Part shown: positions 1-13,892 of the stretch, piece after piece
How the letters are laid out: each line of letters opens with the position of its first letter
How positions within the stretch are numbered: the first letter of the stretch is position 1
Origin: a virus
Length of the DNA: 13,892 nt
Direction: 5' to 3' (one strand)
UHGV virus genome: UHGV-0110421
Position numbers and translations under genes: made by a program
Notes under the pieces: model-generated
Told to the model about the DNA's origin: nothing
What the model saw: the letters and a program-made list of their open reading frames with translations, nothing else
Database searches by the model: none

Positions 1-35
1 GTTTCCCCCAGCCGGGTATTGAAAAAATATTTCAT
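1..35 (-). CDS. 5'-partial CDS running off the window edge (first ~11 codons, MKYFFNTRLGE...), probably the next head gene
   Basis: ATG at 35..33 preceded by an AGGTAA Shine-Dalgarno-like motif, directly downstream of the morphogenesis gene stop. Too short to assess. Confidence 0.2.
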   Translation of the reverse strand, partial: MKYFFNTRLGE

Positions 36-49
36 GGTTTACCTGCGAT

Positions 50-823
50 TCAGGCGAGATAAGAATGAGGGTTGGGGAAGACGATTTCTTTGTAACAGCG
101 GCAGTTCGGGAGCTCGCCAGCGTGACCGGTCATGCCGTCAAGCGTTGGAGGTCGGCCCCATTCGACAAACTTCCCTTCCATCTCTCGATGAGAATGCCGG
201 ACGTCGCCATCTTCGGCTGTACGCCAGATATAACCATTCGAGCCGATTGACAGCGCACGCGCCTGATCCAGTGCACCGGTTGCGCGCCCAAGCTCAGTCC
301 GGGCGATAAGGTTCGCTCGTGAGCGTGACACGTCACCGGAAGCAGCTATCTCTTTCGCGAATGGCTCAGCGCGGCCACCAGTTACTACAGCCTCGATGGC
401 CTTGTTCTGAATGTCATACACCCGATCGGCGGCCTCAAGAGGCAGAGATTTGATGTACTTAATTTGCTCGGCGACGATGGATTTCATCACCTGGCCTACC
501 GGGGCGCGGTCGACCATGTTGCGTAGTTCTGCGCTGATGTTCCGACTGTGCTGACGCCACTGCTTTTCATTCTGGCGCGCAATGTCGGCGGTGAAGCTCT
601 CAGCAACCTTAGTCGCCCAGGGGGTGATGATTTCGCTGTAGCGCTCCAGCGCATTCATTATTTCGGTGACGCTATCGTTTGAACCATCGTAGCGACCATT
701 TACGATATCCCCGACCGCCCGCGCTATCTGCCGTAGGCTCGTTCGATATCGGATCTCCGCCTGGCGGCTCTGGCGGTTTGTCGCCAAGTTCGCCGATGCC
801 TGGCGGCGCTTCGTCTTCGGCAT
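50..823 (-). CDS. phage head morphogenesis / minor head protein (Mu F / SPP1 gp7-like)
   Basis: 257-aa ORF directly downstream of the portal gene, the usual position for this family. ATG at 823 overlaps the portal 3' end by ~150 nt in another frame; an internal ATG near 658 is an alternative start. Confidence 0.5.
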   Translation of the reverse strand: MPKTKRRQASANLATNRQSRQAEIRYRTSLRQIARAVGDIVNGRYDGSNDSVTEIMNALERYSEIITPWATKVAESFTADIARQNEKQWRQHSRNISAELRNMVDRAPVGQVMKSIVAEQIKYIKSLPLEAADRVYDIQNKAIEAVVTGGRAEPFAKEIAASGDVSRSRANLIARTELGRATGALDQARALSIGSNGYIWRTAEDGDVRHSHREMEGKFVEWGRPPTLDGMTGHAGELPNCRCYKEIVFPNPHSYLA

Positions 824-2141
824 TCTCGATATCCTCGTCGGTAATGGATGCCCCGATGCCGGTGACGTCAGAGTTTTCGCGCAGGTCGGTCATCGCCGCC
901 TTACGCGTCATCAATCCGTCGCCCAGCGCGGTACTGATCGCGTTGGTGGTGTTTACGGCCACCGTTGATCGGTCAACGTCTGACATTTGCCATAGCGGGT
1001 TAAACTCAAACGTGAAATCGTCCGGCAGCGGCTTTCCGAGTTCCGAGCGGTGCATAATGTCCAGTATCCGGCGCATCGGCAGCCGTAAGCGGCGCTCCTG
1101 CAATGAGCTCACCCGGTCGTAATAGTTGGCGAGGTCTGCATCACCAGTAGAGAAGCCTTTCGGGGATTGACCGAACAGGCGTATCAGCGGGATACCAACG
1201 GCACCGCTGATCTGCTCAGCAAACTGCGAAAGAATGTCATCCAGACCACTAAAGCTGTACTGGTGGGTTTCGAACTTATCCCGCGAGTCCATGAGCGTCA
1301 TACCTTCATTGCTCTGGAACTGGCGGATCAGGTCGATGTTCTTCAGCAACGCTTCGAACGCCGGGCCTCCAAGCGCGATAAGCTCGCGCAACTTCTCCAC
1401 GCTATAGGTACGCAGATGCGCTTTATAGACCAGCTGCGCCGCGCCGACAGTAGCGCTATCGAACGCAGTAAGCCGATCCCAGATACGCTCTACAACCGAC
1501 ATTCCCCATTCGTTTTCGGTCATCTTCTGCTGGAATGGCAGCGTGACGCCATCAAAGCGGATCAGGCGGCTGTGATGGATGCGCCAGGCCGGAATGCCCG
1601 TTGCGGTGGTCACCACGTCGTAAAACTCAGGCTTGCCGAGGTCCGGCCCCATCTCTTTAATGCGGCGTGTCAGCACCGGGTTAATCATCCAGCGGTCGAG
1701 CGGGAGAATGCCCTTAAACTTGCCCTCGCCAATGGTTTCGAGTCGCAGCGGGGTCATTGGTGCTTGCCCCTCGATCATGATGAAGCCGACCGCGCCGCCG
1801 TAGAGGCGCGACCATTTCAGCACGTCGTTCAGCGCATCCCAGATCTGCAACTCATCCAGTTGCGCTTCGAGGGTGCCACGGTCTTTGGCGTCAATCTCCG
1901 AAGTGATGCGAATGCCCTTTCGGGTCATATCGTCCGGGATAGCGTCGACCGCTTCACCGATAACCCACGAACCGCGATATGACCATTCCACCAGCATGCG
2001 GTTGCGGCTGGTGAAGTTCGCCCGGTAGGTCGATGCTGAATGCTGGTTAGGCGTCTGCATCCCAACGCGGGCGACGAAGTTCTCGTAGCCGTCAGCGGTG
2101 GCCTGTGCCGTTCGCTGAGAGGATTGCTTGTTTCGTGCCAT
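672..2141 (-). CDS. phage portal protein
   Basis: 489-aa ORF whose ATG overlaps the TerL stop (ATGA at 2141). Acidic Gly/Pro-rich C-terminal tail and position between TerL and head morphogenesis gene. Confidence 0.7.
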   Translation of the reverse strand: MARNKQSSQRTAQATADGYENFVARVGMQTPNQHSASTYRANFTSRNRMLVEWSYRGSWVIGEAVDAIPDDMTRKGIRITSEIDAKDRGTLEAQLDELQIWDALNDVLKWSRLYGGAVGFIMIEGQAPMTPLRLETIGEGKFKGILPLDRWMINPVLTRRIKEMGPDLGKPEFYDVVTTATGIPAWRIHHSRLIRFDGVTLPFQQKMTENEWGMSVVERIWDRLTAFDSATVGAAQLVYKAHLRTYSVEKLRELIALGGPAFEALLKNIDLIRQFQSNEGMTLMDSRDKFETHQYSFSGLDDILSQFAEQISGAVGIPLIRLFGQSPKGFSTGDADLANYYDRVSSLQERRLRLPMRRILDIMHRSELGKPLPDDFTFEFNPLWQMSDVDRSTVAVNTTNAISTALGDGLMTRKAAMTDLRENSDVTGIGASITDEDIENAEDEAPPGIGELGDKPPEPPGGDPISNEPTADSAGGRGYRKWSLRWFKR

Positions 2142-3763
2142 CAGGCCTGTCTCCCTAGCAGCTCCCAGATGTTCAGGGCTGAATTCATTGGCGCGTAGCT
2201 GATCATCACCGAGTCGGCGAGGTTCGGCGACTTGGTGCCATCAGGCTGTTTATCAACAACGATTTTCCCCACGCCATTAATGGAGTAGGTCGGCTGCGAC
2301 AGCTCAATGATGAGTTTGTCTTTGCTCGCCATGGCGCTGCTGATTGAGATGATTTCGTCCGGGTTGTAGGCCATGCCCTCAACCACGGCGCGATAGGTGT
2401 TCTGGAAAAGCTTGCGTAGCCACCACCAGCTCTGGGCCTTGGCGTTGGCGAAGAAGTCCTTGTTCAGGCGTGCGGCCTGTCCGTTGTCCCCGCGCACCGC
2501 TTCATCGTCCGGATCAAATACCGCGCCGCTACCACGAAACGGTGTGGCGAGTATTGACGGTCGGCGCGCTGCGTAACGCAGTTCGTTGATGGCGCGCGCA
2601 TCGCCGCGAACGCCAGCACCCAGGCCGTCCTCGTCGAAGCGAAACTCTTCGAGGTTGTCCTGTTCGCAAAAGCCGAAGACCTTCTCAACAGACTGGTAAA
2701 TGTCGCTGCCAACGCCGGACCATTCACGCACGTTCTCCAGAAGGAAGCCGTGACGGGTCGAAAAGGCATTTTTGTCCCGGCCTTCGTCGGCGACGTCCAT
2801 CGCGCCCAGTCGCTTGCCCGTTGGCTGAATACCAAGTTTGATATGCGCGTCGACGGCAGCCTGTACCCAGTCGGACGGGATCAGGACGCCTTCCGCAGAT
2901 GCGCTGTAGTTCAGGTCAAGTTCCTGCGCCACCACCACCGGATTGTCGATTTTCTCGCATTCCCTGCGATACCACTCTTCATCCTTGCGCGGGTCATTTC
3001 GCCAGTGGAATGTGAAAACCGGTATCTTCCCGCCGTGACGCTTCTGCGCGAACGGGTTCGCCATGCCGTTAACCGAACTCAGGTCGATACGGCAGCGGGT
3101 GGTTTGCGACAGCGCTGCGTCGATCAGCAGAGGACGCTGGAGGAATGCAGCCTCATCTACCAGGTAGAGCGTGGTACGGTCACCACGTCCGATATTGTCG
3201 CCAGCTTCGCCTTTGATGACCGCGCCCGTATCGGGAAACTCAACGCGCATGTACGGCGCGTGCTTCTTCTCGTCCCACGAACCGCGAAACTCGACGGGCA
3301 GCGTTTCCACGAATTTGCGCGCCTTCCAGAACAGCGCCTTCGGGTCACCGGTGCTATCGACGTATTCCTCTTTACGGGAGCCGAAGCCGATAACCATCTC
3401 TTTGTTGAAGAGGCAGAGCGAACAGGCCAGCCCGATCGCCGTCCAGCTGAGCCCCATTTCGCGGCTCTTTTCGGTGATGCCGTTCTCCAGCCGTTCGCGC
3501 CGCTCAATGATCCAGTGAATCCACTCTTCCTGTTTCGGGAACAGCAGAAAAGGGATTGTGACCGGCAGGCCATAATCGATGTTACGCGGGTCAGTAGTCA
3601 TACCCCAGTCGATGATGAACTGTGCCGGGTTGGTGCGGTAAAACTGCTTTAGTGCTGGCAGCATTTCAGGGTTCTGGCGAATGCGCTGTAAGCGCTCCAT
3701 CCGCCATTCAAAAACCATCTGGTAATCAGGGTTTCTGAAATCGAATTCAAACGGAAGAGGCAT
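2141..3763 (-). CDS. terL: terminase large subunit
   Basis: Large ORF with terminase-like ATPase/nuclease architecture, between the small-subunit gene and portal. Start placed at ATG 3763 (MPLPFEFDF...); the tracked start at 3820 is a TTG inside the AT-rich insert and is judged unlikely. Confidence 0.8.
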
Positions 3764-3834
3764 AAACAATTCCAGGCATTGAGTTTTTGCGTAACAAAGT
3801 TGATATTGTTTATGTACCAATTACAGGAGGTTTT

Positions 3835-4047
3835 ATGACACCAGCAGTTAGCGCTAAGTTGTTGGAATTAACCAACGACCTTAACAACGAAGTAAAATTG
3901 TCTGCAATTTATGCTCTCGGCGAGAGTGCTTCAGCAACGCCAGCTCATGTAAATCGCTTACTTGATTTATCTTCGGATCTAAATCACAACGTCAAAGTCG
4001 CTGCAATTAAAGCTCTTGGCCGTATTACTCGACCAAAACAAGCCTAG
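3835..4047 (+). CDS. small repeat protein (70 aa) with two tandem HEAT-like (PBS-lyase type) repeats; antisense moron
   Basis: ATG at 3835 with a consensus AGGAGG 4 nt upstream. Protein shows an internal duplication (LLELTNDLNNEVKLSAIYALGE / LLDLSSDLNHNVKVAAIKALGR). Segment is visibly AT-rich versus flanks and is the only + strand gene in the late operon. Confidence 0.5.
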   Translation: MTPAVSAKLLELTNDLNNEVKLSAIYALGESASATPAHVNRLLDLSSDLNHNVKVAAIKALGRITRPKQA

Positions 4048-4052
4048 AATCC

Positions 4053-4073
4053 ATAGCCGCAACATGCGGCTAT
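4053..4073. other. stem-loop between convergent genes (8-bp perfect stem ATAGCCGC / GCGGCTAT, 5-nt loop)
   Basis: Perfect inverted repeat sitting exactly between the stop of the + strand repeat-protein ORF and the stop of the minus-strand small terminase gene. No U-run on either side. Confidence 0.3.
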
Positions 4074-4546
4074 CACCCCATCATCTTGCGGTAAATCTCT
4101 GCGGCCTGATCTGCGGTGAGGTTGGTCGTCTCGGTCTTGATCGGGCCGCCATCCTTGCCAGTGCTTTCAACCTTCAGCTTATTGGTGTAAGCGTCGCCAA
4201 CCTCTTTCGCGGCCTGTTCAATCAGCTGCGCCGTCAGGGAGAAGTTTTTCATCCCCTCGGTTTTGGTTGCCATGCGGTCAAGCACGCGGAGGCGATAGGA
4301 TTTGTTCGCGATCGGAATGTCGCTGGTTTCGGTCAGGAACCGTTCGCGCGTAGCGTGGAACATCTCGATCCACTTTTTGGCGAGCGTCTTACCGCTGGCC
4401 TTCGTGGGGTCGTGAGATTCAGCCTGCTGGCGGGTGATCTTGATCCCGAATTCTTTTTGGACAGCCTCAACCACCTGCGTCGGCGTGTCATAGCACGCAA
4501 GCGACTGAATGATGAAGGCTTTCACATCAGGTTTTAATGCAGCCAT
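4073..4546 (-). CDS. terminase small subunit-like protein (DUF2280-type)
   Basis: 157-aa ORF upstream of TerL in the late operon, ATG at 4546 with a GGTGA Shine-Dalgarno-like motif. Family assignment is from memory. Confidence 0.55.
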   Translation of the reverse strand: MAALKPDVKAFIIQSLACYDTPTQVVEAVQKEFGIKITRQQAESHDPTKASGKTLAKKWIEMFHATRERFLTETSDIPIANKSYRLRVLDRMATKTEGMKNFSLTAQLIEQAAKEVGDAYTNKLKVESTGKDGGPIKTETTNLTADQAAEIYRKMMG

Positions 4547-4576
4547 AAATCACCATTCGTCTTATTCAGTCCAGTT

Positions 4577-5197
4577 TTAAGCCAGTCGCAGCATGCACGT
4601 CCCGCAAGCTCTGGCAATATCGAGATGAGCAACCTCCGCTGGCTGATTCGCCGCATCAATCATTTCCTGCACATCACGGCTCGCACCGTAACGGCGAACC
4701 ACGCCCACAAACTCTTCCACATCGTGGCCGCGTAGCTTCAGCTTTGGCAGCCCCTCTTGCGTGAACTTCGGCGCGCCAAACTCATCTGTCGCTTGGCAGA
4801 TGTGATAAAGCTCGTGCTCTATCAGGGCGCAAAACTCCAGATCAGAACATTGCGAGCAGTAATCAGCGGCCAGCGTGATGATGTACTGCGGCACCCTGCC
4901 GAACCATTCATACATCTGCTGCTCCATCCGCGCTTTCTGCCAGCCTCCAGCCCGCATTGCCACTTCTTCCGCCTGCCCCAGCACGGACCGCCCTTTCTTC
5001 TCGAAAGTGTTCGACGCCCAGAGAAAGCACAGATCCGCTTCAAGCAAATGCTGGTGATCAGGGTTGTAGAGGTCACCCTCATCGCTCAGGATGTGCTGAT
5101 TCAGCCACTCGCCAACGTCACTGGCGGGCATTATGCTGATGTACGGCTTCGGGTCAGGTGGCATCGTAAAATGCGCTGGTGGGTGTGGTCTGTTCAT
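4577..5197 (-). CDS. HExxH zinc-metallopeptidase-like accessory protein
   Basis: 206-aa ORF with an HELYH motif and Cys pairs (CSQCSD, CGTC) suggesting a metalloprotease with zinc-binding elements. Lies between the lysis cassette and the terminase genes. Confidence 0.45.
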   Translation of the reverse strand: MNRPHPPAHFTMPPDPKPYISIMPASDVGEWLNQHILSDEGDLYNPDHQHLLEADLCFLWASNTFEKKGRSVLGQAEEVAMRAGGWQKARMEQQMYEWFGRVPQYIITLAADYCSQCSDLEFCALIEHELYHICQATDEFGAPKFTQEGLPKLKLRGHDVEEFVGVVRRYGASRDVQEMIDAANQPAEVAHLDIARACGTCMLRLA

Positions 5198-5253
5198 GAA
5201 TAATTCCAGTGCTCCATTATCGAAGCCCCTCAGTGTGAAGGGCTTCTGTAATG

Positions 5254-5439
5254 TCAGTCCCGGACGAACGTAACCTTTGTGGTTATCATTCGCCGTACAA
5301 GGCGCGTCGCTTCGCGTTGCATTTCATCAATTACTTTTGGCGTCAGCGGCTGACGCGCATATTTGCGCTCAATCTCTGCAAAAATCCCGTTCAGCGCCTC
5401 GCTGTCTGGTGGGGTAACTTCAACGTTTAGCCTGGACAT
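5254..5439 (-). CDS. hypothetical small protein (61 aa)
   Basis: ATG at 5439 with GGAGG 8 nt upstream. No recognisable motif. Confidence 0.4.
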   Translation of the reverse strand: MSRLNVEVTPPDSEALNGIFAEIERKYARQPLTPKVIDEMQREATRLVRRMITTKVTFVRD

Positions 5440-5557
5440 CCTGCGGCCTCCACATTAGATAATTTTTCAAATTTATCCCTGAGAAGGGATTTTCATTACC
5501 TTATCCGCTTTCGGGGATAACCATTATCAAGCCCACCACAGATGAGCTTTGTAATGG

Positions 5558-5815
5558 CTATTTCACAGCACGAGTATTCTCTATTTCCCGAATGCTCGCT
5601 TTGTCTATGTTGCACTGCCCCAGAGCAGCGAGAAGGCTGACATTCAAATCCAGACTGGCTCCGTAGGTCAGCGGATCGGGAATGGCTGGCTGCGGCGTTT
5701 CAACGGTAAGACTTACTGGCAGCGGTACCGCCGGAACTTGCACGTAAACTGTTCGCGTATTGCCGCAGCCGGTTAGCAGCTGCAGCAGGAACAGGCTGGC
5801 GAGCGCAATCATCAT
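5558..5815 (-). CDS. o-spanin Rz1 (outer-membrane lipoprotein)
   Basis: ORF in an alternative frame overlapping the 3' end of Rz. Signal peptide plus lipobox (LLQLLTGC) and a Pro-rich mature region. Start placed at the internal Met-Met (MMIALASLF...). Confidence 0.55.
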   Translation of the reverse strand: MMIALASLFLLQLLTGCGNTRTVYVQVPAVPLPVSLTVETPQPAIPDPLTYGASLDLNVSLLAALGQCNIDKASIREIENTRAVK

Positions 5816-6092
5816 CCGCAACAGCCACTTTGATATCTGTCGCGGCTCCCGATGCGTCCAGTGTGATCTGCTGCTTTGCATGCTGATTTGCCTCAGTGAT
5901 GTTATTCATGATGGATACAGTTCGCAGGACGTTTGAAGTGATTGCTTCAGTAGAATCGGCGCGTTGCTCTGCACCATCAGCCCGCTTCTTCTCTTCCTGG
6001 TATTTGCTGTGATAGTGATTTGCTGACCAGATAAGGCCACCAGCCAACGCCACAACGAAACCTACTATCAGAACCAGATAACGAGTTGGCAT
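5700..6092 (-). CDS. i-spanin Rz
   Basis: N-terminal transmembrane segment (LVLIVGFVVALAGGLIW) followed by a charged region. ATG at 6092 overlaps the endolysin stop; a GTG at 6095 is the alternative start. Confidence 0.6.
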   Translation of the reverse strand: MPTRYLVLIVGFVVALAGGLIWSANHYHSKYQEEKKRADGAEQRADSTEAITSNVLRTVSIMNNITEANQHAKQQITLDASGAATDIKVAVADDDCARQPVPAAAANRLRQYANSLRASSGGTAASKSYR

Positions 6093-6613
6093 CACACACC
6101 ATCCAGGCAGAGCTGTTTCTCAGCACCACGACGCGTAACCAGTCCGGGAAGAACTTTCCCGCCTCCATACACCCATCGCGAAAACTGGTCGCACGCTTGC
6201 AAAACTTGCCCCTGTCGTAATAGCTGGAACATCGTCGATTTCTGCATTGCACCGCACCCGGCGTTAAACGTGATAGACGTTACTGCTGAAAACGTGTTGT
6301 CGCTGAGTTTGCGCCCATTACCGTATGAGTTAACACAGCGTTCAGCCTCCAGGATGTTTCTTTCCCAGTCAGCGGCAATCTGCACATCGGTCTTTCGCAC
6401 GCCAGCTTTTACACCGTGGGTATTGCCAACCCCATCAGTGAGTTTTGCAGCCGGACAAACATATGGCTCACGGCGACATCCTTCCGCATTACCGATTAAC
6501 TCCAGACCTCGCTCATTCGTGCGGACGTTACCGTTGCCCAGAACGATAGCGATAATCGCTGCTACAGAACAAAGAGCGCCAACGGCTCCGCCTTTTTTTG
6601 CCAGTTGAGCCAT
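6092..6613 (-). CDS. R: SAR endolysin (phage 21 R-type lysozyme, GH24)
   Basis: Gly/Ala-rich weakly hydrophobic N-terminal signal-anchor-release segment, then a T4-lysozyme-like core (ELIGNAEGCRREPYVCPAAKLTDGVGNTHG). C-terminus resembles phage 21 R. Start ATG overlaps the holin stop. Confidence 0.85.
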   Translation of the reverse strand: MAQLAKKGGAVGALCSVAAIIAIVLGNGNVRTNERGLELIGNAEGCRREPYVCPAAKLTDGVGNTHGVKAGVRKTDVQIAADWERNILEAERCVNSYGNGRKLSDNTFSAVTSITFNAGCGAMQKSTMFQLLRQGQVLQACDQFSRWVYGGGKVLPGLVTRRGAEKQLCLDGV

Positions 6614-6918
6614 TATTCACCTGCCTTTTTCAGAGCATCAGCGACGACGCTGACCGCTGCCGGACGCTCAGATTTTGGTTTATCACTAACGCCATCGAGA
6701 TAATCGCGAATCATCTTCGTGCGTTTCTCATCCTCTTTTCTGCGTCGGCGCGCATCAAGACGGCCGTTGACGTAGGACACCAGCGAGATAATCAGGCCAA
6801 CAGCGCCAAAGAACATGTAAACCATGTCCTGCGTTGTGAAGCCCAGTGCAGCAGCAAGAGTTCCCAACCACGCAAAGAACTGCGTGAATATGTTCCCTGA
6901 GTGATCGTTCATTTTCAT
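6613..6918 (-). CDS. S: holin (two transmembrane segments, dual-start MKM motif)
   Basis: Two hydrophobic helices and a charged C-terminal tail. Two in-frame ATGs (6918 and 6912) form an MKM dual-start motif; GAGGTGA Shine-Dalgarno-like motif upstream. First gene after the terminators downstream of Q. Confidence 0.7.
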   Translation of the reverse strand: MKMNDHSGNIFTQFFAWLGTLAAALGFTTQDMVYMFFGAVGLIISLVSYVNGRLDARRRRKEDEKRTKMIRDYLDGVSDKPKSERPAAVSVVADALKKAGE

Positions 6919-7017
6919 GGTCTCTCACCTCGCGGTGTGCGGGTGCTGTATGTAGGGGTCAGGCTCTCGGTATGAATTTAACGATGAAGCTCATCGGTGA
7001 GGGTTACCGGAGCCTGA

Positions 7018-7045
7018 AATAAGAAAAGGCCGCCTAATGGCAGCC
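7018..7045 (-). terminator. intrinsic terminator (tR'-like, distal copy)
   Basis: Minus-strand RNA GGCUGCC-AUUA-GGCGGCC (7-bp stem with one G-U pair) followed by UUUUCUUAUU. Confidence 0.55.
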
Positions 7046-7046
7046 C

Positions 7047-7081
7047 AAATAGAAAAGCCCCACGGAGTTAACCGCAGGGCT
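7047..7081 (-). terminator. intrinsic terminator (tR'-like, proximal copy)
   Basis: Minus-strand RNA AGCCCUGCGG-UUAACU-CCGUGGGGCU (10-bp stem with two G-U pairs) followed by UUUCUAUUU. Lies between Q and the holin. Confidence 0.6.
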
Positions 7082-7149
7082 TGAAATTTAATTACTGCCA
7101 GTGCGTACAACATTGGCACGATATCAGATTTACACGAAATATATGCCAT
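7082..7149 (-). promoter_or_regulatory. late promoter / Q-utilisation region (pR'-qut, inferred by position)
   Basis: Interval between the Q stop and the tandem terminators. Contains a TTGTAC -35-like element, but I could not fix the -10 hexamer by eye. Confidence 0.3.
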
Positions 7150-7839
7150 TTAGTTCATTTCTGCAATACCTTGCTGCGAATAAGCAGCTTTTTGTTGTGA
7201 ACGAGATCGCGAAACATGGAGCAGGGATTGTGAGTCAAGGCTCTTATACAGACGCGTCATAGCGTCATAATGCTCCACGTAGTTCTGTGACCAGTTTGTT
7301 TTGTTAACGCCCACCAGCGCAGCGAGATCACCATACTGATACACATCGTGCCCGGACAATTCGGCTTTCACATCCTGCGCCGCCAGCCAAATCAATTGAC
7401 GCAACCGTTCGATGGTCTTTTTCGCGAGCCGCTTTCCGGCAAGCGATTGCTGAAACTCACTCCACGTCCATTGGGTTATCGTGACCTGATGCTCCCAAAC
7501 GATGTTCCCGCTGTAACTCCACAGCAACCAAGCTTTCTGATGTTCATCGAGTGACAACAGCGCGCGGCGCCAGGACGCTGTCACAAATTCAATCGGCTGC
7601 ACCAGCGGGATATGAGAACCTTTTGCGTGCGACTGTTTACCGGGGATCGGCGGATTATCCAGCGTAATCATTTTCCCGGTAACCTCATCCAGCACCCGGA
7701 GCTTTTTTCGCTTGAACGTGTTCGTGTCGAACTGAGCATTCTCCAGCCAGGCCATTAACTGCCCTTTGGTTGCACCACTAAAATCTGCAGTGGCCGCCAT
7801 CAGCTGCTGTCGAACGTATTCCAAATATTGCTGTGTCAC
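7150..7839 (-). CDS. Q: late-gene antitermination protein Q
   Basis: 229-aa ORF immediately downstream of rusA and upstream of terminators plus lysis cassette. GTG start at 7839 overlaps the rusA stop (GTGA) with GGAGGG upstream. Family call is by synteny and recollection. Confidence 0.6.
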
Positions 7840-8198
7840 ACGCCCTCCAATTCAGTGATTGTTAATTCGAGTTTCCCGCCTTTAACGACCGGCATTCTCT
7901 TCACGCTGTAGTAATCAACCTGCTGGTCGTCGAGCCAGAAACCAGATTTCGTCAGCGCGTCGAAAACGGCTTTTTGCAGGTTATCCAGATCCCGGCGGCG
8001 ACGGTCCTGCATATGGCATTCGATGCGAATTTTCACGGGTGTTGCCAGGCCGATATCCAGCATCGCGTCTTTGATAATTCTGGCGACACTGTCACGGAAC
8101 GCCTGCCCTTCTGCGCTGATGTGCGTGCGCCCGCGATTATGGCGGTAGTAGCGGTTATTGCTCGGCGGCCAGGGCAATGTGATGTTGTAAGTATTCAC
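7836..8198 (-). CDS. rusA: Holliday junction resolvase RusA
   Basis: Near-identity by recollection to E. coli RusA ([25 protein letters not shown]...[34 protein letters not shown]). Start taken as GTG at 8198 overlapping the ybcO stop, giving ~120 aa; the tracked ATG at 8261 would add 21 aa. Confidence 0.8.
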
Positions 8199-8485
8199 GC
8201 CTTGATTACCCCCTCTTTCAGCCAGATAACCTGCGTTCTCGCCATACCTTCCAGCGCGCATTCTTTAGCATACTCAGCATCGACAAAATGTGTACGGCGG
8301 TCGATCTCGTCGTGACAGGCAGAGCATGCAATGGTGGCAATCAGATCAGGCGGTTTGATTCCGGTGCCACATAACCCGGCCAGGCGAATGTGCGCCAGTA
8401 CAGACGTTTCCGGGTTACCGTTGCAGACGCCGGGAATTCGAACCTGACAATCACGACCACGAGCCTCTTTGCGTAAATTTGCCAT
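8195..8485 (-). CDS. ybcO: YbcO-like putative nuclease (DUF1364)
   Basis: 96-aa product ([35 protein letters not shown]...) closely matches DLP12 YbcO as I remember it. Start at the internal ATG 8485, just after the upstream stop. Confidence 0.75.
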
Positions 8486-8487
8486 GC

Positions 8488-8697
8488 TCACCCCCACGCC
8501 TTGCTTTGCCATACCCGGCTCGGGCGAGGCGCGTTATCGCCTTCCGGCAATTGCGCGCTGACGGTCCAGGTGATGTTGTCGCGATTCAGGCTGCGCTCTG
8601 TCTTTACACCGCGCGCCCGGTATTTCTCCACCAGCTCGTCGGCCTGTTCGGTGGTGCATTCGTGATGGTGGAACCAGGAAAATTTCATCGCCATCAC
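8488..8697 (-). CDS. hypothetical small nin-region protein (69 aa)
   Basis: ATG overlaps the stop of the upstream gene (ATGA), in the same operon. No motif recognised. Confidence 0.4.
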   Translation of the reverse strand: MMAMKFSWFHHHECTTEQADELVEKYRARGVKTERSLNRDNITWTVSAQLPEGDNAPRPSRVWQSKAWG

Positions 8698-9293
8698 CCC
8701 GCAAAGCTCATCAGCTGGGCGGCGGCGTTTTCTGCCTCTTCACAACTGCGAAATGATCGGGAGAGTATCCATCGCCACAGAACATCGAGCGCGGCTTTGT
8801 ACAGCTGCTGGAACTCGGTTTCGTCCATGTTGGCAAAGGCAATGCTGCGGGGGGGTTTGCGAAGGGTGCCGTCGGGAAGCTGTATGGCGTCGTAGTGGCC
8901 AGACTCGATGATCACCCATGCACGATATGCGTCATAGGATTTGCAGATGCTGATACTACCGGCGCGCTTATCGGCGATGCGGTCCAGATATTGCTCAGCA
9001 GCATCCAGGAGTGCTGCTTCACTTCCCGCGAATGAGGCAAGGAACTTGGCATAGCCGGTTACCAGCTTGCGTTCGTTGGAGGAGATTGCCCCGCCGGTGG
9101 GTTCCCAGTATTCGAAACCGAGATTGAGTAACGCGAAGAAACGACGGTGAAAGGCCGGGTTGCGTACCTGCCGGAACTCAGCCACCAGTACGGAGCCGAG
9201 TTTGATTTTTGATTGCAGTAAATCACTGGTCTCCGGCGTAGCGGGGATCAGGATTCCTGAGGAATGCTTGATGAGTTGTAGTTCGTGCGCCAT
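8694..9293 (-). CDS. conserved phage nin-region protein (possibly DUF1367 / YbcN-like)
   Basis: 199-aa ORF, ATG at 9293 with GGAGAG upstream, in the position occupied by ybcN-type genes upstream of ybcO-rusA. Family assignment uncertain. Confidence 0.45.
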   Translation of the reverse strand: MAHELQLIKHSSGILIPATPETSDLLQSKIKLGSVLVAEFRQVRNPAFHRRFFALLNLGFEYWEPTGGAISSNERKLVTGYAKFLASFAGSEAALLDAAEQYLDRIADKRAGSISICKSYDAYRAWVIIESGHYDAIQLPDGTLRKPPRSIAFANMDETEFQQLYKAALDVLWRWILSRSFRSCEEAENAAAQLMSFAG

Positions 9294-9327
9294 GGTTTCT
9301 CTCCGTGGCGCAGTAGGTTACGGTTGT

Positions 9328-9576
9328 TCAGACCGTTGATTTCATATTATCAGAAGGTGGGGTTACCCGGTAGCCGAGACGGTGAATAAACTGCATAAAA
9401 CCATTAGGAGTAAAGACCTCTTCATCATCCAGCAAAGGCCGCATAGAAACCATGCCATTGACGCGATAAATTAGATGCCTGCCCGATGAAGGAAAGCTAA
9501 ACACCACGCAGCCGTCAGACCTTCTTACAATGTCATACCAGTTGTCTTCTGACGTTTGCAAAGCTGAATCACTCAC
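9328..9576 (-). CDS. hypothetical protein (82 aa)
   Basis: GTG start at 9576 with AAGGGAG upstream, located between the dinI terminator and the nin genes. No motif recognised. Confidence 0.35.
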   Translation of the reverse strand: MSDSALQTSEDNWYDIVRRSDGCVVFSFPSSGRHLIYRVNGMVSMRPLLDDEEVFTPNGFMQFIHRLGYRVTPPSDNMKSTV

Positions 9577-9663
9577 ATTTATGTTCTCCCTTCGAGCGAC
9601 TAACAGACGCGATTAAAGATTGTCGGCAGCAGCATCAGAGGGTTACGCAAATTGCGGTATTCT

Positions 9664-9690
9664 GAAAAATGCGCGCCAGCCTTAAGCGCA
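9664..9690 (-). terminator. putative intrinsic terminator downstream of dinI
   Basis: GC-rich 5-bp stem (UGCGC / GCGCA) with an 11-nt loop, followed by UUUUUC on the minus-strand RNA, just 3' of the dinI stop. Confidence 0.35.
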
Positions 9691-9693
9691 ATT

Positions 9694-9927
9694 CTAATAA
9701 AACCAGTCGTCAGCGCTTTCCCAGGTATCCTGGAGGATTGATTCAATTTTCTTTTTATCGTCCTTGTCACCACCAAAAACACTTAACCCATCGGCCCCGG
9801 CACGGCGGATTGTGAGCCTGCAATTGTCATAGTGATCATTCAGGCGCTTAAGCAGTTCTTTCTCCAGTGCTGGTACTGCGCCTTTAGGAAGTTCTTTCAT
9901 GCGATCAATGGTTAATTCAACTTTCAT
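9694..9927 (-). CDS. dinI: DinI-like DNA-damage-inducible protein
   Basis: MKVELTIDRMKELPKGAVPALEKELLKRL...SILQDTWESADDWFY matches the DinI family pattern (C-terminal ETWESADDWF motif). Start at the second ATG (9927), which has a GGGG Shine-Dalgarno-like motif. Confidence 0.8.
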   Translation of the reverse strand: MKVELTIDRMKELPKGAVPALEKELLKRLNDHYDNCRLTIRRAGADGLSVFGGDKDDKKKIESILQDTWESADDWFY

Positions 9928-9945
9928 AATGGCCCCCATTGCATT

Positions 9946-9965
9946 TACTGTGTTTTTATACAGTA
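9946..9965. promoter_or_regulatory. LexA (SOS) box overlapping the dinI promoter
   Basis: TACTGTGTTTTTATACAGTA fits the CTGT-N8-ACAG SOS-box consensus with TA flanks. It overlaps a TATACT -10-like hexamer on the minus strand ~20 nt upstream of dinI. Confidence 0.7.
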
Positions 9966-10027
9966 TACCTATGCGCGGAAATGATCAACGCTTTAAGAGC
10001 ACAAATTGTTAATTTTCTGTCAGTAGT

Positions 10028-10056
10028 AAAAAAAAAAACCCCGCCGTAGCGGGTTG
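10028..10056 (-). terminator. intrinsic terminator
   Basis: Minus-strand RNA CCCGC-UACG-GCGGG followed by a run of 11 U (plus strand shows an A11 run then the stem). Separates the moron cassette from the dinI promoter. Confidence 0.6.
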
Positions 10057-10087
10057 AATTAGCGATGTTTTATTACGCCGCTATTTG

Positions 10088-10137
10088 TTTCTGCTGACAA
10101 AGCTCCTGTAGGTTAGCCCTAACCAGCGCCTCAGCGA
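10088..10137. repeat. direct repeat copy A (~50 bp, duplicate of methyltransferase 3' end)
   Basis: TTTCTGCTGACAAAGCTCC... aligns to 10676-10725 with about 6 mismatches over ~47 bp. Both copies would encode ...AEALVRANL(Q/P)ELCQQK(Q/E)IAA-stop on the minus strand. Confidence 0.6.
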
Positions 10138-10279
10138 GCTGATGATTGGACAGCATTAACGCAATGGGTAATAGAAACCACAGAATGCACGAAATGGCGG
10201 TGGTATTCGCCATCTGTGACAGGTTGAATATTGCTCGAATTGTATTGTTTGCACTTTAACGTTTCTGTTGTAGTGCCGG

Positions 10280-10316
10280 ATGCATGCCACCGTATGTTCA
10301 GGACGATGGCATGCAT
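10280..10316. repeat. perfect 10-bp inverted repeat (ATGCATGCCA ... TGGCATGCAT) with 17-bp spacer
   Basis: Seen directly in the sequence, immediately 3' of the 78-aa moron ORF on the minus strand. No adjacent U-run. Confidence 0.6.
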
Positions 10317-10324
10317 ATTATGGA

Positions 10325-10561
10325 TTACGATTTATCCATTCCCAGGGGATTAGGGTGAATTCCACTTACATGCCAGAACGCATGCTCTCTATTCAACTGA
10401 TTTCCCTTTGGTATCAGGAAGCCATACGTCCCAGATTTAAAAGTGGCATGAGCGCAGATTAGACTTTCTCCTTCAAAGCTATACTCAGTCCCTTCAGGGA
10501 TTAGAGAGTCAGTCTTGATCAGGTGAACAGTTCCGTTGATAGGGATCATGTAATGGTGCAT
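10325..10561 (-). CDS. uncharacterised moron protein (78 aa, His-rich, soluble)
   Basis: ATG at 10561 with GAGGAG upstream and its own extended -10 promoter. AT-rich segment. No family recognised. Confidence 0.5.
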   Translation of the reverse strand: MHHYMIPINGTVHLIKTDSLIPEGTEYSFEGESLICAHATFKSGTYGFLIPKGNQLNREHAFWHVSGIHPNPLGMDKS

Positions 10562-10599
10562 TTTAGGCTCCTCGTGTTGTGAAGAGCCTAATTATATCA
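10562..10599 (-). promoter_or_regulatory. extended -10 promoter (TGATATAAT) plus 5'-leader hairpin that pairs with the Shine-Dalgarno sequence of the 78-aa ORF
   Basis: Minus strand reads CTGATATAATT AGGCUCUUC-ACAACAC-GAGGAGCCU AAA AUG. The 9-bp stem (one G-U pair) includes the whole GAGGAG motif. Confidence 0.45.
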
Positions 10600-10660
10600 G
10601 GTTTGAATCTACGTCATTGAAGTAGCAGGATTTGTTACACCATGTTCTGAAACTCGGACA

Positions 10661-10901
10661 TTAAGCTGCGATCTCTTTCTGCTGACAAAGCTCCGGTAAA
10701 TTAGCCCTCACCAGTGCCTCGGCGAATGGCGGCGGAACTGCGTTGCCACAACGCGCAACCTGCTTGTCCTTCGCGTACTTCTGCCCCCGATAGTCCTGAT
10801 CGATGATGTACCACTCCGGGAAGCCCTGCCAGTTTGGCGTTGTTCAACCCTGGGTTGTTGCGCAGGGCTGCCAGCACCTGCTCACGGATTGTTATGTTCA
10901 T
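10661..10901 (-). pseudogene. DNA cytosine-5 methyltransferase, C-terminal remnant (truncated and frameshifted)
   Basis: Minus-strand frame ending at 10661 encodes ...WQGFPEWY...ARCGNAVPPPFAEAL..., which matches C5-methyltransferase C-terminal motifs (FP-x-Y and GNAV). That frame has a stop at 10844-10846 and no start; a different frame opens at ATG 10901 just after the P stop. Confidence 0.55.
10676..10725. repeat. direct repeat copy B (native 3' end of the methyltransferase remnant)
   Basis: Partner of 10088-10137; see that feature. Confidence 0.6.
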
Positions 10902-10902
10902 G

Positions 10903-11592
10903 TCACACCATCCCGTTCGACTTGTTGCGGTTGTACTTGGCCAGCAGCAGCTGGATCGGCGTCGGCCCTTGCTCGGCAGCTGGTGCGGCAATAGCCCGGC
11001 GTACCGGCGGCACTGGCTTACCCTCGGTGACGCGCCTTTCCCACATGTCCAGCAGATCGCCTGCCTCGCGTGCCAGTTCACCATGCGTTAACTGGCGCTC
11101 GGTGCTGCGGTGGCGCAATTCTACGCAAATGTGGTACATGACCGGCTGCGACCATGGAAATTGCTCGCTGGAGATGAATTCGAACGAGCGGTTACGCCAG
11201 TCCCAGTATTCGGCGATCACCTGGTCAACGTTGACGCCCAGCGCGCCGCCGCTCTGCTTGCACCAGGCGACGAACTGGCCCGGCGACGGCAGGAATGGGC
11301 GCTCCTGGCGGCGGGCAATGCGCATGCCGGCATCGACCTGAGCCATGGTGTGGATCCCGTTCTCCTGAAACGCCAGCAGCCACTGACGGCGGAATTCGTT
11401 CAGGTCTTCCTGGGTGCGGAAGTTCGCCATGCTGGCCGGGAACGCGGCGCGCAGCTCGTTGAACAGCTTGTTGAATACCTGCGCCACCTGCTCGACCGGC
11501 GCGCACTCCTGGTACTGCTCTGGCAGGTTATGGGCCATGCGGCTCATCTGCTCGCGGTCGTGGTTACGCATCTGCTCTGCAAGAGATTTCAT
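10903..11592 (-). CDS. P: replication protein P (DnaB helicase loader)
   Basis: Strong resemblance throughout to lambda P as remembered (e.g. NLPEQY, FPASMANF, RQWLLAFQENGIHTMAQVDAGMRIARRQERPFLPSPGQFVAWC). ATG overlaps the O stop (ATGA). Confidence 0.9.
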   Translation of the reverse strand: MKSLAEQMRNHDREQMSRMAHNLPEQYQECAPVEQVAQVFNKLFNELRAAFPASMANFRTQEDLNEFRRQWLLAFQENGIHTMAQVDAGMRIARRQERPFLPSPGQFVAWCKQSGGALGVNVDQVIAEYWDWRNRSFEFISSEQFPWSQPVMYHICVELRHRSTERQLTHGELAREAGDLLDMWERRVTEGKPVPPVRRAIAAPAAEQGPTPIQLLLAKYNRNKSNGMV

Positions 11593-12497
11593 CGGATCAC
11601 CCCATAGGCCCAGTCAGTGTTGTTGAAGTCCAGATCTGGCTTGACAGCGCGCTGCTCACCTCCGGCGTTACGCTGCATTGTCAGCTTGTCCCACTGCTTA
11701 CGCAGGCTTTCGGGACTCAGGATGTTGGTCTGCCAGAAGTGGTGTTTGCTAGCCCAGTCATACAGCACGCAGATGTCCTGGTGCGACCGGTTGTCTATCT
11801 GGCGCATCAGGCGAACAGTGTTAGACCAGGAGGTCATGTCCGGGGCTTTGCAGGTTGGGTTAATCAGCTTCACCCTGGAGGAAATCCACTTAGCTGTCTC
11901 GAGGTCTTCAGCAGAGCCCCACTTCGCACCGGATGGTGTGTAGACCGCAGCTTCAGGATGAGTTGATAAAAATTTCTTCAGACGTGCGTCAGAGGATTCA
12001 TCAGAATTCTCGGACGAAGATCTTTTAATACTGTTCTTGTTCTTGTATTGGGTGTCTACCGTTTTCGGGAAGGTTATTCCTGATTTCGGGAAGGATTTTC
12101 CCGTTTTCGGGAATTTTCTTCCCGTTTCCGGTTTGTCTAAAATCCATGCTGAAAGGTCAGTGTTTACACCGACGATTTTCATCATGCCCTGCTTCTGTGA
12201 AAAGATGATTTTGCGTTCTGCGAGAGACTTAAGCGCGTCCGATACATGCGTATCGCTTAGGCCCGTAAGCTCGGCAATAACCGTATTTGTCACGCGGTCC
12301 TGTTTCTTGTTCCAGCCGTAGGTAAGCCAGATCACCGCCTCAAAACATTGCCATTCCCGGCCTGACAGTCTCAGGCGAGGCTTAAGCTGTTGGATCTCGT
12401 TAGCGACCTTGGTATACCCGTTCGACAGGTCGGCCATACGACCTCCCGGTTGTTCGGTTTTATTTGGGAAATTGATTATTTCAGCGGTGTTTGACAT
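11589..12497 (-). CDS. O: replication initiator O-like protein (replisome organiser)
   Basis: N-terminal HTH-like replisome-organiser domain (LSGREWQCFEAVIWLTYGWNKKQDRVTN...), an internal iteron-encoding low-complexity region (PETGRKFPKTGKSFPKSGITFPKT), and a P gene directly downstream. Start at ATG 12497 (GGAG upstream) rather than GTG 12530. Confidence 0.8.
   Translation of the reverse strand: MSNTAEIINFPNKTEQPGGRMADLSNGYTKVANEIQQLKPRLRLSGREWQCFEAVIWLTYGWNKKQDRVTNTVIAELTGLSDTHVSDALKSLAERKIIFSQKQGMMKIVGVNTDLSAWILDKPETGRKFPKTGKSFPKSGITFPKTVDTQYKNKNSIKRSSSENSDESSDARLKKFLSTHPEAAVYTPSGAKWGSAEDLETAKWISSRVKLINPTCKAPDMTSWSNTVRLMRQIDNRSHQDICVLYDWASKHHFWQTNILSPESLRKQWDKLTMQRNAGGEQRAVKPDLDFNNTDWAYGVIR
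12062..12134. repeat. origin-of-replication iterons inside the O gene
   Basis: Core TCGGGAA recurs at 12065, 12086 and 12107 (exact 21-bp period) with a degenerate fourth copy near 12128, followed by a more AT-rich stretch. This matches lambda-type ori organisation within O. Confidence 0.6.
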
Positions 12498-12532
12498 ACT
12501 GTTCTCCGCAATTACGCACTGTTTTTGCACCT

Positions 12533-12575
12533 GAAAGCCGTTGGTGTTCGAGCACCGCGGCTTTCGCCATTTTTG
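12533..12575 (+). terminator. hairpin plus T-run on the + strand (possible terminator of an oop-like antisense RNA)
   Basis: GAAAGCCG ... CGGCTTTC 8-bp stem with a nested GGTG/CACC stem, followed by GCCATTTTT on the + strand. Sits between the CII-like stop and the O start. Confidence 0.3.
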
Positions 12576-12581
12576 AACCGG

Positions 12582-13121
12582 TCATATAGCCCCCAGCATA
12601 ATCTGCACCATTTCCATCAACGGACCGGTTAACCCAGGGTCAACGCGATACATCTCCACGATCCCCTCGCTCAACTCTTTCAGCTTCTGATGACGTGGCG
12701 CATCCATTGCGACAGCAATCTTCGCTTCGCTGGTTTCCTTCTCCAGCCTTGCCAGACGAGCCATTACGTTGTCTTCTGGTAGCAGACGATTGCGGTATTC
12801 AATCGGCAGGACAGCGAGGATTGCCGGCGTCAGCTGGCGGACGTTCTCGCGGTACCGTTCGCTGTTGAAATGGTTATCCAGGAAGCGGAACAGCTTCTGC
12901 CGGGCACGGCTGTGATCTGCCGGAAAGTCGATACCTTCGCCACCTATCCGGTGCCACTCTTCAACGATCAGGGCCGTTACAACGTCCTGCCCGGCTACTG
13001 CTGACCAGGCGCGAACAGCATCACGGAGGGCACCACAACTGACGCCCGGTTTTGGTTGAGCGCGATTTATCAGCGCTGCTGAAATGAACCCGTTACTCTG
13101 TTGATACGTAAGTGATTGCAT
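12582..13121 (-). CDS. YdaT-like protein (CII functional analogue of Rac/CP-933-type prophages)
   Basis: 179-aa ORF directly downstream of the Cro-like gene, ATG 13121 with AAGGA upstream. Motifs LTPAILAVLPIEYRNRLLP and C-terminal ...MLGAI resemble YdaT as I remember it. Confidence 0.5.
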   Translation of the reverse strand: MQSLTYQQSNGFISAALINRAQPKPGVSCGALRDAVRAWSAVAGQDVVTALIVEEWHRIGGEGIDFPADHSRARQKLFRFLDNHFNSERYRENVRQLTPAILAVLPIEYRNRLLPEDNVMARLARLEKETSEAKIAVAMDAPRHQKLKELSEGIVEMYRVDPGLTGPLMEMVQIMLGAI

Positions 13122-13132
13122 AGTTACATTCC

Positions 13133-13351
13133 TTACTTTGGTAAACCGTCACTTGGGTTTGGATAGAGATCAGGGCGCAGCTCGTGTGGAGTTACGCCGG
13201 TAGCCGCGTAGATTTGAAGGACCCGATCAGCAGGCACCACGCCCTGGTACCGGTTTTTCCAGCGGCTGACCGACATCGGCTTGATGCCCAGCATGGTTGC
13301 GAGATTTGTTGCAGTGCCAGCGGACTTAATGGCTTTCGTTAACCCGTTCAT
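13133..13351 (-). CDS. Cro-like HTH regulator (YdaS-like)
   Basis: 72-aa product from ATG 13351 (GGAG upstream) with a helix-turn-helix region (ATNLATMLGIKPMSVSRWKN). Divergent from the repressor gene. The tracked 97-aa version starts at an unlikely TTG. Confidence 0.6.
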   Translation of the reverse strand: MNGLTKAIKSAGTATNLATMLGIKPMSVSRWKNRYQGVVPADRVLQIYAATGVTPHELRPDLYPNPSDGLPK

Positions 13352-13455
13352 CGTTGTCTCCGATTTGAATACAATCAAATTAAGCCTGAGACTTAATTTA
13401 TTGTCAAGCCTGAGGCGAATTTTCAAGTTTAAGAAAAAGGCTTATTCTTCTAACC
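13352..13455. promoter_or_regulatory. immunity-region intergenic: divergent promoters and operator-like repeats
   Basis: An 8-bp inverted repeat AAATTAAG-N7-CTTAATTT (~13377-13399), direct repeats of AAGCCTGAG (~13382 and ~13406), and a TTGACA on the minus strand (~13401-13406) oriented toward the Cro-like gene. Confidence 0.45.
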
Positions 13456-13842
13456 ATGAAAGAGAAAACCGTACTTAATCCGATACTTGTCGAACGCCTT
13501 TCAGAGCTGAACGGGCGCGGTATGACCAAATCCGATATGGCCAGGGTTGCTGGGGTAACCCCGCAGTCTGTGAACGGCTGGTTTAAAAAAGGCGTGATCA
13601 GCAAGAAATCAGCTCTCGCTGTCGCTGACGCAGCTGGCGTGTCTGTGCCTTGGTTACTCGGTGAGGATGTCGGCGAGAAGGACGGACTTAAGCCGGACGA
13701 ACAGCGCCTGCTTGAGCTCTACCGCCAGCTGCCAGAAGAAGAGCAACAGAACATGCTCCGCATCTTTTCGATACGTCTTAAGGAACTGGATGAGCTGTAT
13801 GAGAAGTACATGAAGGGGCGGATTCGCTCGCAGGGGGACTGA
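13456..13842 (+). CDS. CI/RacR-like prophage repressor (XRE-type HTH, no S24 peptidase domain)
   Basis: N-terminal HTH (MTKSDMARVAGVTPQSVNGWFKKGV) and a helical C-terminal half. Divergent from Cro-like/YdaT-like genes, as in racR-ydaS-ydaT. ATG has no obvious Shine-Dalgarno sequence, so the transcript may be leaderless. Confidence 0.6.
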   Translation: MKEKTVLNPILVERLSELNGRGMTKSDMARVAGVTPQSVNGWFKKGVISKKSALAVADAAGVSVPWLLGEDVGEKDGLKPDEQRLLELYRQLPEEEQQNMLRIFSIRLKELDELYEKYMKGRIRSQGD

Positions 13843-13892
13843 ATCGCTTTAGGTTTGTCCTGAATTTTTAGTTCCCATGAGACAATGATGTC

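Follow-up and report, generated by a model that had tools for sequence, protein, structure and literature searches.

Genes and features at the terminase junction

We analysed 13,892 nt of viral DNA (UHGV virus genome UHGV-0110421), referred to below as the window. On its minus strand, the window reads as the late region of a lambdoid prophage of E. coli, with 99.7% identity to E. coli AR_0118. Between the large terminase gene (terL) and the gene in the position of the small terminase gene (terS), the window holds a segment with one small gene that points against the late operon. The features concerned are the following, with positions in the window.

672–2141: portal gene (Pfam Phage_portal_3)
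2141–3763, minus strand: terL, 540 aa (PHROG 2 'terminase large subunit', E 5e-30; PGAP 'TerL protein')
3764–4072, plus strand: inserted cassette of 309 nt, probably a moron (empty-site alignment; GC profile)
3779–3784 and 3802–3807, plus strand: sigma-70-like promoter candidate (-35 TTGAGT, 17-nt spacer, -10 GATATT)
3825–3830, plus strand: Shine-Dalgarno sequence AGGAGG, 4 nt upstream of the ATG (sequence)
3835 (ATG) to 4045–4047 (TAG), plus strand: gene of a 70-aa two-repeat HEAT protein (translation, Pfam, AF2, pN/pS)
4053–4061 and 4065–4073: GC-rich hairpin with a perfect 9-bp stem and a 3-nt loop, located between the stop codons of the convergent HEAT and terS genes
4073–4546, minus strand: terS-position gene, DUF2280, 157 aa, C-terminus ...YRKMMG (Pfam DUF2280, E 9e-50)
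4577–5197: metallopeptidase gene (Pfam PhageMetallopep)

With terL starting at 3763 and the terS stop triplet at 4073–4075, the gap between the two genes is 309 nt (3764–4072). The first-pass annotation had described a gap of about 310 bp with a single plus-strand ORF of 70 aa from ATG 3835, preceded by AGGAGG and opposite to the late operon, and this description holds. An upstream terL start that would cover the gap, which had been named, together with a missing plus-strand transcript, as a point against a separate gene, was excluded, since the terL frame is open for only 19 codons, to TTG 3820, and the TerL homologues start with MPLPFEF.

We treat the DUF2280 gene as the small terminase candidate and call it terS below. 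This role is suggested by its position and by the (R/K)KMMG tail of its product, a tail that is common to annotated terS families. A sequence search of the PDB with the DUF2280 protein returned no match, and a literature search on DUF2280 found nothing relevant.

The segment is an inserted cassette with precise borders

Positions 3400–4500 were used as a query against 5,426 complete E. coli genomes. The whole query was matched at 99.4–99.7% in two genomes, and in three the cassette lay beside a different terS. E. coli AR_0118 (NZ_CP020048, gene AM365_RS02170) and LR-33 are examples of lysogens that carry the cassette. In about 25 genomes, the flanks were 97–98% identical and the match spanned 794 bp instead of 1,101, with exactly 307 bp absent. 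The empty site reads ...GGAGAGGCAT-GA-TCACCCCATC..., that is, the terS stop, 2 nt and the terL ATG, and the window carries its 307 additional bases exactly there; the 309-nt gap thus exceeds the 2-nt spacer of the empty sites by 307 nt. The borders in this alignment are precise (GCAT / ... / TCACCCC). They show no target-site duplication and no terminal inverted repeats, which ruled out a transposon-like insertion. A known RNA element was also ruled out, as Rfam gave no match within the window.

The base composition changes at the same place. GC is 0.38–0.42 in the cassette, with about 0.42 for the 309 nt, and 0.55–0.59 in the flanks; in 200-nt intervals, it falls to 0.375–0.395, against 0.57–0.60 outside, confirming the lower GC noted in the first-pass annotation. 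The same dip was found in all nine other junction alleles examined.

We also compared the junctions of the 80 closest TerL relatives in IMG/VR. In 68 of these, terS and terL are coupled, with a spacing of -1 or +2 nt, so the premise that terminase genes are normally tightly coupled is correct for this phage group. The HEAT cassette occupies the junction in nine relatives and another insert in two; in the remaining one, the junction was cut off at the contig end.

Candidate expression signals of the HEAT gene

The HEAT gene is the only gene within the cassette and is antisense to the late operon. PGAP places its start at TTG 3787, giving 86 aa. All homologues begin at the ATG downstream of the Shine-Dalgarno sequence. 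The predicted duplex of this sequence with the anti-Shine-Dalgarno has an energy of -10.9 kcal/mol in the window allele and -8.7 to -12.8 kcal/mol across all alleles.

Upstream of the ribosome-binding site lies the promoter candidate, with a predicted transcription start near 3814. It matches the sigma-70 consensus at 8 of 12 positions and was hence not called by the generic scan, whose threshold was 9 of 12. Support for it comes from the comparison of alleles: the footprint TTG(A/T)nn-17-(C/G)A(T/A)ATT lies 24–30 nt upstream of the ATG in all eight distinct junction alleles, while neither spacer nor flanks are conserved, and shuffled sequences gave a chance occurrence of 0.001–0.004 per allele.

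Between the two convergent stops, the first-pass annotation had seen a perfect 8-bp stem-loop. The hairpin is there and is perfect, but its stem has 9 bp. It folds with about -18 kcal/mol (60-nt fold), and its final base also opens the terS stop triplet. In seven of the eight junction alleles, a hairpin of -14 to -20 kcal/mol abuts the terS stop; the stem sequence differs by allele, and the two arms covary. The hairpin is a probable terminator of the predicted plus-strand transcript. In the window allele its U-tract is poor, because the following bases encode the C-terminus of TerS, and a terminator scan gave no call. The promoter-like site, the strong Shine-Dalgarno sequence, the ORF and the hairpin are the only four features kept across the diverged junction alleles.

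The product is a two-repeat HEAT protein

The 70-aa protein scored above the Pfam gathering thresholds for HEAT_2 (PF13646; 35.1 bits against 27.7) and HEAT (PF02985; 31.0 against 23.5), and below that for HEAT_PBS (PF03130; 15.6 against 20.9). Thus, of the earlier assignment to HEAT or PBS-lyase-type repeats, the HEAT part stands; the protein resembles the PBS-lyase HEAT-like repeat but is not assigned to that Pfam family. The internal duplication that had been noted is also real, with a period of 33 aa rather than about 24: LLELTNDLNNEVKLSAIYALGE... / LLDLSSDLNHNVKVAAIKALGR..., where repeat 1 covers residues 9–41 and repeat 2 residues 42–70.

Structure prediction with AlphaFold2, using a six-sequence family alignment as input, gave a HEAT fold of four helices (residues 3–12, 18–29, 36–45 and 51–65), arranged as tandem helical hairpins of a solenoid, with a pLDDT of 92.3 and a pTM of 0.80. 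The best PDB matches of this model in Foldseek were alphaRep binders, with TM scores of 0.77–0.81 and an rmsd of 1.3–2.3 Å over 62–66 residues; the natural protein MTH187 (PDB 1te4) also matched. The sequence profile ranked alphaRep chains best in the PDB as well (E about 1e-25 to 1e-10, best 4e-25). A search of viral folds in BFVD gave no match at E ≤ 0.001.

The alphaRep proteins are artificial binders derived from the same natural HEAT-like repeat family, and their libraries randomise the variable helix of each repeat. Among 19 distinct sequences of the present family, which we call mini-HEAT, helices 1 and 3 and the loops vary most (mean entropy 1.03–1.11 bits), and helices 2 and 4, with the motifs AIYALGE and AIKALGRI, are nearly invariant (0.62–0.70 bits). 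These motifs persist across alleles of 40–100% identity. As in alphaRep, each repeat combines an invariant helix, which bears A-x-x-A-L-G, with a variable one; the variable helices correspond to the randomised face of the alphaRep libraries. The mini-HEAT proteins differ from alphaRep in having only two repeats, no caps and a period of 33 instead of 31 residues; they are natural and phage-borne, and their binding is putative. The allelic variation is consistent with, although not proof of, a binder of allele-dependent specificity. We infer protein binding from the predicted fold and from the site at which the alleles vary.

The family is small, under purifying selection and horizontally exchanged

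The mini-HEAT family forms eight clusters among 5.8 billion proteins and occurs at 27 IMG/VR loci. The window allele is present in 5 of the 5,426 complete E. coli genomes, and the cassette in about 15 of 413 TerL-related IMG/VR loci; E. coli prophages of this TerL family number 346. As a stand-alone unit of 68–72 aa, the family was found only in Enterobacterales prophages; a scan of species-representative genomes gave three prophage matches (one in Erwinia, two in Citrobacter) together with generic HEAT proteins. A tblastn search of 50,697 deposited phage records found no match. In PHROGs v4 the protein has no membership, with only partial matches (E ~1e-3) to families of unknown function, and in PADLOC-DB 2.0 the sole match was a generic repeat of 55 residues within the 1,972-position HEAT-ARM_XIII model (E 9e-5). 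At NCBI the genes already carry the label 'HEAT repeat domain-containing protein'. A literature search for HEAT-repeat proteins of prophages, as morons or in anti-defence, found nothing relevant.

A profile search of 1.84 billion representative proteins yielded 24,218 matches, mostly long multi-repeat HEAT proteins, which swamp the search so that it does not inform on the small family. These long bacterial proteins share the repeat motif with the mini-HEATs but have 640–6,000 aa and 5–24 repeat stretches, in contrast to 68–72 aa.

The alleles at the terS/terL junction are 50–100% identical in amino acids to the window protein (50–66% for the diverged ones), with DNA only about 59% identical. 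They were found in E. coli, Enterobacter kobei, Salmonella enterica and Yersinia enterocolitica, as well as in uncultured prophages. Each is antisense and lies between a terS and a terL of the same family (59–100% aa identity); the neighbouring terS genes belong to no fewer than three unrelated families, namely DUF2280, a 190-aa type and Terminase_2. In all 11 allele pairs tested, pN/pS was 0.05–0.33, and the ORF length of 68–72 codons is kept across genera. Judged by these substitution patterns, the HEAT gene is real and its ORF is under purifying selection. One truncated or frameshifted variant of 42 aa (P0007) was also seen.

In addition, the alleles move between backgrounds. In locus L003, whose terL is only 84–89% identical to that of the window and whose terS is unrelated, the cassette is 95.8% identical to the window cassette. 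Locus L023, with flanks comparable to those of L003, carries a 59%-identical allele. One allele adjoins both the DUF2280 terS and the unrelated 190-aa terS, different alleles adjoin the same terS, and HEAT alleles of 50–62% identity occur with TerL proteins of 91–96% identity. The alleles therefore follow neither the terS type nor TerL, and the comparisons show that the cassette is mobile and horizontally exchanged. Together with the 307 bp absent from sites whose flanks are 97–98% identical, this strongly supports the horizontal acquisition proposed in the first-pass annotation. It was not a one-off arrival, however, since Salmonella, Yersinia and other prophages have homologues at this junction. 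Conservation at this junction in many unrelated phages without a GC discontinuity had been named as a counter-argument; the homologues found there adjoin the same TerL family and always show the GC dip.

The junction is a hot spot, and distant relatives lie just upstream of terS

More distant alleles, from Citrobacter, Erwinia and other hosts, have 40–48% aa identity to the window protein, a length of 68 aa and the C-terminus ...GRIYR. Their phages have other terminases, and the gene sits in antisense orientation immediately upstream of terS, in the company of further small accessory ORFs; this is the position of bor in lambda. These members carry a relic of the terS 5' end. Most of them are followed by a stem-loop, which is a canonical stem-plus-U-tract terminator in at least two loci (L028 and L039).

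The junction itself has received other inserts. Locus L100 carries a different antisense cassette of 432 bp with a GC of 0.42, in which a Shine-Dalgarno sequence and a 112-aa ORF are followed by a hairpin against the terS stop, and locus L056 has a 173-bp non-coding insert with a terminator-like hairpin. Pfam assigned no family to the neighbouring accessory ORFs searched (112 aa in L100, 141 aa in L009, 156 aa in L033 and 88 aa in L038). Since mini-HEAT homologues recur at the terS/terL junction and unrelated inserts occupy it as well, the locus comparisons identify this junction as a long-standing moron hot spot.

All family members found, at roughly 38 loci, adjoin terS. A purely host-directed function would not predict this constant adjacency, but the hot spot together with recombination history can explain it. 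The unrelated inserts in L100 and L056 make the adjacency less suggestive of a terminase-related function.

A probable moron with a likely partner outside the phage's own terminase

A published definition of morons lists deviating GC, a promoter and a terminator belonging to the element, and expression while the prophage is repressed (PMC3594210). The segment agrees with it in GC, and would agree with it in its candidate promoter, its putative terminator hairpin and its expected expression. We consider it probable that the segment is such an element and that its product binds a protein of the host or of a competing element, not the phage's own terminase. The proposed course of events is as follows. 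An autonomous, horizontally exchanged transcription unit would have been set into the 2-nt terS-terL spacer of a lambdoid E. coli prophage, bringing a gene of 70 codons with a weak promoter of the sigma-70 type and a strong ribosome-binding site ahead of it and a hairpin terminator behind. As the cassette is opposed to the late operon, which depends on Q, its gene should be active while that operon is silent, in a lysogen or at an early stage of infection, and late transcripts would run over the cassette. The cassette is thus probably expressed from the repressed prophage. The product would be a minimal alpha-solenoid of two HEAT-like repeats and four helices that binds another protein through the face on which the natural alleles differ, made up of helices 1 and 3 with the loops. 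The host, or a competing phage or mobile element, would be the likely source of this partner. As the alleles do not co-vary with the terS type or TerL, an external partner seems more likely than the own terminase.

An alternative is that the protein acts on packaging. It would bind the (R/K)KMMG tail of TerS, TerL, or the terminase of a competing phage or satellite, and would modulate or block DNA packaging; it could serve as a safety lock on leaky terminase in the lysogen, or interfere with packaging in the manner of Ppi and Rpp. Ppi of SaPIs and Rpp of PICIs are packaging-interference proteins of satellites, and the mini-HEATs may be likened to them by position only. The adjacency to terS at all of the roughly 38 loci, in the junction or just upstream, and with three or more terS families and two TerL types represented, is what this explanation would lead one to expect, as is the terS relic beside the distant members. 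A further point for it is that insertion of the cassette affects terL: the 2-nt coupling to terS is lost, and the terL Shine-Dalgarno sequence in the window is weak (GGAA, -3.3 kcal/mol, against -6.1 in empty sites), as in most cassette alleles, those of L025 and L026 being strong. We treat these effects as consequences of the insertion and not as its purpose. An action on packaging nevertheless seems unlikely to us, given that the HEAT alleles show no co-variation with terS type or TerL and that 68 of the 80 phages of the group package without the cassette. Moreover, the unrelated 112-aa antisense gene at the L100 junction, and the use of the site upstream of terS for accessory genes in general, as with lambda bor, mean that adjacency to terS can be positional.

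We also consider, as a speculative and rather doubtful extension, that the mini-HEATs are naturally diversifying, uncapped two-repeat binders of the alphaRep kind that are swapped as alleles at the terminase junction for conflicts between mobile elements, with the terS neighbourhood being functional rather than positional. If so, the target that they neutralise may be a terminase, from a competing phage or satellite, or a terminase-recognising sensor of the host; they may also stack onto a larger HEAT-repeat defence protein.

Alternatively, the cassette might act in cis, with convergent transcription, antisense RNA and/or the hairpin insulating terL and the head genes or tuning the TerS:TerL ratio, and the ORF being secondary. 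Its position exactly at the terS/terL boundary, the loss of translational coupling and the non-coding L056 insert, whose terminator-like hairpin sits at the same place, fit such a role. So does a perfect 10-nt inverted repeat in the window allele (3761–3770 / 3805–3814), which would sequester the terL AUG in the late mRNA (P(unpaired) 0.16). However, this stem is absent from the other alleles, including the 96%-identical L003, and because it is not conserved we regard it as a side note. An action in cis would also leave unexplained the purifying selection on the protein, the invariance of AIYALGE and AIKALGRI, and the strong Shine-Dalgarno sequence kept in all alleles; the relatives upstream of terS, moreover, retain the protein and not the junction. 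We therefore regard it as very unlikely.

Least probable of all, and by a judgement close to dismissal, is that the cassette currently does nothing, as a neutral hitch-hiker or a remnant in decay. Although it is uncommon (5 of 5,426 complete E. coli genomes; about 15 of 413 TerL-related IMG/VR loci) and the 42-aa variant P0007 is truncated or frameshifted, pN/pS stays well below 1 at synonymous divergence up to saturation, and both the ORF length of 68–72 aa and the regulatory signals are conserved across genera.

Relation to known elements and meaning for the prophage group

The favoured reading, a moron with an external partner, places the cassette beside the lambdoid morons of HK97 and HK022. 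It shares with them an extra block of DNA between genes that are adjacent in close relatives, a deviant GC, its own promoter-like site and hairpin, and a single small gene that is horizontally exchanged. Like lambda bor, the gene is antisense in the late region, and the distant relatives occupy the site equivalent to that of bor, with the lysis genes on one side and terS on the other. Products of prophage morons such as HK97 gp15 and lambda Bor may serve as a parallel for a partner other than terminase, with no homology to mini-HEAT implied. Unlike the known lambdoid morons, however, the cassette sits at the normally translationally coupled terS/terL junction, and its product is a predicted cytoplasmic two-repeat HEAT protein without a signal peptide, whereas Bor is a lipoprotein and gp15 an inner-membrane exclusion protein. 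The mini-HEATs are thus an uncharacterised family within a well-known kind of element; the insertion site, the two-repeat HEAT product and the allele swapping are unusual, and none of these is categorically new.

For the biology of this widespread enterobacterial prophage group, the finding means that the coupled terS/terL boundary is a recurrent landing site for antisense accessory cassettes. The family is small and clean, with 68–72 aa, two HEAT repeats and allelic variation on one face, which makes it an easy target for experiments on expression in lysogeny. If the mini-HEAT protein is not a specific binder, it is one further moron without an assigned function. If it does bind specifically, the engineered alphaRep scaffolds would have a natural counterpart, which might be a new player in phage-phage or phage-host conflict.

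Shared terS tail and other inserts at the terminase junction

When partnered with the TerL family found in the window, terS candidates from at least three unrelated families share the C-terminal end (R/K)KMMG*. The families concerned are DUF2280 (157 aa), Terminase_2 (340 aa) and two types of 190 aa and 205 aa, and the tail occurs in 78 of 79 junctions, the remaining one carrying RKLMG. We consider that this end is probably a TerL-docking tail. At least 13 bases are common to the terS 3' ends that encode it, and this common stretch may also act as the right-hand recombination anchor in cassette exchange. The tail and two further inserts at the same terS/terL junction, found in related IMG/VR loci (L-numbers), are located as follows.

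Window 4073-4090, terS 3' end, encoding the tail; also in L003, L005, L006, L024-L026 and L046-L125
L100:1369-1800 (IMGVR_UViG_3300048924_000121), antisense cassette, 432 bp, GC 0.42
L056:1628-1800 (IMGVR_UViG_3300045988_069121), non-coding insert, 173 bp, GC 0.51

The L100 cassette, which is unlike the HEAT cassette, has an AAGGAG Shine-Dalgarno sequence and an ORF of 112 aa (MAFEEEILRQQIAQ...) whose product matched no Pfam family, and its hairpin AAAGGGCAGTCGCTGCCCTTT lies directly against the terS stop. On the late-operon strand, the L056 insert contains a terminator-like hairpin with a T-run (GGCTCGCTTAGGCGGGCCTTTTTATTT), 3' of which there is a new GGAG Shine-Dalgarno for terL; this insert may be a small RNA or the leftover of another cassette.

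Start of the HEAT gene and of terL

Window 3787-4047, + strand, HEAT gene as annotated by RefSeq (AR_0118 AM365_RS02170, WP_136769304; TTG 3787, 86 aa)
Window 3761-3770 / 3805-3814, perfect 10-nt inverted repeat (CATAAACAAT / ATTGTTTATG)

All homologues, together with the position of the AGGAGG, indicate that the true HEAT start is ATG 3835 (70 aa), as in WP_032214630. The inverted repeat shares bases with the -10 of the candidate HEAT promoter. In late mRNA (- strand), the terL AUG and the 7 nt preceding it would be base-paired through this repeat, at a mean P(unpaired) of 0.16. Other alleles do not conserve the repeat, and in L003 it contains a mismatch.

Neighbourhood of distant HEAT alleles

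L009:5950-6000, L028:465-515, L032:840-890, L033:3895-3943, L038:3897-3946, L039:3445-3494, terS relic upstream of distant HEAT genes
L010:2529-2867, L011:2151-2489, L009:8339-8970, accessory genes adjoining distant HEAT alleles
L028:756-2398, DUF4411 (PIN-like) and Peptidase_M78/IrrE-like genes, immediately downstream of a distant HEAT allele

Directly 5' of the distant HEAT ATG lies a relic of about 50 nt, the reverse complement of a terS 5' end (MALTDKQEMFCREYLI...), which is kept even where there is no neighbouring terS and where its start codon has gone. The relic is a record of an ancestral state in which terS and the HEAT gene were divergent, an arrangement that L027 and L030 still have intact. 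The promoter of the distant HEAT genes may lie inside the relic.

Together, the DUF4411 and Peptidase_M78/IrrE-like genes resemble a toxin-antitoxin or defence module of two genes. The accessory regions of L009, L010 and L011 hold either a HicAB toxin-antitoxin pair or a gene of the Acb2/Tad1-hairpin family; the latter is an anti-CBASS/anti-Thoeris sponge family. The occurrence of these genes near distant HEAT alleles marks the lysis-terS interval as a hot spot for conflict genes.

Follow-up and report, generated by a model that had tools for sequence, protein, structure and literature searches.

The HNH protein gp74 stimulates cos cleavage by the HK97 terminase (PMC9410871) and is a point of reference for the locus analysed here. 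Another is the Pfam family PF18894 (PhageMetallopep, 'putative phage metallopeptidase'), one protein of which has been treated as an accessory gene (PMC12860723) and another, in phage ZF40, as a "transposase" (PMC3391216); our literature search found no experimental or functional work on any member of the family, JBD44 gp16 included. The label 'transposase' or 'putative transposase' is carried by the homologs in NC_019522 (ZF40), NC_030929 (JBD44 gp16) and NC_024365 (phiPSA1), and likewise by those in HQ201308, KT968831 and NC_031098. The discussion of Mu-like transposition in the ZF40 paper follows from that label, which PHROGs also attaches to phrog_513. We regard it as probably an annotation error that has spread through PHROG 513.

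The window, by which we mean the whole stretch of 13,892 nucleotides that was analysed, comes from a lambdoid prophage of E. coli, of which it is the late region, and is 99.9% identical to AR_0118 (NZ_CP020048, an E. coli chromosome). Its minus strand reads Q, terminator-like hairpins, holin, lysozyme, Rz/Rz1, a small protein (small61), an HExxH protein (MP) and a DUF2280 protein, beyond which lie the large terminase, a DUF1073 portal and a Mu-F-like head protein. The principal features are as follows.

7150–7839, minus strand: antiterminator Q (Pfam Phage_antiter_Q, E 2e-97)
7082–7027, minus strand: two terminator-like hairpins, after Q
5700–6095, minus strand: Rz, a spanin, which with Rz1 ends the lysis cassette
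5558–5881, minus strand: Rz1, a spanin, which with Rz forms the upstream edge of a variable slot
5254–5439, minus strand: small61, 61 aa, basic, phrog_12811
4577–5197, minus strand: MP, 206 aa, acidic, PF18894
4547–4576, minus strand: MP–TerS spacer, 30 nt, 37% G+C, holding the TerS ribosome-binding site
4073–4546, minus strand: DUF2280 protein (TerS), in small-terminase position, beginning 30 nt past the MP stop
2141–3763, minus strand: large terminase (TerL), with the PGAP start at MPLPFEFDF

The initial annotation had called small61 and MP as two minus-strand open reading frames; both were recovered at the same coordinates, and on the 99.9% identical chromosome PGAP places the ends of both genes identically, naming MP 'putative metallopeptidase' and small61 'hypothetical protein'. 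MP matches phrog_513 (2.9e-97) and small61 matches phrog_12811 (2e-34), with 3504 and 31 homologous clusters, respectively, and dN/dS of small61 is 0.08–0.40 against 17 variants; on these grounds both are real genes rather than chance reading frames. A further reading frame at 3787–4047, on the plus strand and thus opposite to its neighbors, encodes 86 aa of HEAT repeats (Pfam HEAT_2, 34.2 bits; cutoff 27.7) in the 252-nt gap between TerS and TerL. It was found in only 7 of 80 close loci (defined below), TerS abuts TerL in those that lack it, and it looks like a genuine opposite-strand moron within the terminase operon.

MP is a full-length match to PF18894 (E 4.8e-43; 146.9 bits against a gathering cutoff of 23.7), with residues 30–184 covering positions 2–134 of the 134-position profile. 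Its homologs fall into 3504 clusters when grouped at 90% identity, and 50% identity leaves 810 representatives. The HELYH motif occupies residues 128–132 (nt 4802–4816), and conservation was read from 57 full-length relatives of 33–53% identity, among which H48, H128, E129, H132, H158, G171, C198 and G199 are invariant, and D159, E161, W31, H50, W60 and W86 nearly so. An AlphaFold2 model built with this alignment (pLDDT 93.6) contains a zincin core, and it shows the arrangement that characterizes clan MA, the core fold with HExxH on an active-site helix beside a beta-sheet. Candidates for the third zinc ligand are H158 (invariant) and D159 and E161 (near-invariant), all within GHDVEEF, and C198 (invariant). 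The earlier proposal that the larger protein is a putative zinc metallopeptidase is thus borne out as a prediction by the family match, the motif and the modeled fold. The cysteine pairs described as flanking HELYH fared less well: they are present in MP, but the CSQC pair is not conserved in the 57 relatives, and among the cysteines at residues 57, 114, 117, 123, 134, 198 and 201 only C198 is invariant, with C201 usually retained. This C-terminal C198 may regulate or complete the metal site.

Searches beyond the family returned little. PDB sequence searches with MP, its 57-sequence profile, TerS and the small61 profile found nothing significant; Foldseek found no match to the MP model in the PDB and only other PF18894 proteins in BFVD; and NCBIfam and PADLOC yielded no meaningful matches. 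SprT-like (PF10263) and WLM profiles did not match MP even at E up to 10, the SprT-like profile giving sub-threshold matches in 4 of the 57 relatives (best E 0.012), and MP has no HNH Pfam match, its fold matches being zincins. MP is acidic (pI 5.1) and a DNA-binding surface is not evident in it, a point against the reading favored below. Profile, model and empty PDB searches together describe a predicted zincin-fold protein that has an intact metal and catalytic motif and no close characterized relative.

About one-fifth of the family representatives (P0161, P0162, P0164, P0169, P0173 and others) carry an N-terminal extension of 60–100 residues with a conserved helix-turn-helix-like motif, Y-S/T...AL..L....GD...AAK...VP...L..W, and the extension resembles the N-terminus of the helix-turn-helix (HTH) protein found in the TerS position of locus L124. 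These extended forms look real among metagenomic representatives. Most 'long' MP reading frames in isolate genomes were set aside as GC-rich over-extensions; the only convincing one is that of L240 (3854–4675), where DUF2280 still lies downstream.

The gene that follows MP is remarkably constant in identity. DUF2280 lies downstream of MP in 245 of 254 loci overall (174 viral loci and 80 bacterial species), and directly 3′ of it in 80/80 close viral loci, which were chosen on MP at 80–100% identity. Among the 174 viral loci the distance is at most 200 nt in 158 and at most about 1 kb in 10 more, with a spacing of around 31 nt seen most often. In the bacterial species it is at most 200 nt in 48 and 243–777 nt in 29; these wider-spaced loci come mostly from Alphaproteobacteria, with some from Acidobacteriota, Armatimonadota and Chloroflexota. 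In the GenBank phage collection, 144 records contain MP and 328 contain DUF2280, 181 of the latter being Salinibacter phages, and counts by genus for MP and DUF2280 agree exactly in Acinetobacter (62/62), Pseudomonas (44/44), Vibrio (8/8) and Burkholderia (7/7). Pairwise identities of MP and TerS are tightly correlated (Pearson 0.95, Spearman 0.84), those of TerS and TerL more loosely (0.84 and 0.60), and MP together with DUF2280 is joined to at least three unrelated TerL/head modules. MP and the DUF2280 TerS therefore form a heritable two-gene cassette. The initial annotation had seen MP as an accessory gene, or moron, and this view is contradicted by its distribution: in the 80 close loci and in the loci chosen on small61, MP is present whenever the DUF2280 TerS is, and the two are lost together.

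The most telling result is a natural exchange of TerS beside one TerL. In 79 loci selected on small61 alone, MP and DUF2280 are both present in 35 and both absent in 44, and neither occurs without the other. In 18 of the 44, TerL is 95–97% identical to that of the window, and a Terminase_2 TerS (PF03592, E 6e-40) stands in place of MP and DUF2280. One prophage of the Terminase_2 type, which comes from a complete genome, matches the prophage of the window in its set of head genes. The two small-terminase proteins resemble each other at one end.

4073–4189, minus strand: shared TerS tail, the C-terminal 39 residues (TerS residues 119–157); in L296 at 4234–4350

Over these last 39 residues, the DUF2280 TerS and the Terminase_2 TerS of L296 are 62% identical. 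The C-terminal end of small terminases is the expected site of the TerL-binding tail, and to judge from the alignment the shared segment seems to be such a TerL-binding tail in portable form, fitted to two otherwise unrelated TerS bodies.

Several consequences follow from the exchange. The DUF2280 protein lies directly upstream of TerL and is interchangeable with a recognized Terminase_2 TerS, so that, by position and exchange, it acts here as a putative small terminase. MP, for its part, is dispensable for this TerL and this head type. And what is exchanged against the single TerS gene is MP and DUF2280 as a unit. Because the two arrangements occur with the same TerL, they constitute a natural swap that could be rebuilt in the laboratory.

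The two genes of the initial annotation belong to unrelated units, small61 being a separate optional cassette described below. On balance, we favor a reading in which MP is a zinc-dependent hydrolase that would act with the DUF2280 TerS when packaging starts, as a third terminase-associated component in the place held by HNH gp74 in HK97-like phages. Judged by its fold, its likeliest chemistry would be proteolysis as in SprT or minigluzincins, and it could cleave TerS itself or, in the way of SprT and Wss1 enzymes, a protein attached to the DNA substrate of packaging. A stronger version, which we put forward tentatively and would not yet bet on, makes PF18894 a hitherto unrecognized third subunit or obligate helper of DUF2280 terminases, a zinc hydrolase needed to start packaging, such that one classical TerS would equal MP plus DUF2280 in function. 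If this were true, the packaging role of PF18894 would extend across a large set of temperate proteobacterial phages.

Adjacent genes are co-inherited anyway, and the coupling between MP and DUF2280 has limits on both sides. In the 181 Salinibacter phage records (Salinibacter phage 3_10, L093, 3432–4480, for instance), a DUF2280 homolog (33% identity) lies directly before the large terminase; the gene ahead of it encodes a multi-pass membrane protein of 172 aa, and MP is absent. DUF2280 is thus able to function where MP is lacking. Conversely, 6 of the 174 viral loci have MP and no DUF2280. In five, MP stands directly before another small protein in the TerS position, namely phrog_15261 in L112, L133, L137 and L138 and the HTH protein in L124; the sixth is Bordetella phage PHB04, whose MP is encoded 2 kb away from the terminase genes and has no C-terminal Cys tail. 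These five exceptions indicate that MP is tied to the place just before TerS, which is mostly but not exclusively DUF2280. Acinetobacter phages have a gene upstream of MP that is annotated 'HNH endonuclease'; we discarded this as evidence, the protein having no Pfam match and only a weak match to phrog_559.

Could the two genes travel together for reasons unconnected with the MP protein? If the packaging site lay inside the MP gene, exchanges of TerS would carry MP along whatever MP does. Packaging (pac) sites often lie within terminase genes or a short way before them, P22, SPP1 and P1 being examples, and the 3′ end of MP contains a candidate.

4595–4667, minus strand: low-diversity stretch of about 75 nt, MP codons ~177–202, defined by third-codon-position diversity

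Across 57 distinct MP–TerS sequences, third-position diversity drops 6–8 fold over codons 177–202 (permutation p<0.001), with 8/24 third positions polymorphic there against 263/341 elsewhere, and the RNA of this stretch is less structured than shuffled sequences. The drop suggests a nucleotide-level constraint 30–120 nt upstream of TerS, and the stretch is possibly an embedded packaging site or a TerS translation-initiation region. An explanation by linkage in cis only, in which the DUF2280 packaging site lies in or near the MP 3′ end and MP has an unrelated job, for example as a late protease cutting a host or defence protein, would also accommodate the Salinibacter phages, with their DUF2280 and no MP, and a recombinant (L061) that pairs an MP of 97% identity with a TerS of 72%, from which it follows that MP tolerates a diverged partner. 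Against it, the catalytic residues of MP are invariant at 33–53% identity across hundreds of lineages, the behavior of a core gene and unlike that of patchy anti-defence genes. The pair also persists in many alphaproteobacterial loci with 240–780 nt between MP and TerS, and MP occurs directly before non-DUF2280 genes in the TerS position. Neither MP nor small61 matches a PADLOC defence-system model, a search that covers host defence proteins and not anti-defence ones; for MP, this too speaks against the explanation, which we judge unlikely, though it is the main rival of the favored reading.

That MP might instead be a metal-dependent nuclease like YbeY, aiding DNA cutting at packaging initiation as a functional analog of HNH gp74, is suggested by its genomic position, which is that of HNH in HK97-like phages. 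We find this doubtful: the better structural matches of MP are peptidases, its motif is HExxH and not the HxxxHxxxxxH of YbeY, and in related loci TerL itself retains a nuclease domain (Terminase_6C in L112).

A role in head maturation or in processing virion proteins of this head type would suit a putative protease gene that starts the head/packaging operon, all the more as the head genes of this prophage include none annotated as a prohead protease. The same head module, with TerL 95–97% identical, nevertheless occurs without MP, and MP plus DUF2280 is conversely combined with at least three unrelated TerL/head modules, making this role very improbable. The module common to the MP-less prophages comprises the DUF1073 portal, the Mu-F-like protein, DUF2213, Gp24, DUF2184, STY1053 and DUF4054; the TerS-region sequence of these prophages matches 499 E. 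coli genomes, 6 of them over at least 80% of the query.

The second of the two unrelated units is small61, a basic protein (pI 9.5) encoded at 52% G+C against 53.6% for the window, a composition like that of its neighbors. IERKY, T33, REA and TKVT are its invariant motifs. The predicted structure (pLDDT 93.9) is beta-alpha-alpha-beta, with strands at residues 2–9 and 53–60 and helices at 13–26 and 34–51. In the model, the strand-helix-helix start recalls ribbon-helix-helix DNA binders, a resemblance for which we found no Pfam or PDB sequence match, and small61 is possibly a small basic DNA-binding protein.

Its distribution is independent of MP. small61 accompanies MP in 38 of the 80 close loci, and MP accompanies small61 in 35 of the 79 loci chosen on small61. 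In the 44 that lack MP, small61 still comes right after Rz/Rz1 and is followed by different packaging genes; in the MP loci that lack small61, the slot holds Rha (PF09669, 16 loci), KilA-N (~11 loci) or varied unknowns. P22 has a comparable variable late-operon slot, the rha region that separates its lysis genes from gene 3. The 'classic moron site' of the initial annotation is accordingly an apt description of the slot of small61 and not of MP, and variable presence among similar phages, one mark of a moron, is seen in small61 only. In one related locus (L045, 1118–1321), a 67-aa reading frame occupying this slot has the C-terminal EATRLVRRMITTKVT(F/Y) of small61 and a different N-terminal half, which suggests, from sequence comparison, a recombination junction inside the gene. 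We also considered small61 as a remnant of a Terminase_2 N-terminus, since the L045 protein has the C-terminal 15 residues of small61, and rejected this, as it has no Pfam support.

The region upstream of small61 agrees in part with what had been described. The GGAGG ribosome-binding site is at 5447–5451, 7 nt before the ATG, and the DNA preceding the gene (5440–5521, minus strand) is AT-rich, with 41.5% G+C against 53.6% in the window. Two small hairpins reported there exist as 6-bp inverted repeats, but the region folds no better than shuffled sequences (z −0.75). A different, larger hairpin, which the initial annotation had not described, stands out and occurs twice, once on either side of small61.

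5522–5556, minus strand: junction hairpin, copy 2, just 3′ of the Rz1 stop (−24.2 kcal/mol, z −4.4)
5215–5253, minus strand: junction hairpin, copy 1, directly 5′ of the MP ribosome-binding site (−27.1 kcal/mol, z −7.2)

Both copies have the form CATTAC-AR-stem-loop-stem-(C)GATAATG, for which no copies are expected by chance. In most close loci the hairpin stands before MP regardless of the gene upstream, and its inner stem varies among loci with pairing kept, double changes affecting 6 of 11 pairs. In related loci it sometimes lies at other late-gene junctions (twice in L072). Neither copy in the window is followed by a U-tract, which sets the hairpin apart from classical terminators; it may serve in the processing or stability of RNA, or mark a junction between modules. 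A crude consensus scan of the minus strand found no sigma-70-like promoter upstream of small61, and MP and small61 are thus probably read from the Q-dependent late transcript. small61 showed neither a promoter of its own in that scan nor a U-tract at the flanking hairpins, nor is its composition atypical, as would mark a moron. Bracketed by the two hairpin copies, small61 is a self-contained optional cassette, independent of MP.

These observations leave almost nothing of the idea that MP and small61 form a protease-plus-small-partner accessory module, a regulatory or anti-defence moron. The two are adjacent and on the same strand, at a site with variable cargo, and small61 is a small protein under selection that is well folded in its model; yet small61 is missing from 42 of 80 loci whose MP is 80–100% identical, MP is missing from 44 of 79 small61 loci, cluster numbers are 31 against 3504, the conserved hairpin between them also precedes MP when the slot holds other genes, and small61 has no promoter-like site before it, so that the pairing, undone by independent assortment, is the least credible of the explanations considered. 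The two proteins do not both match structural or assembly proteins of the packaging module, the outcome that the initial annotation had set against its own proposal, but MP is by context a packaging-module gene.

Compared with described systems, small61 resembles a moron in its slot, which after Rz/Rz1 is variable in relatives (Rha, KilA-N and others), and departs from morons in that neither a promoter nor a U-tract terminator of its own was detected and its G+C is like that of its neighbors. MP shares its predicted core with the minigluzincins (projannalysin, proabylysin, selecase) and with M48/M56, to which it is 10–14% identical, with no relationship at the sequence level. Beyond the minigluzincin core it has some 110 further residues, namely an N-terminal part with conserved RPxPP, W31 and H48xH50, and a helical C-terminal part that ends in the invariant Cys. 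It differs from SprT-like proteins, Spartan and Wss1 in being acidic, in having no SprT-like Pfam match and in that no zinc-ribbon or DNA-binding domain was recognized.

Within its own family, PF18894/PHROG 513, MP is an ordinary full-length member with HExxH. PF18894 itself is already known, catalogued and uncharacterized, and the locus, one of its members plus an optional small gene, is ordinary. What is new and testable is that PF18894 is nearly always the upstream partner of a DUF2280 TerS and is exchanged with it as a unit. This context rule strengthens the case for DUF2280 as a small terminase, sets the annotation of many phage genomes right and gives PF18894 a testable role in DNA packaging. 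A described counterpart is HNH gp74 of HK97-like phages: gp74 and, by prediction, MP are both small metal-binding enzymes whose genes adjoin those of the terminase where the packaging operon begins, and, as they are unrelated in fold and motif, MP is a positional analog of gp74 only.

Follow-up and report, generated by a model that had tools for sequence, protein, structure and literature searches.

The closest described counterparts of the locus analysed here are the dinI operons of the Gifsy prophages, among them the dinI–gfoA–irsA operon of Gifsy-1, which was described together with its repressor GfoR (Lemire, Figueroa-Bossi & Bossi 2011, PMC3121763). A terminator-like palindrome lies ahead of the LexA box in all Gifsy prophages, and non-polar deletions of dinI leave Gifsy induction unaffected. 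In Gifsy-2, replacement of the LexA-box region 5' of dinI by PBAD rendered prophage induction dependent on arabinose, an effect that proceeds via the downstream gene gftA (PMC3121763). The boxes of the Gifsy dinI genes are located 19 bp from the ATG, have a heterology index of 3.9–5.3, and are associated with a 4.6- to 23-fold induction by nalidixic acid (PMC8072944). In Gifsy-1, a gfoA::mCherry replacement was SOS inducible (PMC12626290), and H-NS has been reported to restrict gfoA expression (PMC6563222). Searches seeded with GfoA also uncovered Rem of Qin (PMC10448788).

We analysed a stretch of 13,892 nucleotides of a viral genome (UHGV-0110421), hereafter the window, for which a first-pass annotation had proposed an SOS-inducible dinI gene set apart by terminators on both sides. 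Sequence elements, conservation, homologies, and the co-occurrence of repressor and antirepressor types were computed in the present study. The region very probably serves a lambdoid prophage of E. coli as its module for sensing SOS and triggering induction, organized as a Gifsy-type dinI–antirepressor–irsA operon with an inducer of the GfoA family. Given that it contains the parts of the operon, a GfoR-like repressor, and a LexA box whose position ahead of the antirepressor gene is conserved, we regard the locus as an E. coli copy of the operon of Lemire et al. 2011. Positions 9300–10250 are 99% identical to the isolated phage mEp237, and the prophage family to which mEp237 belongs is present in 53 of the 5,426 complete genomes of E. 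coli, with further relatives in Citrobacter, Enterobacter, Klebsiella, Raoultella, Leclercia, and other genera. A literature search on phage mEp237 yielded nothing relevant. The features of the locus, in the order in which the operon is read, are as follows.

10028–10053, minus strand: intrinsic terminator, CCCGC-TACG-GCGGG followed by G and 11 T
9983–9988, minus strand: putative –35-like hexamer TTGATC, read directly from the sequence
9960–9967, minus strand: putative –10-like region, with both candidate hexamers overlapping the LexA box
9946–9965, no strand assigned: LexA (SOS) box, TACTGTATAAAAACACAGTA in the dinI sense, 18 nt 5' of the dinI ATG
9694–9927, minus strand: dinI homologue, 77 aa plus stop, with the Shine-Dalgarno sequence GGGGG at 9933–9937
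9665–9690 (stem-loop 9672–9690), minus strand: weak hairpin and tail, TGCGC-TTAAGGCTG-GCGCG, then CATTTTT
9577–9693, minus strand: dinI–antirepressor spacer, 117 nt, conserved in sequence
9328–9576, minus strand: candidate antirepressor of the GfoA family, 82 aa, with a GTG start behind GGGAG (9586–9590)
8694–9293, minus strand: irsA homologue (DUF1367), 199 aa, third gene of the Gifsy-type operon
13456–13842, plus strand: prophage repressor, 128 aa, HTH_3 only, presumed target of the antirepressor

LexA box, promoter, and upstream terminator

The motif CTGT-N8-ACAG occurs only once in the window, within the box at 9946–9965. The 8-base core alone occurs by chance in 31 of 200 shuffled sequences; the full 20-mer has three mismatches to TACTGTATATATATACAGTA, a result equalled by none of the 200. 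The box is identical to the LexA consensus at 17 of 20 positions, and both outer hexamers (the TACTGT half-sites) are perfect. Scoring was performed with our own position weight matrix rather than with the published heterology index (Lewis matrix). This matrix was made from a set of 27 LexA boxes of E. coli, and its absolute scores are approximate. The site scores 24–26 bits and ranks third among the training sites, compared with 8.6 for the second-best site in the window and 18.5 for the top score over 200 shuffles. All elements of the operon locus lie on the minus strand, and the box as quoted in the first-pass annotation is the plus-strand sequence.

A consensus promoter scan of positions 9200–10400 on both strands called no promoter, and we therefore propose one only from conserved hexamers. 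Two –10 candidates can be paired with TTGATC: TATACT (9962–9967), at a suboptimal spacing of 15 nt, and TACTGT (9960–9965), which lies inside the box at a spacing of 17 nt. A TTGAT or TTGAA sequence is kept at an equal distance from the box in Gifsy and Citrobacter loci. By analogy with the Gifsy experiments, LexA would be expected to bind at 9946–9965.

Among related loci, an equivalent box is located 16–20 nt before dinI in all 21 of those that contain dinI. Of 28 related loci, which come from different species, 27 have a LexA box 5' of the antirepressor gene, and in six related loci that lack dinI the box is situated directly upstream of the antirepressor gene.

The upstream terminator folds at –11.2 kcal/mol (z –3.45), a stability not attained by any of 200 shuffled sequences. 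These values support a role for the element at 10028–10053 in ending the upstream early-right genes and shielding the SOS promoter. Several components of the first-pass annotation were thus upheld: the near-consensus LexA box proved both real and strong in the shuffle controls and in the matrix scoring that had been suggested as a check (24–26 bits, with a clear distance to the next-best window site), the strong intrinsic terminator upstream was confirmed, and the stated overlap of the box with a –10-like hexamer applies to both candidates of the putative promoter, with TATACT overlapping the box and TACTGT being contained in it. The annotation had also placed a DinI homologue behind this operator, which is supported by the Pfam and structural-template alignments described below.

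Genes of the operon and the presumed repressor target

The likely start of dinI is the ATG at 9927, behind GGGGG and 18 nt past the box; the ATG at 9939, which opens the mechanically called reading frame, was judged not to be the likely one. The product matches the full length of the Pfam profile DinI (PF06183, E 3.8e-26) and aligns end to end with E. coli DinI (1GHH, residues 1–76, E 9.5e-18), and it carries the conserved ILQxTWESADDWF acidic COOH-terminal helix. RefSeq names it 'DinI family protein'. Its score of 91 bits against NCBIfam PRK10597 is under the equivalog cut-off of 111 bits, and we therefore consider it a paralogue rather than the orthologue of the chromosomal protein. Among the related loci, a premature stop codon interrupts dinI in L005, and the L030 copy is a pseudogene.

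The 82-aa gene begins 117 nt downstream of dinI and lies between dinI and irsA, as in Gifsy, under the annotation 'hypothetical protein'. The protein corresponds to WP_001568777.1 in strain AR_0118, which bears no RefSeq name; it belongs to PHROG families 340 and 1813, neither of which has a function assigned, and to no Pfam or NCBIfam family. We found 37 homologues in Enterobacteriaceae, and all of the antirepressor homologues that we examined start with GTG. Assignment to GfoA is based on primer-derived termini and on the Salmonella family member P0003, which is 90% identical to the 82-aa protein. P0003 begins with MSNSALQK, the NH2-terminus of GfoA encoded by primer le175, and the COOH-terminus of GfoA, RRLGYRVTPPSDI (primers le163/pp867), matches HRLGYRVTPPSDN in the 82-aa protein. 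BLASTP revealed no similarity between the 82-aa protein and LT2 GftA, and hhalign of its profile with GftA gave a collinear, distant alignment (E 7e-4, probability 26%, 52 columns); membership of the GftA family is therefore not claimed. An AlphaFold2 model of moderate confidence (pLDDT 69) contains four strands and a helix. A Foldseek search of this model against the PDB gave no match with an E value below 2, and the sequence profile of the protein matched no PDB entry. On the basis of the sequence comparisons, the gene product is most likely a LexA-controlled antirepressor that switches the prophage on after DNA damage.

The irsA homologue matches Pfam DUF1367 (E 5e-91) and is 83% identical to STM2620 of Gifsy-1, and its NH2-terminus MAHELQLIK agrees with the irsA deletion primer pp644. 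Past irsA, no terminator-like site was found before the end of Q. For the 128-aa repressor, Pfam detected only HTH_3 and no S24 self-cleavage domain, and NCBIfam gave a weak match to DicA. The termini of the protein (MKEKT... and ...EKYMKGRIRSQGD) match those deduced for GfoR from primers (MKEKTHQ and EKYMKGRIRTRED). Its gene is flanked by YdaS/Cro-like and YdaT/CII-like genes. Within the phage collection, nine phages carry homologues of the repressor, and these nine are also the ones with homologues of the antirepressor. A switch based on a self-cleaving repressor of the lambda CI type was also considered; the 128-aa protein has no COOH-terminal S24 peptidase domain.

By analogy with the Gifsy experiments, we infer that the LexA-controlled promoter drives a transcript shared by dinI and the antirepressor gene and that the antirepressor binds the repressor. 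In a lysogen, host LexA on the box at 9946–9965, over the promoter –10, would hold the operon off. DNA damage would activate RecA and thereby trigger self-cleavage of LexA, after which the promoter would fire. One transcript would then cover dinI (9927–9694), the 82-aa gene (9576–9328), and probably the irsA homologue (9293–8694). The antirepressor would bind the non-cleavable 128-aa HTH repressor (13456–13842) and strip it from its operators, and the resulting derepression of the early promoters would induce the prophage. DinI would act as a co-expressed modulator of the RecA filament that is dispensable for the switch.

The dinI–antirepressor junction and alternative readings

The hairpin downstream of dinI lies 4 nt past the stop codon and passes a lenient terminator scan. 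Its fold (–9.0 kcal/mol, z –0.63) was matched in stability by 38 of 200 shuffled sequences, and its U-run is five residues long and follows CA. It was found in 4 of 22 related dinI loci and was absent from the other 18. Gifsy-2 of LT2 carries the same hairpin with one loop base different, and, given that PBAD placed 5' of dinI induces that prophage through gftA, transcription is known to pass the hairpin there. The hairpin with its five U residues could terminate some fraction of transcripts, and it is at most a partial attenuator.

The spacer, in which this hairpin lies, is conserved in sequence. The 3' end of dinI together with the spacer is 83% identical to Gifsy-1 LT2, whereas the body of dinI reaches 61% and the antirepressor gene 51%, and conserved blocks of the spacer persist across genera. 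No LexA box or promoter-like site was found in the spacer of the window or in those of 21 related dinI-containing loci. This conservation, the GTG start common to the antirepressor homologues, and the reported limitation of gfoA expression by H-NS (PMC6563222) speak for a reading in which the operon is LexA controlled and the hairpin and conserved spacer serve as a partial attenuator or cis element, keeping the ratio of antirepressor to DinI low so that induction would occur only under strong or sustained SOS. Such a reading refines the operon explanation rather than replacing it. We hold it to be possible, if on the unlikely side, since the hairpin itself is not conserved, folding of the spacer shows no excess of structure (z 0.13 in the window, 1.16 in Gifsy; alifold –4.8 kcal/mol), the window matched no Rfam family when scanned in full, the C/G skew does not stand out, and the Shine-Dalgarno sequence is no less accessible in native leaders than in 100 dinucleotide shuffles (unpaired probability of 0.83 versus 0.24 for the window, with mixed results for other loci).

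Three specific elements of the spacer were tried and rejected. An anti-Shine-Dalgarno helix (YCCCU/GGGGG), suggested by single-sequence folds, failed the shuffle control. A leader peptide, MLLPTIFNRVC, loses its frame in L005 and lacks an ATG in the Enterobacter loci. Composition resembling that of Rho-utilisation sites was not apparent, with a C/G ratio of 1.25 compared with a background 90th percentile of 1.46.

More speculatively, the conserved island at 9577–9741, made up of the 117-nt spacer and the final 48 nt of dinI, might be an undescribed cis-regulatory element that fixes the ratio of DinI to antirepressor. The invariant GTG start would act with it, as would the weak hairpin in this sub-lineage. 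We consider such an element doubtful. Its possible forms are a partial terminator, an RNA-processing site, and a site bound by a host factor, for example H-NS; if real, the island would set the SOS threshold for lytic commitment of Gifsy-type prophages.

Another reading accepts the operon and questions its target: the 82-aa protein would not induce its own prophage and might affect only other prophages, in trans; alternatively, the element might be cryptic, with an operon remnant that merely supplies DinI to the host. Gifsy antirepressors are described as acting on non-cognate repressors, with some pairs mismatched (PMC3121763). The window nevertheless contains intact replication, Q, lysis, terminase, and portal genes, its near identity to mEp237 is to an isolated phage, and the repressor and antirepressor, each of the GfoR/GfoA type, are found together across phages, all of which renders this reading improbable. 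Least credible of all, and to our minds very improbable, is a monocistronic SOS gene dinI between two terminators, with the 82-aa gene expressed separately (from the early-right operon or its own promoter) and DinI as the sole link to RecA and SOS: the hairpin with CATTTTT just past the stop codon satisfies the lenient terminator rule and 117 nt is long for an operon junction, but the hairpin is only as stable as shuffled sequences, is missing from most dinI loci, and is read through in Gifsy-2, the dinI and antirepressor genes overlap in one locus (L021), the spacer offers neither promoter-like site nor LexA box, and dinI-less relatives have the box directly before the antirepressor gene.

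Taken together, a GfoA-type gene with a GfoR-like repressor, a promoterless spacer, the dinI-less loci, the weakness of the hairpin, and read-through in Gifsy-2 indicate that the link to SOS most likely runs through the antirepressor of a Gifsy-type operon. The first-pass annotation must be revised in this respect. Its candidate downstream terminator is no more stable than shuffled sequence and is retained in few dinI loci, and the notion of dinI as an independent unit insulated on both sides is not supported by the spacer, the hairpin, and the position of the box in relatives without dinI. The locus does connect the prophage to the host SOS status, as had been claimed; DinI itself, with the antirepressor gene downstream and relatives that dispense with dinI, does not appear to be the connection.

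The biology of the locus adds nothing beyond that of Lemire et al. 2011, and the practical value of the analysis lies in annotation: a 'hypothetical protein' beside dinI most likely couples a prophage family that includes mEp237 to SOS. An annotation that stops at an SOS-inducible dinI overlooks both the inducer and its non-cleavable repressor target. Since antirepression of this kind is reversible and can also affect other prophages in trans, recognition of the antirepressor matters for prediction of antibiotic-triggered prophage induction in polylysogens.

Comparison with described systems

The Gifsy-1 operon of S. Typhimurium ATCC14028 (PMC3121763) shares with the window the order of palindrome, LexA box approximately 19 bp before dinI, antirepressor gene with a non-AUG start (GTG in the window), and irsA. 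This order is also the one described for Gifsy-2 and Gifsy-3. The two boxes are identical at 19 of 20 positions when one is read on the opposite strand, with the central 8 bp being inverted. GfoA and the window antirepressor have matching termini, MS(N/D)SALQ... and ...RLGYRVTPPSD, as do GfoR and the window repressor, MKEKT... and ...EKYMKGRIR..., and both repressors are short and devoid of a cleavage domain. The window antirepressor differs in that its 82 aa include a longer COOH-terminal tail (...SDNMKSTV) than that of GfoA (...SDI). The window also differs in its E. coli host and mEp237-like backbone.

The dinI–gftA operon of Gifsy-2 and of Gifsy-1 (LT2) has the same architecture as the window and the hairpin in common with it. 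Identity to the window is 83% for the 3' end of dinI with the spacer, 83% for the irsA homologue, and 66% for DinI. LT2 GftA (73 aa) is a distant relative of the window antirepressor, if it is related at all.

Tum of coliphage 186, the split tum of Fels-2/PSP3, and AntC of N15 are likewise LexA-repressed antirepressors directed against a non-cleavable repressor, although no sequence similarity was detected between the window antirepressor and the antirepressor parts of this group. Antirepressor and DinI are linked in Tum as well, given that Tum carries a DinI-like COOH-terminal half; PHROG 189 matches DinI at positions 71–148 of its 151-position profile. In the Tum group the parts are fused or are arranged as antirepressor followed by DinI, whereas in the window they are separate genes with dinI preceding the antirepressor gene.

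The Rem-DicA system of Qin (Ragunathan et al. 2023, PMC10448788) likewise sets a small protein against a short HTH repressor, one that belongs to the DicA/RacR/GfoR group. Qin differs in being cryptic and in that no LexA box has been reported for rem. Finally, the chromosomal dinI of E. coli (1GHH) encodes a protein of the same fold family with the acidic COOH-terminal helix and has a LexA box approximately 19 bp before its ATG. The chromosomal gene encodes 81 aa and stands alone, whereas the prophage gene encodes 77 aa and heads an operon.

LexA box, dinI and flanking terminators

By gene content, the window is a lambdoid prophage. Its segment 9300-10250 shows 99.2% identity to coliphage mEp237. 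Among 5,426 complete E. coli genomes, 53 match it altogether, 52 of them at one chromosomal site with at least 95% identity. Strain AR_0118 has the same gene order as the window, and its 82-aa ORF behind dinI is labelled "hypothetical protein".

Features of the window, in the direction of transcription
13456-13842, divergent from the minus-strand genes: repressor of 128 aa, HTH_3 only (Pfam)
Minus strand, before the terminator: YdaS/Cro-like, then YdaT/CII-like, O, P and small ORFs
Stop near 10070, minus strand: end of a 46-codon ORF upstream of the terminator
10053-10028, minus strand: canonical intrinsic terminator CCCGC-TACG-GCGGG, then G and eleven T
9988-9983, minus strand: TTGATC, after the terminator and before the LexA box
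9967-9962, minus strand: TATACT, overlapping the LexA box 20-mer
9965-9946, minus strand (transcription direction): LexA box 20-mer, TACTGTATAAAAACACAGTA
9937-9933, minus strand: Shine-Dalgarno GGGGG, preceding the dinI ATG
9927 (ATG) to 9696-9694 (TAG), minus strand: dinI, 77-codon ORF
9690-9672, minus strand: hairpin, then CATTTTT, marginal as a terminator
9576-9328, minus strand: 82-codon ORF with GTG start
9293-8694, minus strand: DUF1367 gene, followed by a small ORF, YbcO and RusA
7839-7150, minus strand: Q, followed by holin, lysozyme, metallopeptidase, DUF2280, a 559-codon ORF and portal
2141-3820, minus strand: the 559-codon ORF, no Pfam match, possibly the terminase large subunit from its position only

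The first-pass annotation had proposed an independent SOS-inducible dinI under a near-consensus LexA box, with a terminator on either side. The CTGT-N8-ACAG core occurs once in the window and arises alone in 31 of 200 shuffles, whereas the full 20-mer differs from the palindromic consensus at no more than three positions, a closeness seen in none of 200 shuffles. Scoring with a LexA position weight matrix had been suggested as a check; with a symmetric matrix of 27 E. coli LexA boxes, whose absolute values are approximate, the box scored 24-26 bits (third in rank among the training sites), compared with 8.6 bits for the runner-up in the window and 18.5 bits for the best of 200 shuffles. The -10-like hexamer under the box was likewise found. 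A mechanical ORF list starts dinI at the ATG at 9939; the Shine-Dalgarno sequence precedes ATG 9927, which also serves as the start in homologues from the Salmonella prophages Gifsy and in the annotations of mEp237 and RefSeq. Pfam identifies the product as a DinI homologue (E 3.8e-26); it aligns over its full length with E. coli DinI (1GHH, E 9.5e-18), including the ...TWESADDWF helix. Within the box, the central 8 bp are asymmetric and run in opposite orientations relative to dinI in the window (9946-9965, sense strand ATAAAAAC) and in Gifsy (L002 coordinates 2854-2873, sense strand GTTTATAT); the outer TACTGT/ACAGTA arms are the same.

For the upstream terminator, the folding energy of -11.2 kcal/mol (z -3.45) was equalled by 0 of 200 shuffles, and upstream insulation holds. 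The downstream hairpin (-9.0 kcal/mol, z -0.63) was equalled by 38 of 200 shuffles. From the shuffle, matrix, fold and homology results, the initial observation is therefore confirmed, the downstream terminator excepted. When the terminator rule of the scan tool was re-implemented and applied to dinI loci, a hairpin with a T-run followed dinI in 4 of 22 (the window, Gifsy LT2 and two Citrobacter). Gifsy-2 of LT2 carries the same hairpin, with one loop base different, between dinI and the antirepressor gene gftA. Replacement of the Gifsy-2 segment from the terminator to the dinI AUG by araC-PBAD rendered induction arabinose-dependent, an activity that mapped to gftA (PMC3121763); transcription from upstream of dinI therefore passes the hairpin in Gifsy-2. 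From the hairpin to the Q stop codon (7150-9672, minus strand), no terminator-like site was found, so SOS-driven transcripts might reach ybcO, rusA and Q. Two strong terminators with stems of 11 and 8 bp lie downstream of Q (7082-7027, minus strand) and probably represent the tR' region of the late operon.

The ORF behind dinI and its probable partners

The gene that matters is most likely the unannotated ORF behind dinI. Gifsy repressors are inactivated by the small antirepressors GfoA, GfhA and GftA, and the antirepressor ORF has a non-canonical GUG start codon (PMC3121763). We deduced the ends of GfoA from the published primers rather than from a full sequence: MSNSALQK at the NH2-terminus (le175 and pp866) and ...RRLGYRVTPPSDI at the COOH-terminus (le163 and pp867) (PMC3121763). 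The window protein reads VSDSALQT...HRLGYRVTPPSDNMKSTV, and P0003, a Salmonella family member 90% identical to it, reads MSNSALQK...RRLGYRVTPPSDNMKPTA. On the basis of this identity and the matching ends, we placed the 82-aa ORF in the GfoA family as a candidate antirepressor. Its 37 homologues in Enterobacteriaceae are all unnamed and lack a Pfam domain. BLASTP against LT2 GftA gave no match, and hhalign gave E 7e-4 at 26% probability over 52 collinear columns; any relation to GftA thus appears remote at best. The two proteins belong to separate PHROGs, each labelled "unknown function". RefSeq and mEp237 list this GfoA-family protein as "hypothetical", and no function is given for its PHROGs, 340 and 1813.

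A GTG start (9574-9576 in the window) preceded by a G-rich Shine-Dalgarno sequence was seen in all GfoA-family or GftA genes inspected (L003-L030; script for 17 loci, eye for 3), suggesting that antirepressor translation is under selection to initiate weakly. In the window, this GTG is overlapped by an out-of-frame start-stop pair, ATG-TGA (9573-9578, aaATGTGAgt). This pair is present in the related loci L024, L025 and L029 and probably incidental, given that it is missing from L003 and L005-L007.

The DUF1367 protein (8694-9293) is 83% identical to Gifsy-1 STM2620, and its NH2-terminus, MAHELQLIK, is that encoded by the deletion primer for irsA, the third operon gene. PHROGs labels this homologue "NinB/Orf recombination mediator", which Pfam (DUF1367 only) neither supports nor contradicts. 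The 128-aa repressor begins with MKEKT and ends with EKYMKGRIRSQGD, the primer-deduced termini of the Gifsy repressor GfoR being MKEKTHQ and EKYMKGRIRTRED; Pfam detected no S24 domain in it. In a phage collection, homologues of the repressor and of the 82-aa protein occurred in the same nine phages (mEp237, SEN34, SW-37, PHB10, two Klebsiella OXA48 phages, Chris1, SPN3UB and FSL SP-016). Given that the repressors of the window and mEp237 are 74% identical and the dinI-antirepressor segments 99%, the two elements may differ in immunity and share an antirepressor. The immunity region (12582-13842) is of the RacR/DicA-YdaS-YdaT type, and the genes that Pfam calls "toxin YdaS" and "toxin YdaT" are Cro-like and CII-like by position.

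Related loci and the conserved spacer

We scored 28 loci from the genomes of 28 different species, each encoding a relative of the 82-aa protein, for dinI, irsA and LexA boxes. In 20 of the 28, the box precedes dinI, then come the antirepressor and usually irsA, always with 16-20 nt between box and dinI ATG; a box between dinI and antirepressor was found in none of the 28. Six loci (L022-L025, L028 and L029; two Silvania, two Leclercia MAGs, Pseudescherichia and L. adecarboxylata) lack dinI and keep box, antirepressor and irsA, with the box ~150 nt directly upstream of the antirepressor (about 2300-2500). In Mangrovibacter (L030), a dinI pseudogene (2170-2370) accompanies a retained box and antirepressor, and no irsA match was found; in L005, a premature stop (2346-2348) removes the acidic helix of DinI, with box, antirepressor and irsA kept. 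Neither box nor dinI was found in L018, a short MAG contig. The dinI-less loci, with their box upstream of the antirepressor, indicate that LexA control tracks the antirepressor and that dinI is optional. Together with the scarcity of the hairpin and the box-free spacer, they speak against dinI as an independent insulated unit. The dinI-less 5' UTRs of L024, L025, L028 and L029 have their own hairpin, TTCTCCCCGCCGGGAGAG, immediately before the Shine-Dalgarno sequence.

Identity to Gifsy-1 LT2 is 83% over a segment made up of the 117-nt spacer and the 48 nt that end dinI (window 9577-9741, minus strand; L002 2490-2648; L032 690-848), compared with 61% for the rest of dinI; antirepressor DNA could not be aligned (51% when a global alignment was forced). 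Enterobacter, Siccibacter and Raoultella retain short blocks of the spacer (TATCGC, TTGCGT, YCCCT, GCGTC, GTCGCT and GGGGG, in several genera). Five explanations of this conservation failed: stable folding of the RNA, a masked Shine-Dalgarno sequence, an encoded leader peptide, rut-like composition, and a promoter or LexA box inside the spacer, which is a modest lead. In two Atlantibacter loci the spacer measures just 42 nt, and L021 has a 17-nt overlap of dinI and antirepressor.

Proposed mechanism and comparison with Gifsy

What was observed here is the set of sequence elements and how far they are conserved, the homologies, and the joint occurrence of repressor and antirepressor; homology with Gifsy suggests how they would act. 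LexA would sit on the box over the -10 region and block the promoter; the upstream terminator stops read-in from the early-right operon. On DNA damage, LexA would be cleaved and dinI, antirepressor and irsA co-transcribed; the antirepressor would then bind the GfoR-like repressor and free it from its operators, and the early promoters would open.

The dinI unit had been taken to give the prophage a direct link to host RecA/SOS status. E. coli DinI is known to modulate RecA filaments (PMC3121763, its references 27-29), and the window DinI presumably does the same. Given that non-polar dinI or irsA deletions left Gifsy induction unchanged (PMC3121763) and that some members of the family have lost dinI, DinI does not appear to be the link; control through the LexA box, as read from sequence, stands. 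The first-pass interpretation was thus half right, in SOS control and upstream insulation and not in an independent dinI.

The Gifsy system was described by Lemire, Figueroa-Bossi and Bossi (PLoS Genet 2011; PMC3121763), who found that putative prophages in Escherichia, Citrobacter, Klebsiella and Enterobacter retain the dinI-irsA region. Nalidixic acid induces the three Gifsy dinI genes, each with a single box 19 bp ahead of the ATG, by 4.6- to 23-fold (PMC8072944), and SOS also induces a gfoA::mCherry replacement in Gifsy-1 (PMC12626290). The value of the present locus lies in annotation: it agrees feature by feature with the Gifsy operon (PMC3121763) and is an E. coli member of the system already described in 2011.

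Follow-up and report, generated by a model that had tools for sequence, protein, structure and literature searches.

The joints and boundary sequences of mosaic lambdoid phage genomes are described by two models, the Susskind-Botstein module model and the Hendrix illegitimate-recombination model. In a different setting, the transposases of IS10 and IS50 are reportedly protected from read-through transcription by what Davis, Simons and Kleckner are said to have called 'fold-back inhibition' in 1985. Accessory genes that come and go in lambdoid genomes are known as morons, which are recognized as added genes with their own promoter, their own terminator, a GC content unlike that of their surroundings and expression from the repressed prophage (PMC3594210). 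HK97 gene 15, lambda bor and lambda lom are the classical lambdoid cases under the Juhala/Hendrix definition (PMC3594210).

Here we analysed a stretch of 13,892 nucleotides from the virus genome UHGV-0110421 (the window), which is mEp237-like and comes from a lambdoid Escherichia coli prophage, with 99.5% identity to phage mEp237. The region at 10088-10725 is likely to be a small autonomous accessory-gene module, or moron, of this prophage, with the origin and expression that we propose below. It lies where the replication genes meet the nin region, and its presence varies among relatives. This variable presence, together with a predicted promoter element of its own, bears out at the level of sequence the proposal of a first-pass annotation that an independently promoted accessory gene occupies the P-nin boundary. 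The module sits right after the stop codon of a phage C5-methyltransferase gene, and on its 3' side come the decayed 3' remnant of another methyltransferase gene, the terminator of that gene and the SOS-controlled dinI (Table 1), whose LexA box (TACTGT-N8-ACAGTA) has 0 mismatches where 0.01 such boxes are expected by chance. Read along the minus strand, the module would comprise a sigma-70 extended -10 promoter, a leader palindrome over the ribosome-binding site, the gene that we call orf78 and a stable 3' hairpin. Between the repeats (10138-10659, 522 bp) the GC content is 43.5%, compared with 62.8% in gene P and 53.6% in the whole window; the dinI side, at 45.9%, is close to the cassette value. 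An Rfam scan of 9600-11000 gave no match, and a tRNA scan of the whole window found none.

Table 1. Features of the orf78 module and its flanks, in window coordinates.
Feature	Position	Strand	Description
Fusion ORF, 66 codons	10701-10901	minus	Deletion product: 27 ren-like codons, then out-of-frame methyltransferase sequence
C5-methyltransferase remnant	10661-10829	minus	Last 55 codons including motif X (GNAVPPP); no start codon is in frame with it any more
Deletion junction	10821-10829	none	709 bp missing relative to mEp237; 9-bp microhomology AAGCCCTGC
Direct-repeat copy 1	10660-10725	minus	True 3' end of the resident methyltransferase gene, its last 20 codons and stop; runs straight on from the intact gene in L020
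Direct-repeat copy 2 region	10072-10175	minus	Non-coding remnant of a methyltransferase 3' end; repeat proper 10072-10137, last 20 codons and TAATAA
Core identical in both repeats, 19 nt	10088-10106 (= 10676-10694)	none	Crossover interval in cassette-less genomes
orf78 promoter block (predicted)	10591-10640	minus	-10 TATAAT 10596-10591, extended TG 10599-10598, -35-like ATGACG 10617-10612
Leader palindrome	10563-10591	minus	TTAGGCTCTTC-N7-GAGGAGCCTAA; arms 10563-10573/10581-10591, 10/11 paired; unique in the window
orf78, 78 codons	10325-10561	minus	Same as mEp237 gp47, family phrog_30079; putative soluble cytoplasmic protein with five predicted beta strands and one helix
3' hairpin	10280-10316	minus	Arms 10280-10293/10303-10316, 13/14 paired; perfect 10-nt core ATGCATGCCA/TGGCATGCAT
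Intrinsic terminator	10028-10053	minus	CCCGC-TACG-GCGGG stem 10053-10040, then G and 11 T to 10028; -11.2 kcal/mol
dinI	9927-9694; LexA box 9946-9965	minus	Pfam DinI, 4.3e-26

The first-pass annotation had described the cargo as bracketed by imperfect direct repeats of a methyltransferase 3' end, of about 50 bp each. The bracketing was confirmed, and the repeats are longer than was thought: they span 66 nt, are identical at 55 positions (83%) and start 588 nt apart, while the best 66-mer match in 200 shuffles of the region reached 38/66, with a mean of 33. On the minus strand both translate as AEALVRANL(P/Q)ELCQQK(E/Q)IAA-stop, which is the C-terminus of a C5 methyltransferase. Copy 1 runs on upstream into motif X. 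In copy 2 the methyltransferase homology reaches about 32 codons, to about 10175, its further part being weaker and visible at the protein level (THCVNAVQSS against RCGNAVPPP); a 1-nt insertion near 10139, absent from L045, makes a frameshift in the window. When intact methyltransferases were searched by tblastn against the copy-2 equivalents of the relatives L010 and L014, 31-32 residues aligned (2e-11 and 2e-09), and the L014 equivalent contains an internal stop.

Comparison with related prophages, which the first-pass annotation had proposed as a check, turned up the intact methyltransferase as well as a site without cargo and cases in which the same brackets enclose a different cargo. In L020, which is 99.7% identical to the window over 10829-9600 and has both repeats, an intact 627-aa C5 methyltransferase (PF00145, 1.4e-19) directly precedes the cassette. 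An intact 712-aa methyltransferase adjoins the cassette in L014, where the cassette is 91% identical with copy 2 included, and a 657-aa methyltransferase adjoins a related cassette in L008. L015 and L017 carry orf78, theta and an 84-aa gene between the brackets. The state free of cargo occurs in the L002-type E. coli prophages and in the Klebsiella phage L007, which pass from the methyltransferase 3' end to the terminator and then to dinI. Both ancestral layouts, methyltransferase-terminator-dinI and methyltransferase-orf78, are thus extant, and the bracketed form is also found with an intact methyltransferase. The bracketed form could have arisen by one homologous crossover within the methyltransferase gene, plus one illegitimate join into the 3' end of the methyltransferase of another phage.

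The L002-type genomes could be read as the ancestral empty site, with the target duplicated on insertion. We rejected this because their single repeat is a clean chimera of copy 2 and copy 1, and because 17% divergence separates the repeat copies, compared with flanks that are 98-99.9% identical. Four E. coli genomes lacking the cassette have one chimeric repeat each; in L002 this repeat is of the copy-2 type up to 10106 and of the copy-1 type from 10676 on. As judged from these chimeras, the two methyltransferase 3' ends are crossover sites for loss or exchange of the module.

The window itself keeps just 55 methyltransferase codons, and methyltransferase 3' ends flank the cargo. Both facts fit the earlier idea that entry of the cassette replaced most of the methyltransferase gene by recombination, leaving its 3' end duplicated on both sides. 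We consider this very improbable, and the claim does not stand, because close relatives carry the same cassette behind an intact methyltransferase of 627-712 aa: L020 and L014 have the cassette and both repeats in this position, and in L008 the cassette also follows an intact gene. Moreover, what is missing of the methyltransferase gene belongs upstream of copy 1, where its loss is accounted for by deletions that are visible against L020 and mEp237. Of the 134 methyltransferase-fragment codons still present in mEp237, the 709-bp deletion took 79, together with gp45 and most of a ren-like gene, and it left a fusion ORF that is labelled hypothetical protein in RefSeq and has no Pfam match. No full catalytic domain (motifs I, IV, VI and X in a single frame) is present in the window; only motif X is left in copy 1, where its frame differs from that of the fusion ORF, and copy 2 has a degenerate motif X. 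The mEp237 methyltransferase fragment is matched by Pfam PF00145 (3.9e-07), and at the equivalent position in L002 PGAP annotates a pseudogene, 'DNA cytosine methyltransferase, missing N-terminus'. Read from these alignments, the methyltransferase was lost in the window through separate deletions upstream of the cassette, the 709-bp one last.

Could the 78-codon ORF be no gene at all, and the cassette non-coding junk between recombination scars? PGAP calls no ORF at this position in 32 of 32 complete E. coli genomes, and the closest alleles show a dN/dS of about 1, on very few substitutions. We nevertheless find this scarcely credible. At 39-43% identity, homologues are still 75-78 aa long and share 17 invariant residues, and silent sites are saturated at this distance (pS 0.86 and pN 0.385 between the window and L004). 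Within clade 2, dN/dS is 0.25 (L004 against L015). Between the window and L014, the ORF (97.9%) and the promoter (93.9%) are the best-kept segments, and the repeats are the worst (80-86%). A strong ribosome-binding site, GAGGAG at 10573-10568, stands 6 nt from the ATG, and AF2 reaches pLDDT 80 from 7 sequences only. The gene is annotated in mEp237 and in clade-2 genomes, and thousands of E. coli and Citrobacter assemblies carry it. By this pattern of conservation orf78 is a real gene, and its protein is confined, as far as the searched genomes tell, to a tiny family of enterobacterial prophages.

The first-pass annotation had singled out the 78-aa His-rich protein (it has 7 His), which it could not assign to any family, as a candidate for something undescribed. 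No characterized family was indeed found; however, the protein is 100% identical to mEp237 gp47 and matches phrog_30079 over its full length at 6.9e-49. The protein is therefore uncharacterized rather than undescribed, since the gene and its promoter are annotated in mEp237, whose record also carries the methyltransferase C-terminal fragment, and the family is catalogued. The sensitive profile search that the annotation had called for was run and matched no well-characterized family: Pfam and NCBIfam gave no family match, PHROGs gave the unknown-function family only, PADLOC-DB defence profiles gave 0 families at E<=1 for four members of the family, and a PDB search by sequence profile came back empty. 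Across these searches there was no significant sequence or structure match to any curated family or solved fold. An exhaustive HMMER search of 1.8 billion representatives suggested no function, no relative emerged from a peptide-pattern scan of 100,044 species genomes, tblastn against 50,697 phage records found mEp237 alone, and literature searches on mEp237 brought up nothing on the gp47 gene. Matches in several stretches to long repeat proteins (P0008 and P0010-P0012) were rejected as homologues because they rest on a hairpin motif of about 12 residues (DGTYGYLVP) summed over repeats; these proteins have only spurious sub-threshold matches in Pfam. In a separate search of viral contigs for diverged copies of a hydrophobic mini-ORF, only the two known versions were recovered.

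The orf78 protein appears too small and featureless for an enzyme and might instead bind a partner from the host or the phage. In relatives, orf78 is found beside genes for small binders of host DNA metabolism, namely DinI and homologues of Pol III theta. Among the residues conserved in the protein are His2/3, Cys36 and His38. A more ambitious reading would have orf78 found a new prophage-protein family, with a fold that has no solved relative, expressed from the prophage and acting as a modulator of defence, anti-defence or host DNA metabolism, its synthesis being gated by promoter choice through the leader, while the methyltransferase-tail repeats would serve as portable homology arms for gain and loss of the gene among lambdoid phages. 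We regard this combination as quite unlikely.

The element proposed to drive orf78 reads TGaTATAAT, and the same element carries a promoter annotation in the mEp237 record. The best -35 match is ATGACG (4/6), at a spacer of 15 nt, and about 25 more nucleotides upstream are conserved. A promoter consensus scan made no call here, because it allows spacers of 16-18 nt. Across clades whose proteins share 41% identity the block hardly varies, the extended -10 is kept in 7 of 8 loci, and in L009 the promoter travels with orf78 into an unrelated context, behind an unrelated upstream gene. We suggest that orf78 would be expressed in the lysogen from this promoter.

Between promoter and start codon lies the leader palindrome. 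GAGGAG falls within its 3' arm, and the first base of its 5' arm is also the final base of the -10 hexamer. The predicted energy of the hairpin is -16.4 kcal/mol (z -4.5) if the whole 5' arm is transcribed, compared with -3.3 kcal/mol if transcription begins about 7 nt downstream of the -10; that the transcript from the own promoter lacks the 5' arm is inferred from the position of the putative start site. The palindrome would fold only in transcripts that come from upstream, by early lytic read-through from pR, and would mask the ribosome-binding site there, so that protein would be made mainly from the module's own promoter. In this way the leader may silence translation of read-through transcripts. 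The pairing potential is kept in L004, L009 and L015, but a covariation test found 0 pairs in which both partners had changed, and its score was no better than that of shuffled data. Because there are no compensatory changes, the palindrome is equally compatible with a DNA operator for a dimeric repressor sitting on the transcription start, rather than an RNA hairpin that controls translation. The half-sites TTAGGCTC/GAGCCTAA are perfect and keep a constant spacing of 13 nt in both clades, and they sit right at the -10/+1 position. Such an operator is possible, though doubtful: the half-site is not seen again among the immunity-region operators, nor above chance elsewhere in the window, the 3' arm is the ribosome-binding site itself, and at the one imperfect position clade 1 has a G-U wobble where clade 2 has C-G, both of which would be tolerated in RNA.

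Downstream of the gene, the inverted repeat with a perfect 10-bp core that had been noted earlier was found again as the 3' hairpin. It begins 8 nt past the stop codon, has no U tract and has a predicted energy of -21.8 kcal/mol (z -3.95); it is partly conserved in L014 and L010, where compensatory changes are absent. It is probably a stabilizer of the transcript 3' end or a weak terminator. The terminator that the first-pass annotation had placed at 10028-10056 does have its stem and T run, but it does not belong to the cargo. The same element directly follows the methyltransferase in L002, L005 and L015/L017, a diverged form is present in the Klebsiella phage L007, and in L002 and L007 it stands where there is no cargo. 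On this distribution it is the ancestral element of the methyltransferase-dinI junction, and the module itself lacks a U-tract terminator.

How autonomous, then, is the module? A methyltransferase gene or its 3' remnant adjoins orf78 in three diverged clades (window/L014/L010, L004/L015 and L008), orf78 shares its orientation with the pR operon, and it lacks a dedicated intrinsic terminator. Staying beside the methyltransferase or its remnant in most lineages could reflect a functional link rather than autonomy. In that case orf78 would be a partner of the methyltransferase, such as a modulator or an anti-restriction or repair helper, that belongs to the early lytic operon instead of being a lysogen-expressed moron, and it would be a leftover here. 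This is unlikely, as orf78 and its promoter are intact in 31 of 32 cassette-bearing complete E. coli genomes and in thousands of assemblies in which the methyltransferase is destroyed, the L009 copy follows an unrelated gene, and methyltransferases of the same type occur without orf78, as in L007. We keep to the reading of an accessory module that is probably expressed independently.

The chief value of the locus is as a worked example of lambdoid mosaic evolution, including the decay of the neighbouring methyltransferase, that is readable from public genomes. Its practical value is modest, in that a conserved small gene is absent from the RefSeq annotation of complete genomes; with no known relative or fold match, orf78 is a cheap candidate for screens of prophage phenotypes. 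The leader that would mask the ribosome-binding site could, should it prove real, provide a phage case of promoter-specific translation. Nothing here should surprise a phage specialist, and compared with mEp237 gp47 and phrog_30079 there is no difference, as the protein is the same.

Like the classical morons, orf78 is present or absent between genes that are adjacent in relatives, it resides in a temperate phage, and it has a predicted promoter of its own and a lower GC content than the neighbouring core genes, with dinI being similar. Unlike them, the module lacks a dedicated U-tract terminator, has diverged direct repeats of its neighbour's 3' end on either side and lies in the early (nin) region instead of a late operon. 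As with IS10 and IS50, sequence that precedes the gene's own putative start can base-pair with the ribosome-binding site, so that only transcripts from outside would mask it; the resemblance is purely positional and thermodynamic, without covariation, and it concerns a phage accessory gene rather than a transposase. Finally, as the mosaic-joint models would have it, short conserved border stretches are reused as crossover points, and gene fragments remain as scars of non-homologous joins. Beyond these models, public genomes here display both parental layouts, the recombinant, a later precise loss with a mapped 19-nt crossover interval and an alternative cargo.

The cassette, that is, the DNA between two direct repeats in this mEp237-like prophage, is surrounded by genes that all lie on the minus strand. 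The repeats, the ORF, the promoter element and the terminator described in the first-pass annotation were all located again (see the table), as was the low GC content of the cargo (43.5% between the repeats; P has 62.8% and dinI 45.9%). The repeats, of 66 nt each and with a spacing of 588, are identical at 55 of 66 positions, while the best 66-mer match in the shuffled region was 38 (200 shuffles). Both translate to AEALVRANL(P/Q)ELCQQK(E/Q)IAA followed by a stop, and copy 1 reads upstream into motif X (GNAVPPP) of a C5 methyltransferase. The LexA box, TACTGTGTTTTTATACAGTA, is perfect and stands just upstream of the prophage dinI, so that dinI forms a separate unit under SOS control; transcription from upstream is kept out by the terminator.

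Features of the cassette and its surroundings
Feature	Coordinates	Strand	Remark
Replication gene P	11592-10903	-	
66-codon ORF	10901-10701	-	
Direct-repeat copy 1	10725-10660	-	
TGaTATAAT element	hexamer 10596-10591, TG 10599-10598	-	ATGACG 15 nt upstream
Leader palindrome	10591-10563	-	3' arm = ribosome-binding site GAGGAG
orf78, 78 codons	10561-10325	-	
Hairpin, 14-bp stem	10316-10280	-	3' of orf78
Spacer, ~140 nt			between orf78 hairpin and copy 2
Direct-repeat copy 2	10137-10072	-	
Intrinsic terminator	stem 10053-10040, T run to 10028	-	
LexA box	9965-9946		just upstream of dinI
dinI	9927-9694	-	

With phage mEp237 the region shares 99.5% identity, and the GenBank record of that phage already lists orf78 (gp47, a hypothetical protein), a promoter where the present analysis also places one, and 134 codons labelled "DNA methyltransferase, similar to C-terminus". 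Of 5,426 complete E. coli genomes, 32 have this arrangement. An index of public assemblies contains the exact orf78 protein in 3,456 blocks; the members of its cluster come from E. coli and Citrobacter.

It had been proposed that the cassette replaced most of the methyltransferase gene. This cannot be maintained, as the same or a related cassette lies behind an intact methyltransferase in three relatives. The first, L020 (GCA_045610785.1), matches window 10829-9600 at 99.7% identity and therefore has everything from the cassette through copy 2 and the terminator to dinI in common with it; an intact 627-aa C5 methyltransferase (PF00145 at 1.4e-19; motifs FAGGGG, PDCRHFS, ENV and GNAVPPP) immediately precedes this stretch. 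Similarly, a 712-aa methyltransferase in L014 is followed by a cassette, complete with copy 2, of 91% identity, and L008 carries a 75-aa orf78 homologue 77 nt 3' of a 657-aa methyltransferase, without a second repeat. Relative to mEp237, the window is missing 709 bp, bounded by two copies of AAGCCCTGC, a 9-bp microhomology (junction 10821-10829). This deletion, upstream of the cassette, joins 27 codons of a ren-like gene to out-of-frame methyltransferase sequence, giving the 66-codon ORF. Because of it and of the intact genes in relatives, we conclude that the methyltransferase decayed through deletions upstream of the cassette. RefSeq calls the ren'-'methyltransferase fusion ORF a hypothetical protein (WP_001299077.1), and the adjoining conserved orf78 is left unannotated by PGAP in 32 of the 32 complete genomes.

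Copy 2 is homologous to methyltransferases over some 32 codons (VTHCTNAIQSPLAEALV...), with tblastn values of 2e-11 and 2e-09 in the relatives L010 and L014. It contains an internal stop in L014 and, in the window, a 1-nt insertion absent from the relative L045; judged from its sequence, copy 2 is a non-coding scar. Klebsiella phage 5 LV-2017 has methyltransferase, terminator and DinI with no cargo between. The bracketed form would have arisen by recombination of a methyltransferase-orf78 phage with a methyltransferase-terminator-dinI phage, in which the left join would be homologous and the right join illegitimate, into the last part of the second phage's methyltransferase. Between the window and L014, the repeats are least conserved (80-86%) and the ORF (97.9%) and promoter/leader (93.9%) most, a pattern that fits allele shuffling at the repeats. 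These are ordinary scars of lambdoid mosaicism, reused for crossovers. A short extra repeat, AATGGCGG(T/C)GG (the motif X PPPF codons; 10193-10203 versus 10725-10735), lies about 55 nt farther from copy 2 than its counterpart from copy 1; the spacer may thus hold another small piece of methyltransferase, or else the match is due to chance.

The cassette is absent from four E. coli genomes (e.g. AR_0119, L002), whose single repeat equals copy 2 up to 10106 and copy 1 from 10676 on, which places the crossover within the 19-nt core shared by both copies. Since L002 diverges from the window by ~2% on the dinI side and ~0.5% on the P side, this loss may reflect exchange between phages rather than intramolecular deletion. 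L002 also differs from the window at about every third base over ~430 bp of the DUF1367/NinB gene (8832-9264), with nearly identical flanks, so that this is a sharp mosaic patch from another allele. Variable cargo, as the first-pass annotation predicted, is indeed found between the brackets: in L015 and L017 a clade-2 orf78 is accompanied by a Pol III theta homologue and an 84-aa gene, with copy 1 on one side and a degenerate copy 2-terminator-dinI on the other, and at the copy-2/terminator/dinI junction of E. coli ECCWS199 (L005, 3294-4937) other cargo lies upstream of copy 2. The latter comprises a hypothetical gene of 113 aa, several small ORFs and, in the opposite orientation, a tRNA-Ile.

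Beside copy 2, after the orf78 hairpin, the minus strand holds a hydrophobic mini-ORF (MANTTAISCILWFLLPIALMLSNH..., 10073-10213), of 46 aa in the window and 30 aa in L014 and L045. Its frame has pS 0.36 and pN 0.03 between the window and L014, from only 8 substitutions, with pN at or close to pS in the two other frames. It has no ribosome-binding site, and its start codon is deleted in L010. These values hint at a small membrane peptide.

By its conservation, orf78 is a real gene, since length (75-78 aa) and 17 residues are kept among members 39-43% identical (including Y4, P7, K16, P22, G24, C36, H38, Y46-G47, L49, G53 and P70-N-P-L73), silent sites, but not replacement sites, are saturated between the diverged clades (pS 0.86, pN 0.385), and a GAGGAG site lies 6 nt before the ATG. 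Within clade 2 (L004, L015), dN/dS is 0.25. Seven 90%-identity clusters, among 5.8 billion, make up the entire family, and among 1.8 billion representatives five match at E<=1e-10. The protein had previously been left without a family, and our profile and sequence searches returned only phrog_30079, a family without known function, with no matches in Pfam, NCBIfam, PADLOC or PDB sequences; the family is uncharacterised but already catalogued. An AlphaFold model (7 sequences, pLDDT 80) places five strands in residues 2-51 and a helix at 58-68, and leaves the HPNPL tail disordered. Foldseek gave no match at E<=0.001 for this model in PDB, nor for a pLDDT-69 model in BFVD. From its size and its neighbours in relatives (DinI, theta), we infer a binding protein, not an enzyme. 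Three long repeat proteins of unknown family (P0008, P0011, P0012) contain many copies of GGFTDGTYGYLVPY, resembling the orf78 hairpin SGTYGFLIPKG, probably as a common beta-hairpin motif rather than by homology. In addition, in the 142-aa public protein P0006, orf78 residues 21-78 are joined to the N-terminal portion of a YdaT-family protein, presumably after a prophage deletion spanning the replication genes.

Upstream of orf78, a block of ~50 nt (10591-10640; AAATCCTGCTACTTCAATGACGTAGATTCAAAC[C/T]TGATATAAT) is nearly invariant between clades (window; L004, L015, L017, L009) whose proteins are only ~40% identical and whose coding sequences have become too different for BLASTN to align. In L009 it accompanies orf78 behind an unrelated 240-aa gene. 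This invariance and its retention in L009 support a functional promoter that would move together with orf78. The conservation goes far beyond the need of a bare -10/-35, which suggests additional regulatory sites, such as the direct TTCAA-N9-TTCAA, or recombination events that repeatedly ended at the start codon.

Folding of the leader palindrome yields -16.4 kcal/mol (z -4.5) and buries the ribosome-binding site. The final base of the -10 hexamer is also the first of the palindrome's 5' arm, so that an RNA whose 5' end lies ~7 nt downstream retains only -3.3 kcal/mol. Read-through transcripts from pR would be translationally silent, and the predicted own-promoter transcript translated. In IS10 and IS50, likewise, outside transcripts are silent and the own transcript is translated; from the folding energies, we propose that the orf78 leader resembles them, with the site hidden only in read-through RNA. 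Pairing potential is conserved in 82% of cells, and a covariation test of relatives' leaders found no compensatory changes. An equally good reading makes the palindrome a DNA operator instead of an RNA hairpin, although no further copy of its half-site lies in the immunity region. With the start site assumed, compensatory changes lacking and the operator reading equally good, silencing of read-through transcripts is weakly indicated.

Taken jointly, a new-fold effector expressed from the prophage, promoter-gated translation and repeats acting as homology arms make an improbable combination. In most respects, the orf78 module, with its putative promoter, would be a moron. Compared with the published definition (PMC3594210), it differs in having no terminator of its own, but shares variable presence; it also has a putative promoter of its own, and a GC content below that of the core genes but close to that of dinI.

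Follow-up and report, generated by a model that had tools for sequence, protein, structure and literature searches.

In 1985, Davis, Simons and Kleckner reportedly described 'fold-back inhibition' in IS10 and IS50, by which translation of transposase from outside transcripts is inhibited. Only RNA started outside these elements holds the sequence that pairs with the ribosome-binding site (RBS); their own promoter starts downstream of that sequence. RNA thermometers (ROSE, fourU) are marginally stable, mismatched structures that melt between 30 and 42 °C. In phage T4, the long RNAs made from upstream promoters have the Shine-Dalgarno sequence (SD)/AUG of genes e, soc, 49, and I-TevI buried in a helix, and a promoter near the RBS starts inside the helix and gives transcripts that are translated well (PMC3014915). 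In IS200, a cis stem-loop in the 5′ UTR of tnpA itself sequesters the SD (PMC4513863).

We analyzed a hairpin over the RBS of a 78-aa open reading frame (ORF) in a 13,892-nt stretch of viral DNA (UHGV-0110421), referred to in its full length as the window. The hairpin resembles the T4 gene e type in that a helix would bury the SD in long RNA and the predicted transcription start lies within the helix. The T4 genes have gp55-dependent late promoters (TATAAATA), and the switch between early and late lytic phases was shown experimentally; here, by contrast, a sigma-70 extended −10 promoter in a temperate-phage moron would, by prediction only, serve a presumed distinction between lysogen (own promoter) and early read-through. 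As in IS10/IS50, a mobile module would shield its own gene from external read-through. In contrast to those elements, the cargo is a small protein rather than a transposase, and no antisense RNA partner is evident. On balance, we favor with modest confidence the view that the hairpin is a promoter-embedded 'fold-back' insulator in the style of T4 gene e and IS10.

Judged by its sequence, the site belongs to an mEp237-like lambdoid prophage. The 551 bases around it had 99.8% identity to lambdoid phage mEp237, and of 5426 complete E. coli genomes some 30 carried a prophage with 100% identity. The 78-aa gene was present in 39 of the 5426 E. coli genomes, and mEp237 was its sole carrier among 50,697 phage records. 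No relative was found on plasmids, or in protein-profile and promoter-pattern searches of genome contigs. The ORF (positions 10325–10561, minus strand; AUG 10561–10559, stop 10327–10325) is a homolog of mEp237_047, on which literature searches revealed no paper, and falls in PHROG 30079 (annotated 'unknown function'). An exhaustive HMMER search of 1.8 billion representatives detected a handful of relatives of 75–78 aa with 39–43% identity in gap-free alignment; motifs MHHY..P, LIK, IPEG, C.H, GTYGYL, and HPNPL were conserved in the family. Relative to these proteins, 67–68 of the 78 codons differed, and third-position changes were ~2-fold more frequent than first/second-position changes. The 78-aa ORF is a real gene.

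The AlphaFold (AF2) model of the 78-aa protein (pLDDT 80.5) had five strands and one helix, and fold searches with it gave no significant structural neighbor; there was no Pfam or PADLOC match. The first-pass annotation of this DNA had suggested a toxic or defense-type product. This suggestion received no support, because Pfam, PADLOC, PHROG 30079, and fold searches showed no similarity to toxins or anti-phage defense in sequence or fold. The NCBI RefSeq pipeline left the ORF uncalled in E. coli AR_0118, with an annotation gap from 9927 to 10701; the homolog is called in E. coli H6 and mEp237. A 142-aa predicted protein (P0003) consisted of the C-terminal 60 residues of the 78-aa protein and an unrelated N-terminus, and is probably a recombinant or a mis-called ORF.

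The minus strand reads 5′ to 3′ across the site as ATGACG-tagattcaaacc-TGaTATAAT-T-AGGCTCTTC-ACAACAC-GAGGAGCCT-AAA-ATG CAC CAT TAC. The extended −10 element TGATATAAT (10591–10599, minus strand; hexamer 10596–10591) was invariant in all relatives sharing the upstream sequence. Its consensus TGNTATAAT had a single copy in the window, at 10599–10591, vs. 0.17 expected. A −35-like hexamer ATGACG (TTGACG in one relative) is located at 10612–10617 (minus strand), with a 15-nt spacer. The promoter feature entered by the mEp237 depositors in GenBank maps to window positions 10617–10591. This promoter was not listed by a simple promoter scan; its −35 is weak and its spacer is 15 nt. The scan found no other promoter-like site within 9900–11000, and none on the opposite strand, hence the lack of an evident antisense RNA partner. 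E. coli RNA polymerase starts 6, 7, 8, and 9 bp past the −10 element in 8, 55, 29, and 7% of cases, respectively, and rarely elsewhere (PMC5730371). By this distance rule, the predicted transcription start zone is therefore 10582–10585 (minus strand; positions 6–9 past −10, modal position 7 = C10584), midway along the hairpin's 5′ arm.

The 5′ arm (anti-SD) UUAGGCUCUUC (10581–10591, minus strand) has as its first base the last T of the −10 hexamer. It is followed by the A/C-rich loop ACAACAC (10574–10580, minus strand, by RNAfold), identical in locus L033 despite ~52% coding identity to the window, and by the 3′ arm GAGGAGCCUAA (10563–10573, minus strand), which contains the SD GAGGAG (10573–10568). 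Spacing from GAGGAG to the AUG is 6 nt. The first-pass annotation correctly noted a 9-bp stem with one G-U pair that includes GAGGAG; in RNAfold this stem extended to 11 bp. The folding energy, proposed there as a check, was −16.4 kcal/mol and thus not near zero: dinucleotide-shuffled controls had a mean of −6.5 kcal/mol (z −4.5), and none of 200 matched the stability of the hairpin. The stable helix that sequesters the SD is probably a translational control element.

The window contained three uninterrupted hairpins of at least 11 bp, where Markov simulations predicted 0.29; the 78-aa ORF is flanked by two of them. A 14-bp hairpin with one G-U pair and a 9-nt loop (10280–10316, minus strand) begins 9 nt past the stop of the ORF and has no U tract. 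It was partly retained in close relatives, with one-sided changes and some decay, and is possibly a 3′ stabilizer. A scan of 9600–11000 against Rfam 15 gave no match at 10540–10620 even at E ≤ 10; the only three matches in the scanned region were weak, and all fell at the terminator, 10026–10146.

Because the 5′ arm shares its first base with the end of the −10 hexamer and the predicted +1 lies farther downstream, the stem should not be part of the leader made from the gene's own promoter. The placement of the stem within the predicted leader, as in the first-pass annotation, was accordingly not borne out, since the arm begins upstream of any plausible start. By this geometry, the 11-bp hairpin would form only in transcripts entering from upstream. 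RNA begun at 10585–10582 retained 2–5 of the 11 arm bases and folded at 0 to −1.7 kcal/mol. Opening of the ribosome site (−15 to +12) cost 2.5–4 kcal/mol in RNAs starting from positions 6–10, vs. 14–22 kcal/mol in read-through RNA. In four other leader variants, the cost was roughly 5–16 kcal/mol for read-through vs. 2.5–4 kcal/mol for short RNA; in short transcripts of the E. coli H6 (L002) type, some alternative SD pairing remained. In the folding model, the probability that GGAG is unpaired was ~0 in read-through contexts. The read-through opening energy of the 78-aa gene ranked third among 22 window genes, so that this measure alone does not single it out; the other window genes with high opening energy were GC-rich and mostly translationally coupled. 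The helix, its stability, its position relative to the −10 element, and the opening-energy difference were all computed, as was the recurrence of the layout described below.

In lambdoid phages, the antiterminated pR transcript crosses this stretch. The 78-aa gene is co-oriented with O, P, and a methylase remnant, and the terminator scan found no terminator-like site between the upstream ORF and the hairpin. In the mechanism that we propose, the gene's own sigma-70 extended −10 promoter would start inside the 5′ arm, and its mRNA would have an unstructured A/C-rich leader of ~23 nt with GAGGAG free, and would be translated. In a lysogen, where early promoters are repressed, this promoter would be the only source of RNA for the moron. 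Upstream transcripts, i.e., N-antiterminated pR early RNA passing through O, P, and the methylase remnant, would carry the whole 5′ arm; such read-through RNA would fold the 11-bp helix over the SD, and the 78-aa gene would be translationally silent. We infer that the promoter is active and starts at this position, that read-through RNA is made, and that translation is affected.

Leaders of the gene family were gathered from viral, metagenomic, and assembly collections. Seven distinct leaders were obtained, and a metagenome scan revealed no further leader types. The 30 viral contigs with the 26-nt promoter pattern were also the ones encoding the 78-aa gene. A search of viral contigs with TGATATAATNNNNCTCCAAT returned 52 stretches, nearly all of them chance matches without a hairpin; only two known leaders among them were real. 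Besides the window type, the seven leaders comprised one with a 1-nt deletion after −10, one in which an uncompensated G>T change in the 5′ arm broke a G-C pair, two (from E. coli H6 and Citrobacter) whose stems had 6 bp and whose loops were longer, one with an internal G·G mismatch (L033/L084), and that of L074, whose upstream region is not homologous but likewise carries an extended −10 element, TGGTATAAT. From −10 hexamer to AUG (for L074, from the TG just before the hexamer), all seven folded at −8.9 to −16.4 kcal/mol (P ≤ 0.02 vs. shuffles); RNA from position 7 folded at 0 to −2.3 kcal/mol in all seven. In L074, the −10 region paired with the start-codon region (z −1.8, dinucleotide shuffles). 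Stem strength differed about twofold among relatives, and loops were 7, 10, or 11 nt. The leader was well conserved, and the promoter showed 2 changes in 27 nt (about 93% identity) between lineages with ~51% coding identity; the regulatory module is therefore more tightly constrained than the protein. Within the family (six or seven leaders), no pair had changed on both sides, and pairing was no better than in column shuffles, so that the stem draws no support from classical covariation.

We surveyed other small genes in lambdoid loci collected around the 78-aa gene, by scanning for exact TATAAT 15–45 nt upstream of an ATG-initiated ORF of at least 45 codons. In this small survey, whose loci share one phage group and are not independent, 13 of 16 distinct leaders had a hairpin whose 5′ arm began within the −10 hexamer or directly downstream of it and whose 3′ arm was the SD or AUG. 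Such hairpins were found at a homolog of DNA polymerase III theta (L002 3393–3430; −14.0 kcal/mol, z −4.5), a 60-aa ORF (ORF60; L075 3435–3469; −15.6 kcal/mol, z −4.1, followed by the U run UUUUU), a lipoprotein-like 86-aa ORF (ORF86; L022 3489–3524; −17.2 kcal/mol, z −5.6), and an 81-aa ORF (ORF81) behind another TGATATAAT (L028 2448–2485; −21.0 kcal/mol, z −8.5). A 62-aa ORF (L036 6940–6972) was a weak case without significance, and theta of L080 was likewise a weak example. ORF83 of L037 was dropped as an example; it is a Cro/YdaS-like gene at an early promoter, where palindromes may be operators. The layout of TATAAT, anti-SD, SD, and AUG is thus seen at a minimum of four further small nin-region genes of related prophages. 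In L022, L028, and L074, the hairpin arm takes in the −10 hexamer itself, which by definition is missing from RNA of the own promoter.

The arm pairs varied by gene: AGGCTCTTC/GAGGAGCCT, CCTTCTCAA/TTGAGGGGG, CCCCTC/GAGGGG, CCCTTTC/GAGAGGG, and GAGACTCCA/TGGAGTCTC. The 5′ and 3′ halves of the same leader paired at a mean of −13.8 kcal/mol, vs. −7.0 kcal/mol for chimeras. Pairing as good as that with the own partner was reached in 1 of 20,000 permutations, and in 3 of 720 when one leader per family was used (six families). This fit to the own partner amounts to covariation between analogous modules, and is our main reason to consider an explanation at the RNA level more likely than chance. In the literature searched, no description of such hairpins in morons was found.

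In mEp237, mEp237_047 is located in the nin region, between the replication genes and Q, right after a truncated C5 cytosine methylase. GC content in the window drops from ~0.60 in the replication genes to ~0.43 across the cassette, and a strong intrinsic terminator, CCCGCTACGGCGGG followed by a T run (10029–10053, minus strand; terminator scan), closes the unit. The cassette is bracketed by a 66-nt direct repeat with 83% identity, formed by two copies of the methylase 3′ end. The upstream copy (10660–10725, minus strand) is the 3′ end of the truncated C5 DNA-methyltransferase remnant (stop 10661), as annotated in mEp237, and the downstream copy (10072–10137, minus strand) closes the cassette. 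In both E. coli H6 and L074, an intact methylase (about 660 aa) immediately precedes the homologous gene. The repeat suggests recombination between methylase-bearing phages. In L033 (2940–3240) and L084 (1230–1530), the promoter-hairpin-gene cassette adjoins xis/int instead of lying in the nin region. In both loci, homology to the window sets in precisely with the −35 hexamer, and the gene is followed by a terminator; these boundaries define a mobile unit. No regulator gene accompanies the cassette. The unit had been labeled a moron in the first-pass annotation, and this label agrees with the predicted promoter, the downstream terminator, the GC drop, and the changed genomic positions of the module, which support a candidate moron.

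Three other features of the window were observed. A DinI-family gene (9694–9927, minus strand) past the cassette terminator has upstream a perfect LexA box TACTGTATAAAAACACAGTA at 9946–9965 (0.01 expected), and looks like a second, SOS-regulated moron. At 10701–10901 (minus strand), an annotated 66-aa 'hypothetical protein' after replication gene P apparently runs out of frame into the methylase remnant, whose GNAVPP motif is read in a different frame that ends at 10661; this ORF is probably no gene but a scar left by a deletion. Two copies of CTCAGGCTT and one of its near reverse complement AAGCCT lie at 13380–13440 (minus strand) between divergent cI-like and cro-like genes; these repeats are probably immunity operators. 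Their likeness to the hairpin arms (AGGCT) is a chance-level 5-mer and gave no support to an operator at the hairpin.

The first-pass annotation suggested that the hairpin lies in the leader of the gene's own mRNA and blocks its translation until a signal (temperature, an sRNA or protein, or coupling) unlocks it. This is the type of element seen in IS200 tnpA, which likewise has its SD in a cis stem-loop and is a precedent for such a lock in a gene's own 5′ UTR (PMC4513863). A strong helix does cover the SD of the 78-aa gene, and if the predicted promoter were inactive, the hairpin would be present on every transcript. However, this reading requires either a start within 1–2 nt of −10 or an unrecognized upstream promoter with TGATATAAT inactive; the 5′ arm begins within a perfect extended −10 element conserved in all relatives, and no other promoter-like site was found in 9900–11000. 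In contrast to tnpA, the 5′ arm overlaps the −10 element and the predicted start and should be absent from the own transcript, and the arms at related morons even contain the −10 hexamer. Unlocking by temperature was contradicted by the temperature-dependent folding model, in which the probability that GGAG is unpaired was ≤0.001 at 20–50 °C and 0.019 at 80 °C. An RNA thermometer has in common with this site a hairpin that occludes the SD; however, the 11-bp helix remained closed up to 80 °C in the model, had no Rfam match, and is therefore no thermometer. Thus, sequestration of the SD by a stable helix was upheld, whereas a default-off own leader awaiting a signal conflicts with the start geometry, and we consider it improbable. 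It is equally improbable, in our judgment, that the hairpin lacks a function and merely results from a strong SD together with a G-rich discriminator beside the −10 element, its persistence being due to close relatedness or a recombination joint. Such an origin would fit the absence of compensatory changes within the family and the variant with an uncompensated mismatch, and promoter function could account for the conservation of the 5′ core GGCTC. It accords poorly with the z-score of −4.5 and the failure of all 200 shuffles to fold as well, with the recurrence of the layout at unrelated genes with other arms whose own partners pair better, and with the analogous pairing in the non-homologous L074 leader.

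The statistics of arm-to-arm complementarity would have the same outcome for a DNA palindrome and cannot by themselves separate DNA from RNA, so an operator was also considered, i.e., an inverted repeat bound by a dimeric repressor and overlapping the promoter from −7 to +22. The palindrome indeed overlaps the core promoter, GGCTC-N13-GAGCC is single-copy within the window, and a similar palindrome occurs at the cro-like gene of one related locus, where operators are expected. Nevertheless, the 3′ arm is always the SD or AUG across unrelated cargo genes with differing arms, which would demand many different repressors all recognizing RBS sequences, and no regulator gene travels with the cassette. 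Several stems have G-U pairs, which are tolerated in RNA and are mismatches in DNA symmetry, and half-site spacing varies with the loop size. An operator is thus a poor candidate. A further explanation is that the hairpin is a transcript-end element of the upstream unit (degenerate terminator, pause site, or 3′ stabilizer) that overlaps the next RBS by chance; it would then insulate the gene via transcription or RNA decay, not via translation. The hairpin of ORF60 in L075, with its UUUUU, looks like a true terminator, and the 78-aa unit of L002 has a terminator that directly adjoins the following TATAAT. In the window, however, the stem is followed by AAAAUG without a U tract, and the site was absent from the terminator scan output, by which an intrinsic terminator was rejected. 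The U tract is missing in most other examples too, and N-antiterminated early transcription would ignore a weak terminator. We regard a transcript-end element as unlikely.

The principle of the promoter-embedded fold-back insulator is known from T4 and IS10, and the value of the present case lies in its new context and apparent recurrence. For annotation, a real 78-aa gene is flagged that is uncalled by the RefSeq pipeline in some genomes. If the insulator model is true, the gene has a built-in device that selects which transcripts are translated, and its expression would be independent of strong early transcription during lytic growth. The model would explain the lysogen-specific expression level of morons inside antiterminated operons, and TATAAT abutting an anti-SD arm would be a search signature for genes expressed from repressed prophages. 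We propose more tentatively, and with some doubt, that morons of lambdoid prophages generally carry promoter-embedded anti-SD hairpins, following a design rule not yet described. Under such a rule, the −10 hexamer and the next bases would be kept complementary to the gene's own RBS/AUG. The cargo would be translated only from its own promoter, in the lysogen, and would be invisible on antiterminated early/late read-through RNA; promoter, hairpin leader, and gene would travel as one portable cassette.
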